This document shows, piece after piece, positions 1 through 64,000 of a DNA stretch of 64,000 nt (position 1 is the first letter of the stretch; every line of letters begins with the position of its first letter). The notes under the pieces were generated by a model that was given only the letters and a program-made list of their open reading frames with translations, was not told the origin of the DNA and did not search any database. The translations under genes and the position numbers were made by a program. The stretch lies in NCBI GenBank assembly GCA_036339465.1, contig JAYZAY010000062.1, positions 32,001 through 96,000 of the forward strand. The letters are read 5' to 3'. The DNA comes from Myxococcota bacterium (lineage in GTDB: Bacteria > Myxococcota > XYA12-FULL-58-9 > JABJBS01).

Positions 1-284
1 TGCATGAGTTTGTGGTGATTATGAAGCACGCGGTTCGAAATGGAATGATCCCTATCTTGACCCTTTTGGGGAGTCTGTTGCCGGTTTTGGTTTCTGGTTC
101 GGTGGTGATTGAGGTTGTTTTCGGGATCCCCGGTATGGGACTTTATCTTTTCGATGCGATTAACTTACGCGATTACAATGCGGTGATGGCGGTCCTTATT
201 ATGGCCAGTGTCCTGACCTTATTTGGAATCTTGGTTTCTGATCTGAGCTACGCAGCTGTTGACCCGAGGATTAGCTTTGACTGA
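1..284 (+). CDS. Oligopeptide/dipeptide ABC transporter permease (OppB/DppB type), C-terminal part, truncated by the window start
   Basis: KHAVRN...VVIEVVFGIPGMG...RDY...DLSYAAVDPRI is the typical OppB C-terminus. Confidence 0.9.
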   Translation, partial: HEFVVIMKHAVRNGMIPILTLLGSLLPVLVSGSVVIEVVFGIPGMGLYLFDAINLRDYNAVMAVLIMASVLTLFGILVSDLSYAAVDPRISFD

Positions 285-1497
285 TACACGACCCCAAGAA
301 GATCCAACCTATATGGAAATTGTGTGGGGGCAGTTCAAAAAACGGCCACTCCCCCTCACATCGTTTTATGGTATTATCGCTCTCTTTTTAGTGGCGGTTT
401 ATGTGCCTGTCTTCATCAGCAATAAGCCTTTCTATTGGAAGGTGGGGGATGAGCCTTGGACAAGTCCTTGGTTTCAAAGTCTCTTTGATCGAAACTTTTT
501 CGAGAGTAGTTTGGATATCGCTTTCAACACTTTTCTCTTCCCGGGAACCTTTTTCTTAATCCCTGTCTTTATTGTTTTTGCCATGACCAAGAATATGGGG
601 CGACGTGAGCGGGAGCCTAAAAGACAATGGGCGATTGTGGCAGCGGTTTTGGCTTGGTTGTTTTCATTTGTGCTCATTCTTTCCAATTCCACAGGTCAAG
701 CCAAGGTTGTTTATCCTAAATTGGAACAGGAATTGGTCTTAGAAGGAAAATCTGTGGCTTCCATTTATCCAGTGATCGCACATTCTTACCGAGACATCGA
801 TCTCAAGAAAGTGAGAACTGCGGTGAGTTTAGAGCATCCTTTAGGCACCGATAATGCGGGTCGTGATGTTTTTAGCCGCTTGATTTATGGCACGCGGATC
901 TCATTGACCATTGGGGTTTTTGCGGTGGCGATTTACGTCATGATTGGTATCTTCATTGGCGCCATTGCTGGCTATTATGGTGGCCGGACGGATATCTTGA
1001 TTCAACGTTTGATTGAGGTGGTGATTTCCATTCCATCACTTTTCTTGATTCTGACGGTGGCGGCTTTCATTGAAGAACGCTCTATTTTTCACATCATGGG
1101 GATCATTGCTGCGGTGAGTTGGACGACCCCGGCCAGATTGGTTCGTGGCGAATTTCTACGGCTGAAAAATCAAGATTTTGTGTCGTCGGCTCGGGCGGCG
1201 GGGTTTAAGGAATCAACCATCATTTTTCGGCAGATCTTGCCCAATGCTTTGGGCCCAGTTTTGGTGACGGCGACCTTTGGCGTGGCATCGGCGATCCTTG
1301 TGGAATCGACCATGAGCTTTCTTGGGCTTGGGGATATCACAGTTCCAAGTTGGGGCCAGATTTTAAGCACGGGCCGAAACACCGGCAGCTGGGTTCTTAT
1401 TTTGGCTCCAGGTTTTGCGATATTTCTGACGGTTAGTTTTTTGAATCTTTTTGGTGAGGGTTTGCGGGACGCGCTGGATCCTAAATTGCGGAAATAG
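259..1497 (+). CDS. Oligopeptide ABC transporter permease (OppC/DppC type); true start possibly the TTG at 277
   Basis: HPLGTDNAGRDVFSRLIYGTRISL, EAA-like loop (FVSSARAAG), ends GEGLRDALDPK. Confidence 0.92.
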   Translation: MTRGLALTDTRPQEDPTYMEIVWGQFKKRPLPLTSFYGIIALFLVAVYVPVFISNKPFYWKVGDEPWTSPWFQSLFDRNFFESSLDIAFNTFLFPGTFFLIPVFIVFAMTKNMGRREREPKRQWAIVAAVLAWLFSFVLILSNSTGQAKVVYPKLEQELVLEGKSVASIYPVIAHSYRDIDLKKVRTAVSLEHPLGTDNAGRDVFSRLIYGTRISLTIGVFAVAIYVMIGIFIGAIAGYYGGRTDILIQRLIEVVISIPSLFLILTVAAFIEERSIFHIMGIIAAVSWTTPARLVRGEFLRLKNQDFVSSARAAGFKESTIIFRQILPNALGPVLVTATFGVASAILVESTMSFLGLGDITVPSWGQILSTGRNTGSWVLILAPGFAIFLTVSFLNLFGEGLRDALDPKLRK

Positions 1498-1521
1498 TCA
1501 GCGGATCGGCTGAAAATCGAT

Positions 1522-1569
1522 GACCGATATTCTAAGACCGATATTCTAAGACCGATATTCTAAGACCGA
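1522..1569. repeat. Tandem repeat of 14-bp GACCGATATTCTAA, 3 full copies plus a partial copy
   Basis: Exact copies at 1522, 1536 and 1550, then GACCGA at 1564; lies between convergent genes. Confidence 0.95.
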
Positions 1570-1600
1570 AAAACCGGACTTTCCCTTTAGTGGATTGAAC

Positions 1601-3502
1601 TTAGCCTGGGTTAGCAGCCATGCGTTGAGATAGGGCTTCTTTCCTTTGGAGCTGGCGCATATCGATTTGGTCTAGGGTGTCTCGAGGGATCGCGTCGATA
1701 AGTCGTTGGGTGTAGGCATTTTTGGGATCGGCATAAATTGCTTCGGAGGGACCAAATTCAATAATTTTGCCTGCGTTCATCACCGCAATCATATCGGACA
1801 TAAATTTTACCACGCTCAAATCGTGACTGATGAAAATGTAGGTGAGTTTTCGTTTGAGTTGGAGTTGTTTGAGCAGGTTAAGAACTTGAGCTTGAACCGA
1901 GACGTCCAAGGCAGAAACCGATTCATCACATATGATGAGTTCCGGCTCGACCGCGAGGGACCGAGCAATACAAATACGCTGTCGCTGGCCACCGGAGAAT
2001 TCGTGTGGATAGCGGGTCAGAAGATGCGCTCCGGGTAATCCTACTTCTGCCAAGAGGGCAATGGCCATTGCCCTTCGGTCGTCTTGGTCTTTACCAATGT
2101 CGTGAATTTTCATGGGCTCGGTTAGGGTGGCTTCAACGGTTTTTCGAGGATTGAGGGAGCCATAGGGATCTTGAAAAATAATTTGAACTCTCTTGCGCAC
2201 TTGTCTTAGGGCTTCTCCATGAAGCGCGCCTATGTCCTGCCCGTCAAAAGTCACTGTGCCTTCGGTGGGTTCAATGAGGCGCAAGATGGCACGTCCCGCC
2301 GTGGTTTTTCCACAGCCAGATTCCCCAACCAATCCCAAGGTTTGGCCACGGAATACGTCGAAGCTAATACCATCCACCGCGCGTACGTGATCATGAATGC
2401 GGCTGAAAACACCTTTACGAATTGGGAAGTGCACCTTTAAGCCGTGCACGCCCAATAGGGGTTTTGTGTTTTCTTCCACCAAACAGGTATCGGCGGCGTG
2501 CAGGTCTGGGTCGAAGGGGTGGCCGATGGATTTTAGCGTGGAAGCGGGATGAAGTAATCGACCCCGCCCGTCTTTCATGAGGAGGTCGAGTTTTGCTTCG
2601 TTGATGGTCTTTTCGGTGAGGGTGTAGTTACCATCGTCATGGAAAGTGGTTTCCATATAATCCGCAACTGTGGGTAGGCGCTTGATTAGGCTTTCGAGGC
2701 GAGGTCGGCAGTTCAGCAGACCTTTGGTGTAGGGATGTTTCGGTGCTTCGAAAATACTGCGGATATCTCCAAATTCCACAAGTTTGCCGCGATACATCAC
2801 TGCGACTTCATCCGCGATTTCCGCGATGACTCCGAGGTCGTGGGTAATAAATAGGATGGCCATTCCACGCTCGTCTCGTAGTTTCCGCAACAAGTCGAGA
2901 ATTTGCGCCTGAATTGTCACATCCAAGGCGGTGGTTGGTTCGTCGGCGATGAGTAATTTAGGATTACAGGAGAGGGCCATGGCAATCATGACCCGTTGTT
3001 TTTGCCCACCAGACATCTCGTGGGGATAGCTGTCGATTCTGCGCTGTGGTTGGGGGATGCCCACTTCTTTGTAGAGGGCAATGGCACGTTCTCTCGCTTC
3101 CTGGTGGGAGACCTTTTGATGAAGCATGATGGCTTCCATCACCTGTGAGCCCGTGGTGTAGACGGGGTTTAAGGAAGTCATGGGCTCTTGGAAAATCATC
3201 GAGATTTCTTTGCCACGAATTTTTCGCATTTCTGGTTCAGGCAAATTCAGGAGCTCTTGTCCTAGAAAAGAGATGGATGAGCCCTCTTCGATGGAGGCCA
3301 CGATGCCGGGGAGTAGTTTCATGATGGATAGGGATGTGACAGATTTTCCGCTACCCGATTCGCCGACGATGCCTAGGGTGTGTCCTGGTTTAAGGGTGAT
3401 GTTAAGGTCTTGAACGGCTTTGACCGTCCCTGCATCTGTATGGAAGTAGGTTCTAAGGTTCTTAATTTCCAATAGATTTTCTGTTTTACGCATTGGTTGC
3501 AA
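1601..3502 (-). CDS. Peptide ABC transporter ATP-binding protein with two fused ATPase domains (OppD-OppF type)
   Basis: Walker A motifs GESGSGKS and GESGCGKT, signatures MSGGQKQR and [12 protein letters not shown] motif. Confidence 0.95.
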
Positions 3503-3820
3503 TCCCGCTATCTAAGAGGGGTAGAAATCCCCATCCTATGGCCCGGTAAATAGAAGGCGAGGGCCACAAGGTCAAACACTTCCGCCCATATTTCGCGCCC
3601 CAAAGGTGATAACATTCGCCAACGACTTTAGGCTGTTACTTATAAAAGGGTTGCAGATGACTTTGTCGGGATACTTTTCCACTACTTGGGCCCACATGCT
3701 ACAATGAAACGATACTTCCAAAGTGGTAACTTTCGAGGAGTAGGGCTTGGAATTTGAAATTAAGCAGGGTGAGAGTAGAATCACCCTCTGACCTTCTGAC
3801 CGAAAAAAGGAAAGAGAGAC

Positions 3821-4834
3821 ATGCGCATTGGATTGATGGGATTTGGGCGTATTGGGCGCAATATCTTCAGAATTTTGGATGAAATGGAGGATGGTGCCGA
3901 GGTGGTGGCGATCAGTGATATCGCCAACCATGAAAGTTTGGAATATTTGCTTCAGTACGACACGATTATGGGCCGTTTGAACCACCGGGTCCGTTTAAAA
4001 GAGGGGTATCTCTATAGCCGAGGTCGCCAAATCAAGATGCTCTCGGGTAGGGATGCCGGAGATGTTACCTGGGGGCATTGGGACGTGGATGTGGTCATTG
4101 AAGCCAGGGGTTTGGCGCCAACGAGATTGGAGGCGCAAGTCCATCTAAAATCTGGTGCGAAGCGGATTATTTCATGTGTGCCCACCCTAGGTGGTGGAGA
4201 TTATCAGGTGGTGATGGGGCTCAATGATGAGGGACTGACATCAGAGCATAAAATCATCGACAGTGCACCGGTTCAGACTCAGTGTTCGGCGCTGAGCTTG
4301 GATATCTTGGACAAGGCATTTGGTATTGAGCATGTTTTTCTAAGTACCGTTCATGCTTATACCAATGATCAGAGTTTGGCGGATGTTCCTTCCAAGGATT
4401 TGCGGCGCTCCCGGGCGGCTCGGGAAAATATCATTCCCCTTGATCTGAAGTTAAGCAAGAATTTGGAGCTGCTCTTTCCGCATTTGGAGGGAAAAATAAA
4501 GGATTTGGCTTTGAAGGTGCCGGTGCCCAATGGTTCTATGGTGGATTTGGTGGTTTCGACGAAGCGAGAGGTCTCTGTTACTGCGGTGAATGAAGTGATG
4601 CGTTCGGCCATCGAAGCGAAGTACCCGAATTATATGGAATTCATTGATGAGCCGATTGTTTCCAGTGATGTTCAGCTAAGTACGTTTTCCAACAGCTTTG
4701 ATTCGTTGGCGACCATGTGTTTGGGAGACCGCCTGGTGAAAACGGTTTCTTGGTTTGATGATGGAACCGGGACGGCACACCGGGTGGTTAATCTATTGGA
4801 TAAATTGGGCGAGAGTGAAGGAGGTCTGCTATGA
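3821..4834 (+). CDS. GAPDH-family protein lacking the catalytic cysteine
   Basis: GFGRIGR, VHAYTNDQ and VPVPNGS are present; SNASCTTNC is replaced by DSAPVQTQC. Confidence 0.88.
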   Translation: MRIGLMGFGRIGRNIFRILDEMEDGAEVVAISDIANHESLEYLLQYDTIMGRLNHRVRLKEGYLYSRGRQIKMLSGRDAGDVTWGHWDVDVVIEARGLAPTRLEAQVHLKSGAKRIISCVPTLGGGDYQVVMGLNDEGLTSEHKIIDSAPVQTQCSALSLDILDKAFGIEHVFLSTVHAYTNDQSLADVPSKDLRRSRAARENIIPLDLKLSKNLELLFPHLEGKIKDLALKVPVPNGSMVDLVVSTKREVSVTAVNEVMRSAIEAKYPNYMEFIDEPIVSSDVQLSTFSNSFDSLATMCLGDRLVKTVSWFDDGTGTAHRVVNLLDKLGESEGGLL

Positions 4835-5832
4835 CGGTTCGAATCGCGATTAATGGTTTTGGCCGGATTGGGCGGAGTGTTTTTCGAGTGCTGGCAAAGC
4901 GCGATGACATCGATGTGGTCGCTATCAACGATATCTTCCAAAATGAGGAACTCGCCTATCTTCTCAAGTACGATACGGTGATGGGTATTTTGGATGAGAC
5001 TGTCTCTTTTACGGATTCATCTCTGATTGTGGGGGATTCTGAAATTAGGATGACCAAACAACGGGATCCGGCGGAGCTTCCGTGGAAAGAATTGGGTGTG
5101 GATGTTGTTTTGGAATCAACGGGGAAATTTCGGTTCCGTGAACAATTTGAACGTCACCTTGAAGCGGGAGCACGCAAGGTTTTGTTGAGTGTTCCTCCTA
5201 AAGACGCCGTCGATGCCATGATTGTGATGGGGGTCAATGATGAAGATTTAACACCCGATTCTAGATTGATTTCCAATGCTTCATGTACCACCAATTGTCT
5301 GGCACCGGTGGCCAAGGTTTTGGATGATGCTTTCGGAATCGAACGCGGGTTCATGACTACGATTCATGCCTATACCAACGATCAACGCTTGGCCGATGTG
5401 CCTCACGAGGATTTTCGACGGAGTCGCGCGGCAGCAGAGAATATCATTCCGACCACGACGGGTGCGGCTCGAGCAGTGGCCAAAGTATTGCCTCAACTTG
5501 ATGGAAAACTTGATGGGATGGCGGTCCGGGTGCCCGTTCCCGACGGTTCTGTGGTTGACTTGACGGTTCAGTTTCGGGGTACGCCCAATCGAGATGAGGT
5601 GAATGCGGCGATGAAAGCTGCTGCGGAAGGCCCCATGAAAGGGGTGCTGGAGTATTCAGAAGCTCACTTGGTTTCAAGCGATGTTATCGGCAACCCCCAC
5701 AGTTCTATCTTCGATGCCCTGACCACTCAGGCGACCGGGGACGGTTATGCCCGTGTTCTAAGTTGGTACGATAATGAATGGGGTTATTCCAATCGGTGTG
5801 TTGATCTCATTGAACGAATGGCGAAAGGCTAG
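4831..5832 (+). CDS. gap: Type I glyceraldehyde-3-phosphate dehydrogenase
   Basis: NGFGRIGR, SNASCTTNCLAP, WYDNEWGYS; ATGA overlap with the upstream paralog. Confidence 0.97.
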   Translation: MTVRIAINGFGRIGRSVFRVLAKRDDIDVVAINDIFQNEELAYLLKYDTVMGILDETVSFTDSSLIVGDSEIRMTKQRDPAELPWKELGVDVVLESTGKFRFREQFERHLEAGARKVLLSVPPKDAVDAMIVMGVNDEDLTPDSRLISNASCTTNCLAPVAKVLDDAFGIERGFMTTIHAYTNDQRLADVPHEDFRRSRAAAENIIPTTTGAARAVAKVLPQLDGKLDGMAVRVPVPDGSVVDLTVQFRGTPNRDEVNAAMKAAAEGPMKGVLEYSEAHLVSSDVIGNPHSSIFDALTTQATGDGYARVLSWYDNEWGYSNRCVDLIERMAKG

Positions 5833-5868
5833 TTTCTGTTTCGGGCTGGGTGTCTTCGGTTTTCGGTT

Positions 5869-6484
5869 TTATCCGCATTTTTTCATGGGTGTATTGTTCA
5901 TCAATTTTGTCGTTGGTTTTGCCCCTTTTAGGAGCGCGTTTAGAGGGGCAATTTCTATGGTCAGTCTTATGATGATAGGGCTCGTATCAATGTCGTAGCG
6001 TTGCCCAAAGAGGGTGAAGTCGAGAATGAAATTGCGGCCCGTAATTTCAATGAGTGCCGAGTCTTGGGTGAGAACACCGCGGGAACTACCGTCCAACTCG
6101 GTCTGACCAACCAATGCACAATCCCCGTCGATGAGGAGCGGCAATTTATGGGGCCAATGCTTTTCAAGCTCACTTTCCAGAATTTCCTAGGAGAAAAGGC
6201 TTCAATTGAAGGGGGGGGGAAGTTTAGTAAAGGAGAAAAGGGTCACATCACCACCTCGGGCCTCTACTTCTTTAAGCGGGCCTTCTCATTCCAGTGATTC
6301 TCGGTGCCAAAGTGATACGACGATTGTTTTTTTTAGGCCGTGCGAAAAGATTGTGGGCGCGCCCGATTACCGACTGATATTCGTACTCAGTTGCAGGTTG
6401 TTTGCGAATCAAGGCCAGATGCACCTTTGCCTGATTGGCGGTAAAGCCTAGGCTTTTCATGGCCTCTATCACTTTTTCTTCCAT
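5869..6484 (-). pseudogene. Decayed TrmB-family transcriptional regulator
   Basis: N-terminus MEEKVIEAMKSLGFTANQAKVHLALIRKQPATEYE is the start of a TrmB winged HTH. The frame is then lost. The C-terminal frame LKEVEARGGDVTLFSFT..*..FS*EILESELEKHWPHKL...LDFTLFGQR has stops at 6202-6204 and 6187-6189. Confidence 0.72.
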
Positions 6485-6969
6485 ACCGAACCAACCTCCA
6501 CCGGCGCCTATAAAATATTGCGCAACGAAACTCATAAGGCGGCTTTTCCACTGACGCAAGGAGATAGCGCAGAACGTCACTTTGTAGGAGGTTTCGGTGT
6601 GGGTATGGAGTCCACTTGGCATTGAATGGGAACTGAACGGCAGGAAAAAAGGATTCGAGAAACCGGTAACAATTGCGCCTCGACTGTCCCTTCTGATTTT
6701 AGACTGGTTTTAGACCAGAGGGTGTGGGTGTTTGTAGGCATATCACCTCTTTGTCGTTGTGTTCTGTTTTTGGGATTTTGAGCACAGATACTCACTTGTT
6801 TTGGCACTTGCTTTGGCTTTTGGATTGGTGGTTGTCTATTGCGATGGTGCTTACTCTTGAACGAGGGTGGCATTAAGGGCTGAATGTAGGCATTTAAAGC
6901 GTGATATGGTATCCTGAGTGCATAGAAGCTGGGTCTGTTTGGAAATCAGTTTGGGCTGAGGTTGTACTG

Positions 6970-8388
6970 ATGAATAGAACAAAAATAGTTGCTACGGTTG
7001 GGCCAGCATCGGTAGCCCGGGAAACCCTTCGAGGGATGATGCATGCTGGAATGAACGTTGCGCGCATTAATATGTCGCATATTGATATCGAAGGTGCTCG
7101 GGAAATTATTAAGCGGATCCGGTCATTAAACGATGAATTGGATTTGAATACAGCGGTGTTGGTGGATTTCCAGGGACCGAAGCTTAGACTTTCGACGGTG
7201 GCGCCTGGAACCGTACTTGTCACTGGTGAAACCATAGAACTTACCACAGAAAACGTCGAGGGCAATGCTCACAAAGTGCAGGTTTGTTATGATGCCTTTG
7301 CCCGCGATGTGGCTGTGGGTGAGAGAATCCTTCTGGATGATGGCAAGCTTGAACTTGAAGTACTGGCGACGAATTTTAAGGATCTGGTCACTGCAAAGGT
7401 CATTATGGGTGGGGCTCTGAGTTCTCGAAAAGGTGTCAATGTGCCCGATACTTCCATTTCCATGGCCTCACTTACAGAGAAGGACCACAAGGATTTAGAA
7501 GGCGTTTTGGACTGTGAACCAGAATGGGTAGGACTGTCTTTTGTCCGTCGTGCCGAGGACATTCGCGATCTAAAAGGATTGGTGACGCAGTCGGGGCGGC
7601 TTTCAAAGATTGTGGCGAAAATTGAGAAACCGGAAGCTTTGGCAGTGTTGGACGAGGTGATTGAAGTATCGGATGCGGTGATGATTGCTCGCGGGGACTT
7701 GGGGGTCGAGATCCCCATGGAACAGGTACCCATTGTTCAGAAAGAAATTGCCAGGAAGGCACGAATGGCTTCGAAGCCGGTGATTATTGCGACCCAAATG
7801 ATGGAGAGTATGATCGAGTGCAGTCGTCCCACGCGGGCAGAGGCCAATGATGTTGCGAATTCAGTATTGGATGGTGCGGATGCCCTGATGTTGAGTGGGG
7901 AGACTTCCCTTGGGATGCATCCTATTCAAACGGTGGCAGCCATGTCGAAGATCATCGCGGCGACGGAAAGTTCGGCGGTGGGTTATCTGTCTTCGCCACC
8001 ACAAAAAGGTCGAACCCAAGACCGTTTTATCGCCGATGGCATTTGCTACCACGCTTGTGAGATGGCGGAGAAAATGCAAGCCAAAGCAGTTTTATGCATG
8101 ACGTACAGTGGTTACGCCGGGATTAAAATTTCCAGTTATCGCCCAGATGCCAATATTTTTGTTTTTACACCCAATCGCTCGATCCTTAATATGCTGAGTC
8201 TGGTTTGGGGGATCCAGGCATTCTACTACGATGGATTCGAGAGTACGGACCGCACTGTTGGGGATGTTCAACAAATCTTGAAACGGAAAGGCTTGGTTGA
8301 GTCTGGAGATGTGGTGGTCAACACAGCCAGCATGCCTATCACGAAGAAAGGCCGGACCAACGTTTTGAAAATTGCTCGGGTCGAATAG
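6970..8388 (+). CDS. pyk: Pyruvate kinase
   Basis: RTKIVATVGPAS, ARINMSH, AKIEK, MIARGDLGVE, ATQMMESM, LMLSGET; ATG at 6970 within the ORF starting at 6901. Confidence 0.97.
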   Translation: MNRTKIVATVGPASVARETLRGMMHAGMNVARINMSHIDIEGAREIIKRIRSLNDELDLNTAVLVDFQGPKLRLSTVAPGTVLVTGETIELTTENVEGNAHKVQVCYDAFARDVAVGERILLDDGKLELEVLATNFKDLVTAKVIMGGALSSRKGVNVPDTSISMASLTEKDHKDLEGVLDCEPEWVGLSFVRRAEDIRDLKGLVTQSGRLSKIVAKIEKPEALAVLDEVIEVSDAVMIARGDLGVEIPMEQVPIVQKEIARKARMASKPVIIATQMMESMIECSRPTRAEANDVANSVLDGADALMLSGETSLGMHPIQTVAAMSKIIAATESSAVGYLSSPPQKGRTQDRFIADGICYHACEMAEKMQAKAVLCMTYSGYAGIKISSYRPDANIFVFTPNRSILNMLSLVWGIQAFYYDGFESTDRTVGDVQQILKRKGLVESGDVVVNTASMPITKKGRTNVLKIARVE

Positions 8389-8441
8389 AACATGCCAATT
8401 TTAGATTGGTTTTGTTTCGGGGATCTGGAATACCTTCGGTT

Positions 8442-9203
8442 ATGGACGTGCCTCTTAAGTTGAACAATCCTTGGCTCTATATTCCTAACGTGCGGCCAAA
8501 TGCGAGAATCCGATTGTATTGTTTTCCGTATGCAGGGGGAAGTGGTTCGACTTATCGCAGTTGGGGGGATGCTTTTTCCGAGGAAATTGAAGTTCGCTCG
8601 GTGCAGTATCCAGGCCGTGCATTTCGGTTGGACGAGCGTCCGAAATCGACCATGGATGAATTGATCGACTCCATGGGTGAAGCTCTATATCAAGACCTGA
8701 CAACCGATGACACCTATGTTTTTTTTGGTCATAGTATGGGAGCGTTGGTCGCCTTTGAATTGACTCGCTGGTTAAATCTGCGTGGGTATTCGCAACCCGA
8801 GGCACTTTACCTTTCGGGGGGTGGGGCGCCTCGTCACTCGGTGGAGCGATTTGGTGTGGCTGAAATGACTGACCCGGAATTGATTGCGCTGATTGAGAAG
8901 TTTGGTGGTACGCCCGACGAGGTGCTTCAAAACGAGCGTCTGATGCGATTGGTGTTGCCGATGGTTCGGGCAGATTTTACCCTCTTGGACGGTTATGAGT
9001 TTCGTTGCTCCACCCCAGTAGAAGTACCCATTTTTGCTTTAGGCGGTCTCGAAGACAAGGTGGTTGGTGCTGAGGATCTGCTCAAGTGGAGCGAGCTAAC
9101 AAAGGGTAAAGTTGAAGTTCAGCTGATGAGTGGTGGGCATTTTTATGTGCATTCACCCGAAGAAGAACTGTGGCCTTATCTTCGGATGAAACTCGAGTCC
9201 TAG
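8442..9203 (+). CDS. Type II thioesterase (alpha/beta hydrolase)
   Basis: CFPYAGG, GHSMG nucleophile elbow, C-terminal GGHF. Confidence 0.92.
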   Translation: MDVPLKLNNPWLYIPNVRPNARIRLYCFPYAGGSGSTYRSWGDAFSEEIEVRSVQYPGRAFRLDERPKSTMDELIDSMGEALYQDLTTDDTYVFFGHSMGALVAFELTRWLNLRGYSQPEALYLSGGGAPRHSVERFGVAEMTDPELIALIEKFGGTPDEVLQNERLMRLVLPMVRADFTLLDGYEFRCSTPVEVPIFALGGLEDKVVGAEDLLKWSELTKGKVEVQLMSGGHFYVHSPEEELWPYLRMKLES

Positions 9204-9205
9204 GT

Positions 9206-11155
9206 CTATTCTCTCTCAAGCTTTGTTTCCAGTTTCTCCCACTCTTCCATGAAGTGCTCCAAACGCCCACTGAGCATTTGTTGTCTCCCATGGAGTTCGA
9301 AGAGTTCGCCCTGATTTTCAGGGGCGTACATGGATGGGTTATTGAGAGTGGCTTCAAGTTCTTCGAGTTCTTTCTCTATTTTTGCAATTTTCTGGGTGGT
9401 TTCTTCGAGTTTCCTTTCTCGTTTTTTGCGCTCTTTTGATGCTTGACGCAGGGCTTCACGGTTTTGTTGCTGATTTGGTTTTGACTTTGACTCTGGCTTT
9501 GAATTTGAATCGGGTTTCGTTTTTGTGATTTTCTTGGGCTCTGGCTTGGCGAAGTTAAGGTGGTCTTCGCCTTGTTGCTCTAAAAAATCATCGTAGTTAC
9601 CGGGGAAAACCAATGCTTGGCCAGGCTTAATTTCGATGATTTTGGTGGCGACTCTAGAGACGAGCCACCGGTTGTGTGACACAAATACAACCGTGCCTTC
9701 GAAGTCACACAAGGCTTGATTAAGGACTTGAATCGATTCTAGGTCTAGGTGGTTGGTTGGCTCATCTAGAATCAAGGTGTTGGGTTTCTGAAGCATAATG
9801 TCGGCGAAGAGAAGTCGCGCCGATTCCCCGCCCGAGAGATGGGAGGTTTTTTTGTGTGCATCATCTTGCTCAAAGAGACAGCGGCCCATCACCGAGCGTA
9901 TTTCGCCGATGGTTAATCCTGGATATTTATGGCTTAGGTATTCGAAAACCGTTCCATCGAAGTGTGCCAATGTTTCATGGGGATCCTGCGCGAAATAGCC
10001 GATATCCACAGACTGCCCCCATTCATAATGACCTCTGTCGATGCTCAATTGAGACATGATGCATTTGAGTAGGGTTGATTTGCCCACACCATTGGGGCCG
10101 ATGAGCCCGACCCGTTCGCCTTTTTGAACCGTAAAATTGACGTTCTCCAGTACGTGGTTTTCGTCAAAGCTTTTATCTAGATTTGCGATTCGAAGTACAT
10201 CTTTTCCAGTCTGCTCTTGGAGCTTGAATTGCAAGTTGGGATATCGTCTGGAGCTACCTTGAATGGGTTCTAAAACGATGCGGTCGAGCATTTTCTTTTT
10301 GCTTTGGGCTTGTCGGGCTTTGGAAGCTTGGGCCTTAAATCTTTGAATAAAGGCTTGTTGTTTTTCGATTTCTTTTTGGCGTTTGTTCATTTCCTTTTCT
10401 TTGAGCGCCAAGACGGATTGCTTTTGGGAAATGAAGTGGTCGTAATTTCCAGGGTAAACCTGAATGGTGTTGTAGTCAAAGTCCAAAATATGGGTGCATA
10501 TTTGGTTTAGGAACCGTTGGTCGTGGGAGACGGTAATCACGATTCCCTTAAAATTGATCAGGAATTGTTCTAGCCAAGCGATCGATACGATATCTAAGTG
10601 GTTATTGGGTTCGTCGAGAAGGAGAATGTTGGGGTTGCCTATGAGGGATTGTGCCAAAAGAACCCGCATCTTAAATCCGCCCGAGAGAGTGCTCAGAGGC
10701 TGCTCATGGAGTTCGGTGGCGATTCCCAATCCCGCAAGGATTTCGGCCGAGCGCGCAGGGATGCTATAGCCATCGGACTGCAGGAGGACTCCATCTATTT
10801 CACTGAGCCGGGCGGAGTCGAAGTCGCCGCTCTCGGCATCGACGAGGATTTTTTCTCGTTCGCTCCACAGGGGAAAGACAATTTCATCCCCCATCATGGC
10901 AACTTCAATGATGGGTTGGTGATCCGACTGAAAGTGGTCTTGCTGGATGAATCCGAGCCGAATACCTGGATTGACGCGGTATGAGCCTTTGGTGGGTTCT
11001 TCGGTGCCGGTGAGAATGCTTAAGAGTGTCGATTTTCCTGAGCCATTGGCGCCCACAATTCCGTAGCGATGCCCTGGTTGGAATTGATAAGAAACATCCT
11101 TGAAAAGAGTTCTTCCCCCAAAGGATTTTTCGAGATTTGAAACAACGATGCTCAT
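9206..11155 (-). CDS. ABC-F family ATPase (ribosome-associated, YbiT/YheS-like)
   Basis: Two ATPase domains (GANGSGKS, GPNGVGKS), LSGG and LDEP motifs, no TM segments, C-terminal coiled coil. Confidence 0.92.
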   Translation of the reverse strand: MSIVVSNLEKSFGGRTLFKDVSYQFQPGHRYGIVGANGSGKSTLLSILTGTEEPTKGSYRVNPGIRLGFIQQDHFQSDHQPIIEVAMMGDEIVFPLWSEREKILVDAESGDFDSARLSEIDGVLLQSDGYSIPARSAEILAGLGIATELHEQPLSTLSGGFKMRVLLAQSLIGNPNILLLDEPNNHLDIVSIAWLEQFLINFKGIVITVSHDQRFLNQICTHILDFDYNTIQVYPGNYDHFISQKQSVLALKEKEMNKRQKEIEKQQAFIQRFKAQASKARQAQSKKKMLDRIVLEPIQGSSRRYPNLQFKLQEQTGKDVLRIANLDKSFDENHVLENVNFTVQKGERVGLIGPNGVGKSTLLKCIMSQLSIDRGHYEWGQSVDIGYFAQDPHETLAHFDGTVFEYLSHKYPGLTIGEIRSVMGRCLFEQDDAHKKTSHLSGGESARLLFADIMLQKPNTLILDEPTNHLDLESIQVLNQALCDFEGTVVFVSHNRWLVSRVATKIIEIKPGQALVFPGNYDDFLEQQGEDHLNFAKPEPKKITKTKPDSNSKPESKSKPNQQQNREALRQASKERKKRERKLEETTQKIAKIEKELEELEATLNNPSMYAPENQGELFELHGRQQMLSGRLEHFMEEWEKLETKLERE

Positions 11156-11399
11156 GCTTACTTAGTCTCTGTTGGTCTTGTTGAAGATCGACGAACGACC
11201 TATTAATATGGACCGGTTCCATGGCCTAAACCACGAAAAGGTGCAAGACTCTGGGCGGGAACGACGAAGTGTTTTTGGGCGATTGAATTTGTTTTGAACG
11301 TTGCATGATTTGTTGGAACCCCGTAGAGGCATCTTTCAAATCGGTTTATGTGTCTCAGGGGTTACCGTATGGTGATTATTTCGCGGATCGGAGGTTAGG

Positions 11400-12038
11400 G
11401 TGGGTATTTTTCAGACCGATTCCTATGATACTGCCGCCCGGGATTTGATTGAAATCGGCCGTTTCTTTCACGGTTTTGGCTGGGCTGCGGCAACGAGTGG
11501 CAACTATTCAATTCGCATTGCCGATGACCAGGTGGTGATGACCGTTTCCGGTTGCCACAAAGGCGAATTAACGCCAAAAGATTTTTTGGTTGTAGATCTC
11601 GATGGAAGGCCCTTGGCGGTTTGGCGTGATGAGGACACAAGTTCTGCAGAGGCGCGACTCCATTTGCAGGTGTATCAAAACAAGCCCCAGGTCTGCTCGG
11701 TCCTCCATTGTCACACGGTCGCAAGTACGGCGATTTCACGACTCCATGATCATAGTCTGGAATTGGCTGATTACGAGGTCTTTAAGGCTTTCCCACAATT
11801 CAAAACCCATGAGCACGATATTTCGATTCCCATTGTGGGCAATAGCCAGGATATGGATATTTTGTCTCAGGTCGTGAGTGAGCGTTGGAAAGAAATCGAT
11901 GCGGTAAGTTCCTATTTGATCCGAGGTCACGGGTTATATACGTGGGGAGATTCTCCAATGGGTGCACGCAATCAGGTTGAAGCGCTAGATTTTCTATTTC
12001 AGAGTTGGTTATTGGAAAAACGGAGCAGAAGGAAATGA
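11400..12038 (+). CDS. mtnB: Methylthioribulose-1-phosphate dehydratase
   Basis: GWAAATSGNYS, SAEARLH, HCH, GHGLYTWG (class II aldolase fold); operon with mtnD and mtnC. Confidence 0.92.
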   Translation: MGIFQTDSYDTAARDLIEIGRFFHGFGWAAATSGNYSIRIADDQVVMTVSGCHKGELTPKDFLVVDLDGRPLAVWRDEDTSSAEARLHLQVYQNKPQVCSVLHCHTVASTAISRLHDHSLELADYEVFKAFPQFKTHEHDISIPIVGNSQDMDILSQVVSERWKEIDAVSSYLIRGHGLYTWGDSPMGARNQVEALDFLFQSWLLEKRSRRK

Positions 12039-12577
12039 CGTGTTTAAAGGTTTGGGAGCATCCTAGTGTTAGGTTGAAAGAGGAAACCACCGACTCCGAA
12101 GAAATTCAAAAAATACTGAGTGGTTATGGTGTCCGGTTTGAGCGGTGGGAAGCCTCCGCCTCTCTTGCCGATGATGCGACCCAAGATGATATATTGGCGG
12201 CCTACGCTCAGAGCGTGAAACGTCTGAAATCTGAGTCGGGTTTTCAATCGGCCGATGTGGTGAGCTTGACACCCGACCACCCAGACAAAGTTGCATTCCG
12301 GGAGAAATTTCTGAGTGAACATATTCATTCCGATGATGAGATTAGGTTTTTTGTGGATGGTAAGGGACTATTTTGTATGCACTTTGACAATCAAGTTGTC
12401 ACAGTATTGTGTGAAGGTGGCGATTTGATCAGTGTGCCTGCGAATATCAAGCATTGGTTTGACATGGGACCGGAACCGTTTTTTAAGTGCATTCGATTGT
12501 TTACAACTCCTGAAGGTTGGGTCGCTGATTTTACCGGTGATTCAATTGCAGATTCTTACCCAAAGCTTGGATCATGA
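12035..12577 (+). CDS. mtnD: Acireductone dioxygenase
   Basis: FLSEHIHSDDEIRFFVDGKGLF, HWFDMG, IRLFT; ATGA overlap with mtnB. Confidence 0.95.
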   Translation: MTCLKVWEHPSVRLKEETTDSEEIQKILSGYGVRFERWEASASLADDATQDDILAAYAQSVKRLKSESGFQSADVVSLTPDHPDKVAFREKFLSEHIHSDDEIRFFVDGKGLFCMHFDNQVVTVLCEGGDLISVPANIKHWFDMGPEPFFKCIRLFTTPEGWVADFTGDSIADSYPKLGS

Positions 12578-13251
12578 ACGTTTCTGGCATTGTGACAGAT
12601 ATTGAGGGAACGACGACCTCCATTTCCTTTGTTTACGACATCCTTTTTCCTTATGCACGTAGGCACCTGTCGGATTTTGTAATGGCCCACCATGGGCGTG
12701 AAGCGGTGGCAAAGGTATTGGAGGAGATTCAAGAAATTTCAGGTGCTTCGGAGCCGAAAGCCGCAGTCGATGTTTTACTCGGGTGGATGGATGCCGATCA
12801 AAAGGTGACCCCATTAAAGTCTCTCCAAGGTATGATTTGGCGAGATGCTTATGAGTCGGGCCAAATCAAGGGGCATGTTTATGAGGATGCTTATAAGGAG
12901 CTTAGGTCGTGGCGCGATGGCGGTAAGTTTCTCGCGGTCTATTCTTCAGGTTCTGTTGCGGCCCAGAAACTTCTTTTTGGCTACAGTGACTTTGGAGATA
13001 TGAGACCTCTTTTTCGTGATTATTTTGACACGACCACAGGTCCCAAGAGAGAAGCTCAATCCTATGGAAAAATTGCTACCGCTTTGGGGGAGGATGCGGG
13101 TTCGTTACTCTTTCTTTCCGACGTTGAGGCAGAGCTTGATGCTGCATTTGAGGCAGGATTTCAGGTGGTCCAATTGATTCGTGAAACCTCAATGACCCCA
13201 AGTGCAAAGTACCGTTGGGTGCGTTCTTTTTCCGAGATTGAATTACCCTAA
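12574..13251 (+). CDS. mtnC: Enolase-phosphatase E1 (acireductone synthase)
   Basis: HAD motif DIEGTT, LFPYA, LKSLQG, YSSGSVAAQKL, FLSD. Confidence 0.95.
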   Translation: MNVSGIVTDIEGTTTSISFVYDILFPYARRHLSDFVMAHHGREAVAKVLEEIQEISGASEPKAAVDVLLGWMDADQKVTPLKSLQGMIWRDAYESGQIKGHVYEDAYKELRSWRDGGKFLAVYSSGSVAAQKLLFGYSDFGDMRPLFRDYFDTTTGPKREAQSYGKIATALGEDAGSLLFLSDVEAELDAAFEAGFQVVQLIRETSMTPSAKYRWVRSFSEIELP

Positions 13252-13263
13252 CAAGGGATGTGC

Positions 13264-14022
13264 TTAAGGAATGAGTTGACTGAAAGCGCTCGCAATTTCT
13301 TGAGTGGTTGGATGGAATTTAATGCTCAAAGCCAGGCATATCTGAGAACCAAAATAGAGGGGAGATCCCCATAGCTTGTTTCCAAAGCCAGCGTTGGCGA
13401 AACGGTTTCGAGCCACAGAAATATCGGATAAAAGAAAACCAACCGTGCCGACACCGATCAGCACATTGCGGCTCGAAACACTGGTGCCGATTCCCAGGCT
13501 TACCATGAGACAAATCGCAACCAAATAGGCCATCACGGGGATCTTTAGGTTTTTGTCAATTTGGGACCACAGGCCGCTAACGATATGGTAGCCAAGGCTA
13601 AGGAGGGCCACGAAGCAGAGAAGGCTGGCCAATACATTGGGCTTTCGGTAAAAGAATGCATAGCTATAGACGACATGTGCAAAGAGGAACGCAAAGATCC
13701 CCAGAAAGAAGGCGAATTTATTTTTGGGGATTAAGAGCACATCTCCGAGCCAAGATAAAATAAGTCCGATAATGATCCATGTCCCATAAAACGAATGGAC
13801 GTTGGTGCATAGAAACCCCAGTGCTACAAATCCGGTGGCTGCAAGGGGTTTAAACAGCCATTTTCTGGATTGGTTGTTGTCGTATTCAGCCTTAAGGAGC
13901 AGGGCCACAGAGAGCATGGTGGTTATGACGAGGAAGAGAATCCAACCGTTTTCCTGGCCTATATTTTCAAGCGACACTTTGCTTCCTTTGGGTAAATGTT
14001 CGGCGGTGCTCTTCAATGGCAA
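13264..14022 (-). CDS. YhhN/lysoplasmalogenase-family membrane protein (start uncertain)
   Basis: FKPLA, GDVLL, FLFAHVVY, FLLSD, LYFGSQ; multiple TM helices. Confidence 0.85.
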   Translation of the reverse strand: MPLKSTAEHLPKGSKVSLENIGQENGWILFLVITTMLSVALLLKAEYDNNQSRKWLFKPLAATGFVALGFLCTNVHSFYGTWIIIGLILSWLGDVLLIPKNKFAFFLGIFAFLFAHVVYSYAFFYRKPNVLASLLCFVALLSLGYHIVSGLWSQIDKNLKIPVMAYLVAICLMVSLGIGTSVSSRNVLIGVGTVGFLLSDISVARNRFANAGFGNKLWGSPLYFGSQICLALSIKFHPTTQEIASAFSQLIP

Positions 14023-14917
14023 CTTGGATGGTGGTTTTATGGATTTCTACGATATCGTCAATGGATTTGGCATAACCTCCCGACATGGTCAGTGCAAGGG
14101 GCAGTTGTCGGGCGAAACACCAGTTAAAAACTTTTTCATCTCGTTTGCGCAAACCATTTTTGGACAGTTTGAGGTGTCCAAATTGGTCGTATTCATACGG
14201 GTCAGCTCCGGCGAGGTAAAAGACGAAATCCATCTGGAATCTGCTTTCAATGATGGCCAAGCTTTCTTCCAGAGCTTGGAGATAGGGTTCGTCTGTGGTG
14301 TTGGAGGGGAGGGGAAAGTCTAAATCGCTCTCTTCTTTATGATAAGGGAAGTTATCGTTGCCGTGGATCGAGAATGAAAAGATGGAGTCATCCCCCTGAG
14401 TGAGTTCCGCGGTTCCATTGCCTTGATGGACATCAAGATCGATGATGAGAATGTTCTTGATTGCGAATTTTGCTTGAATCACTTTCGCCGCAACCATCAC
14501 ATCGTTGAACACACAAAAACCTTCTCCGCGATCCGCAAAGGCATGATGCGTTCCCCCAGCGAGGTTTATACTGAGTCCGTCTTCAATGGCTGTGGTAGCA
14601 GCTTCAATGGTTGCTCCCACAGACCGCCGAGAACGTTCGACCATTTCAGGAGACCAAGGGAATCCGATGCGCCGCATTTCTCGAGGCGTTAGTGTTCCGT
14701 GAATCACACGTTGAACGTAGTCATGGGTATGAACTTTTTGTAGGTCTTCATCGCTCGCTGCTTGGGGGATAAAGAATTGGTGGTCGGGTAGAATTCTTTG
14801 GGCTAGAAGTGCTTGCCTGAGCCGGAGGTATTTTTCCATTGGGAACTTATGTTCTTTGGGTAGGGGTAGAACAAAGTTGTCGGTGTAATAAGCTTTGACC
14901 AAAGGTTTCTCTATCAT
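13967..14917 (-). CDS. Zn-dependent histone deacetylase family protein
   Basis: HKFPMEKY, GGTHHA, GFCVFND, DLDVHQGNGT, GADP and GGY catalytic/metal motifs are all intact. Confidence 0.95.
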   Translation of the reverse strand: MIEKPLVKAYYTDNFVLPLPKEHKFPMEKYLRLRQALLAQRILPDHQFFIPQAASDEDLQKVHTHDYVQRVIHGTLTPREMRRIGFPWSPEMVERSRRSVGATIEAATTAIEDGLSINLAGGTHHAFADRGEGFCVFNDVMVAAKVIQAKFAIKNILIIDLDVHQGNGTAELTQGDDSIFSFSIHGNDNFPYHKEESDLDFPLPSNTTDEPYLQALEESLAIIESRFQMDFVFYLAGADPYEYDQFGHLKLSKNGLRKRDEKVFNWCFARQLPLALTMSGGYAKSIDDIVEIHKTTIQVAIEEHRRTFTQRKQSVA

Positions 14918-15121
14918 GGTTTGCTCTTCTAATTATTTTGCATGGGGATTAGCCCGAAATAGGGACTATGGTCTACTATATGAGGGTTTAGTTTGAAAAT
15001 AGGGTTTAATTCAAGGTGGAAACGATTGCTCCTCATGGCAAGATCTGAGAAAAGAAATCAATTGAATCAGCAGGATGAAGGAAACGGAAGACACAAGCGA
15101 CTAAGTTGCGCAAGCTAGGAG

Positions 15122-16060
15122 ATGCAAATGGCTTTGGATGAGGGCACTCGCCAAGAGATTATCAATACTATCGGTACCGATAATGTGGTTTTGTTTATGA
15201 AGGGGTCGAAAGGGATGCCTCAATGTGGATTTTCTGCCACGGTGGTACAGATCCTCAATGAATTGGTCGAGGACTACGCCACGGTGGATGTCCTTTCGGA
15301 TCCGGCTCTTCGCGAGGGGATCAAGGCCTATTCAAATTGGCCGACCATTCCACAACTCTATATTAAAGGTGAGTTCATTGGTGGTTGTGACATCGTTAAA
15401 CAGATGTATGAGTCTGGAGACCTAGAAGGAAAACTCGATGTTGTATTGGAGCCGGTTGAGCCACCCTCAATCACGGTGACGGATGCTGGTGCGAAAGCCT
15501 TGAATGACGCCATAGAGGCAAACCCCGACGGGCCTTCCTCTTTTCATTTGGTCGTAAACGAACATTTTGAACCGGGTTTACAGTTTGGTCCTGAATCGGC
15601 ACGAAAGCTCAAAGTGGAAGCAAATGGGGTGACGTTCTTCATTGATCGATCCAGTGCGCCAAGAGCAGAGGGTATTACGATTGATTTTATGGAGGGTGCC
15701 GACGGTAGTGGCTTTAAGATAGAGAACCCTAATGCCCCGAAGCCTGTTGAACAGCTGAGTGTTGGGGAAATCAAGGCGAAACTCGATGCAAAAGAGTCTT
15801 TTGTTTTTATTGATGTTAGAGGGGAAGATGAACGATTGACTGCTACCATTTCGGGAACCCAACTCTTAGACGATGGGTTTCGAGAAGAGCTCACCAAGAT
15901 GGACCGTGATACCTATCTCGTTTTTCATTGCCACCATGGTGGTCGTAGTCAACAAGCGGCTGACCATTATCGCAACGAGGGTTTTTCACGTGTTGCCAAC
16001 ATGGTGGGGGGAATTGACGCATGGTCTCTAGAGATAGATTCGGATATTCCACGCTACTAA
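15122..16060 (+). CDS. grxD: Monothiol glutaredoxin (Grx4) fused to an IscA/HesB-like domain and a rhodanese domain
   Basis: CGFS, WPTIPQLY, GGCDI; middle domain ITVTD..FKIENPNA; rhodanese DVR..CHHGGRS..GGIDAW. Confidence 0.9.
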   Translation: MQMALDEGTRQEIINTIGTDNVVLFMKGSKGMPQCGFSATVVQILNELVEDYATVDVLSDPALREGIKAYSNWPTIPQLYIKGEFIGGCDIVKQMYESGDLEGKLDVVLEPVEPPSITVTDAGAKALNDAIEANPDGPSSFHLVVNEHFEPGLQFGPESARKLKVEANGVTFFIDRSSAPRAEGITIDFMEGADGSGFKIENPNAPKPVEQLSVGEIKAKLDAKESFVFIDVRGEDERLTATISGTQLLDDGFREELTKMDRDTYLVFHCHHGGRSQQAADHYRNEGFSRVANMVGGIDAWSLEIDSDIPRY

Positions 16061-16109
16061 TACGTGCTCCATAGACATTGACACTTACTTCGCTTCCTAG
16101 CTTCTTTAC

Positions 16110-16430
16110 TCCGGCCTTTACCTTTGTGCTGGTTGAGCTCCAAGCTCAAGCTACTTGCCTGCTCGTTTCCGTTAGGTCTGAGGTCTTCGGCGCGACCTAT
16201 GCCGCCATCCCCCCCCCCCTGAATGGGAGACCGTATTCAATGACTCTCGTGGTTGGTTTGGTCGGGCGAATCAGAACGCCATGGACCTGAGGGTGTAGAG
16301 GTTTACCAATTGTATGAAGAATTTTCTCAGTGCTCTCCTCTGGCTGAAGCACGGGGCATTTAGAATGGTGCTCTTTCGTGCGTTGCTTACTCTTGTCATA
16401 CTTTTGAGGGAACTTGGTTTCTACACCCTC
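16110..16430 (+). ncRNA. Candidate structured non-coding RNA of unknown family
   Basis: Five or more consecutive hairpins, including an 11-bp perfect closing stem 16289-16299/16420-16430 with nested helices. G-U pairs favour the + strand. Confidence 0.4.
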
Positions 16431-17152
16431 CCACACTGATGCCACCTATCCTTATTTTGGCGTCGGATTTACCTTCTTTAGCCCACAATCGTTTTGCGTA
16501 CGGTAATGGGAAAAACCATTGTGGAATATGCACCGCATCTTTCGGGCTTCCGAGGGTCTGGCATGGTGGCAGAGAAGCATTGTCGACCAATATTGTATAA
16601 CCCCGTTGTTGGCGGTACTCCGGTTGCGTTGATATGCGCATTGCAGGGCACAGGTGTTTTGCATGGCAAGGGTATTGACGTAAATCGAGCGATGAGAACC
16701 TCGCTCTTCACTTTGGGGATATTCAAGATACTCTCTAGCATCTGGGTGGCAAAAGACCTCTTCGGATTTTTTCATTGGGATCTGCACAACTGCTTTGTTG
16801 ATGTCGACCGATGGATTGGCAATGGGAACTGTTTGTGTTTTTTTAGTGGGCGTCGGCAAGTTGCTCTTTCGGTATTCAAAGTGCAACAGCAGGAATACAC
16901 GTCAGATTTGGCCAAAAACGAACTTTTTATTGATAAAACATAGAAAAATGACCCTTCAATGTCAGTTGAAGTCCATTCTCTTCTTTCCTCTGAATTGTCT
17001 CATGGTTTAAAAGGGCTTGATTATGTGGATAGCGTATTTCTGTGGTGTCTGCGTTGCGAAGCAATAATGCGTCGTACGTTGATGGCATGTTGAGTGGAAT
17101 CGTTATTTGCTCACCCATTACAACGTGACGATGATTAACTCGGAGGAAGAAA

Positions 17153-17437
17153 ATGGCCGCAAAGAAAGCAGCATCTAAGAAAGCAGCACCTAAGAAAGCA
17201 GCACCTAAGAAAGCAGCGCCTAAGAAAAAGCCAGCAGCTAAGAAAAAACCAGCAGTTCAGGACATGGTTCTTGTTGTAAGTAAGACCAAGGACGCACTTA
17301 AGGCGAGTGGCTGTAATGTTGCGGGCGATGCTCTTGATGGGTTGAATGCGCTCGTGCACCAGCACATTGCACAAGCGGCCAAGCGAGCTGAAGCCAATGG
17401 TCGTAAGACCATTCGTGCTCACGATTTCGTTGCCTAA
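17153..17437 (+). CDS. Bacterial histone-fold protein with a Lys/Ala/Pro-rich N-terminal tail
   Basis: Residues 38-94 (VLVVSKTKDALK...GDALDGLN...AKRAEANGRKTIRAHDF) show the short bacterial histone fold with the RxTxxxxD motif. SD GGAGG at 17142-17146; terminator downstream. Confidence 0.9.
   Translation: MAAKKAASKKAAPKKAAPKKAAPKKKPAAKKKPAVQDMVLVVSKTKDALKASGCNVAGDALDGLNALVHQHIAQAAKRAEANGRKTIRAHDFVA
17162..17227 (+). repeat. 15-bp coding tandem repeat (AAGAAAGCAGCACCT-like) encoding KKAAP/KKAAS units
   Basis: About 4 near-identical units within the histone tail. Confidence 0.9.
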
Positions 17438-17463
17438 TAGGTTTCGAAATAGTGTTATCGGTG

Positions 17464-17490
17464 AAAAGGGCGACTTCGGTCGCCCTTTTT
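17464..17490 (+). terminator. Intrinsic terminator (possibly bidirectional) after the histone gene
   Basis: AAAAGGGCGAC-TTCG-GTCGCCCTTTTT, a perfect stem with a cUUCGg loop and U tract. Confidence 0.9.
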
Positions 17491-17515
17491 CGTTTGTTCC
17501 ATGGGCAGAACGTGA

Positions 17516-18556
17516 TTGTATACGGTCTTAGATATGCTTCTAAGGGATTTAACAAAATTAAGTGGGTGGTTTATTGCATCTCACGCCGCAAGAATTTCTG
17601 AAGAGCCGCTTTCTCTCTTGATAGCGGGGCAGCAACTCGCTTTTTACCGAATGAAAGGTAAGGTGGTTGCGGTTGAAGACCGCTGCCCTCATCGAAATGT
17701 TCCCATTTCACGGGGAAAAAATCACGGTGAGACGATTCAGTGTGGGTATCATGGATGGGAATTTGATTCTAAGGGCCATTGCGTGAGGATACCGGGCATG
17801 GTGGGGGAAATTCCCGAACCAAGACCTCATCTCAAGAATTTTCCTGTATTTGAGAAAGACAACTTTGTGTGGGTGTATGTGGGAGCTGATGCGCCTGAGG
17901 GTCAGCCTTATGCTTGGCGACATTTGGGCGAAGATGGTTATGTGAATTTCTTTTACGATTACCGCTTTAAAGGGGATCTTGTTTCTACGGCAGAAAATAT
18001 TCTCGATGTGCCCCATACTGCTTTTCTGCATAAAGGGCTTTTTCGTAGTGGGGCTTCCAACCGAATTGAAGTTGAAGTCCGACGTGGGTCTGGCATGGTT
18101 GAGGCGGAATATATGGGTGAACCGAGGCCAGAAGGGATTATGGGGCGGTTGTTGGCTCCTGGTGGTGGCGACGTCGTCCATGTCGACCGCTTTGTTTCTC
18201 CTTGTGTGGCCGAGGTGGAATACAGACTTGGGGAACACCGGCATATCTTGGTGGCCAGCGCCCTTACACCCATATCGACCGAAGAGACTCATATGTATGC
18301 AATGGCAGCCTTTCGGGTACCGAAAGTGCTGGCACCGATACTGCAACTTTTTAAGCCCATTGCCTTAAAGGTTGTGGCGCAAGATGCTGAGATGTTGGCT
18401 CTCCAAAAAGAGAATTTGGAGAGATTTGGCAAGCCGCAACTACGCTCAACCTATCTTGATGTTTTGGGGACTGAAATTTCCCGCCTAGTCCATGGTGAGA
18501 ATAGAGACCAAGAGGGTGAAATACAGGTGTTACGGCGGGTTGAAATGGAAATATAG
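17516..18556 (+). CDS. Rieske non-heme iron oxygenase alpha subunit (VanA-like)
   Basis: Rieske CPH...CGYHGW; mononuclear iron site ENILDVPHTAFLH; C-terminal QD. Confidence 0.92.
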   Translation: MYTVLDMLLRDLTKLSGWFIASHAARISEEPLSLLIAGQQLAFYRMKGKVVAVEDRCPHRNVPISRGKNHGETIQCGYHGWEFDSKGHCVRIPGMVGEIPEPRPHLKNFPVFEKDNFVWVYVGADAPEGQPYAWRHLGEDGYVNFFYDYRFKGDLVSTAENILDVPHTAFLHKGLFRSGASNRIEVEVRRGSGMVEAEYMGEPRPEGIMGRLLAPGGGDVVHVDRFVSPCVAEVEYRLGEHRHILVASALTPISTEETHMYAMAAFRVPKVLAPILQLFKPIALKVVAQDAEMLALQKENLERFGKPQLRSTYLDVLGTEISRLVHGENRDQEGEIQVLRRVEMEI

Positions 18557-18611
18557 AAGGTCTCAACTTCGAAACTCTTGCAAATTTAAGGTGTTGCTAT
18601 AAGGCCCTTTT

Positions 18612-19478
18612 ATGTCTTTGAATGGCAAATATCCGTCGGTTGCGGTGATTATTCCCACTTTTAATAGGGCGACGCTATTGGAGCGAGCGGTTCGTTCAGT
18701 GATCGCGCAAACGGTTTTACCGGCCGAAATTTGGGTCATCGATGATGGTTCGACCGATGAGACCGAGGGTATGCTCCGGGCCAATTTTCCAGGGGTTCAT
18801 TATCGATATCAGGAGAATAGGGGCGTTAGTGCAGCGCGTAACATGGGCATTGAGGAAGCTGAATCAGACTGGATCGCACTTTTGGATTCCGATGATGCGT
18901 GGCAGCCGGAAAAATTGGAAAGACAGTTGAGGGCGCTTTCCAATAACCCTGAGGTCCTCTTTCTCCATACGGATGAAATATGGATGAGGCGTGGTAAACG
19001 GGTTAATCCGATGAACAAACATGCCAAACCCAATGGGCGTGTATTTAAAGCTTCTTTAGCTTTATGTGCGATGTCTCCCTCAAGTGCTTTGATTCACAGG
19101 CGTGTATTTGATGATGTTGGGCTATTCGATGAGTCACTGCCTGCTTGTGAAGACTACGATTTGTGGTTACGGATTTCTTCGAAGTACGATGTGCTTTTGG
19201 TTCCCGAGCCTTTGGTGGTGAAATATGGAGGGCATGAGGATCAGCTTTCGAGGAAACATTGGGGCATGGACCGGTTTAGGGTGAAAGCCCTTGAAAAAAT
19301 ACTGAAGGTGGGGGCGTGGTCTTTGACGCTCGATGAGAGAACTTTGGCTTTAAAGATTCTCCGGGAAAAACTAACGATTTTACGTAATGGTGCAGCCAAA
19401 CGAGGCAATGATGAACAAAGCTGTTTCTATGAGACGAAATTAGCTGCGTGGAATCTAAAGGCCACTGAGTCAAGGTAA
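18612..19478 (+). CDS. Glycosyltransferase family 2
   Basis: IIPTFNR, IDDGSTD, GVSAARN, LDSDD, EDYDLWLR. Confidence 0.93.
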   Translation: MSLNGKYPSVAVIIPTFNRATLLERAVRSVIAQTVLPAEIWVIDDGSTDETEGMLRANFPGVHYRYQENRGVSAARNMGIEEAESDWIALLDSDDAWQPEKLERQLRALSNNPEVLFLHTDEIWMRRGKRVNPMNKHAKPNGRVFKASLALCAMSPSSALIHRRVFDDVGLFDESLPACEDYDLWLRISSKYDVLLVPEPLVVKYGGHEDQLSRKHWGMDRFRVKALEKILKVGAWSLTLDERTLALKILREKLTILRNGAAKRGNDEQSCFYETKLAAWNLKATESR

Positions 19479-19486
19479 TACACACG

Positions 19487-20332
19487 ATGGCTGAATGCGG
19501 AGCAATATATTGGGTCGTCGCGTTGTCTGCGGAAGCAAAATGCATTGTAAAATATTTTGGTTTAAAGCGGACTCAAGGGCGACTGCCGTTTCCTCTTTAT
19601 CAAGATTCGGATGGAAGCAATCAATTGGTTGTTTCAGGGGCAGGGCGGATGGCCGCTGCTGCTGCCACGGCCTACCTGGCGGGTCGCAACACCGACAGCG
19701 ATACCGCAGGCTGGATTAATTTGGGAATTGCAGGTCACAAAGATTTTGAACTTGGTCATTTGGTAAGAGCAAATCGGGTTTCTGCTACCAATGAAAAACG
19801 TAGCTGGTATCCTGTTCTCCCTTTCAAGTCGTCAATTCAAGGGTATTCGGCACTCACGGTTGATTTACCCACAAAAGGATATCCCACCGAAGCGGTGGTC
19901 GAAATGGAGGCGTATGGTTTCTTAGGGGTGACCACATTGGTTGCTGGAGTGGAGCTTGGCCATTGTCTGAAGGTGATTTCAGACAATGAATCTCATCATT
20001 GGGAGGAGTTGGATCGTTTCAAGATTGAAGAACTCATGGCGAAATCCTGGGATGAGGTGGTGAGTTTTTCGGAGAAAATCCGGGAGATCTCCAGAGAAGA
20101 AAAATCATTGGTGGTAGAAAACCCGCGTTTGAAGGAAATGAGTTCTCGCTTTCGTTTGAGTGTTACCCAAAAAAACCGGCTTCGGCATGTCTTAACTCGG
20201 GTGGATGTTCTGGTTTTGGAGGGATTGTCTTTTCCGGAGAGCCTATTAGATGAAGCTTCAAACGGTAAAGATTTACTACGAAAACTTGAGGCTTGGGCCG
20301 ACGAGGCTTTTTCTATGAGTGACATGCTATGA
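19487..20332 (+). CDS. Nucleoside phosphorylase/nucleosidase-fold protein (MTA/SAH nucleosidase-like)
   Basis: INLGIAG, VEMEAYGF, KVISDN. Confidence 0.75.
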   Translation: MAECGAIYWVVALSAEAKCIVKYFGLKRTQGRLPFPLYQDSDGSNQLVVSGAGRMAAAAATAYLAGRNTDSDTAGWINLGIAGHKDFELGHLVRANRVSATNEKRSWYPVLPFKSSIQGYSALTVDLPTKGYPTEAVVEMEAYGFLGVTTLVAGVELGHCLKVISDNESHHWEELDRFKIEELMAKSWDEVVSFSEKIREISREEKSLVVENPRLKEMSSRFRLSVTQKNRLRHVLTRVDVLVLEGLSFPESLLDEASNGKDLLRKLEAWADEAFSMSDML

Positions 20333-21339
20333 TCGACACGATCTATATTGAAGATGAGGTTCGGAATCATCCACGAACAAGGTCAATTCTAGAGCGCTAT
20401 AAAGGGGCTGACATAGTTTCTTGTGAGCGTTACACTGAAATTTTCAATCGTCGTTCTCAGAACTTCAGGATTCAAAAAAAGAATCCAGCACTTATTATTG
20501 CGCGTAAACATGGTGCTAAAGTTCTTCCTACACCGGAGGGCTATGGGGTAGGTGGAAAAAACAACTTCTATTTTTCTCATATGCTCAACTGTCTCTATGA
20601 TTGTCGCTATTGTTTTCTACAAGGCATGTATCGATCTGCGAACTATGTTTGGTTTGTGAATTACGAGGATTTTGGTGACGAAATCCTCAAGGCAGTGAAG
20701 CAGAATCAAGGTTCAGGGGAGGATTCGTATTTCTTTTCAGGCTATGACTGCGACTCTTTAGCCATGGAGGATCTCACCGGATTTGTTGATTGGGCGATTC
20801 CCTTCTTTTCCCAAGTTCAAGGCGCTTATCTTGAATTGCGCACCAAAAGCGTCAACTTAAAAGCACTCAAAAAGCACGCTCCTATGGAGCATTGTATTGT
20901 GGCTTTTAGTTTAACTCCCGATGCGGTTGCCAAAAAAGTTGAGCATGGTGCGCCGAAAGTTGAAAGTCGAATTAAAGCGATGTCTCAGCTCATAGAACTT
21001 GGTTGGAAAGTGGGAATTCGGTTTGACCCTTTAATTCAGCACCCCAATTTTGAGGCAAGTTACGAGGGCTTGTTTCGTGATGTTTTCGGAGCCCTGCCGG
21101 CGGATCGTATCCATTCGGTTAGCTTTGGTCCCATGCGTTTTCCCAAGACCATGTACGACCGAATTTTAAAGCTATATCCCAAGGAAAAAATGTTGCATGC
21201 GCCTATGGAAAACTATGATGGGATGATCTCCTATGGGCGGGAAAAGGAAGTGGCCATCATCAATCATTGCCAGAAGGCCCTTGGGGAGCATATTGATACC
21301 ACGAAGTTTTTTCGATGTATGCCGGGAGAAATGCCGTGA
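20329..21339 (+). CDS. Spore photoproduct lyase (SplB)-like radical SAM protein
   Basis: NCLYDCRYCFLQ (CX3CX2C), ELRTKS, FSLTP, RFDP. Confidence 0.88.
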   Translation: MIDTIYIEDEVRNHPRTRSILERYKGADIVSCERYTEIFNRRSQNFRIQKKNPALIIARKHGAKVLPTPEGYGVGGKNNFYFSHMLNCLYDCRYCFLQGMYRSANYVWFVNYEDFGDEILKAVKQNQGSGEDSYFFSGYDCDSLAMEDLTGFVDWAIPFFSQVQGAYLELRTKSVNLKALKKHAPMEHCIVAFSLTPDAVAKKVEHGAPKVESRIKAMSQLIELGWKVGIRFDPLIQHPNFEASYEGLFRDVFGALPADRIHSVSFGPMRFPKTMYDRILKLYPKEKMLHAPMENYDGMISYGREKEVAIINHCQKALGEHIDTTKFFRCMPGEMP

Positions 21340-22046
21340 GACTTGAAGGTAAAGCTTATTTGGTCACCGGGAGTTCTACGGGTATTGGTAAAGCGACTAC
21401 CCAAAATCTTTTAAGGGAAGGGGCCCGAGTGGTTGGGGTTGCTCGCAGAGAAGTTGAGGTCACCAAAGACGAGAATTACGTTCACATAAGATTTGATTTG
21501 AGTCATGTCGAAAAAATTCCGGAATTGATTGAGAAGGTGTGGAATCTAGAACCGGATATCTGTGGCGTGATTGATTGCGCAGGGGCGGGCGTTTTTGGTT
21601 CCATTGAAGAATTTTCTTTGGTGCAAATTCAGCGTTATCTCGAATTCAATTTGATTTATCACGCGATTTTGGCCCGTTATATCTTACCGCGTTTTAAGAA
21701 AGCAGGGTGCGGGGATTGGCTATGGGTTGGTTCTGAATCTGCCTTAAGGGCGGGGAAATTTGGTAGTCTCTATAGTGCGGCTAAATTTGGAGTTCGGGGA
21801 ATGCTCCAATCCTTAAGAGCTGAATGTGCAGGCAGTGGAATTAGAATCATGATGGTTCATCCGGGGATGGTTCGTACCCCTTTTTTTGACGATTTGCGAT
21901 TTGAACCAGGTCCCTCGGAAGAACACGCTCTAGAGGCGGACGATGTTGCTGATTCGTTGTTAACAATGTTGACACAGAATTCTCGGGTTTGGACAGACGA
22001 ACTGATGTTGAATGCTCGCCACCATGTGGTTAAGAAAAGTAAGTAA
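21336..22046 (+). CDS. Short-chain dehydrogenase/reductase
   Basis: TGSSTGIG, YSAAK, PGMVRT; a GTG start at 21336 overlaps the upstream stop. Confidence 0.92.
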   Translation: MRLEGKAYLVTGSSTGIGKATTQNLLREGARVVGVARREVEVTKDENYVHIRFDLSHVEKIPELIEKVWNLEPDICGVIDCAGAGVFGSIEEFSLVQIQRYLEFNLIYHAILARYILPRFKKAGCGDWLWVGSESALRAGKFGSLYSAAKFGVRGMLQSLRAECAGSGIRIMMVHPGMVRTPFFDDLRFEPGPSEEHALEADDVADSLLTMLTQNSRVWTDELMLNARHHVVKKSK

Positions 22047-22064
22047 ATCTTAGGAGATTGCAAT

Positions 22065-23321
22065 ATGCATATGTGGATGCTCATTGTCGTAGGAACCATC
22101 TGTGTGGAGTTCCTGCTCAATAATTTGGCCAGGATCCTAAATCTTAGGGCCATGATGGAAACAGTGCCCGGGGAGTTTAAAGAATTTTATGACCAGGAGA
22201 GATATACGCGCTCCCAAGAATACACGAAAGACCGGATGAAGTTTGGCGCGATTTCCGCGACTTTTTCCGTTGTGGTGACACTTACTTTCATCTTGGCGGG
22301 TGGCTTTCCCTGGCTGGACCTTCTCGTCCGCGGCTGGTCTTCGGCGCCAGTGATTCAAGGTCTTCTCTTTTTTGCAGTGCTGGGTTTGGGAAGTGATCTC
22401 CTTTCTCTTCCGTTCTCGCTCTACAGCACCTTTAGCATAGAAGAGCGGTATGGATTCAATAAAATGACAATGGGAACTTTCGTTGGGGACCATCTTAAAG
22501 GGTATTTGATTGCGGTATTAATTGGAGGGCCTGTTTTGGGTGGCCTTTTGTGGTTTTTTGGCACTTACAGAGATTTCGGGTGGCTCTATGCTTGGGGATT
22601 GATGGCTCTCTTTACGGTGATCGCGCCGGTTATTTTTACGTCCTTTATTGCGCCAATCTTCAACAAATTTGAGCCGTTGGAAGAAGGGAATTTGATGGAT
22701 GCGATTCGCGGTTTGGCTCGAAAGACACAATTTTCGGTACAGCGAATCTATGTGATGGATGGTTCAAAAAGGTCAGGGCATTCCAATGCATACTTTAGTG
22801 GCTTTGGAAAATTCAAACGAATTGCCTTATTTGATACCTTGATCGAGCAGCACCCCGAAAATGAATTGGTGGCAATATTGGCCCATGAAATTGGACATTA
22901 CAAATTGAAGCACATTTTATGGGGAACGGTGATTTCCATTGGCCATTTGTTTTTTCTCTTTTGGATACTTTCCTGGTTTTTAGGAGAAGCAAGTCTATTT
23001 ACTGCGTTTGATGTGGCTGAATCCTCTGTGTATATGGGATTGGCACTCTTCTCATTGGTTTTTTCCCCGATTAGTTTAGTGCTGGGTATCGTGATGAACT
23101 ATTGGTCGCGGCAGAATGAATATGCAGCGGACAGATATTCCGCCGAAACCATTGGTGAATCCGATTCGATGATCACGGGCCTGAAACGCCTCTCTGCGGA
23201 AAATTTATCGAATCTCACGCCACATGGGCTTTCGGTGATGCTCCATGCCAGCCATCCCACGGCACTAGAGCGTGTGGCCGCTTTGAGAAGCCTCAACTTA
23301 TCGCTTACGAAGGTCTCATGA
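22065..23321 (+). CDS. M48 family (Ste24-like) membrane zinc metallopeptidase
   Basis: DGSKRSGHSNAYF, HEIGH, EYAAD, SHP; multiple TM helices. Confidence 0.95.
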   Translation: MHMWMLIVVGTICVEFLLNNLARILNLRAMMETVPGEFKEFYDQERYTRSQEYTKDRMKFGAISATFSVVVTLTFILAGGFPWLDLLVRGWSSAPVIQGLLFFAVLGLGSDLLSLPFSLYSTFSIEERYGFNKMTMGTFVGDHLKGYLIAVLIGGPVLGGLLWFFGTYRDFGWLYAWGLMALFTVIAPVIFTSFIAPIFNKFEPLEEGNLMDAIRGLARKTQFSVQRIYVMDGSKRSGHSNAYFSGFGKFKRIALFDTLIEQHPENELVAILAHEIGHYKLKHILWGTVISIGHLFFLFWILSWFLGEASLFTAFDVAESSVYMGLALFSLVFSPISLVLGIVMNYWSRQNEYAADRYSAETIGESDSMITGLKRLSAENLSNLTPHGLSVMLHASHPTALERVAALRSLNLSLTKVS

Positions 23322-24094
23322 ATTTCATCCAAGTATCCGACCTTCACTTAAATTCTGGACCGGGCTCTGATTTTAAAGGGGTGGATTCGAAAAAGAGACT
23401 CATGGATATCTTGAATCACGCGGAGGCCAACGTTGAAGACCTTTCTCTCATTTTGTTGACCGGAGATTTGGCCCATGATGAAAAATTAGAAACCTATGTG
23501 TGGCTGCGTAATGCTCTCTTAGCGTGCGGGAAACCGTTTTTATTGGTTCCGGGAAACCACGACCATTTGGGGAATTTCACCAGTGTGTTTGGTGAGGTGA
23601 TAGAGACAGAGGACTCTTGGATATTCAATCATGTGACTGATGGACTCCATTTTATCGGTCTAAACTCCAAAATGAAGGGAGAGGTCTCTGGGCTCTTGTC
23701 GGCGGTCAGTCTTGAGGCTTTGTCTAGATTACTGGATGCGCAAAGAGATAAAATGAGAATCATATGTTTGCATCATCCACCTATTCTCACAGGAGACAAG
23801 GTTTCCGATGAGATCGGTTTAAGGAATCGAGATGCCTTTTGGGGAGCTCTCGGAGAGGATTTTTCCGGGACGGTAATTTTTGGCCATTTACACAGGGAAA
23901 TAGAGACAACCTTCAACAAGACTCGCGTCTATGGATGTCCGTCAACAGCTTTGGGATATGAGGGTGATGAGATGGGCTTAAAAATTGATCTGGATGCGTG
24001 GGGCTACCGACGTTTTTCGTGGGATGCGCAAAAAGGTTTGGAATCCATGGTGGTATGGATGGGAAGCTCTAGATTGGTCAGCCCGTTGCGGTAG
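23318..24094 (+). CDS. Calcineurin-like metallophosphoesterase (CpdA/Icc-like)
   Basis: SDLH, TGDL, PGNHD, HHPP, GHLH. Confidence 0.88.
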   Translation: MNFIQVSDLHLNSGPGSDFKGVDSKKRLMDILNHAEANVEDLSLILLTGDLAHDEKLETYVWLRNALLACGKPFLLVPGNHDHLGNFTSVFGEVIETEDSWIFNHVTDGLHFIGLNSKMKGEVSGLLSAVSLEALSRLLDAQRDKMRIICLHHPPILTGDKVSDEIGLRNRDAFWGALGEDFSGTVIFGHLHREIETTFNKTRVYGCPSTALGYEGDEMGLKIDLDAWGYRRFSWDAQKGLESMVVWMGSSRLVSPLR

Positions 24095-25010
24095 CTTTTT
24101 GGGATAATCCGGTTTTTGGCTTTGTGGTAATGGATGCCAGATAAATGGCACTTAGGGTCAACATTGTTCCTCCAAATTCAAATTTACCGAAGGGCTCATC
24201 GAAGAAAAGAACCCCCCATATCATTGTGAGCACAGGCTGGAGTAGAATAAGGAGCGCGCTTCTTGCTACGGATAATCTGGTGATCCCAAGCGAGATGAAA
24301 ACCCAACCACCGATGTGAACGATAATCGCTAAACATGCGAACACAGAGAAGTCTTGCCAATGTGGTATGGTTGTTTCTTCACCGGTTAAGATAGCCAAGG
24401 TGAAGAGAACCAAACTCGTAATCGTACTAACGAACCCCAAGTTGATTGTTAGAGGGAGTGGATACTTTGTGGTCTGACTTTCTCGTAGGGTTAAAATGTA
24501 GGTGGCATAGCAAAGCCCTGTTGCCAAGCCTGCGAGCGTACCCACTGTAGACAATGAGTCAGTGGCGATACCCGGCACGGTTAAGAGGGCTACTCCCCCC
24601 AACGCACCGAAAGTCGCGAATGCAAATAAGGGGGAAAGCGCTTCTTTAAAAAAGATGCTTGCAAATAATGCGACCCAAAAAACTTGGGTGTTTGTCAAAA
24701 GGGTTGCCAATCCCGCTCCCGTAAGAACGATGGCGTGATGGAAGGCGAAGAGGTCGATACCGAAAATGAATCCAGCGATAATGGCGAGCCACATGGCTTT
24801 ATGTGACTGTGCAGTCCGCGAAAATTTTCCGGGCCCGAAGATACCGAAAGCAAAGAGGAGCAGAGCCGCAAAGGCGGTTCGGTAGAATCCAGTGGTTGAG
24901 GGTCCTGTGGAGGCTGCTTTTACAAGGGGGCCCGCGCCACTGATACATGTGGCCCCAAGGGCAACCCATACGCTCGGAGATACTCTATACTGGATATTTT
25001 CAAGGGCCAT
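24078..25010 (-). CDS. DMT/EamA family transporter
   Basis: About 10 TM helices in two EamA repeats. Confidence 0.88.
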   Translation of the reverse strand: MALENIQYRVSPSVWVALGATCISGAGPLVKAASTGPSTTGFYRTAFAALLLFAFGIFGPGKFSRTAQSHKAMWLAIIAGFIFGIDLFAFHHAIVLTGAGLATLLTNTQVFWVALFASIFFKEALSPLFAFATFGALGGVALLTVPGIATDSLSTVGTLAGLATGLCYATYILTLRESQTTKYPLPLTINLGFVSTITSLVLFTLAILTGEETTIPHWQDFSVFACLAIIVHIGGWVFISLGITRLSVARSALLILLQPVLTMIWGVLFFDEPFGKFEFGGTMLTLSAIYLASITTKPKTGLSQKATATG

Positions 25011-26118
25011 GAATAATTTGATAACAGGTGATGATGCTCAGGGGAATCCAAAATCCTCCTTCAGCCATTTCTCGGGTCGAAAATTTGTGTTGACCGATGA
25101 CAGGTCTATGCCCACGTTTAGTGTTTACTGGTTAGAAGGTGTCCTAAACCCAGTGGGTCTCCCACCCACAGGATTGGTTTTCCTATGATGCTATCCCGGA
25201 CTTTTTTCAGAGGATGTTTTCCTCCGCTGGGTATCTGTCCCATATTTTCGTAGGGTGAGCGCGGTGAAGCGGTGGAGCGGTTTTAATGATGGGGAAGATA
25301 GGGTGGCTTTTGAGACCATGGGCCATAGACGGTCGATGAAGATACGTAGGGGCAATGGTCAGCGGGTTACGACGAGATTCGCCAAATGCTCCCCACTCAA
25401 TACCATGGCCGTCTCTTTTGGGGGAGCAATTCCATGCCGATGTTTGTGGGTATTGGTGCAGAGCAGTCTTTTCGGTGACGTGGCCGTTTTTTACATTTAA
25501 AATAGCGTCTCGATCCGAAGGGGATTTTTGAGAACAGTTCTTCGCCATTGATGGCTGAATACATAGAAATCTGCGCTTACCCCGGGTGTGGCTTTTCGCG
25601 GGATTGTGTTTCCGCGGCTGATTTGGATGAGGGTAGGTGATTTTGGCCGTTACCGTGGAGGCATATTTTTCCAACTCGCTTGTGTTTGTCGAAAGGAATG
25701 GGGAACGAAGGGCATGAGAATGCTGTCTTTAACGGCCTTAAATTTTTAATGGGACCTCATCCTTTGTCTCCCTTGACCTGTCTTTTATTTGAACCCCTGC
25801 TTCTTACGTACCTTTTAACGCTATGGGGGTGGATGACCAACCCCTCAGGTATGGTGGTGTCGGTATCCATGGATTCCACCTATGGGTCATTTGAGTGGGG
25901 TTGTTCATCTTGAATTTTGGCCCACATTGGTAGAGAGTAACATTTGGGTAGCTTTTCTGTGGTGCGTCTATGACTTGACCACGAATTTTATATTCCGGTT
26001 GGTCATACAACCTCGAGAAGTTAACGTTTTGGTCTTGTAGTAGGTGCTCGAAAACCTTGCAGGGGGCCACACCAAAAACTATTGTGCAGTGTTCAATTTT
26101 TGGAGGACGATTAATTCT

Positions 26119-27942
26119 ATGAGTGTAACCAAACATTACCGAGCCAATCTTCGAGACATTTACTTCAACCTCTTTGAATTCTACCGAATTCAGGATTCTA
26201 CCTTGGGAAAGGGCCCATATACGGATCTCGATGAGGATACGATTCGTGAGATACTGGGGACATTTGCGACCTTTTGTGAAGAAGAGATGGCGTTGAGTTT
26301 TGCTTCCTCGGATAGAACAGGACTTATTCGAGATGAGGATGGAACGGTGACGCTTCCGGATTGTCTGAAAAAATCGCTGGATTCCTATTATGAGGGAGGA
26401 TGGCATAAGGTTGAGCACTCCGTGGAAATGGGTGGGTATGGTATCCCGCGTTCGGTTTTTTGGACTTCATTCGAGCTGCTGGCCGGCGCCAACGCTGCGA
26501 TGACTTTTTACCTTCTGGGGAGTTTTGCAGCCAAGATTGTTGAGGATTACGGCACCGACGAGCAGAAAAAAGCGTTCTTGGATGGTTTAGTCAATAGGCG
26601 GTGGGGCTCCACCATGGTTCTCACGGAACCCGATGCGGGCAGTGATGTTGGTGCTGGTCGCACGAAAGCGAAACATATCGAAGGCGATATTTGGTCCATT
26701 GAAGGGGTGAAACGATTCATTACCAATGGAGATTTTGATGCGACCGAAAATATCATGCATATGGTTCTTGCCCGTCCTGAGGGGGCTGCTTCAGGCACGA
26801 AAGGGCTTTCTCTCTTTTTGGTACCGAAGTTTTGGGTGAAAGAGGATGGCTCTTTGGGTGAGCGAAATGATGCTTACTGTAGTAATTTGGAAACGAAAAT
26901 GGGACTCAAAGCGTCTGCTACGTGCGAGATGACCTTTGGGGACCGTGGCCTATGTCGTGGTTACCTTTTGGGTGGTGTTCACGATGGTATTCGACAGATG
27001 TTTAATGTGATTGAATATGCCCGCATGGGTGTTGGCATGAAGTCGATGTCTACTCTGTCGACGGCGTATCTAAATTCCTTAGAGTACGTTAAGGAGCGTG
27101 TCCAAGGTCCAGACCTGGTCCATTCGATGGATAAGGATGCACCGCGCGTAACGATTATTCACCATCCAGATGTTCGTCGTCTCTTAATGAAGCAGAAATC
27201 CTATGCTGAAGGTCTTCGTGGGTTGGGGATGTTGGCCTCAACACTTCAAGACGAGATCGTGATTGCAGGCGCAGAAGGAGACAAGGAGAAGGTGAGTAAG
27301 CTTCATTTGCGCAATGACCTTTTGCTTCCTCTTGTTAAGGGGTTTGGTTCTGAAAGGGTCTATGAGATTCTAGCAGACTCTCTGCAATGTTTGGGAGGCT
27401 CTGGTTATTGCAAGGATTATCCCCACGAACAATATATCCGTGACCAAAAGATAGATACGCTCTATGAGGGGACGACGGCCATTCAAGGTTTGGATCTCAT
27501 TTTTAGAAAGATTATGAAGGATGGCGGTAACACGCTTCGACATTTTTTGGGGCGCATCCATAAAGATATTGAGGCCGAGATTGGTGGCGCGAGTTTCGAA
27601 ACAGAACGGAATATCTTGTCGAAGGCATTTGCTGATTTTTCCAAGATTTTGGAGATGATGGTTCCGCGAGTGGGTGAGTCGCTTTATCATGCGGGCTTGC
27701 ATAGTACTCGAATTCTCTTTTCCCTAAGTGAGCTTCTTTTAGGGTGGCTTCTTCTTAAGCAAGCAGGGGTTGCACTCAAGGCCCTAGAGACCGCTGAAGG
27801 CGCGGACAAGTCTTTTTATGAGGGCAAGTGTGCCAGTGCGCGTTATTTCTGTCGTGAAGAGTTACCACGGGTATCGATGTCTAAGAAGGTCATTGAGCAT
27901 AGTGACCTTTCGTTGATGGAGTTGAGCGAAGAGGCGTTCTAG
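26119..27942 (+). CDS. Acyl-CoA dehydrogenase
   Basis: MVLTEPDAGSDVG, GVKRFIT, KMGLKAS, GGSGY, LYEGTTAIQ; GGAGG upstream of ATG 26119. Confidence 0.95.
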   Translation: MSVTKHYRANLRDIYFNLFEFYRIQDSTLGKGPYTDLDEDTIREILGTFATFCEEEMALSFASSDRTGLIRDEDGTVTLPDCLKKSLDSYYEGGWHKVEHSVEMGGYGIPRSVFWTSFELLAGANAAMTFYLLGSFAAKIVEDYGTDEQKKAFLDGLVNRRWGSTMVLTEPDAGSDVGAGRTKAKHIEGDIWSIEGVKRFITNGDFDATENIMHMVLARPEGAASGTKGLSLFLVPKFWVKEDGSLGERNDAYCSNLETKMGLKASATCEMTFGDRGLCRGYLLGGVHDGIRQMFNVIEYARMGVGMKSMSTLSTAYLNSLEYVKERVQGPDLVHSMDKDAPRVTIIHHPDVRRLLMKQKSYAEGLRGLGMLASTLQDEIVIAGAEGDKEKVSKLHLRNDLLLPLVKGFGSERVYEILADSLQCLGGSGYCKDYPHEQYIRDQKIDTLYEGTTAIQGLDLIFRKIMKDGGNTLRHFLGRIHKDIEAEIGGASFETERNILSKAFADFSKILEMMVPRVGESLYHAGLHSTRILFSLSELLLGWLLLKQAGVALKALETAEGADKSFYEGKCASARYFCREELPRVSMSKKVIEHSDLSLMELSEEAF

Positions 27943-28368
27943 GCGACGATTTCTTCAAATCTCCAGCGTTCAGTCTCAAGCATGTAATGTTTTCGATTGA
28001 GACCTTTGTTATGGCGCGACTGAATCTTTTTACGAGGAACTGATTGCAGGAGCTGGCTGTGGCTTTAATTTGGTCGGTCGCAATGCTGAAGGGCAAAGAG
28101 GTGGTTTCAAGGGGGATGCTAAAGGTGTCATCAATGAAATTCCCGAAGGTCAGATTCAGGTAGGTGGGCGGGCGACGGAAACTTGGGCATGGTGCGGTTC
28201 TTAATCTATTGTTCGTCGATTGGGGAATTGGAGACTTTACCTGAGGCAAGAACATTTTGTCATACAATTTCGGATAGATGTTTCCTCCGGGTAGCTTGGA
28301 AGCTTTTCAAGGGAGTTTTCTGCGTTACGTTGGAGTCCGACTCGGATTATCGTAGACTCAATGTCAAT

Positions 28369-28899
28369 ATGTTGTGGGTTTTTGGATATGGGTCGTTGGT
28401 ATGGAGGCCGGATTTCCCTTATGTGAAGTCACGGCGCGGTTATGTTCAGCACTACAAAAGAGGTTTTTGGCAGGGCTCTCCAGACCACCGTGGTACACCG
28501 ACTAATCCTGGCCGCGTGGTGACACTCCTGGAGTGTCATGGAGCCAATTGTTGGGGGGTGGCCTATGGTGTGCGGTCGCAGGATGAGAGGCTCGTGTATG
28601 ATATTCTCGATGCTCGGGAGAGCGGTGGCTATGAGCGAGCGGAAGTTGAAGTGCATTTCCGAGACCATGGTGTGATTCCTGCTTTAACCTATATTGCTTC
28701 ACCGTCAAACCCCAATTTCCTAGGTGAGGCGTCGTGGGACGAACTTCTTTTGCAGGTGCGCCATGCGAAAGGTGAGAGTGGCAACAATTGGGAATATGTT
28801 TGTCGCCTGGCACAAGCGCTCGATGATTTGGGAATCGATGATGCCCATGTTCAGGATCTAGCGAAGGCATTGGTGGCAGGGGAGGAGATGAAAAAATGA
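28369..28899 (+). CDS. chaC: Glutathione-specific gamma-glutamylcyclotransferase (ChaC family)
   Basis: WVFGYGSLVW, DHRGTP..PGRVVTL, RE, GESGNNWEY. Confidence 0.9.
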   Translation: MLWVFGYGSLVWRPDFPYVKSRRGYVQHYKRGFWQGSPDHRGTPTNPGRVVTLLECHGANCWGVAYGVRSQDERLVYDILDARESGGYERAEVEVHFRDHGVIPALTYIASPSNPNFLGEASWDELLLQVRHAKGESGNNWEYVCRLAQALDDLGIDDAHVQDLAKALVAGEEMKK

Positions 28900-29342
28900 T
28901 AAGATGGGTGGCAATAAACTGTTGACCGTGGTTGTTGTTGGCTCGCCTAGGTCTCCACAGAGACTGATATCTCTTATTGGTAATGATCTTCAACCCAGGT
29001 GTCGGATTTTTCTTCGTTGGTGTTTTCGAAGGCACTTTTCCAAAGGGTATGAATAGGCGAACAATGTTGTGTGCTCACTGGGCGAGTATGCTGCCCTGTG
29101 GTCTTAGGCTTTTCTTGGCTTGAGTATATCGGTGTGTTTTGAAAGGGGGACTATCATTACGGATAGTGAAAGTCCCCGTCTGAGAAATGCTAGAATTTCG
29201 TGATTAAAACGGTGATTGGCGACGTCAATTTGGTGTGTGTGAAGGTGGTCTTTTGGGGGTTGAATTCTCCGTTTTTATTTCCGTGCAGGTGGTTTCGATT
29301 GAAGTATTGGGATTTTCCAGGCTCTCGTGCTTAACTCTAGGT

Positions 29343-29999
29343 ATGAATCGTTGGCTCTGTTTTTTCGTTGTAGGTTTGATTGTCATGCCTCAATGGGTTT
29401 TGGCCGGCTCAAGCAACAACAATTGCGTCACGACGTTGAGGTTCGAAACCAACGACTCCTTGGAACGGACGACTTTTGTTTGGAAGCATTTGCGTTTGGT
29501 TAGTAAAGAGTTTTGTAGGGCTCAGGTCAAAGATTCACGAGATTGGCAATCTCTTGAGGTTATTGCTGCCCACAGAAGCCCAATCACCGAAGCCAGGTAT
29601 ATTCTCAGCTGTCTTCGGTCTGAAAATAAGAAATACAAACAATGTAAGCACTATGAAAATCAAAAGGCAATATTAGTGCTTCGGAATATACTAGAAGATA
29701 ACCCCAAGGCCAACGATAAAACCATGATTAAACTGTTAGGTAATAAGATAGCGAGCCAGGTGAGGTCTGGATGTGTCGTTTCGAAACATCTCATTGGTCA
29801 TGCCGTTAATCTCAATATGAGTGATGGTTCGCCCGAGGAGGTGGCGCGTTTGAAAAACATTATTCTCAATTACCGCTACAAAGTGGGAAACAAGAGGAAC
29901 AAAATAATGTTAAAGGAAAAAGGAAAAGGGAGTTCCCGCTATTTTCATTTGAATTTTCCACCCTACGGTTACAATCTTTGGGTTTGTCCGGGGGGGTAG
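29343..29999 (+). CDS. Secreted protein with peptidase M15-like (Hedgehog/DD-peptidase) motifs
   Basis: Signal-peptide-like N-terminus; AAHRSP, SKHLIGHAVNL, YFHLNF. Confidence 0.5.
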   Translation: MNRWLCFFVVGLIVMPQWVLAGSSNNNCVTTLRFETNDSLERTTFVWKHLRLVSKEFCRAQVKDSRDWQSLEVIAAHRSPITEARYILSCLRSENKKYKQCKHYENQKAILVLRNILEDNPKANDKTMIKLLGNKIASQVRSGCVVSKHLIGHAVNLNMSDGSPEEVARLKNIILNYRYKVGNKRNKIMLKEKGKGSSRYFHLNFPPYGYNLWVCPGG

Positions 30000-30079
30000 C
30001 CTACCTAAGCTCTAATCTTTCTGAGCAGACATGAAGGTGGTGTTACGCGGTGCAGCTGAAGGGTAAAGCGGCTTTGAAA

Positions 30080-30520
30080 TCGCCGTGGATATCTGCAGTT
30101 TGATATTTGGTTTTGGCTTTGCCACGGCTTTCGCGATTTCAACTTTTTCATCGATGAGGTAGGAGACCCGGACAATGCCGTCAAATTCTCGCCCATAAAA
30201 CTCTTGAGTTCCTATGCATCAAAGTTCTTCATGGTATTGATGGAAGGGGCACAACGCATGGTGAAGGGGGTGTCGTATTTCTCCACAAAAATCTTTTGCC
30301 ACCGGGGCGTATCTGCGCCCATGCCTGCCACGCCAATACCCTTGCCCATGAATTTCCCATGATGGTTGAAAACACCATCTCCTTCCTTGCTCTAGTCGGT
30401 CATGTTTGTTTTTGGGAAAATCACAAGAGGAATTGCCAAGCAGGAAAGTTGCCGATAGCCATGCTTTGGCCTTCGGCATCAGAAAGCTCAAAGCCAGGGG
30501 CGGGAGTGGCTGCTTTTAAT
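30080..30520 (-). pseudogene. bcp: Decayed peroxiredoxin Q/BCP gene (coordinates approximate)
   Basis: Manual translation across frames: LKAATPAPGFELSDAEG / FPK / TD*SKEG..GIGVAGMGADT..FVEKYDTPF..FDA*ELKSFMG / EFDGIVRVSYLIDE. Stops at 30392-30394 and 30212-30214, plus frameshifts. Confidence 0.78.
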
Positions 30521-30638
30521 CTATCTCGCCTTTCAACAACCCCTGATTTAAGTGGGCTTAACAAAACTTTTTTGGGTCTCGTAGAGAGGATTTTGCCCAA
30601 GACATTCCTTTTTTTGAGCTCACGTCATATGGGGGCCC

Positions 30639-32543
30639 ATGGCATCTCTCCTTCAGTTACAAGAAGTGTTCCTCCGCTATGGTGAGCACCCTCTGCTCGA
30701 CCATATTTCGGTGGGGGTGAACGAGGGTGACAGAATTGCTCTTTTGGGCCGCAATGGTGAGGGCAAGTCCTCGTTGATGAAAATTATGAAGGGTGCGGTG
30801 AAGCCCGATGAGGGCGCTGTTCAGCACCATCCGGAGGTGGAAATCGACTGGCTCGGCCAGGAATTTGAGATCGTGAGCGAGGGCCAGACCGCCTTTGAGG
30901 TGGTGATAGGTCGCGCGGGCCGGATGGCCACGGGTCTCGCGCGGTACCAAGCGGTGATGGCGAAACTGGCCGCAGGTGGCGGTGTTGATGACGCGCTGCA
31001 TGACGAATTGGCGAGTCTTCAAGCACACCTGGACAATGCAGGTGCATGGACTTTGCCCGAACGCTGCAAGCAACTTTTGGTGGATTTGGATATTGAGCCC
31101 GATGGCCAGGTCCAAAATTTTTCGGGTGGGCAGAGGCGCCGGGTCGCACTGGCCGCGGCCATGGCCGGTGAGCCTGAGGTCCTCCTTTTAGATGAGCCGA
31201 CCAACCATCTAGACATCGATACAATTGAATGGTTGGAGCTCAGATTGAGTCGGTGGCGAGGCGCTGTTGTGCTGGTGACCCACGACCGAGCTTTCATGCG
31301 GAGGGTTTCTAGTGCAATTTGGGATTTAGATAGGGGGCGGCTAACGGCGTGGCCTGGGGACTATGATCGTTACCTCGAAGGGAAACAAAAATATCTTGAT
31401 GAGGAGGCTGAGAAGTGGGGCAAGGAGGATGACCGTCTGGCCAGGGAAGAACAGTGGCTGCGCAAGGGGGTTACTGCACGTCGCAGACGGAATCAAGGTC
31501 GACTTCGAGCATTGAAAGGGCTTCGTCAGGAGCGGACGGATCGCCGCAAGCGTTTGGGACAAGCTGATGTGGGTGTTCAGGGAGCACGACGATCGGGGCA
31601 TATTATTTTCGAATTGGAGAATGTCTCATTTGCCTACGAACAAGAACCCATCGTTACCAACTTATCTCTCTTGGTGGGAAGGGGTGAACGTTACGGAGTG
31701 GTGGGTCCCAATGGTGCAGGGAAAACCACCCTCTTAAAGTTAATGCTGGGCCAGCTAAAGCCACAAGATGGAGTGGTTGATGTGGGAACTCAATTGGATG
31801 TGGCCTACTTTGACCAGCTTCGGGACAAACTCTCACCCAACTTAACGCCGCGTCAATGGATTGCCGATGGTGGCGATTTTATGAGTATTGGCGAAGATCG
31901 AATGCACGTACTGGGGTATTTGGAGCAGTACTTATTTTCTCCACAACGCGCTCAAACGCCCATTCGGGTGCTGTCAGGCGGTGAGCGGAATAGGTTGTTG
32001 TTGGCCAAATTGTTTTCTCGGCCAGCCAATGTCCTCGTATTGGACGAACCCACCAACGACTTGGACGTAGAAACCCTGGAAATGTTGGAATTTGCCCTTC
32101 TTAGTTTTAAGGGCACGGTGTTGATTGTGAGTCACGATAGAGAGTTTCTAAATAATGTGGTTACCCATGTTCTCTGGGTCTCTGGAGGGGGTAAGGTGGA
32201 GAGTTTCGCAGGGAGTTACGATGATGCCTATGCTCTCAGGCAACAACGGGAAGAGACTTTGCCCTCCCCAATTGCTAAGGTGGATAAGAGCAAGGGCAAA
32301 CCAAAACGTCCACAAGAAAACAAGCTGACCTTTAAAGAGAAGCACGAGTTGGATCTCTTGCCAGGGCAAATTGAGACTCTCGAAGGTGAGAAAGAAAACC
32401 TGGAAATCACACTGGGTGATCCCGATTTCTATAAGAATTCCGGCTCAGAGGTGGGTCCCATTCAAGCCCGCTTGTCTGAGATTGAAATTGAAGTGGAAAC
32501 ACTCTATGGCCGCTGGGAAAAACTTTCGGAGAAATCTCCATGA
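30639..32543 (+). CDS. uup: ABC-F family ATPase, Uup type
   Basis: GRNGEGKSSL and GPNGAGKTT; linker WLRKGVTARRRRNQGR; C-terminal KLTFKEKHEL coiled coil. Confidence 0.88.
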   Translation: MASLLQLQEVFLRYGEHPLLDHISVGVNEGDRIALLGRNGEGKSSLMKIMKGAVKPDEGAVQHHPEVEIDWLGQEFEIVSEGQTAFEVVIGRAGRMATGLARYQAVMAKLAAGGGVDDALHDELASLQAHLDNAGAWTLPERCKQLLVDLDIEPDGQVQNFSGGQRRRVALAAAMAGEPEVLLLDEPTNHLDIDTIEWLELRLSRWRGAVVLVTHDRAFMRRVSSAIWDLDRGRLTAWPGDYDRYLEGKQKYLDEEAEKWGKEDDRLAREEQWLRKGVTARRRRNQGRLRALKGLRQERTDRRKRLGQADVGVQGARRSGHIIFELENVSFAYEQEPIVTNLSLLVGRGERYGVVGPNGAGKTTLLKLMLGQLKPQDGVVDVGTQLDVAYFDQLRDKLSPNLTPRQWIADGGDFMSIGEDRMHVLGYLEQYLFSPQRAQTPIRVLSGGERNRLLLAKLFSRPANVLVLDEPTNDLDVETLEMLEFALLSFKGTVLIVSHDREFLNNVVTHVLWVSGGGKVESFAGSYDDAYALRQQREETLPSPIAKVDKSKGKPKRPQENKLTFKEKHELDLLPGQIETLEGEKENLEITLGDPDFYKNSGSEVGPIQARLSEIEIEVETLYGRWEKLSEKSP

Positions 32544-32708
32544 TTTCTCAATTTGCCCTATCTAAATCGTGAGGCTTGGTAGGCAATCGCGTTGGCCTCG
32601 GGGCACGGACTACTGAAAAGTGTGAGAGTGATTTTGGCATAAGTCTGAGGGTGAATCGATGGTCCATGTACGATTATGTGGATAGGTAAGAAGGGATGTC
32701 GCTCTGTA

Positions 32709-33635
32709 TTAATGAACGCCCGACACGGCCATTTCCGGCCAGGTATCTGGGACCACAAACCCTCGACTCTTTTCTGTCTTGGAGCCGTTCCTGTCAAATT
32801 CCGCAATCAGCAGGGGAACCTCACGTTCTGTCCACCAACTTTGAATATGATCGAGTAGGTCCGAAAGTGGGAGGGATTGGGTGGCCAAGGTGGGGCTAAA
32901 GGATAACCAATGGGGTTTGGGCACAATGGCGTACCGATGGGAAAACTCCGGGGCGGATTCTCGGAGTGAGGCAAAGGTTTCCCACCAGCCTCGGAGATGT
33001 TTGGGATTGACTCCAGGCAACACCTCGAATTCTTCATTGGCAAATTCAGGCCGCGGGTAGAAGAGGAATCCTTTGGTAAGAGCAATGGGAGTCACGTTTT
33101 TCTGAAGGTCAAGCCCCAGTTGTTCTCGGGTGATGGGATTGTGGCAAAGGGTGAGCTGTTTTTGGGCGAGTTTGGATATCTTATTGTCAAGGTTGTCGTT
33201 GATATTGGGTCCTACGAAATCAAGCCAGCTCTCTCCTTTTCGTATTTTGAGATAGTATTTGACCGCCGCTTCAACGTGCACGGTAATATGTTCGGATTCT
33301 AGCAAATAGTCCAATTCACCGATGGTTTGGTTTCGGTCAAAAATTTGTATTTGGGAAGCAAGTACCTTGGTCTGCTCGTGGGTGGTAAACCAGAATTGCA
33401 GTAAGGCTTCCAGGTAACGGCCAACTCGGGGTGGCGCTTTGAAATTCGGGGCTGCGTTTTTCACCAAATGGCGGTAATTGATGTTGGTATTTTCGGATAG
33501 ACGGCCGAAACAATCGATGAGGTTTTCGGCCACCTTAAAGGGGACCGAGAGGTGATTGATCAGTAAGGAAGGGGAGTTTACCAGCCAGGCTAGGTCATTG
33601 GCGGTTTGTCGTATCATGTCATCTGCAGTTGTCAT
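32709..33635 (-). CDS. DUF1853-like protein (PD-(D/E)XK nuclease-like); start uncertain
   Basis: DLAWL..SPSL, RVGRYLEAL, TIGELDYL, HVEAAVKYYL, GPN..D, RGFVVPDTWP. Confidence 0.75.
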   Translation of the reverse strand: MTTADDMIRQTANDLAWLVNSPSLLINHLSVPFKVAENLIDCFGRLSENTNINYRHLVKNAAPNFKAPPRVGRYLEALLQFWFTTHEQTKVLASQIQIFDRNQTIGELDYLLESEHITVHVEAAVKYYLKIRKGESWLDFVGPNINDNLDNKISKLAQKQLTLCHNPITREQLGLDLQKNVTPIALTKGFLFYPRPEFANEEFEVLPGVNPKHLRGWWETFASLRESAPEFSHRYAIVPKPHWLSFSPTLATQSLPLSDLLDHIQSWWTEREVPLLIAEFDRNGSKTEKSRGFVVPDTWPEMAVSGVH

Positions 33636-33688
33636 GTGTGGGCCTACGTTATAGCAGGTCTGGGGATGAGGAAAGGAATTGGCAATCC

Positions 33689-34441
33689 ATGGCGCGGCTA
33701 ACCGATGACGATACCATTGAGCTTCGAGCTGAACTTTCGAACTCTCCGCTCCAATTGGAGGAGCCGGGTAAGATTTCCGAGGCTTTGGCACAATTTGTGC
33801 GGCCGGAGCGATTGGAGCGATTGAAGGGGGTATTGTCTCGCCGTATTCGAGGTGTGACGGCGCTGATTGAATTTGTGAACAATCCCCATAATACGGCGGC
33901 GTGCGTTCGTTCTTGTGATGCTTTTGGTATCCAGGATCTCCATGTGGTGACTCAGGATGGGGATCCCCTCAAGGTGGCTTTGGGCATCACCAAAGGTGCT
34001 CATCGTTGGCTCACCATTCACACCCATGAAACCATCGAAGAGGCCGTCAAAGTTCTGAAGCAAAACGGTTATCATATTGCGGCCACGGATCCCGGCGGTG
34101 AGGATAGAGCCGCGGCGCCTATCGAAGCGCTGCCTTTGGAGCATAAAGTTTGTATCGCTTTTGGCAACGAGCGGGATGGGATCAGTCCTACTCTAAGGCG
34201 GGAAGCTGATTCCCTAACCGTGATCCCCATGCAAGGTTTTGTGGAATCCTTTAATATTTCTGTGGCCTTTGCCCTCTGTCTTCATGCCACCCGTCGGCGC
34301 TTTGATGAACAATACGGGGGTGCGGGCGACCTCTCGGAAACCGATCAAAATCGCATTTTGGACCGCTGGTTTTTGGATGAAGTTCCCCAGGCCATGAAGG
34401 TGTTGAAGGAATTGGACCGTCGAGTGACAGAAGGGTCCTAG
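33689..34441 (+). CDS. trmH: SpoU/TrmH-family RNA methyltransferase
   Basis: PHNTAACVRSCDAFG, FGNERDG, IPMQGFVESFNISVA. Confidence 0.85.
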   Translation: MARLTDDDTIELRAELSNSPLQLEEPGKISEALAQFVRPERLERLKGVLSRRIRGVTALIEFVNNPHNTAACVRSCDAFGIQDLHVVTQDGDPLKVALGITKGAHRWLTIHTHETIEEAVKVLKQNGYHIAATDPGGEDRAAAPIEALPLEHKVCIAFGNERDGISPTLRREADSLTVIPMQGFVESFNISVAFALCLHATRRRFDEQYGGAGDLSETDQNRILDRWFLDEVPQAMKVLKELDRRVTEGS

Positions 34442-34974
34442 ACTTTGAGGGCTTTAAGAATCTCTGAGTGGGACGAGAATTGTTGGGTGGCGGCTCCCGT
34501 TTCATCAAGGCCTGAGCTCAAAAGCCACCTTCGGCTCACCCCCGCTTTTTGGCCGGCCAACATATCCGAGGCGCTATCGCCGATGATGATGCTTTTACTT
34601 AAATCGAGGTCATGGTCTCTTTGGGCTTGAAGCAGCATGCCGGGATTGGGTTTTCGGTTTTGGGAATCACGGTCGTATTGTGGTAGTTTTGCCCCTATCA
34701 AATAGGGGCAATGATAGTAGTCCAGAAATTCAATCCCATGGGTATTGAGTTGCTCTAGCATCCATAGTGTTAAGGTTTGAAAATCCTCTTCGAGGTAGTA
34801 ACCCCTCGCGATCCCTGCCTGATTGGTGATCATGACCAACTGAAAATTTTGAACCATTGCCTCCCGGCAGACTTCGAAAAGACCGTCGATAAACTCAAAA
34901 TTGTCTTTTTTGTGGACATAGCCATGGTTGATGTTGATGACCCCGTCGCGGTCGAGGAAAAGGGCTTTGCTCAT
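34438..34974 (-). CDS. gmhB: D-glycero-D-manno-heptose 1,7-bisphosphate phosphatase
   Basis: ALFLDRDGVIN, TNQAGIARG, RKPNPGM, IGDSASD. Confidence 0.9.
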   Translation of the reverse strand: MSKALFLDRDGVININHGYVHKKDNFEFIDGLFEVCREAMVQNFQLVMITNQAGIARGYYLEEDFQTLTLWMLEQLNTHGIEFLDYYHCPYLIGAKLPQYDRDSQNRKPNPGMLLQAQRDHDLDLSKSIIIGDSASDMLAGQKAGVSRRWLLSSGLDETGAATQQFSSHSEILKALKV

Positions 34975-35087
34975 GCTTACCATGTTAACTTGCCTTGGGG
35001 ACAAAGGGAATCTTGCGCGGGTTTCTGACAATCTTGCCTGGTGCTTGCCGATGAACTACAAACACTCAGGTTTGCGGAGAAACGAAC

Positions 35088-35486
35088 ATGATACGGCGGA
35101 TGTTTAAAAGTAAGATTCATGGTGCGGTGGTAACTCACGCAGATCTCCATGGTGCGGGAAATGTGACCATCGGTCGAAATCTCTTGGGTGCGGATGATAT
35201 CCTTACTCACGAAGAAGTTCATATCTGGAATGTTACTCGGGGCACCGGCATTAGCACCTGCGTGCTGGAAGAAACGAAAGGCTCCGGTCATATCCGTATC
35301 GATGGTGCCGCGGCCCATCTCATGCCTCGCGGGGATTCGGTTATGTTCGTGACTTCTGCGGAAATGGATTCGGCGGAAGCAAGGAATTTCAAGCCACGGT
35401 TATTTGAGTGAACGACAATAATGCTATAGATAGGCAACGCAGTGGAACTCGCCGGCCCGGAAACTCCACGCGTTGCGAAGGGTTAA
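35088..35486 (+). pseudogene. panD: Degenerate aspartate 1-decarboxylase
   Basis: KSKIH, WNVT and GAAAH are recognisable. Cleavage Ser25 is Asn, Arg54 is Gly, Tyr58 is Cys. The C-terminal tail continues in shifted frames (VNDNNAI; VELAGPETPRVAKG*). Confidence 0.8.
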
Positions 35487-35489
35487 CTT

Positions 35490-36317
35490 ATGTATATCGA
35501 AGCCACTGATACCCAGTTGAATCAAACCCTAGAGGCGGTGAGCCACGATGCTTCCCATCTTCATGTGACGGTTCCCGACGCGGAGTTGGCCCGTCGCCGG
35601 GAGCGGGTGTTCATGATTTTGGTGGGGATATTTCTCGGTACCCTCACCATGCTCAATATTCTAGGCATTACTCGATTTTTGGATCTGAGCTTTGAGCTTT
35701 TTGGGATGCAGGTCCCCTTTGTCTTGGCGGTGGGGGTTTTACCTTATCCCATTACCTTCTTGTGCACCGACTTCATCAGTGAATTTTACGGTCAGCGCCG
35801 GGCAAACTTTCTCGTTTGGGTGGGGCTATTGTTGAACATCTGGGTGGTGGTGATTCTCTGGTTGGGTGGAGCTTTGCCACCGCACCTTCCCATGGAGCCC
35901 GATACAGGCTTGCCAGCCATTGGTACCCACGGACGCGTTTTTTTCGAAGTGAAACAACTGGCATTTGGGGCCATTCTTGCATCCATGGTGGCCTATCTCA
36001 CGGCCCAGTTTTGCGATGTGAAGCTTTTCCACTTCTGGAAAAAACTGACCAAGGGCAAACATCTTTGGATTAGAAACAATCTTTCTACCAGCGTGAGCCA
36101 AATGGTGGATACAGTGGCGGTGATATTGATTACCCATTTTTATGCCCATGCTTTGCCCATTAATGCCGACGAAGGTATTTGGGGGCAATTGATGGTCTTT
36201 ATTTTGTCGGGTTATGTTTTTAAAGTGACATGCGCTCTCTTGGATACCATTCCGTTTTACTTGGGTTCTAAGTGGTTGGCACAATATCTTCGCATCGACC
36301 CGATGCAGGTTCACTGA
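35490..36317 (+). CDS. yhhQ: Queuosine precursor transporter (YhhQ/Vut family)
   Basis: YPITFLCTDFISEFYG, ASMVAYLTAQFCDV, LWIRNNLST.VSQMVDT, DTIPFY. Confidence 0.9.
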   Translation: MYIEATDTQLNQTLEAVSHDASHLHVTVPDAELARRRERVFMILVGIFLGTLTMLNILGITRFLDLSFELFGMQVPFVLAVGVLPYPITFLCTDFISEFYGQRRANFLVWVGLLLNIWVVVILWLGGALPPHLPMEPDTGLPAIGTHGRVFFEVKQLAFGAILASMVAYLTAQFCDVKLFHFWKKLTKGKHLWIRNNLSTSVSQMVDTVAVILITHFYAHALPINADEGIWGQLMVFILSGYVFKVTCALLDTIPFYLGSKWLAQYLRIDPMQVH

Positions 36318-36466
36318 GGAAGGGGGTATCCTCAGTCAAGGCAGCAGAGGCAATATCCAATTGCCCAGTGCGGGGATGGGAGGGTTGAAAAGGGCGTCGT
36401 CGGTGTGGGGTATCCATACTCCTCCATATCTTGCGGCTTGATGTGAAATATGGAAGAGATGGAACC

Positions 36467-37375
36467 ATGAGCGAATATTCCCTAAGTCATTTAGCCCAAT
36501 TAGAGGCGGAAAGTATTCATATCATTCGAGAAGTGGCGGCTGAGTGTGAGAAACCGGTGATGCTCTACTCCATTGGTAAAGATTCGTCGGTGATGGTGCG
36601 GTTGGCCCAAAAAGCCTTTGCTCCGGGGCCTGTCCCTTTTCCCCTTCTCCATGTGGATACCACCTACAAATTCAGAGCCATGATCGAGTTTCGCGATAAA
36701 TTCTGTGCAGAGCAGGGTTTGGAACTTCTGGTGCATACCAATGAAGAGGCCCAGTTGGAGGGTATCAATCCCTTTGACCATGGCAGCGATAAATACACCC
36801 ATGCCTTCAAAACCGAGGCCCTGCTTCAAGCCATCAACAGGGGCGGATACGATGCTGCCTTTGGGGGAGCTCGGCGCGACGAAGAAAAATCCCGAGCTAA
36901 GGAAAGGGTGTATTCATTTCGAGATCGCTTCCATCAGTGGGATCCCAAAAACCAACGACCAGAACTTTGGAACCTGTACAATGGGCGTGTGAGTTCCGGT
37001 GAAAGTATCCGTGTCTTTCCCCTTTCAAATTGGACTGAGTTGGATATCTGGCTCTACATCTATAAAGAACAAATTCCCATTGTGCCCATTTACTACGCCC
37101 AAAAACAACCTTGCGTTATGCGGGATGGTCGAATCATCATGGTCGACGACGGGCGTTTACCCCTCAAGCCCGGTGAAGAACCTCAAATGAAAATGGTACG
37201 TTTTAGATCCCTGGGATGCTATCCGCTGACGGCAGCCACGGAATCTGAAGCTCACTCCCTACCGTTGATCATCGAGGAAATGATGCTTACGCGAAAGAGT
37301 GAGCGAGAGAATCGAATGATTGACTACGATGGCAATGCTTCCATGGAGCAAAAGAAACGGGAGGGTTATTTCTAA
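36467..37375 (+). CDS. cysD: Sulfate adenylyltransferase subunit 2
   Basis: [44 protein letters not shown]. Confidence 0.97.
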
Positions 37376-39315
37376 TGACGAATATCGATGCCCTTCTCGA
37401 AGAAAATGAAGCGAAGGACCTTCTCCGGTTTGTAACGGCTGGGAGTGTGGATGATGGTAAATCGACTCTCATTGGTCGTTTGCTGTATGAGTCCAAAGGT
37501 ATTTACGAAGATCAACTTGAAGCAGTGGCTCAAGCTTCTAAAACCGAGGGTACCACGGGTGATGACATCGATTTGGCCCTCCTCACCGATGGTCTGCGGG
37601 CGGAACGAGAGCAGGGGATCACCATTGACGTGGCTTACCGTTATTTTTCCACCCCCAGTCGGAAATTCATTATTGCCGATTCTCCCGGCCACGAGCAGTA
37701 TACGCGGAATATGGTGACAGGTGCGTCTACGGCGTCTTTAGTGATCATTTTGGTGGATGCCAGTAAGGGGATTATTACCCAGTCCAAGCGCCATGCATTT
37801 ATTGCTTCACTTCTTCGGATCCCGCGGGTTCTTTTGGCAGTGAATAAGATGGATTTGATGGATTATAGCGAAGATGTTTTTCGAGAGATCGTGCACGACT
37901 TTACGGAATTCGCTGCCAAATTAGAGCTGACGGAAATTGATTTTATTCCGGTGAGTGCGCTGAAGGGCGACAATGTTGTTTCCAAGAGTGAACGGATGCC
38001 TTGGTATGATGGTCGGTCGGTGCTACGGCATTTAGACACGGTACATATCGCCGGTGACCGGAACCTCATTGATTTTAGGATGCCCGTACAATACGTATCT
38101 CGAACCAATGCCTCGTTTCGTGGCTATATGGGGAGGATCGAATCTGGCGCGGTTCACGTTGGCGATGCGGTGGTGGTCTTACCTTCGGGGGTGACGAATC
38201 GAGTCAAAGAGGTTTTTGGGCCCGACGGTCCCACGGAAACCGCTTTTGCCTCCATGAGTGCTACCTTAACGCTAGAAAACGAAGTGGACGTGAGCCGAGG
38301 TGATGTGATCAGCCCGGTGAACAACCGCCCCACGGTGGATCGTGCTTTGGAAGCCATGGTGGTGTGGATGGACTCCGATAAGCTTTCTTTGACGAAAGAA
38401 TATTTAGTGAAACATGGGACCCGGTTAATACCGGCTCGGATCACCAAGCTTCAGTACCAAGTGGATGTGAACACCCTACATCGCTCGGAAGTCGATAGTT
38501 TGTCGCTCAATGAGATTGGTCGATGTGAGTTGGAGTTGAGTCAATTGGTGGCTTTCGATCCCTATCGAAAGAATCGCGCCACGGGCTCCATGATCATTAT
38601 CGATCGTATGACCAACCGCACTGTGGGTGCGGCGATGGTTCTCGACCGTGGGGGCGGTGCGGGCAGGAGTCAGGCCAATTGGGAATCGTTTTCAAGTTCT
38701 TCCTATCTGGCTCCGAAGGCTTCGGGTGTTTCTCCTGTCGAGCGAGAAGCTCGGGATGGCTACTGCGGTTTCACGGTATTTTTGACAGGGCTAACGGGCA
38801 GTCGGAAGAGGGATATTGCCCTTCTCTTGGAGAGAGAGTTTTTTGACGAAGGGGCTTCTGTGGTGGTCCTAGATGGCCATACGATTCGTTCCGGTGTGGG
38901 TAAGGATTTGGGTTTTGATGCCTCGGCCCGTTCTGAGAATCTTCGCCGGGTTGCGGAAACGGCTCGGGTACTCAACGACCACGGTGTGATTGCCATCTGT
39001 GCCTTTGTGGCACCGTATTCGGAATTACGCGACAAAGTGGCTGAAACCATTGGTGAAGAGCGGTTCTTTGGCGTCTTTGTGGACGCGCCGGTGGAATATT
39101 GTCGAAAGCATGATGCCCAAGGTCTTTACGACAAAGCTGATCGAGGTGAAATCAAATCTTTTCCCGGTGTCAATGCTACTTATGAATTTCCCACTTCTCC
39201 CAATTTACTGGTGCGACCTGCGGAACAAAGCTTGGAAACTTGTGCTGGCCTGATCTATACTGCGGTGAAAAAGAAATTCTTCAAGAAGCCTTCGCTCAAG
39301 AGTGTCGATTGGTAG
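37375..39315 (+). CDS. cysNC: Sulfate adenylyltransferase subunit 1 fused to an APS kinase-like domain (CysN/CysC)
   Basis: GSVDDGKST, EREQGITIDVAY, NKMD; the C-terminal CysC-like domain has an altered P-loop. Confidence 0.93.
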   Translation: MTNIDALLEENEAKDLLRFVTAGSVDDGKSTLIGRLLYESKGIYEDQLEAVAQASKTEGTTGDDIDLALLTDGLRAEREQGITIDVAYRYFSTPSRKFIIADSPGHEQYTRNMVTGASTASLVIILVDASKGIITQSKRHAFIASLLRIPRVLLAVNKMDLMDYSEDVFREIVHDFTEFAAKLELTEIDFIPVSALKGDNVVSKSERMPWYDGRSVLRHLDTVHIAGDRNLIDFRMPVQYVSRTNASFRGYMGRIESGAVHVGDAVVVLPSGVTNRVKEVFGPDGPTETAFASMSATLTLENEVDVSRGDVISPVNNRPTVDRALEAMVVWMDSDKLSLTKEYLVKHGTRLIPARITKLQYQVDVNTLHRSEVDSLSLNEIGRCELELSQLVAFDPYRKNRATGSMIIIDRMTNRTVGAAMVLDRGGGAGRSQANWESFSSSSYLAPKASGVSPVEREARDGYCGFTVFLTGLTGSRKRDIALLLEREFFDEGASVVVLDGHTIRSGVGKDLGFDASARSENLRRVAETARVLNDHGVIAICAFVAPYSELRDKVAETIGEERFFGVFVDAPVEYCRKHDAQGLYDKADRGEIKSFPGVNATYEFPTSPNLLVRPAEQSLETCAGLIYTAVKKKFFKKPSLKSVDW

Positions 39316-39360
39316 GTGAATCATCTAGAATGAAGGCCAGTCACCGGCGTGTTTTCCGAA

Positions 39361-41136
39361 CTATTCTACAAATGAACTAAGCATTTTGTTGCGGGTAGGG
39401 TGACGCAGCTTTCTTAGGGCCTTGGCCTCGATTTGTCGAATACGCTCTCGGGTGACGTTGAAATCATGTCCCACTTCCTCAAGGGTGTGGTCACTGCGCT
39501 CGCCGATCCCAAATCGCATACGGAGTATCTTCTCTTCCCGTGGTGTGAGGGTGGCCAGGGCTTCTCGAATTGTGTCCGTGAGGCTTTCATCGACGGCCGC
39601 GTCTGCGGGAGAAAGCTCCTTACGGTTTTCGATGAGGTCGGATAGGGATGCATCGTCATCTTCACCGATGGGCGTGTCGAGGGAAACGGGTTCTTTGGTG
39701 ATACTGAGTACTTTCCGAACTTTGTCGATACTCAAGTCCATCTTGCTGGCGATTTCTGAGGGGTTCGGTTCACGACCCAAGTCTTGCACCAAATAGCGGC
39801 TGGTGCGAAGCACCTTATTGACGGACTCAATCATATGAACGGGAATTCGAATGGTCCGGCCTTGGTCGGCAATGGCTCGGGTAATGGCTTGGCGGATCCA
39901 CCAAGTAGCGTAAGTGGAGAATTTGTATCCGCGCTGGTATTCAAATTTTTCCACCCCACGCATGAGGCCGATATTCCCTTCCTGTACCAAATCGAGGAAT
40001 TGGAGTCCTCGGTTCGTGTACTTTTTGGCGATGGAAACCACCAATCGAAGGTTCGCTTCAACCAGTTCACGTTTCGCCTGTTCGGTGAAGTGCTCTGCTA
40101 TACTGATTTTCTCGTATGCTTCTTTCAATTCACCCCAAGTGCAGCGGGTCTCTTTTTCCACCCGTTGGAGTCGTCGATTGAATGAACGTACGGAGCGGAA
40201 AATCTGCTCTTGCTTGCGTAAGGGTTCTTCGGAAAGTTTTTCTTGGACCAGCTGAAGGGTTAAGTCTTCTAGTTTACTCAGGGCGACAGCCTGGTTGAAA
40301 TTTAGGGAGAGGGTTTGGCACATCCCCCTGAGTTCTCGTTCGGCTCGGTTCACTTGAGTGATATGGGCCTTCATGAGGGCGAGGAGTTTCGTAATTTGAT
40401 CCGGGTGGAGGTCGATAATGGCGAGGGTGTCTTGGATTTTAGCGAGAAGTTTTTGGGCCTCTTTCGTTTCTTGTTCCTGTTCGGCGATTTGCGGGACCAG
40501 CTGACTCAACTTTTTCATCGCTTTAACGACCTTCTTGGTCGCGACCTGATGTTCTGATTCGTCGAGGATTTCTTCGGGATGGCGGATAATGTCTCTGACG
40601 TCGAGTCTCCCGTCTATGATCCGTTGTCCTAGTTCCCCAATGGCTCCCAATGCTACCGATGACTCAGTCAACGTCGCAATGATATTTTTTTCACCGAGTT
40701 CGATGCGTTTGGCAATCGTAACTTCTCCCTCTCGCGATAAGAGAGGGGCTGAGCCCATTTTCTTAAGATAAAGTCGGACTGGGTCGTTTCCACCTTCATC
40801 ATCATCGGCGCTATCGCCTTTTTTGGCCTTGGAGTTGGTTACTGGCTCGCTAACTTCAATGCCTCGTTTCTTTAACTTATTGGCAATGCGTTTCGCATCG
40901 AATTGACCCGGCGATGTGTTTTCGATTTCTTTAGAAATGATAGCCATGGAGAGGGTGCCCTCTAAATCGGCTTTTTCTATAAGATTACGGGTGATTGAGC
41001 TCAGGATTGCTTGGCGTTGCGCGGTGGTTTGGCAGGAACTCGCTTTTCGCTGTTTGGGTTCGGACAGATAGGATATATCAAACTCTTCAAAGCCATTGAA
41101 GGCGTCATCACTCGGTGGCTTTTCGTTACTAGACAT
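39361..41136 (-). CDS. rpoD: Primary sigma-70 factor
   Basis: [65 protein letters not shown]. Confidence 0.95.
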
Positions 41137-41313
41137 CTTGATTTCCCCCTATCCTATTTCCAGAAATCGCTGCCTTGCTTATTCCCCACTGAAATCGTCC
41201 GATTACCTAGGCCAGTACTTACCGGCTCTCCCCCCAAGACGAGCAATGGTTAAAGTGCTATCACGGTCGGGAATGTAATGCCACAAAACACGAAAGTTTG
41301 CTTGTATATGCTG

Positions 41314-41724
41314 CTAGTTAGGGCTGAGGTTCGCTTCAAGTCCGGGGTGGGTTTCAAGTTCCTGGAGCAGGCCGTCCGATTCGGGGGAATTGTAAACCAT
41401 GAGATTTTTGAACTGCCAATAGCCTTCAATGGTTGTGGATATAAATTCTAGGCCGATGCCCTGGGAGTCGTAGCGGGTCACTTTGCTTTGGACGGGCACG
41501 AGGATGGGATCGTCGCGTGAACCGAGCTGTAGGGTTAGTTGGCACTCGAGGCCTAAATAGGATTCACAGTTTGAAGTGTCATCGAGATTGATAAAGCCAC
41601 CGCCAAAGCTTAAGTTACGCGTGTGCCCTGAGAGCGTAAGTCCCGAATTGGTTTTAACTTCAGCGTTTACTTTAATAAGGAGTCGCGTGTGTTTCCGTTG
41701 AGTGTTTGCCGAATCTTCGCTCAT
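41314..41724 (-). CDS. Stand-alone PilZ-domain protein
   Basis: c-di-GMP motifs RKHTR (RxxxR) and NLSFGG (D/NxSxxG). Confidence 0.85.
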   Translation of the reverse strand: MSEDSANTQRKHTRLLIKVNAEVKTNSGLTLSGHTRNLSFGGGFINLDDTSNCESYLGLECQLTLQLGSRDDPILVPVQSKVTRYDSQGIGLEFISTTIEGYWQFKNLMVYNSPESDGLLQELETHPGLEANLSPN

Positions 41725-41845
41725 TGTTTAGAAGCCCCCCGTCCGATTTTCTGATGGTAGCTCTTTTTGTGAATTGGAGCCAACAACCAATGATATATTA
41801 TTATCCCGAATCGACAAGAGGGTCGTCGGTTGTTATCGGGGTTGA

Positions 41846-42673
41846 ATGCCAGAGCTCCCAGAAATTGAAGTGATTTGTAGGACGTTGAAGGATGGGGTTT
41901 TGGGGAAGTATATCGCCTCCATGGACGTGGGCAACCCCGCTATGCGGTGGCCTGTCCCTGTATCGGAACTTGGATCAAAGGCTGTGGGGCAGCGGGTGGT
42001 AGATCTATTTCGCCGTGGGAAATATGTATGTCTTAAACTTTCAAATGACTATATTGTGGCCATTCATTTGGGGATGAGTGGTGCGCTGTTGATGCGGGGG
42101 GATCACGAGCCTTCCGACAAATTTGATAATGTTGCCTTCTCTTTTCGAGGGGGGGGGCGAATCGCCTTGAAAGACCATCGCCGATTTGGCTCGGTCCATC
42201 TTATTGCTGCCGATGAGCTTAAAGCTCATCCTCGTTTTGTACATTTGGGTTTCGAGCCCTTGGCCGGAGATTTTGAAGCTTTAGCCTTGAAACGGAGCTT
42301 TGGCCGTTCAAGTCGGGCCATCAAACAGGTTATCATGGATCAAAAAGTGGTGGTTGGGGTGGGAAATATTTATGCCGCAGAAATACTCTTTCGTGCTCGG
42401 GTTCATCCGTTTACGCCAGCGAGACGTTTGGGGCTGGCGCGAGTGGAGCGCATGGTTGAAGTGACCCGTGAGGTTTTAGCCCGAGCCATTCAGTGTGGGG
42501 GAACTTCTTTTCGGGATTATGTCGATGGATATGGCCGAAAAGGAAATTTTGTGGATGAGCTTCAGGTGTATGGTCGAAAAGGTTTGCCTTGTTTGATATG
42601 CCAAAGACCCCTGAAGGGAAGTATGAAGTTTGGGAGGTCTACGGTTTATTGTACGCGTTGTCAGAAGGGATAG
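41846..42673 (+). CDS. mutM: Formamidopyrimidine-DNA glycosylase
   Basis: MPELPE, RRGKY, HLGMSG, GVGNIYA, C-terminal C4 zinc finger. Confidence 0.97.
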   Translation: MPELPEIEVICRTLKDGVLGKYIASMDVGNPAMRWPVPVSELGSKAVGQRVVDLFRRGKYVCLKLSNDYIVAIHLGMSGALLMRGDHEPSDKFDNVAFSFRGGGRIALKDHRRFGSVHLIAADELKAHPRFVHLGFEPLAGDFEALALKRSFGRSSRAIKQVIMDQKVVVGVGNIYAAEILFRARVHPFTPARRLGLARVERMVEVTREVLARAIQCGGTSFRDYVDGYGRKGNFVDELQVYGRKGLPCLICQRPLKGSMKFGRSTVYCTRCQKG

Positions 42674-42738
42674 CTGGTTGTTTTCGTTTGCGAATTTAGG
42701 TGTTTTACGGTTCTTATGTCGTTTTTGTCGGGCGCTAT

Positions 42739-44037
42739 TTAGGATGCTTCGATGCAACGGCGGTCGCACATTCGTCGCATTTTGGACAAGCCCTGCACCT
42801 GAATTTGTCGCACACGTTCTCTAGATAATTTGTAGCGATGCCCGATTTCATCCAGGGTTTCATCTTGCTCGGTGCCCAGGCCAAACCGGGAACGAATGAT
42901 GTCCCGCTCAATTGGGCTCAGGAGTTGCAAGAGTTCACAGACTTTCTGCACTGTATTTTCTCGAATGATGGCCTCGTCGATGGCGGGCCTCGAATCATCT
43001 CGAACTAGGTCTAGTTGTGGGCGTTGTTCACGGTCGCCCATGGCTTCATTCAGGCTAATGACATCGATGCTTCGCCCAGCCATGAGTTCGGTGACCTTTT
43101 CAGGGCTTTGTTCACTCACCGTTGCTATTTCTTCTACGGTGGCAGGTCGAGAGAGGGAGCTGTCCAGGGACCGGGCTATCTTTTCGATATTTCGCCGGGC
43201 GTCGATGACGTGAACGGGGAGCCGGATGTGGGCTCCTTTGTTGATGATGGCGCGTTCGATCGCCTGGCGAATCCACCAGTGAGCATAGGTTGAAAATCTG
43301 AATCCTCGATGGTGGTCATATCGGTGAACGGCTTTTATTAGCCCCACGTTGCCTTCTTGGATGAGGTCAATTACGGGCAGTTTCGTCTTGGTGTATTTCT
43401 TGGCCACACTAACGACCAATCGAAGGTTTGCTCGCACGAAGTTGTTTCGGATCCGCAGAACCTTGCCACGGATTCGTTCGACGCGAACCAATTGTTCTGA
43501 GGCGAATCCGGTGAGGCGAGCCAACTCGTCGGGACAATTCCAGACCCGTTTACGCAGCCTCCTAAGTAGATCGTCCATGATTTTTTTATCGGGATCTGCG
43601 GTTCGGAGGGTGGATGCGAGGTTGTCCAACTTTTCATGGAGCTCTCGGCTGAGTTTCCCGACGTCTACTTGGCCCAATTGCGCTGGGTGGTCGACTGATA
43701 TTCGGGTGACGGCCTCTTGCCAGCTGTTTAGATCTTCAAAAAATGGTTCAGCGCCTGCTACCTGGGGTAGAACCTCAAAGGAGGCCTGGAATGAGAGCAG
43801 CTCTTTCCATAAACCAATTTCGGCAACTTCGAGTTGCCGAGCGATCTCTATTTCCTCTTCGGCGGACAAGAGCGGAATATGTCTTAAGGCCATGAGGTAT
43901 CGGGAAAAGGAATCTGCGTTTTTTAGAGAATCTGGGGAGGGGCTTTGTTCGGGACGAGAGGTGTTTTTTGGGAAACTATCCGTTATTCTTTCTTTCGTGA
44001 GTGGCTCAACCATTATCCCCCCCTTGTCTTGAACCAC
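42739..44037 (-). CDS. Alternative sigma-70 family factor (RpoD/RpoS-like, lacking region 1.1)
   Basis: [43 protein letters not shown]. Confidence 0.92.
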   Translation of the reverse strand: MVQDKGGIMVEPLTKERITDSFPKNTSRPEQSPSPDSLKNADSFSRYLMALRHIPLLSAEEEIEIARQLEVAEIGLWKELLSFQASFEVLPQVAGAEPFFEDLNSWQEAVTRISVDHPAQLGQVDVGKLSRELHEKLDNLASTLRTADPDKKIMDDLLRRLRKRVWNCPDELARLTGFASEQLVRVERIRGKVLRIRNNFVRANLRLVVSVAKKYTKTKLPVIDLIQEGNVGLIKAVHRYDHHRGFRFSTYAHWWIRQAIERAIINKGAHIRLPVHVIDARRNIEKIARSLDSSLSRPATVEEIATVSEQSPEKVTELMAGRSIDVISLNEAMGDREQRPQLDLVRDDSRPAIDEAIIRENTVQKVCELLQLLSPIERDIIRSRFGLGTEQDETLDEIGHRYKLSRERVRQIQVQGLSKMRRMCDRRCIEAS

Positions 44038-44214
44038 TCTACAGTCATCCGGAAAAAAGGATGAAATTAGAACTGATCCTATGCTTAAAGAACGCCGCCG
44101 CGGATGGCCGCATTCAATCCCGATTTCTATTCGTGATGAGATGATGTAGCTTCGGCGCCCATCATGTCAACCATAGATCGAATATCGTCGGGAAATTGCC
44201 AGAGATTTAGGGTC

Positions 44215-44610
44215 TTATCGGCCGTGGACGAGCACTTTGTCACCAGCTTGGAAGGTTACTTCGATCTTATTTCCACTAATTTCCTTCGTTACCACGCCAA
44301 GACCGAATACTTTATGGGAAAGGACATCATCTGTTATAAAGTATTCGGATGCTTTGTAAGGACGTGCCCGAGAAATATCCCGGTTCGTGAGCAGCACGTC
44401 AAAGTTTTTGCTCAATGAGGAGGTCTTTGGTTTTCGGGTTGTTTTTGTGGTTTTCTTTGGGACGCGTTTTGCTCGGAATTTGTGTATAGAATTACAGGTT
44501 TTACACTGGACTTGCAGCGGTTTAACGCCGTCGGTGGCCATGATCACGTGGGCGAGCTCCATACCACATTTGCTACAGTTCGTATCAATATCTTGTCCTG
44601 CTTTATACAT
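44215..44610 (-). CDS. Hypothetical protein with an N-terminal zinc ribbon and a C-terminal Tudor-like motif
   Basis: CSKC...CKTC; HKVFGLGVV...KIEVTF. Confidence 0.7.
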   Translation of the reverse strand: MYKAGQDIDTNCSKCGMELAHVIMATDGVKPLQVQCKTCNSIHKFRAKRVPKKTTKTTRKPKTSSLSKNFDVLLTNRDISRARPYKASEYFITDDVLSHKVFGLGVVTKEISGNKIEVTFQAGDKVLVHGR

Positions 44611-44717
44611 ATCCGGCTCGCATAGTTTGAAATTGCATCAAAAAGGATGGTAACTTGCCACCTGGCAAGGTCAAGAATGAGCGCATATAGCGTAATGAGC
44701 AAGCAAGCAAGGGTTGG

Positions 44718-45695
44718 GTGATGGCTGTTTATACGCCCCTATCTGATTCTGAGCTTCGACAGTATCTCCAGATATTCGATGCAGGAGAGTTGTTGGAAGC
44801 GCAGGGGGTAGGAGCTGGTACGATCAACACGATTTACGATGTTCGTTCGACCCAGGGTAGATTTATCGTAAGAATTCTCGAGGGGCGAACTCGAGCTGAT
44901 GCGAAATTTGAGGAATCGCTTCTTGGACACCTACGCAGCAAGGAGCTAAGGGTCCCTACCATGCTGACGGCTTGCCAGAGCGGTAAGATCCTGTCTCTTG
45001 GGCCCAGGCAGCAATTATCGATATTCGATTACATGAATGGTCGGGAGCTTGCAGTTTTTGAGATTTCAGAAGCGCACGTTCAACAAGTTGGGGAATTTAT
45101 CGCGGATATGCACCTTGCTTGTCGAGATTTGCAGCGCCGTCGCCGTAACCGATTTGGGCTAGAGCGTCTCCGAGAATTAATTGCGACTTGTTTGGATACG
45201 CCTGTTGGTCAGATGAATCGCGAGAATTTGGAGGTCATGCTGGAGCAGCTCGAAATGGCAACATTTCCAAGAAGTTTGCCGAAGGGAATTATTCACGGTG
45301 ACCTCTTTGTGGACAATGTGCGTTTTTCCCACGGGAAGTTAGAAGGGGTTATTGACTTTGAGATGGCCTCTTCTGGGCCACTTATTTATGATTTGGCAGT
45401 GGCGATATGTGATTGGTGCTTTATGAAGGACTCTTTCAATTCCACTTTGGCGCGGGAGTTGGTGCGGGGCTACATTCATAGGCGGGGTCTCTCAAATCCA
45501 GAAAGGCGAGCGCTCTATGGAGTTTGTTGTTTCGTCGCCATACGGTTTGCTATTACACGTTTTTACGATTTCGAAGTGAATGTCGATGTGGCGGCAACCC
45601 GTAATTACAAGGATTACCGGCACTTTATGCGTCGTCTTTATGCTTTGAAAGATTTCGGCCGGGAGGCCTTTGATGCTCTGGTTTTGGTGGGCTAG
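44718..45695 (+). CDS. thrB: Homoserine kinase type II
   Basis: MAVYT start, IIHGDLFVDNV, IDF, LYDLA-like, YKD at the C-terminus. Confidence 0.85.
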   Translation: MMAVYTPLSDSELRQYLQIFDAGELLEAQGVGAGTINTIYDVRSTQGRFIVRILEGRTRADAKFEESLLGHLRSKELRVPTMLTACQSGKILSLGPRQQLSIFDYMNGRELAVFEISEAHVQQVGEFIADMHLACRDLQRRRRNRFGLERLRELIATCLDTPVGQMNRENLEVMLEQLEMATFPRSLPKGIIHGDLFVDNVRFSHGKLEGVIDFEMASSGPLIYDLAVAICDWCFMKDSFNSTLARELVRGYIHRRGLSNPERRALYGVCCFVAIRFAITRFYDFEVNVDVAATRNYKDYRHFMRRLYALKDFGREAFDALVLVG

Positions 45696-45699
45696 GTTT

Positions 45700-46167
45700 T
45701 TACAACCCACTGATGATGCGCCATTTGCCCGATTCGTTGGCGAGATGGATTCGACTAAATTCCTTATTGCTATTCCAGCTTGACCCAGAAGGTAGGACGA
45801 CGTGGGCCCTAGATTTGTAGCGGATGTCTGCATGGGCGAGTTGACCTTCGATTTGGATTTCTAAAACCCTAAAGTCCAAGCTCATCTCTTGAGTGGCCTC
45901 CATGGTTTTAGGCAGGATATCTGATTTGAATTCCTGATAGCCGTAGTCATCCGAATCATCAGGTGTTCCCATGGTTTCGAAGTATTGGGTAGATACCACG
46001 GATAAGAGCGCATCGGCGTCCCTTTTAATCATGGCGGTTCGCGCATCCGCCAACACGTTCAGAATGGCTCGGTTTTCCTCGTTATCGGGAACTTCGGTGC
46101 CGGGAATCGTGACATGAGCGCATGCTATGGAGAAAATTAGCGCGACAGGACTTAGGTATTTTAACAT
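45700..46167 (-). CDS. Lipoprotein with an NTF2/SnoaL-like domain
   Basis: Lipobox SIAC; ends WRIISGL. Confidence 0.65.
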   Translation of the reverse strand: MLKYLSPVALIFSIACAHVTIPGTEVPDNEENRAILNVLADARTAMIKRDADALLSVVSTQYFETMGTPDDSDDYGYQEFKSDILPKTMEATQEMSLDFRVLEIQIEGQLAHADIRYKSRAHVVLPSGSSWNSNKEFSRIHLANESGKWRIISGL

Positions 46168-46492
46168 GAATGCTCCTTAAAATATGACCCGCATCGTGTA
46201 CCTTAAACCCTCCGAACAAACAATTTATTCCAGCGAATCTCCCCACAGTCGGTGTCTTTAGGTCGTACTTGGAGTGTGGCGGCGGCAATTTAGCCGGTTT
46301 TGAAGCGGGTAGGGCGGGGAGTAGATGGCCACCCTTAACGGGGGAGCCTTCGGCTTTGATTTTGAGCGTCGACGGGTGTCTGGCATTGGCGGAAGGTTCA
46401 ATGAATTTTAATGGCGAGGAAAAGGGTTTGTCTGATGGCTAGGGCGTCGGTAAGTTCTAAACCCGTGAAGTGCATCTTCATTTGGGTTGAGG

Positions 46493-46555
46493 AGGCGAGC
46501 ATCCTTCAGGCGAGCATCCTTCAGGCAGCATCCTTCAGGCAGCATCCTTCAGGCA
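46493..46555. repeat. Tandem repeat AGGC(G)AGCATCCTTC, 2 x 15 bp plus 2 x 14 bp plus a partial copy
   Basis: Read directly from the sequence. Confidence 0.95.
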
Positions 46556-46733
46556 ATTTCGCTCGTTTCAATATTCAAAATAGGTGACTGTCTTTGTTCT
46601 TTGCTTTTGGTGGGGCCAATCCCACCGGTGTTCTTTGTTGTCAGAGTTGCAAGGCTCGGCACCATTGATCCATGCTTACTGAATCAGCTCCTAGAGTTGA
46701 CAGGTGGCCTCTGCCGCAGCATAGTGTGCCGCC

Positions 46734-47786
46734 ATGAAGAAGATTTCGGTGATAGCTGGTGACGGTATTGGAATTGACGTTACGCATGAAGCGATGAAAG
46801 TGATTGATGTGGTTAAGCAGAGGTTTGATTTACCCATCGAACTTGAGCACTTGGACTACGGCGCGGATCGATATCTGCGAGATGGCGTCACGTTACCCAA
46901 AGGGGAGATCGAGCGATTTCGTCATGAGGTCGACGCAGTTTATCTCGGTGCCTTAGGGGATCCGCGTATTCCTGATATGCGGCATGGTCGAGAGATTCTA
47001 TTGGCAATGCGCTTTGAATTGGACCTTTATATCAATTTACGGCCAGTTCGTTGCATTCATGATTCTCTCTGTCCTCTCAAAGCGAAGACTGCCAAGGATG
47101 TCGATTTTACGGTTTTCAGAGAAAATACTGAGGGGCTTTATGTCGGGGTCGGCGGGAACTTTAAGAAAGGCACGCCGGACGAAATTGCTATCAACGAAGA
47201 TATTAACACTCGAAAGGGTGTTGAGCGCATTATTCGGGCAGCTTTTGAGCATGCGGTGAAATACAACAAAACGCGGGTGACCATGGCGGATAAGAGCAAT
47301 GCGGTGCAATTTGCGCACGGTCTTTGGTTGCGCACCTTTGAAGAGGTTTCGGCGGAGTATGCAGATATTGAAGCGCAGCACCTCTATGTGGATGCTTTGG
47401 CCATGCAGATGTTGAAGCGGCCGGAACAATTTCAAGTGATCGTAACCAATAATATGTTTGGGGATATCGTGACGGATATCGGTGCCCAATTGCAGGGTGG
47501 GTTGGGCATGGCCGGTAGCGGGAATATCAACCCCGGCGGTGTTTCTCTCTTTGAACCGGTCCATGGATCGGCACCGAAATATGCGGGTAAGAATGTGGCA
47601 AATCCCATTGCAGCGATCTTAACTTTGGAGATGATGCTGGAGTATCTCGGATTCAATGATGCAGCGGCGGTCATTGGGCAAGCGGTGAGAAAAGTTGTAG
47701 AGGAAGGCACCCTCCCCACGGAATTGGGGGGCGACGTAGGAACCACGGCCCTTGGTGATCGAATTGCGGAATTGGTGGCAGGCTAA
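46734..47786 (+). CDS. leuB: 3-isopropylmalate dehydrogenase (beta-decarboxylating dehydrogenase family)
   Basis: GDGIG, RENTEG, DKSN, NMFGDI, FEPVHGSAP; exact substrate not certain. Confidence 0.75.
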   Translation: MKKISVIAGDGIGIDVTHEAMKVIDVVKQRFDLPIELEHLDYGADRYLRDGVTLPKGEIERFRHEVDAVYLGALGDPRIPDMRHGREILLAMRFELDLYINLRPVRCIHDSLCPLKAKTAKDVDFTVFRENTEGLYVGVGGNFKKGTPDEIAINEDINTRKGVERIIRAAFEHAVKYNKTRVTMADKSNAVQFAHGLWLRTFEEVSAEYADIEAQHLYVDALAMQMLKRPEQFQVIVTNNMFGDIVTDIGAQLQGGLGMAGSGNINPGGVSLFEPVHGSAPKYAGKNVANPIAAILTLEMMLEYLGFNDAAAVIGQAVRKVVEEGTLPTELGGDVGTTALGDRIAELVAG

Positions 47787-47979
47787 GTATTTTTTGGCGT
47801 CCTCTTCGATATCTTTTAGCCTTGAGATCGCTCCGTTTGGTTGGCTTTGCTCGCCAAGCACATAGAGGGGCCCATGAGGTTGCTAAACATCCCGTTGTCT
47901 GGCAGTAGGGGTCGCTCGTTCAGGTAGAAAATGTTGGCGGCTTTGCCAAGTTTAGCGCCACTTCTACCCGCGATCTGTT

Positions 47980-50900
47980 GTGATGAATTCAAGAACCAGA
48001 CAAAAAACCAAGGTTGATAGTGCAATGGGCAAAGGTTACCACCTTCCAGACTCTGTGGGGCAATTAGTATGGTCTCAAGCCGATCCCAGCTTAGGCGTCG
48101 GTGTGGTCACATGTATTAACGGTTATCGCTTTCGGGTCCAGTTTTTTCGTTTGGAAGGCGAACGTATTTACGCGCAACGTTCCAACGATGCAACGCTCAT
48201 GCGTTATCTGATTCAGCCGGGAGAAAAAGTGCGTTGTCAGGATGGCAACGCGCGATTGATTAAAGGAGTGGCGGGCGACGGTCCGAAAAAGGGAGAACCT
48301 TTAAGTTATCTATTGGATGATGATGAGGTTTATCAGGAGTCGCTTCTTTGACCCGAAATGAAAGATGTGGGTGCCAAGGAGCGTTTGGCATCGCTACAGT
48401 TGGTTCACCCAGAGGTTGTTCGTTCACGATTGAGGGGCCTTAATTTAGAGCAGGCCAGCAGCCGTCGGTCGATTTCTTCGATACTTGGAACTCGAGCCCA
48501 TTGGTTGCCCCATCAGATCGACGTGGCGGTATCTTCGGTGGGGCAAGATCCCGTGCGATTATTGCTTTCCGACGAAGTTGGATTGGGCAAGACCGTCGAA
48601 GCGGCGATGATTTATGCGGGGCTTCGGGCTGAAGGACGTGCCAATAAGGTTTTGATTTTGACACCCGATTCCTTGGCCATTCAGTGGCTGGGGGAAATTT
48701 ATCGGAAAACCCACGAGCTCATGGTGCTTTTTGACGACGAGCGGTATGAGGATATTCGCGTTGTTCATGGCGATGAGAATCCTTTTGAAGCCCATCAGCG
48801 ATTTATCGTTTCCTTGGACCGGGTAGCTGGCGATGAAATGTTGGCTAAGGACGCCGCTTCGGTTGAATGGGACTTGGTCATTATTGATGAGGCCCACCAC
48901 CTTCGGTGGGCTCCCATTGGGGATGCAAATCTCCGCTATGGTCTTTCAGAGAGTCTGGCGAAGCAAGCTCGGCATCTTCTCTTGTTGACGGCCACCCCCA
49001 TGGCTTTAGACCCTGCCGAATATCAGGCTTTATTGCGGTTGTTGAACCCTGAACGTTTTGATGATCCGACCCAATTTGAGAAAACCCATCTGCGGATTTC
49101 GCGACTCTCAGAGTTGGCTCGGAAAGTGGTGGCATGGAAATCCGATGAATGTGTGCTTACAGAAGACGACCTTCGCAACATTCGTGATGAGTTAGGTGAC
49201 TTTGAATCTGACCTGAGTTTAGTGGAGTCGCTCGCGGTTACGGTGGCGACCGATGGTGATCGAGAGGAAATTGCGAACCAAATTCTTCTGGCGTTACAAG
49301 ATAGGCACGGACTTTCCGAGTATGTGGTTAGAAATCGCCGTGGTCCGGTGGGTGGATTACCGGTTCGTAAACCCATTACGATTCCGCTGACGCCGTCACC
49401 TCTCCAAGAAATCTTGTTGGAGGTTGGTGAAAGTGTTGTTTTTGAATTGGTGTCGGAAATTGAATCGCCGCGGGACCGGTGTGATCAGATGGGTCGGATG
49501 CTCCGAGCTATGTGGGCAACCCCCGGTGCGCTATTGGAAGTCGCGCGAGCTATTAGTCCGGTTTTAGTCCAACAACTTGAACCCCATGTCAAAGATGTGG
49601 TGACTGCTCCTCCGGATGACGAGGGGCTTCCCACGGGGGATTCTAGGCTTCGTTGGTTGGTGGAGTTTATTCGGGAGCAACCCAATGAAAAGCTCTTGGT
49701 ATTTGTGGAAAGCTCCATTGCGGTTCGTAGTTTGAAAGAACACCTATCGCTTTTTGTAGGCGATAAAATTGCGGTTTTTTACCGCGACCTCTCGGCGAGA
49801 GATCAAGATCGGCAGGTGGCGTGGTTTAGAGATCCGCAGGGACCTCAGATTATGCTGTCCACTGAAGCAGGTGGTGAAGGGCGAAACTTCCAATTCTGTC
49901 ACAGACTTGTCCTTTATGATTTACCATGGCGTCCTGCGACCATTGAGCAGCGAATTGGTCGAATTGACCGGGTGGGCCAGGAACACGACGTACAGGTTTT
50001 TGTGCCTTTCTTTCGTTCTGGTTACGAAGCCGCGATTCTCAAGGTTATGGAACGGTCCATTGGGGTTTTAGAGCGGACCGTGGGTGGAATTGATCACGCA
50101 CTCGAATATGTGAGTTTGCGTTTGGGTGGGCTAATCTACGACAATGCCGGTCCCGAAGAGTGGCAGGAACTCTATGACGAAACCGAGGAATTGGTCGGTG
50201 AAGCACGGTTAAGGATTGAACGCTCGGCGGATCCTATTTTGGATTTGGCAAGTTATGATCCTAAACGCGCAGCTTCGGTTCTTGCGCGGGTGCCCGAAGA
50301 GCTAGAAACAGAAATCGAGAAATTTATTTTAGGCTATGCCTCATACTGCAAATTGAATTTGACCCCTCAGGGGCATGATCTTGTGGGCGTTGACGGTGGT
50401 CCAAGGGCGGCGACCACCGATTCTGAGGGAGATTATTACGGAACCTTTAGACGTTCTTATGCCCTTGATCACGAAGAGGTGGATTTTCTATCCTTTGGGC
50501 ATCCATTGGTTGAACAAGCGCTAGATTGGTCGAAGGAATCAGTGGAGCAGAGTGCAGGTTTAGCGCTTCGGCGTGGAGCTTCCCGTGATGGTGCGTTCTT
50601 TTTATGGGTTTTCGGCGTTGATTTTCCCGAGGGCTCTGAACGGGTGAGCCCTTACTTTAATGCTGGATATTTTACATATGCATTGGACGAGGAAGGCAAT
50701 CGTCATCGAGAATTAGAGACCATGCTGATGGAGGATGAGCGTGAGTTAGAGAAAATGGATCCTCGGCCCCTAAGGTCTAACCAAGAGCGGTGGCGTCGAT
50801 TGGTGGAGCAGAATTTCGACAAAGCTTCCAAGCTGTCTGAAACGGCCCTTGAAAAACTCCGGGCCGATGCAGGTTTTTCCATTGACGAAACTTTTGAGAA

Positions 50901-51102
50901 GCGAAAAAGGTGTCTTTTACGTACCCAAGCGCGTGAACTGGCCAGTGGCGATATTCCGAATGTTGAAGCGGCTCACGAAGCGCAATTGGCGGCGATGCGT
51001 GCGGATTGGGATGGTAATAAACTCGCCGTAACCAATGTGCGAATGAAACTTTATCTTTCCCTGGCGGTAAGAATGGTGAAAAACTCCCACGTTAGTGGCT
51101 AA
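47980..51102 (+). CDS. rapA: RNA polymerase-associated SNF2-family ATPase, interrupted by one in-frame TGA at 48349-48351
   Basis: N-terminal ORF resembles the RapA tandem Tudor region (GQLVWSQADPSLGVGVV). The same-frame downstream ORF has DEVGLGKT, DEAHH, TATP, GGEGRNFQF, EQRIGRIDR. Confidence 0.88.
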
Positions 51103-51117
51103 TCTTTGCTGGTCAAT

Positions 51118-51321
51118 CTATTTCTCGATCCATTGTTGTGGTATTCGTTTTCGGCTTGTGGGTGTTCGGAAGTTATTTTGGGTTTTTTCGCCCTTTCGAA
51201 GATTTGGGTGGGAATGAGGCCAGTTGTTGGTGGTGGGTATGTTGTGTTGAGCAATTTGATGCTCGGCGAATGCTCGAAGGTCAGTCAGGGTGTTGTCATC
51301 CAGCGATAAGGTTTTGGTCAT
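51118..51321 (-). CDS. Small hypothetical protein, possibly with a ribbon-helix-helix-like N-terminus
   Basis: AGGAG upstream of ATG; MTKTLSLDDNTLTDLRAFAEHQ. Confidence 0.3.
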   Translation of the reverse strand: MTKTLSLDDNTLTDLRAFAEHQIAQHNIPTTNNWPHSHPNLRKGEKTQNNFRTPTSRKRIPQQWIEK

Positions 51322-51511
51322 TGGTTGGGTCTCCTAGCATCCGCAGGGCGCGCTACCGGTCCAAATTGGCGCAAGAGTTATGTCCCAATACGGCGATCCG
51401 GCAGCTTGGAAGTTCGAGCTATGGTAGCAACTATAAAATCTTGTGCACACCACTGCGGGCCAATGCCCATAGTCTAGATAATCTGTTCGAGGATCGGGAT
51501 CTTGGGTGTGG

Positions 51512-53719
51512 TTATTGGACCGGTTTTCTCAAATCCATAAATTTTGCACGTTCAATAAAATCATCGATTCTTTCGACTGCGCCCGCATTTGGTGCGAGGG
51601 AGCGGTATTGGGTGAAATAACCAATGGCTTCTGGATATTTACTTTGGTGGTAGTGGGCATCACCTAGGAGCTTGATGCGCTCCCCTTCAAAGATATCGGA
51701 ATCCATGGGAGACATGCTCATGAAGGTTTGAATGGCTTTTACGTAGTGACGTCGATTGAAGAAACATCGTCCTACTAAATAGTCTAATTCGGGGTTGGTG
51801 GTGCCTTTTTTCTTGAGTGCTTGGATTGTTTTGCAGACCTCTTTGTTTTTGTGTTGACCCAATAGATAATTCCTGAGGATGGTCTGAGTCTTCTTCTTTT
51901 GGGACAATGCCCACAAACTCATGGTTAGATAGCGGTAGTTGTCTTGCCCGGTTTTATGGAGAAGGGCGAGGGTGAAATGTTGCTTAGCAGTCTCTATTTC
52001 ACCCAAACGCCACAGAGTTTTACCCAAGAGGGTGTGGATTCGATTGAGTTGGTCTTCGTGAAGAAAATGCGATTCGATGAGTTTGGAACTCAGTTTGAGG
52101 AGTGCGTCGATTTGATTGGCCTGCGCCAATGCGTCGGCGAGATCGAGTTGAGAAGAGGGGGTGTCTCCTAGGAGGTCACAGATTTTCTGATAAACGGGAA
52201 GGGCTGTGTCTGGGCTTAAGCGCCGGGCTTCGCTTCGGAGACTGGCAATGACGTGGGCACAGGGTTTTTCAAGGATGCTGGGGGTTCTAAATTGTTTGGC
52301 TGCGGCTCGGCTTTCAATTTTGTCTACCTTGATGGTTTGGAGGTACGTTTTCCATTCGTCAGCCAAAGTGGACAGCGGTTTTCCGTAGTGGTTGGCGAAG
52401 TCTCCGGATTGGTAGCTTTTCACCAACCATTGTGGGGGGTAGTGGGTTCTGAGATACCGCATAAACGAACCTACTGTAGTGTAGGCTCGTCGGGGCGCAA
52501 CTTTCCAGAATCCAAATGAATTGAGTAGGTTTTCTAGTTTTGGGGCACGGTTATCTTGAAAAAGTGAGCGGGCCGCTTGGTGAATGGTGAGTTTGTTTCG
52601 ACTTGGGGTGAGTGCCTCTGCAAACCCTTCCACAACGCCCATGTTAATAAGGACTTCATGCTGAGCGCTCACACCAAGCCAACTTGTACCAAAATCCGAA
52701 GCCACGGCGTGGACGAGTTCATGGGCGAGTACAGAATGGGGGACCTTGGTACCATGAATATGGATTTCCTGGAGCCATGGTTTGGCAAACATGGTGTGAT
52801 AGCCGCCCATAAAAAATCGCTTTTTGTGGGCAGAAGCATAAACGTAGCTTCGGATTTTGGGGAGTGTTTTTAGTTCGAGTTTTTGCTGGAGCTGGCCCAG
52901 CCTGAAGAGATGGTCTTCGGTTAGGTTTTTTCGTTGGATTTTCGAGATACCCTTTCCGAAAAAGATCTGGACTTTGTCGTCTTCGTAGGTTTCTTGGAAG
53001 TGTTGTGCCATGGTGTCGTGGGTGAACCGATAACCATATTTGGGTTCCCAATGGGATTCTAAGGGCAGTAGGAGGGCGAGTATAATGAGATGAGCGCCTA
53101 GGATAGTGGGCCAAGTACACCGGTGGGAGACAAAGGTGAGACAAAATAACCCTAAGATACGTAATCCCGTATTGGCTCGGAACATCAGCAATTTGGTGTC
53201 GATACCGATGGCTTCATCGTAGATACTTCCGGCGAAATAACCGTAGAGGTGGTCAAAAATAAAAATGGGGGGGTGATGATAAAAACCCCAGATGTCCATC
53301 AATACCGGCACGATTAGGATGGCTGCGCTTACTTTCTTTTTATCATTGAAAGGAAGGCCTCGGACCCAAAGCCCCAAAGCATAACCGTAGAGGGTGCTCA
53401 CTACGGGCAGCAGCAAGAAGAACTCAAGGCCTTCGATATAATCACAATTTTGGACCCGAATGGTATTGGCAGACATGATGAAGAGAAAAGCCAAAAGGCC
53501 CATTAGTAGGGCTCGAAGGGGGGGGGGGACGATTCCTTGAGAAGCTTTTGGCGTTTGTCCGCACCAAAAACCGAGGGGCCCCACCACCAGTCCCAAAAAG
53601 AAGCTGGATTCGTAACCTAGAATATTCAGCAGGGGGGTCAAGGAGAATATGAGTCCGAGGCACGGGGGAATGGAGAGTAGGAGATACTCTTTTGGACTCT
53701 GTGGGCTAAGTCGTCGCAT
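51512..53719 (-). CDS. Membrane protein with a gluzincin-like metallopeptidase motif and C-terminal TPRs
   Basis: About 6 N-terminal TM segments; HELVH followed by EGFAEAL; TPR-like helices. Confidence 0.7.
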   Translation of the reverse strand: MRRLSPQSPKEYLLLSIPPCLGLIFSLTPLLNILGYESSFFLGLVVGPLGFWCGQTPKASQGIVPPPLRALLMGLLAFLFIMSANTIRVQNCDYIEGLEFFLLLPVVSTLYGYALGLWVRGLPFNDKKKVSAAILIVPVLMDIWGFYHHPPIFIFDHLYGYFAGSIYDEAIGIDTKLLMFRANTGLRILGLFCLTFVSHRCTWPTILGAHLIILALLLPLESHWEPKYGYRFTHDTMAQHFQETYEDDKVQIFFGKGISKIQRKNLTEDHLFRLGQLQQKLELKTLPKIRSYVYASAHKKRFFMGGYHTMFAKPWLQEIHIHGTKVPHSVLAHELVHAVASDFGTSWLGVSAQHEVLINMGVVEGFAEALTPSRNKLTIHQAARSLFQDNRAPKLENLLNSFGFWKVAPRRAYTTVGSFMRYLRTHYPPQWLVKSYQSGDFANHYGKPLSTLADEWKTYLQTIKVDKIESRAAAKQFRTPSILEKPCAHVIASLRSEARRLSPDTALPVYQKICDLLGDTPSSQLDLADALAQANQIDALLKLSSKLIESHFLHEDQLNRIHTLLGKTLWRLGEIETAKQHFTLALLHKTGQDNYRYLTMSLWALSQKKKTQTILRNYLLGQHKNKEVCKTIQALKKKGTTNPELDYLVGRCFFNRRHYVKAIQTFMSMSPMDSDIFEGERIKLLGDAHYHQSKYPEAIGYFTQYRSLAPNAGAVERIDDFIERAKFMDLRKPVQ

Positions 53720-53734
53720 CTTGGCGTCTACTTC

Positions 53735-54292
53735 TCAGTGGGCGGTGAAGGGGGGAGGAATGATCAGTTGGTGGCCCACCTTAATCTCGTGGCGAGCGCA
53801 GTATCCGCCGGGTAGTTCCAACACGAATCGAGAGGGTTGCTTTGTACCTCGAGAGGTTGTGGTCATGGGTTTGGCGTTGGCGACGATGTGAATGATTTTA
53901 AGGTTGTCATTCACAAAGAGCATGTCGAGGGGAATGAGGGTGTTTTTCATCCAGAAGGAGTGGGGCTCGGATTTAGGAAAGATAAAGAGCATGCCATGAT
54001 GGGGCGCTAGGCTTTTTCGGTTCATGAGGCCCTGGGATCGGGCTTTGGGTGTCGAGGCTATTTCCGCTCTAATAATCAGCGATTTTTCTGGGCCACGAAT
54101 TTCAATTCGACGGCTGCTTTGTGCAATTGGACCAGCGACAACCGAGGATGATGCGAGGATGATTCCCAGTAGGAACAATGGTTTGTAGCTTCTTGAATAT
54201 GTTTTACGGATCACTCTTTTCTCTCCGCCGGATCGAATCATGGGGCCTGTTGATGGCTGATTGTAAGTACGCCCCTTAGGTAGAACTTTCAA
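53735..54292 (-). CDS. DUF192 family protein
   Basis: EIA..R.QGLM.R, GMLFIF, FWMKNTLIPLDMLF, VLELPGG. Confidence 0.92.
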   Translation of the reverse strand: MKVLPKGRTYNQPSTGPMIRSGGEKRVIRKTYSRSYKPLFLLGIILASSSVVAGPIAQSSRRIEIRGPEKSLIIRAEIASTPKARSQGLMNRKSLAPHHGMLFIFPKSEPHSFWMKNTLIPLDMLFVNDNLKIIHIVANAKPMTTTSRGTKQPSRFVLELPGGYCARHEIKVGHQLIIPPPFTAH

Positions 54293-54404
54293 GGCTCTAT
54301 GGTTTTCACGGCTTGCGCAACTTTTGGTCCATAAGGTGATTGTTTGAGGGCGAGAGACTTGGTCTAATGTCGAATATGCCGACCTTGGATTAAGCTATTT
54401 TGAA

Positions 54405-56156
54405 TTGGATGCTATGGGGACCCTTTTTGCAATTATGGGGCTAGTTTCTCTCGTAGGTGCTGCTCCTCAGACCACATTGGAGTCTCAATGTCGTCTAAGG
54501 GACGCGCTTCCTCTTTTGGTTCAGGCCTTACCTCCCACCACGGAATTGGCAAGAAAGCATTGGGCCTCATTGGATGGGGAATCGGAGGTTATCGTTAATC
54601 TTAGGGCCCTACAAGAGTTTGGTTATCCATGGATAGCTTATGCGATGACGCATCTACTTTTGAGAGAGGATGGGGCTTCAGCCTGGGAGCCATCGAGCGA
54701 GGAGGAGCAATTGATTTTTCGTCTCCACACGGAAACCGGAAAATGGGGGGATTATATTGAGCTTTTGGTGGACCAAAAATTACGGGTCCCAGAAAGCCAC
54801 AAAGAAGAGTTTTTTATTCGAGAAGCGCGCTATTTACTAAGCTTTGCCACAGCAAACCATCAAGGCAGAGCTCGGGACCAGGTGGCGGGATTGATGGATT
54901 TTGGGAAATCTATGCAGGCTGTTTTACGGGTTGAAAATCCACAAGCCGAAAAACAAGAGGCTGGAAGCTCAGGGGGGCAAAAACCAGGGCTTGAGCAATT
55001 TGATATTGTTTTTGATTTTGATAATGGTCAGGGCTCTTTTGCTCAAGGAGCGTCGTCGGAGCTAGAGTTTTCGGAATCGCGATATATCAATGGCGATGGG
55101 CGAATCATCAACGAGGCTCGGTGGAGGAACGCATTAACGCCTATCGAAGTGATGGCCACCGTCCACACGATGGTGGCGCGCGCGAATCAGACGGGGCAAG
55201 GCCGGGTGAAGGCCTTCATGTTGAAGGCGATCGCCTCTTATCTCGCATCGAACCCAACCAATGCGATTAAGTATTTTGAGGAAGCCTTTGGGCGTTATGT
55301 ACAGTCAGGGGTGGCAGAAGATGATCGGCTTTTGAATTATTTTCGCGTGATGGTGGCGCGATTAAATTACGAGATCGGTTTGTTTGAAAAGAGTCTGAGT
55401 TGGTACGAAAAAGTTTACGAGCGCTCATCATGGCGGGAGACGGCTCGCCAGGAAAGGTTGTGGGCTTTGTTGCGACTGAATCGTTCGAGGGAGCTTCAAA
55501 AAGCCTTGAAAGAGTTTTCTGAAGAACGAGTTGGGGGCTTGGGTTTACTTGATTTGGGTATTGTCAGGGTATCAAACGCTATTGTTGATTGTAAATTGGC
55601 TACGGCACAACAACTTCTTGAATCCTATGTGAGGGACTCTTTTGCGTTGCTTCAGGAAGTGAAATCGGTGGTAAAGGTTGTCGGTGGGCGTGAGAGAGCA
55701 GGGGACTCTCGGGTTCTGTCTGTAAAATTGGATCAGATCATTCATTCGGTATTGATGGCGCCATCGGTGATTCGCATTCGGCGATCATTGCGGGAAATCG
55801 TGACCGAAATCAGTATGGCTCGGAAGGTTGATCGAGGAGCTCGCTCCATCGACCGCGTGTTGGATCTCTTGATGAGTGAGTCTGTTATGCAACAAAAAAT
55901 CTTGCAACAGGAGCTCCTAAAAAATTGGGAGCGCACCTATAAGGCCATCGACCAATATCTGGGCGTTGGGTTGGACCTGTTGGTGGTTTTGGACCGCCTC
56001 CAAAGTGGCGAAGGCAGTGGGGAGCTCATGGCGAGTTCGAAGAAAATTGAAAACCGAGGTGGAAGGGTTGAGGAAGTTATGGAAGACTTTGAACCGGATA
56101 AGGCTTTTCTAATGCGAACCATAGCGAACTGTCAGGAATTGAATATTGCCCGATGA
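54405..56156 (+). CDS. Exported TPR-like protein (GltC-like position)
   Basis: Signal-like N-terminus, helical repeats, position in the cluster. Confidence 0.5.
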   Translation: MDAMGTLFAIMGLVSLVGAAPQTTLESQCRLRDALPLLVQALPPTTELARKHWASLDGESEVIVNLRALQEFGYPWIAYAMTHLLLREDGASAWEPSSEEEQLIFRLHTETGKWGDYIELLVDQKLRVPESHKEEFFIREARYLLSFATANHQGRARDQVAGLMDFGKSMQAVLRVENPQAEKQEAGSSGGQKPGLEQFDIVFDFDNGQGSFAQGASSELEFSESRYINGDGRIINEARWRNALTPIEVMATVHTMVARANQTGQGRVKAFMLKAIASYLASNPTNAIKYFEEAFGRYVQSGVAEDDRLLNYFRVMVARLNYEIGLFEKSLSWYEKVYERSSWRETARQERLWALLRLNRSRELQKALKEFSEERVGGLGLLDLGIVRVSNAIVDCKLATAQQLLESYVRDSFALLQEVKSVVKVVGGRERAGDSRVLSVKLDQIIHSVLMAPSVIRIRRSLREIVTEISMARKVDRGARSIDRVLDLLMSESVMQQKILQQELLKNWERTYKAIDQYLGVGLDLLVVLDRLQSGEGSGELMASSKKIENRGGRVEEVMEDFEPDKAFLMRTIANCQELNIAR

Positions 56157-59100
56157 ACTATTTCTTTCATAGTTTGCATCGTGGTTTTGCCTACTTGTGT
56201 GGAGTTGTGGGTGTCGCATTGATTGCACTTCCCACAGCCTTTGCGGAGGAGGCGCCATTTTGGAAAACAAAATTGTTGGAGCGCAACAACCGCTTTGTTA
56301 CGAGTTATATTCAGTATTGGACCAATTCGGACGATAACCACCGACTTTATGATTTATTGGATGGGAGATTGGAAGAGGCGGTATGGCGTCATACCGAGTC
56401 TTCCAAAAAAGCGAGAAGAACCAGCCTTGACAGTGAATTGAAAGCGCTCAAGGAGCGTGAGCGATTGGTTGGGCAGGTGGATATTTGCGGTCATGGACTA
56501 GAGGCATCCTTGGGCATGGCTGAGGCTTATAAAGTTCTAAGTTTAGAACATATTAAGAAAGGCCGAACGACGTCGCCGTTGGGGCGGGAGTACCTAAATG
56601 AGTCTACCATCGTATATCTAAAGGAAGCAGAACGTATACTCGGAGGTATTGCTCAGCAGTGCTCCATGGGTGAACGCACCGCTTATGTTTGGCTGTCTTT
56701 GGGAGAGATTCACTTATTACTGCAAGAATATGACCAGGCAGCAGTCTATGTTCGAGATTTCATAACCGAATACCCTTATCTAGATGACAGTGAAAAAGCA
56801 TGGTTTTTTGCGGGTGAAATCTATTTCTCTAAACAAGATTTTTCAAAGGCGGCTCGGGCTTATGAACAAGTGTTGCGCTACGAAGGACCTATTTCAGCGT
56901 TGGCGCTTTATCGAATTGGTTTACTTCATGGATTTATGAAAAAACAGATGACGGCCATTCAATATTTCTCGAAAGCATACAATCTCATTGCAATAACCAA
57001 GAATCCCAATTCGAGTACGACACATATAGGTAGCCTTGAGATAAAAAGGGGAGTGCTAAATGCGATATGTGATGTTTTGATCAGAAAGGTCATTGATGGA
57101 GGGCACTCGGCAAAAGAACGGCTGGATTTGTGGACTTTGTTTCTTCGGGAGATTCAATCTGTGGACTTGCGGGAGGCTGTCGAACTCACGGTTTTATTTC
57201 GAATTCTGGACCGCCATCGTGGTGATCAGCTAAAGACATATTTCACGTTGCCTCAGATTGGTAAATCGGCTTCCATTGGAAGCCTGAGGCAATTTGTAGA
57301 AAATTTGTTCTTGTCCAAACCTTCGAGCGACTTTCACCGGCGTAAAGCGACAGATAATTCACATCACTTTATTAAACTCTTATGTGATGGGCGCGGAGAT
57401 GATGTCATCTTACGTGGTGTTCGTTGTCGCCGGGCTTGGAGGATCGGTTTCAGAAGTTATCTCAGGTACTTACATGGGCTTGGGGAATATCAAGGCCGTG
57501 ATGATTTTCGGGATTCTTTGGAGCGTGTTTTAATTCAGACCTACCGAGAAGTTCCTAAATCATGGAATCTCCTGCCGTGGTTGGTGACTGAGAGTCAATT
57601 GCTTGCCCGTGGGTTTGAAGTCCGAGATATTCCTCAGCCCCTCAAAGGGGCATTTCGTCACGTAGACTTAAGTGAATATTTTTATGAGTTGACGCACTGG
57701 TTGGGGTGGGTGAATCTTGAGCGGGGACGTCGATTATTGATGGCTTCAGAAGGTTTAGGCCATTCTGAGACGATTCATCTCAATATGTTTTGGGGGCGTC
57801 CAACTGAGGAGATAGGGGCCGAATCCCTCGTGAATTTTTTTCGCGCCAGTGGAAATCAGTGGTCACCCGGGCAGGCTATGGCGTTGTTTTCGACTTACAG
57901 TCTTGAGTTTGCTCGGTTGGGGGCGAAGTCGCTTGTCAGTGAATGGAGGAAAGGGGTTCAGGATGAATCTTGGTATGCTGCGGAAGGGCATGCCTGGGTT
58001 GGGTTGACCTTAGATACTTTGTGTGCAGAAAAACCCTCGCAGAAAATCACCCTTGAGGCATTTTTGAAGGGGTCAGCTTCGATCTCAAATGGGGCCTTAG
58101 AACCTGTCATGATTGGTTTTGGGGCGTTGCTTGAAAGGAGTGGTGGACCACTCTGGGCCCATAAATGGTGGTCTTCTATAGAAGAACGCTTGAGCTCAAG
58201 CGCCAAAGAAAATATCGTTGTCAAAATCGGAATGAATATTGTGTTGGCGACGGAGGCTTTGAAAAGGGGAGATTGGGAGCGAGCTGAAGAATCGTTGGTC
58301 CACATTATTACTTCGGAATTTAAGGCAGTAGAGGCGGTACCTGTGGGGGTTTTTGATCGAGCCAGACTAAAACTCGCTCAGACTAAGGAGCGGCAGGGCC
58401 AATATGTAGAGGGAGCACAGGCTTGGTTTAAGGTAGCAGGCCAAAACACTCTTTCCAATGACCGCTTATTAGGATTAAAGCGCGGTCTTGAAATAACCGT
58501 TCACCAACGTGATCCTCTTCTTCTAAAAAAGAGCACCGAGTTAAAACCTATTTGGAAGGCGCTTAATCTTCAGGCCACTGATTCACAGGACCCATGTGTT
58601 TGGGTAGGGGATTTAGTGAGTCAGTGGGCCAATGTTTCAAATGGTGGCCGCGCGGACTTGGAGCAGATGACGCTTCTTTCACAGCACGGCCACGCTTGTT
58701 ATCGCAATGTGTTGAGTTCGCCAGCAGTTTTGGTTGAACGTACCAAGGCATGTCAGGTCACGGCGAATTGGCGAGAGCTCATAGAGCATGGTCGTATCTA
58801 TGATGTTAATTACAAAGTATTGCTAGAGGATTTTGGCAAGTTTTCACGAAAACTCTTAAGCACGGCGTCCAAGGGAAATGTTGTGGCTTGTGAGGTGTTG
58901 TCGGGCTGGCAATCTTTGGACGAAGGGAGACTTTTGTTAAGGAAATTTGAGAGTCATACATTGAAGTTAAGAGCGAGTAAGAAAATCAACGTCGCAGCAA
59001 AACGATTTAGTGCGATAGTCCAGAAACTCTCAAAGTTATTTACCAAAGCCGTCGCGAAACTCGTTGAACTCGAAAATCATTCATCGGGTATTGTTCGGTA

Positions 59101-59365
59101 TTTGGCATTATCAGACATAGGGCGTCTCTATGCCACAATGGGAATAAGAATTGACCATTTGACCAACAGAGCCAGCAGTGCTTTGGAGAAGGAAGGTCAA
59201 AGTATATTTCATGAAATGGTGCAAGCACAAATGGCTGAACTTCGGAATCAAAAAGCCGTCTACATGCGGGCTGCTTCATCTCTTTTGGAACAACTTGGGC
59301 CTCGCGAAAAGTGGTTACGATTTGTCACGATTCCTCCCTTAGGCCGTTCTGCTTCGGATGGTTAA
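56153..59365 (+). CDS. Large exported TPR protein (GltD/AgmU-like)
   Basis: Signal peptide ending AFA; TPRs such as AWFFAGEIYFSKQDFSKAARAYEQV; ATGA overlap. Confidence 0.6.
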   Translation: MNYFFHSLHRGFAYLCGVVGVALIALPTAFAEEAPFWKTKLLERNNRFVTSYIQYWTNSDDNHRLYDLLDGRLEEAVWRHTESSKKARRTSLDSELKALKERERLVGQVDICGHGLEASLGMAEAYKVLSLEHIKKGRTTSPLGREYLNESTIVYLKEAERILGGIAQQCSMGERTAYVWLSLGEIHLLLQEYDQAAVYVRDFITEYPYLDDSEKAWFFAGEIYFSKQDFSKAARAYEQVLRYEGPISALALYRIGLLHGFMKKQMTAIQYFSKAYNLIAITKNPNSSTTHIGSLEIKRGVLNAICDVLIRKVIDGGHSAKERLDLWTLFLREIQSVDLREAVELTVLFRILDRHRGDQLKTYFTLPQIGKSASIGSLRQFVENLFLSKPSSDFHRRKATDNSHHFIKLLCDGRGDDVILRGVRCRRAWRIGFRSYLRYLHGLGEYQGRDDFRDSLERVLIQTYREVPKSWNLLPWLVTESQLLARGFEVRDIPQPLKGAFRHVDLSEYFYELTHWLGWVNLERGRRLLMASEGLGHSETIHLNMFWGRPTEEIGAESLVNFFRASGNQWSPGQAMALFSTYSLEFARLGAKSLVSEWRKGVQDESWYAAEGHAWVGLTLDTLCAEKPSQKITLEAFLKGSASISNGALEPVMIGFGALLERSGGPLWAHKWWSSIEERLSSSAKENIVVKIGMNIVLATEALKRGDWERAEESLVHIITSEFKAVEAVPVGVFDRARLKLAQTKERQGQYVEGAQAWFKVAGQNTLSNDRLLGLKRGLEITVHQRDPLLLKKSTELKPIWKALNLQATDSQDPCVWVGDLVSQWANVSNGGRADLEQMTLLSQHGHACYRNVLSSPAVLVERTKACQVTANWRELIEHGRIYDVNYKVLLEDFGKFSRKLLSTASKGNVVACEVLSGWQSLDEGRLLLRKFESHTLKLRASKKINVAAKRFSAIVQKLSKLFTKAVAKLVELENHSSGIVRYLALSDIGRLYATMGIRIDHLTNRASSALEKEGQSIFHEMVQAQMAELRNQKAVYMRAASSLLEQLGPREKWLRFVTIPPLGRSASDG

Positions 59366-59482
59366 GTTCAAAAATTACGGATGCTTATGCGAGCTTCTCT
59401 GTGAGGAAGGACTTCTACCTACCTTTGACCACTTCCGTGACTACCCGCTTTTGGTTACGCTAGTAGGAGTAGAACAAATTCG

Positions 59483-59764
59483 GTGGTTCAGCCCATGATG
59501 AGAGGTTTGATTGTTGCTATTGTCCTGATGGGCACAGTTGGGCCTGTACATGCCGACACCGGGAAATTGTCGCCGAAATCCGCAGCTCCAGTGATAAAAC
59601 TTGAGGGCTTTGAGGTCCGGGTGGATGGGGCTCTACCCATGTCATTGTATTTGGAGCGACGGGCGAATCAACGATTGGCACTTCTCTTGAGAGTTCGGGT
59701 CAGATTTAGAAATGAGTTAATTCAGAGTTTTGAAATGTTCTTGGACCGATATGACAGTTTTTGA
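59483..59764 (+). CDS. Small exported protein (GltF/CglF-like)
   Basis: Signal peptide; LLRVRVRFRNELIQS pattern; lies directly before the FHA-TonB_C gene. Confidence 0.55.
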   Translation: MVQPMMRGLIVAIVLMGTVGPVHADTGKLSPKSAAPVIKLEGFEVRVDGALPMSLYLERRANQRLALLLRVRVRFRNELIQSFEMFLDRYDSF

Positions 59765-61343
59765 AGAGCTAGAGCTATTCCTCGCCGTTTATTCCGAGGG
59801 GAATGTTAGAGAGTACCGTTTTGCTTCGGGACTCAACCCACGGATTCGTCTCGGTGTGGGGTATGGCAATGAGTTAGAGCTTGTGGGTAACCGAATTGGT
59901 CGAGTTCATGCTGTTTTGGAAGTAGGTGGCGGTACAATCTCTTTGGTCGATATGGGGACGATACTGGGGACTAAGGTTAATGGTCTTTTGGTGGAGCGGG
60001 TGCTTTTGAATCATGGAGATGAGATAGGTATTGCCGATGTGGTGATTCGGTGTGGGATCAATGAACGTATCATTACCTCTGAAGCTACGACGAATAACGG
60101 TCAAGATATGGGCTTTGGTTCAGAGTCGGGTGGGAATGAAGATGTCGAAAAATATCCTGTGGTTGATCTGCAATTGTTGTCGGGTGGGGTGGCTGTTCAA
60201 TATGAGTGTTTGTCTATGGGGGAAACCTTTAGGATTGGTTCGGGGAAAAGGTCCGATTTCCTTTGGCCTATTACCAATTTTGAGGAAACAGATTTTTCCT
60301 TGATAGAGGGGGATGGCCAAGAAAAATCAGTGCTTAAGCTTTTACCTGGAATGGTGGGGGTCTGTAATCGTCAGGGGGGATCGCATCGGATCGATAATCA
60401 ATATTTCCAGCATGGCTCAGAAATTTCGATACCCCTGAACCCTCAAGATTTTGGGAGCCTACTTTTGGAGGGTCTAGAAATCCGGTACCGGGTAGAGCTG
60501 TTGCCCGCCTTGACATCCATCGGATTCACGACGCGTGTTTTTTCGTATTTCTCTCAGATTTTGGTGGCCAGTTTGGTGTTCCACCTCATCTTCATTTTAG
60601 GTCTTATGAGGATTCCGATTTCTGACCCATTTCCCGATCATGGTTTTGTACAACCCCAGGACAGATTTGCGCGGTTATTGGTTTCAAACGAGACATTTCA
60701 ATCCCCAGCGCATGTAAAATTCGGGTCTCATGTGTTGACGAAGAAAAACCGAGTTCAGTTGCAGAAATTAGACCTAAAAAAATTGGTGAAAAAGAGGCGA
60801 AAGGAGGCCAAGAAATATCTGGGACGCGCGATGCATCGATTGAGTCATTCGATTACAAGACCATTGTCTGCATTGGGTTCCTTGGAAAGTGCAGGCGTAG
60901 CGGCTATGGGCTTTGAGCCAAGTCATGGGGGTGGCAAAGCATCCTATCTTGTGGTTGAGGATTTAGATAAAACGGAGGCATTTTCATTGGTCTCTGTTGT
61001 GGGTGCGGATGCTGATGGTGGACGAGGCGGTTTAAGTGAGATGAGTTTAACACAACGATATCAAAAGACCGTTCAAAGACAAGTTCACCGATACCTAGAT
61101 GATATTCAGCGTTGCTATATTACCTTGAAGCCGGTCCATGGTGACAGCCACGAAGAGATCAGTTTGGTATGGGAGATATCTCAGAGTGGTAAAGTAAAGG
61201 GAAAACCAAAGATTCATGGTATGTATAAAGGGTTCCAGCGGGTTAGACACTGTATGCAAACAGCCATTAAGGCTTGGCAGTTTGAAAGCCATGCTTTGGG
61301 CAAGAGTATAAGAGTAGAATATACGTTCCGATTGACGGGTTAA
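59751..61343 (+). CDS. FHA domain + TM + TonB/TolA C-terminal-like protein (GltG/PglI-like)
   Basis: FHA-like RVHAVL..DMGTILGTKVNG; TM SLVFHLIF; C-terminal IQRCY...WEISQSGKV...C...WQF...VEYTFRL. Confidence 0.75.
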   Translation: MTVFEELELFLAVYSEGNVREYRFASGLNPRIRLGVGYGNELELVGNRIGRVHAVLEVGGGTISLVDMGTILGTKVNGLLVERVLLNHGDEIGIADVVIRCGINERIITSEATTNNGQDMGFGSESGGNEDVEKYPVVDLQLLSGGVAVQYECLSMGETFRIGSGKRSDFLWPITNFEETDFSLIEGDGQEKSVLKLLPGMVGVCNRQGGSHRIDNQYFQHGSEISIPLNPQDFGSLLLEGLEIRYRVELLPALTSIGFTTRVFSYFSQILVASLVFHLIFILGLMRIPISDPFPDHGFVQPQDRFARLLVSNETFQSPAHVKFGSHVLTKKNRVQLQKLDLKKLVKKRRKEAKKYLGRAMHRLSHSITRPLSALGSLESAGVAAMGFEPSHGGGKASYLVVEDLDKTEAFSLVSVVGADADGGRGGLSEMSLTQRYQKTVQRQVHRYLDDIQRCYITLKPVHGDSHEEISLVWEISQSGKVKGKPKIHGMYKGFQRVRHCMQTAIKAWQFESHALGKSIRVEYTFRLTG

Positions 61344-61400
61344 TTTTTGTGTTTTTCTCTAAGATCTTAATATATTGTGCCGTGGAGAAATGCCAAAACG

Positions 61401-64000
61401 ATGAGTGAGATCCTAGATAACCTAGTTCAGGGATTGGTAGGAGGAGAAGGAATTTCCGACCTTCTCACGAACACTGAAAAACATTTGAAGGCGATTGCAT
61501 CCCTAGAGCGATCTCCTGCAGCGATCAACCAAGAGATGAAAACTCAACTTGCGACTCAAGTTTTGAAGGATTTTCACTCTTTGCCGCTTCCAACTGAGAT
61601 CTTTACCTATTGGGTGGGGGTTTTGATCGATGCGGGCACTTTAGGCCCAAAACAAAGTTCATGTCTCGAAAATTGGGCGGAAGAAAAAGGTTACTTGGAA
61701 TTCGGAGTCATTATTCGAGAGCTTGCAATACGTGGGGAAAAAGAAAACACGAAGAAAAACACACTGCTGGCAAACTTGGGAAACTATTCGGTGGAGATGC
61801 TCAATGATCCGGTCTTTGCCCTGACCACGTTGGATAGAATTCAGCAGGATGGGGTTTTTGATTCAAATCTTCTAGAACTTCGATTTTCCCTGCTTGCGAC
61901 CCTCGGAAGATACAAAAAGATTAGTGAAACCCTGCTTGGGATGCATGAGCGGGGACAAGGGCCGGATTTGGTCACCAAGTGGTTGGTCAAGGTTTTGGAA
62001 AAGATTGCAGGCCAACCGAGATATTTTTCGATTGTTCGGAAACTGGAAAGGGGTTTTGCAACTGGTGAGCTACCCAGCGTTGAATTACCCACTGAACTGC
62101 AAAGTAAATTGGAATATGCGAAGGTTTCAGAGCGTGGCTGGAAAGAGCGGCTTTTGGAACTCTATGAAAAAGCAAATCGGGCCGAAAGTCACGACGCCTA
62201 TTCGGCCGGAAAATATTGGAGCCAGGTAGCGGAATTACAGTTTGCTTTCGGAAGAGATTTAGAGGCGGCGCTTACCACAATTCGTAAGGCGATTCGATTG
62301 GCACCTGAGTATGGAGCCGCAATTGAACTGACTTCGTCAATTTATGAAGCTTCAGGGCAGTACAGTGTTTTAGTTTCGCATTTAGAGGAGCTCTCTAGAG
62401 AATACGATTCAGAAGTCTCGAAAGCGGAGATTCTATGGCGTTGTTATGAAATCTTACTTATCGATCTAAAAAACGAAGCCGGTGCATACCGTCTCCTTCG
62501 TTCCTTAAATAAGGCAAACACCTCCCATCGAGCCTGTTCTTTACATCTAACCAGTTATTATCTGCGCCACGGCCAGATAGCTGAAGCGGCGACGTGTCTC
62601 GGCAATGTCTTGACAGCGGTTGTCGACGTCGAAACTCGGGAGGGTGCTTTTTTTGGGATCTGGGCCATATCAAGAAGTGAGGGTGTGGATTTTAGTGACT
62701 TCGCCGATGCACTGCCTAACTTGTTTAATGAAAATCCACAGTATGGTTATTTTGCTGCCCTAGAAGGGTTTTATCGAGATTCGCAAAATCACAAAGCATG
62801 GACGGAACTTCTTTTTGTTGGGCTTCAGCGTTTTGAAAGCCCGATTCAAAGAAAGTTGGTGGCGCTTAAATTGATGGCGGCCTGTGAGCGTCAAGGGGAG
62901 GATGCAGAACTCAAATATACTGCTTATCTAGCTCAGGTAGAAGAGGGGATTTCCACAGAAGATCTGGCCGCCTTCGTGAAGGTGGCTCTCGAGGTGGGTA
63001 AGGGGGAGAACTCGATTACGCGCCTATTGAAGGCGTTGCCAATTTGGAAAGACGAACTAGAGCAGAAACGCTTATTGACGGCGATTCTCGATATTAGCAT
63101 GGGTTCTGGTTTTGTCGCGGAGCCCTCTCGTCGGGCATGTGATCTGATGTTTGCTCTTGATGGGCATGCAGGGGAAGCCAAGGTTACCGATTATTATGTT
63201 ATGTGTGCTAAAGTAGAGAACGATTTTTCTTCATGGGCGAATCAGAAATTAGGGGAAGTGAAAACAGAGCCTCAGAAGCGTAGTCTTCTGAAGGCGCTAT
63301 TGACGATATCCAATCGAGAGGATGAGGAAAGCCATAAACAATTGCTCTTACGTTTGTTAAGGTCGGGCGGCGCATTCGAGGAAGCGTTGTTGCCTTTGCT
63401 TGAGCTTTCTGTCCGAATGGACCAATTGAACGACTTTGAGGGGTTGGTTGATGAGTCGGTTGAGCGAAACTATATCACTTGCTCAAATGAAGAGTTCTAT
63501 TTGAAAATCGCTCAAGGTCTAGAACGTCATGGAGCTTCCGAACAAATTATTCTCAAATATTGCGACCGAGCGGCCAACGTTGCTGGGGTGAATGCTGAAT
63601 TGGCGCTCTTGATGGAAGGCCTCAGTGAGTTGAAAAATAGATTGGACCTGGTGGAAAAGGTTTCAATCTATCTGAGAGACAATGATGAAGCCGAGCGAAT
63701 GATTCGATTGATTCGTGGCTCGATTTACTATCATGGGATTTCAACTTTTCCTCTTCAGTTGCTTGAACTCTTGGTTGAGGTGGAGTTGCAAAAAGAAGTT
63801 TATTCTATTGATACGGTCGAGTGGTTGGAAGAAAGGCTTGGAGGGAGTGATAATTTTGAACGTACGCTGAAATTTTTGATTGCTGAGGCCAAGGAGCGCC
63901 CCCTTGCACGGATTGTCCATGATAAACTTCGGAGTATTGCCGCAAAGCTGACGGACCCTAGGCAGATTTTTCTTTGCTTGGAGGAAGAGGTAACCGTTGC
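61401..64000 (+). CDS. Large TPR/alpha-solenoid protein, truncated by the window end (absent from the ORF track)
   Basis: ATG at 61401 (MSEILDNLVQG...); no stop seen where checked; TPR-like ALTTIRKAIRLAPEY. Confidence 0.7.
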   Translation, partial: MSEILDNLVQGLVGGEGISDLLTNTEKHLKAIASLERSPAAINQEMKTQLATQVLKDFHSLPLPTEIFTYWVGVLIDAGTLGPKQSSCLENWAEEKGYLEFGVIIRELAIRGEKENTKKNTLLANLGNYSVEMLNDPVFALTTLDRIQQDGVFDSNLLELRFSLLATLGRYKKISETLLGMHERGQGPDLVTKWLVKVLEKIAGQPRYFSIVRKLERGFATGELPSVELPTELQSKLEYAKVSERGWKERLLELYEKANRAESHDAYSAGKYWSQVAELQFAFGRDLEAALTTIRKAIRLAPEYGAAIELTSSIYEASGQYSVLVSHLEELSREYDSEVSKAEILWRCYEILLIDLKNEAGAYRLLRSLNKANTSHRACSLHLTSYYLRHGQIAEAATCLGNVLTAVVDVETREGAFFGIWAISRSEGVDFSDFADALPNLFNENPQYGYFAALEGFYRDSQNHKAWTELLFVGLQRFESPIQRKLVALKLMAACERQGEDAELKYTAYLAQVEEGISTEDLAAFVKVALEVGKGENSITRLLKALPIWKDELEQKRLLTAILDISMGSGFVAEPSRRACDLMFALDGHAGEAKVTDYYVMCAKVENDFSSWANQKLGEVKTEPQKRSLLKALLTISNREDEESHKQLLLRLLRSGGAFEEALLPLLELSVRMDQLNDFEGLVDESVERNYITCSNEEFYLKIAQGLERHGASEQIILKYCDRAANVAGVNAELALLMEGLSELKNRLDLVEKVSIYLRDNDEAERMIRLIRGSIYYHGISTFPLQLLELLVEVELQKEVYSIDTVEWLEERLGGSDNFERTLKFLIAEAKERPLARIVHDKLRSIAAKLTDPRQIFLCLEEEVTV

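What the first reader, a model, noticed from the sequence alone, without database searches (positions are those of the whole stretch)
17153..17437. Bacterial histone with a eukaryote-like lysine-rich N-terminal tail
Seen: a 94-aa ORF with a strong SD and its own terminator. Residues 1-34 (MAAKKAASKKAAPKKAAPKKAAPKKKPAAKKKPA) contain 14 Lys and no acidic residues. Residues 38-94 end in RKTIRAHDF, the histone-fold RxTxxxxD motif. Established: this core resembles, from memory, the short bacterial histones Bd0055/HBb of Bdellovibrio and HLp of Leptospira. The characterised ones lack such a long basic tail, while KKAAP repeats are typical of H1-like proteins and mycobacterial HupB tails. Inference: a core-histone/linker-histone hybrid whose tail could bridge or condense DNA and carry modifications. 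Tailed bacterial histones may already appear in surveys, but I know of no functional characterisation.
Basis: partly seen in the sequence, partly recalled or inferred. Interest (0 to 1): 0.9.

Follow-up and report, generated by a model that had tools for sequence, protein, structure and literature searches.

The report
Lysine-tailed face-to-face bacterial histone gene
This small gene of an uncultured marine bacterium encodes a genuine bacterial histone with a long, floppy, lysine-rich front tail, but it belongs to an already catalogued histone family in which such tails are common, so it is a clean example rather than a new kind of protein.

Summary
Window 17153-17437 (+) is a 94-aa ORF with a GGAGG Shine-Dalgarno 6 nt before the ATG and a 12-bp hairpin terminator. 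Residues 37-94 are an alpha3-truncated histone fold. The AF2 model matches HLp of Leptospira perolatii best (TM 0.95, rmsd 0.8 A), ahead of HBb/Bd0055. The three HLp tetramer residues are conserved (R78, N82, R84), so it is a face-to-face (FtF) histone, not an HBb-type dimer.

Residues 1-36 (14 Lys, no acidic residue, about +13.5) are predicted disordered and are encoded by a 15-bp tandem repeat. The tail is very probably translated. The SD precedes the first ATG, none precedes Met38, and 56 of 79 relatives carry an in-frame basic extension of 10 aa or more.

This is not new. Schwab et al. 2024 report positively charged tails on most bacterial FtF histones, and their source data include 94-aa members. 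Tail function remains untested. The best guess is four polycationic tails per DNA-wrapping tetramer that add affinity and bridge DNA. No RNA or tetramer test was possible. Verdict: new member of a known kind.

The parts
17142..17146 (+). Shine-Dalgarno GGAGG, 6 nt upstream of the first ATG
   Evidence: Read directly. One search scored it 5 of 6 against AGGAGG at spacing 6. The 20 nt before Met38 scored only 4 of 6, with no GGAG.
17153..17437 (+). Histone gene, 94 codons plus stop
   Evidence: It is the only match to the family profile in the 4.17-Mb genome.
17153..17260 (+). N-terminal tail, residues 1-36. It is Lys/Ala/Pro-rich with no acidic residue and is predicted disordered.
   Evidence: One search gives the composition and a charge of +13.5. 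One search gives pLDDT 43-58 over the first 30 residues and no secondary structure before residue 42.
17162..17245 (+). 15-bp tandem repeat (5.4 copies, 87% matches) that encodes the pentapeptide repeats of the tail. An overlapping 18-bp repeat (2 copies) lies at 17220-17255.
17264..17266 (+). Internal ATG (Met38) at the start of the fold. It is the alternative start proposed as the refutation.
   Evidence: One search shows no SD before it. An ATG at this position occurs in 61 of 79 relatives, but only 7 of those 61 have an SD-like score of 5 or more of 6.
17276..17302 (+). Helix alpha1 (residues 42-50). S43, K44, K46 and K50 are identical to the DNA-contacting HLp residues S14, K15, K17 and K21.
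   Evidence: DSSP. alignment, combined with the residue lists read and an inferred numbering offset of +29.
17330..17395 (+). Helix alpha2 (residues 60-81), containing R78
   Evidence: R78 aligns with HLp R49 and is conserved in at least 90% of the 91 homologues.
17396..17431 (+). Loop 2 and the truncated alpha3 (residues 82-93). It holds N82, R84, K85, T86, R88 and D91 (the RxTxxxxD / RD clamp) and F92.
   Evidence: One search shows N82, R84, K85, T86, R88 and D91 invariant. One search gives helix 89-93. One search names HLp R49, N53 and R55 as the conserved tetramer residues.
17463..17490 (+). Intrinsic-terminator-like hairpin followed by a T run
   Evidence: Analogous hairpins follow the gene in relatives L085, L087, L088 and L089 (read by eye).

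Best explanation
The gene encodes a nucleoid protein of the bacterial face-to-face (FtF) branch of the alpha3-truncated histones. The solved representative of that branch is HLp of Leptospira perolatii. Residues 37-94 form the histone fold. By homology the fold dimerises and two dimers join through R78, N82 and R84 into a ring-like tetramer. That tetramer would wrap roughly 60 bp of DNA without sequence specificity. Residues 1-36 are translated and form a disordered polycationic tail of about +13.5. The tail leaves the fold at the N-terminus of alpha1, next to the DNA-contacting S43-K44. A tetramer would therefore carry four tails, about +54 of its roughly +63 net charge. These tails most likely neutralise phosphates on wrapped or neighbouring DNA, raise affinity, and bridge or condense DNA through weak multivalent contacts. 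This is what the lysine-rich tails of mycobacterial HupB/MDP1 and Deinococcus HU do. The tail is built from 15-bp tandem repeats. It changes length and repeat unit between lineages, so it appears to evolve by repeat expansion and contraction under selection for charge rather than for sequence. Shown here: the fold, the family placement, conservation of the interface and DNA-contact residues, the disorder and charge of the tail, and the SD position. Inferred: tetramerisation, wrapping, and every function of the tail.
For: Fold. The AF2 model from 91 sequences has mean pLDDT 76.6, rising to 88-95 over residues 41-94, with helices at 42-50, 60-81 and 89-93. Foldseek ranks HLp first (9qt1/9qt0, TM 0.95, rmsd 0.8 A, 44-45% identity). 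HBb follows at TM 0.83-0.88, then HTkC at 0.86-0.88.

Sequence. phmmer against the PDB gives HLp at E 3.2e-9, HBb at about 1e-4 and HTkC at 0.0039. The family profile gives HLp 68 bits, HBb 48 and HTkC 41.

Tetramer residues. HLp R49, N53 and R55 align with R78, N82 and R84. N82 and R84 are invariant and R78 is at least 90% conserved among the 91 homologues. HBb has Ser and Asp at the first two positions (alignment), which agrees with Schwab's criterion.

DNA contacts. Six of the nine HLp contact residues named are identical here: S43, K44, K46, K50, G58 and R88.

Tail translated. GGAGG lies 6 nt before ATG1 and none precedes Met38. In 79 species-level relatives the SD-supported start gives a tail of 10 aa or more in 56, and 50 of those 56 have net charge of +3 or more. 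Ala is the second residue in 73 of 79, and the SD score is 5 or more of 6 in 70 of 79. The four same-family genomes with a match carry 33-37-aa Lys/Ala/Pro tails with different repeat units.

Repeats. One search covers the window. Tail-coding repeats with periods of 9, 12, 15, 18 or 30 bp occur in L001, L006, L009, L015, L071, L077 and others.

Other points. The gene is monocistronic, with its own SD and terminator. Its base composition is native. The genome's three HU/IHF paralogues have no such tail.

Precedents for tail function. These are a DrHU N-terminal tail preprint (abstract) and the HupB, MDP1 and HupS/CobB1 papers (search listing only).
Against: No Pfam or NCBIfam model reaches its cut-off. 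PF00808 and PF09123 do not appear even at E up to 10. Membership therefore rests on PDB, profile and fold matches. One HLp interface residue differs (S52 is A81 here), and three DNA-contact positions differ (A13/V42, T27/V56, K54/G83). An identical 57-aa form starting at Met38 exists as a gene call in the protein collection (P0002). The HLp authors judged the shorter of two annotated forms authentic in Leptospira, so long annotations can be wrong. My start-codon rule is crude. Two rules disagreed in 15 of 81 regions, and lysine codons mimic SD sequences. There is no transcript, ribosome or peptide evidence for this organism.
Confidence: 0.8

Rival explanations
1. The tail is not made. Translation starts at Met38 and gives a 57-aa tail-less histone, and the lysine-rich stretch is a 5' leader.
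For: A 57-aa, 100% identical protein starting at Met38 is on record (P0002). A Met at this position is conserved, with an ATG in 61 of 79 relatives. For HLp the shorter annotated form was judged authentic.
Against: GGAGG sits 6 nt before ATG1, and nothing SD-like precedes Met38. Only 7 of the 61 relatives with an ATG there have an SD-like score of 5 or more of 6. An untranslated leader would not stay in frame, free of stops and acidic residues, beginning with Met-Ala in 73 of 79 lineages, while its length changes in multiples of 3 bp.
Confidence: 0.06
2. It works like HBb/Bd0055. It would be a dimer that bends DNA or coats it as a filament, not a wrapping tetramer.
For: A same-family genome carries the label 'uncultured Bdellovibrionales' (L001 is identical to the G004 gene), and HBb comes from that phylum. 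HBb is also a significant sequence and fold match. The tetramer was not tested here.
Against: HLp scores higher by sequence, profile and fold. The R and N that Schwab et al. say bacterial dimers lack are present and conserved, whereas HBb has Ser and Asp there.
Confidence: 0.12
3. The protein is not chromatin-associated. It would be a basic RNA- or ribosome-binding or polyanion-binding small protein that merely uses a histone fold.
For: Lys/Ala-rich tails also occur on ribosomal and RNA-binding proteins. This is general knowledge, and the review PMC11764897 appeared in the listing only. No localisation data exist.
Against: Six of nine DNA-contact residues of HLp and the RD clamp are conserved. 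The relatives HLp and HBb are shown DNA binders.
Confidence: 0.02

Closest known systems
HLp, face-to-face (FtF) histone of Leptospira perolatii (PDB 9QT0/9QT1/9QT2; PMC12701072)
   Same: It has the same alpha3-truncated histone fold (TM 0.95, rmsd 0.8 A, 44-45% identity over 56-57 residues). The tetramer residues R49/N53/R55 correspond to R78/N82/R84. The RD clamp and six of nine DNA-contact residues are the same. Both are small stand-alone genes.
   Different: HLp was studied as a 63-aa protein with only about 7 disordered N-terminal residues. This protein has a 36-residue tail of about +13.5. Unlike Leptospira as described, this genome also has three HU/IHF genes. The SMC/MAP/DUF350 neighbourhood described for Leptospira is not seen here.
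Tailed bacterial FtF histones catalogued by Schwab et al. 2024 (PMC11390915)
   Same: The paper states that tails are common on bacterial FtF histones, have no conserved sequence, and are mostly positively charged. The source data of its Supplementary Fig. 13 list bacterial FtF lengths up to 127 aa, including two entries of 94 aa. Its stated phyla include Bdellovibrionota, Planctomycetota and Myxococcota.
   Different: Nothing fundamental differs. This tail is in the upper range: only 3 of 79 relatives reach 37 residues or more. Its tandem-repeat origin and family-level conservation were worked out here. The paper's supplementary PDF with Figs 13, 19 and 20 was too large to read, so it may already show this.
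HBb / Bd0055, bacterial dimer histone of Bdellovibrio bacteriovorus (PDB 8CMP, 8FVX, 9EZZ)
   Same: It has the alpha3-truncated histone fold (TM 0.83-0.88, 32-33% identity) and the RKT motif. It probably comes from the same phylum.
   Different: HBb lacks the R and N tetramer residues, having Ser and Asp there. It has essentially no tail, and it bends or coats DNA as a dimer.
Lysine-rich tails of HU-family proteins: mycobacterial HupB/MDP1 (C-terminal) and Deinococcus radiodurans HU (N-terminal)
   Same: Each is a disordered Lys/Ala/Pro-rich low-complexity tail appended to a small DNA-binding fold. The DrHU tail gives low-affinity multivalent binding that aligns and bridges DNA (abstract). The HupB tail is described as 'eukaryotic-like' and indispensable (title in listing). 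Acetylation control of HupS by the deacetylase CobB1 is a precedent for regulation (title in listing).
   Different: The globular fold is unrelated (HU/IHF, PF00216, rather than a histone fold). The resemblance is functional and compositional, not membership.
Eukaryotic linker histone H1 (C-terminal domain) and core-histone N-terminal tails
   Same: The Lys/Ala/Pro composition resembles the H1 C-terminal domain (recalled). The basic tail sits N-terminal to a histone fold, as in H3, H4, H2A and H2B.
   Different: There is no winged-helix globular H1 domain. The tail has no sequence similarity to any core-histone tail. No modification is known. The fold is the truncated prokaryotic type.

Membership tests
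Bacterial face-to-face (FtF) alpha3-truncated histones (HLp type) | Histone fold with a shortened alpha2 and an alpha3 cut to a single turn | tested here: met
   The AF2 model has helices at 42-50, 60-81 and 89-93. Foldseek gives TM 0.95 and rmsd 0.8 A to HLp.
Bacterial face-to-face (FtF) alpha3-truncated histones (HLp type) | RxTxxxxD motif / RD clamp in loop 2 | tested here: met
   R84, T86 and D91 are present and invariant in 91 homologues.
Bacterial face-to-face (FtF) alpha3-truncated histones (HLp type) | Dimer-dimer interface residues R48 and N52 of the FtF logo (HLp R49, N53, plus R55) | tested here: met
   R78, N82 and R84 align with them. N82 and R84 are invariant and R78 is at least 90% conserved. 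The criterion was read.
Bacterial face-to-face (FtF) alpha3-truncated histones (HLp type) | Closer in sequence to FtF histones than to the bacterial-dimer cluster | tested here: met
   phmmer gives HLp at 3.2e-9 against HBb at about 1e-4. The profile gives 68 bits against 48. No CLANS-type clustering against the published sets was done.
Bacterial face-to-face (FtF) alpha3-truncated histones (HLp type) | Forms a stable homotetramer (torus) that wraps about 60 bp | not testable with these tools
It needs AF-multimer, SEC-MALS or TPM.
Bacterial dimer histones (HBb/Bd0055 type) | Lack of the conserved R48 and N52 interface residues, with no multimer larger than a dimer | tested here: not met
   Both residues are present here. 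HBb has Ser and Asp at these columns.
Linker histone H1/H5 | Winged-helix globular domain flanked by basic tails | tested here: not met
   There is no linker-histone Pfam hit at E up to 10. The only folded part is a histone fold.
HU/IHF family with lysine-rich tail (HupB/MDP1, DrHU) | Bac_DNA_binding fold (PF00216) | tested here: not met
   PF00216 does not hit this protein. The genome's three PF00216 genes lie elsewhere and are tail-less.
Pfam histone families CBFD_NFYB_HMF (PF00808) and DUF1931 (PF09123) | Score above the curated gathering cut-off | tested here: not met
   Neither family is listed at E up to 10. Only a doublet relative, P0052, carries a precomputed PF09123 hit. This is a limit of those profiles and does not argue against the fold.

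The most novel reading that the evidence does not exclude
The tail may be a regulated, eukaryote-like chromatin switch. In this reading, charge on its 14 lysines would be tuned by reversible acylation, and the compaction state of the nucleoid would follow. Possible players are the class-IV (HDAC11-like) deacylase encoded 2.2 kb upstream, whose synteny is kept in the nearest relative, or prolyl isomerases, which neighbour the histone gene in two other lineages. In addition, tail length would be set by rapid expansion and contraction of the coding tandem repeat, giving populations heritable variation in chromatin compaction. Nothing here excludes this, and nothing here shows it.
Probability: 0.1. 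Interest if true: 0.75.

Novelty: new member of a known kind. Interest (0 to 1): 0.3.

Why it matters
Bacterial histones were recognised only in 2023-2025. [quoted passage not shown] The 2024 survey nevertheless shows that basic tails are frequent on bacterial FtF histones.

A 36-residue tail of +13.5 carrying most of the protein's charge should dominate DNA affinity, bridging and condensation. It is also the obvious place to look for bacterial histone modification. This locus, and more usefully its long-tailed cultured or well-assembled relatives, gives clean constructs for a test with and without the tail.

It does not change what is known about which proteins exist.

Tried and rejected
1. 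Expression and start-site evidence. The look-up of sequencing runs listed no RNA holder. Twenty rows hold part of the stretch, 3 of them half or more of its words, and all are marine or seawater metagenome DNA. Run X20, guessed to be RNA, matched only short low-complexity pieces of the tail region with unlike flanks. The Logan contigs of X1, X2 and X4 break at the tail repeat. These runs say nothing about expression, transcript ends or repeat-number polymorphism.

3. HDAC link. The neighbour at 13967-14917 (-) is a Hist_deacetyl protein. Its homologue was found beside the histone only in L001, among the 110 loci held at that time with flanks of 1.5-6 kb. A general linkage is therefore rejected and it is kept only as a lead.

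4. Conserved neighbours. Clustering of 418 flanking ORFs gave only lineage-specific neighbours such as VIT/VWA, PEGA, cyclophilin, S49 peptidase and a permease. No acetyltransferase, SMC or MAP neighbourhood was seen.

5. The 1.1-kb gap upstream (16061-17152). It has no Rfam family at gathering threshold, no Pfam hit for its two ORFs, and is unique in the genome. It remains unexplained.

6. Promoter. The sigma-70 scan found none on the + strand before the gene.

7. Pfam and NCBIfam on the protein gave nothing above cut-off.

8. Start-codon statistics. Two automatic rules disagreed in 15 of 81 regions, so the tail-length figures are approximate.

9. A tail-length count over the 120 proteins was not obtained. 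The statement that most of them carry tails rests on reading by eye.

Full report
**What is there.**

Window 17153-17437 (+) is a 94-codon ORF. GGAGG at 17142-17146 lies 6 nt before its ATG. A hairpin with a 12-pair stem, 6 GC pairs and a 4-nt loop, followed by a T run, lies at 17463-17490.

Residues 1-36 contain 14 Lys, 13 Ala and 5 Pro and no acidic residue, with net charge about +13.5. Residues 37-94 have net charge about +2. The whole protein is 9.7 kDa with pI 10.4. The tail is encoded by a 15-bp tandem repeat (5.4 copies, 87% matches, 17162-17245), with an overlapping 18-bp repeat.

Base composition of the gene (0.50 GC) does not differ from its surroundings (0.48), so nothing suggests a foreign insert.

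**The core is a histone fold of the face-to-face type.**

Pfam and NCBIfam give nothing above cut-off. phmmer against PDB sequences finds three matches:
- HLp of Leptospira perolatii (9qt0): E 3.2e-9, query residues 34-92.
- HBb/Bd0055 (8cmp, 8fvx): E about 1e-4.
- HTkC (9f2c): E 0.0039.

A profile of 91 homologues gives 68, 48 and 41 bits respectively.

The AlphaFold2 model built on that alignment has mean pLDDT 76.6, with 88-95 over residues 41-94 and 43-58 over the first 30. Its helices are at 42-50, 60-81 and 89-93, and no structure is predicted before residue 42.

Foldseek against the PDB ranks HLp first (TM 0.95, rmsd 0.8 A, 44-45% identity). HBb follows at TM 0.83-0.88 and HTkC at 0.86-0.88. 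Archaeal and eukaryotic histones come far behind.

The literature separates FtF histones from 'bacterial dimers' by two interface residues, R48 and N52 of the FtF logo. In HLp these are R49, N53 and R55, described as conserved among tetrameric bacterial FtF histones. In the alignment they correspond to R78, N82 and R84 here, whereas HBb has Ser and Asp at the first two positions. N82 and R84 are invariant and R78 is at least 90% conserved in the 91-sequence alignment.

Of the nine HLp residues named as DNA contacts, six are identical here: S43, K44, K46, K50, G58 and R88. The numbering offset of +29 is my inference from the alignment. I therefore file the protein with the FtF group.

**Is the tail made?**

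The SD precedes the first ATG, and the 20 nt before Met38 contain no GGAG.

Comparative data agree. I dropped L034 because it is cut by the contig end. I chose starts by the best SD score. After inspection I reassigned four loci (L015, L041, L045, L075) by a second rule. The two rules disagree in 15 of 81 regions, so the figures below are approximate.

| Measure (79 loci) | Result |
|---|---|
| Median tail length | 16 residues |
| Tails of 10 residues or more | 56 |
| Tails of 20 residues or more | 19 |
| Tails of 30 residues or more | 7 |
| Tails of 37 residues or more (the window's value by this count) | 3 |
| Tails of 10 or more with net charge +3 or higher | 50 of 56 |
| Ala as second residue | 73 |
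| SD score of 5 or more of 6 at the chosen start | 70 |
| ATG at the position of Met38 | 61 |
| SD-like score of 5 or more of 6 at that ATG | 7 of 61 |

An untranslated leader would not keep frame, charge and a Met-Ala start across phyla while changing length.

Against this, an identical 57-aa form starting at Met38 exists as a gene call (P0002). The HLp authors chose the shorter annotation for their protein on SD grounds. No transcript or peptide evidence could be obtained.

**Distribution and evolution.**

The family is large:
- 172 clusters at E of 1e-3 or better in the word-indexed search, many of them named 'histone H3/H4' by JGI.
- 1588 representatives at 50% identity at E of 1e-3 or better, 255 at 1e-10 and 11 at 1e-30.

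The 80 loci carry labels of Myxococcota (especially Kofleriaceae), Elusimicrobiota, Acidobacteriota, Bdellovibrionota, Krumholzibacteriota, Planctomycetota and one Verrucomicrobiales.

The window's genome is 4.17 Mb in 102 contigs and 92.8% complete. It has this one histone and three tail-less HU/IHF genes.

Among 41 related genomes, counting G000, 25 have a match, including 4 of the 5 other genomes of the same family. Those four carry Lys/Ala/Pro tails of 33-37 residues built from different repeat units. More distant families of the same order have tails of only a few residues. One same-family gene is identical to L001, labelled 'uncultured Bdellovibrionales', which is the basis for placing the organism in Bdellovibrionota.

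Tail-coding tandem repeats with periods that are multiples of 3 (9, 12, 15, 18, 30 bp) occur in many long-tailed loci, with a different unit in each. Of the 81 gene regions scanned, 35 carry some repeat, though not all of these lie in the tail. Long tails are thus a family-level trait that evolves by repeat expansion under selection for composition, not sequence.

**How it most likely works.**

By homology with HLp, which is a tetramer in solution and wraps about 60 bp, the fold should dimerise and then tetramerise. The tail leaves the fold next to the S43-K44 'paired ends of helices' DNA contact. Four tails per tetramer would contribute about +54 charges.

The best-supported role is inference. 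The tails would neutralise phosphates and make weak multivalent DNA contacts that raise affinity and bridge or condense DNA. This is reported for the N-terminal tail of Deinococcus HU (abstract read) and for the tails of mycobacterial HupB/MDP1 (search listing only). Regulation by lysine acylation is possible; HupS/CobB1 is the precedent (title in listing only). It is unsupported here.

**Comparison with what is known, and novelty.**

Schwab et al. [quoted passage not shown] The source data of their Supplementary Fig. 13 list bacterial FtF lengths up to 127 aa, with two entries of exactly 94. By my count by eye, roughly two dozen entries are 90 aa or longer; I did not count the column total. 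The supplementary PDF with the figures themselves was too large to read.

Four full-text searches found no functional study of a bacterial histone tail. [quoted passage not shown]

Earlier notes of this scan reached the same verdict on look-alike genes in other genomes. They are not independent evidence.

The gene is a new member of a known kind. The open question, what the tail does, is real but is not opened by this locus.

Noticed in passing
window 13967-14917 (-): This is a 316-aa Hist_deacetyl (PF00850, E 7.5e-57) protein lying 2.2 kb upstream of the histone gene. It is closest to solved bacterial enzymes of about 305-319 aa (9rje at 5.8e-61, 9gz5, 9gkv), which are cited in papers on class-IV/HDAC11-like and bacterial classical deacylases (listing only). 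The gene order HDAC, Grx, histone, glycosyltransferase is kept in L001 (same family), but no HDAC homologue was found beside the histone in any other locus held.
   Followed up: partly
window 16061-17152: This is a 1.1-kb stretch between the Grx4-rhodanese gene and the histone gene. It has no convincing ORF: two overlapping ORFs of 144 and 149 aa have no Pfam hit. It has no Rfam family and is unique in the genome. In L001 the same intergenic gap is only about 290 bp, so about 800 bp is extra here.
   Followed up: partly
L005, L006, L009, L018 (directly upstream, same strand, gap about 330-370 bp); L012, L033, L035, L037, L044, L054, L060, L065, L067, L075 and others (opposite strand, mostly about 1.7 kb): A cyclophilin-type prolyl isomerase gene (PF00160) lies near the FtF histone gene in two lineages (Krumholzibacteriota-type and Kofleriaceae/Myxococcota). 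It is within 4 kb in 13 of the 81 regions and within the fetched 6-kb flanks in 23 loci. It is not near the window's histone. Kin are not independent, so this is a lead only.
   Followed up: partly
window 15122-16060 (+): This is a 312-aa fusion of a Grx4-type monothiol glutaredoxin, an Fe-S assembly (IscA-like) domain and a rhodanese domain. It is conserved next to the histone gene in L001, L087 and L088.
   Followed up: no
P0012, P0024, P0052, P0060; P0121-P0135 and others: Tail-less doublet (pseudodimer) forms of the same histone, 115-130 aa with two fold copies, are frequent among the best-scoring relatives. A 650-aa protein (P0206) carries the fold at its C-terminus.
   Followed up: no
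window 48358-51102 (+) and 59730-61343 (+): The first is a RapA-like SNF2 helicase (NF003426, E 5e-131). The second is a weak GltG (adventurous gliding motility) match. The latter is consistent with a Myxococcota/Bdellovibrionota-type organism.
   Followed up: no
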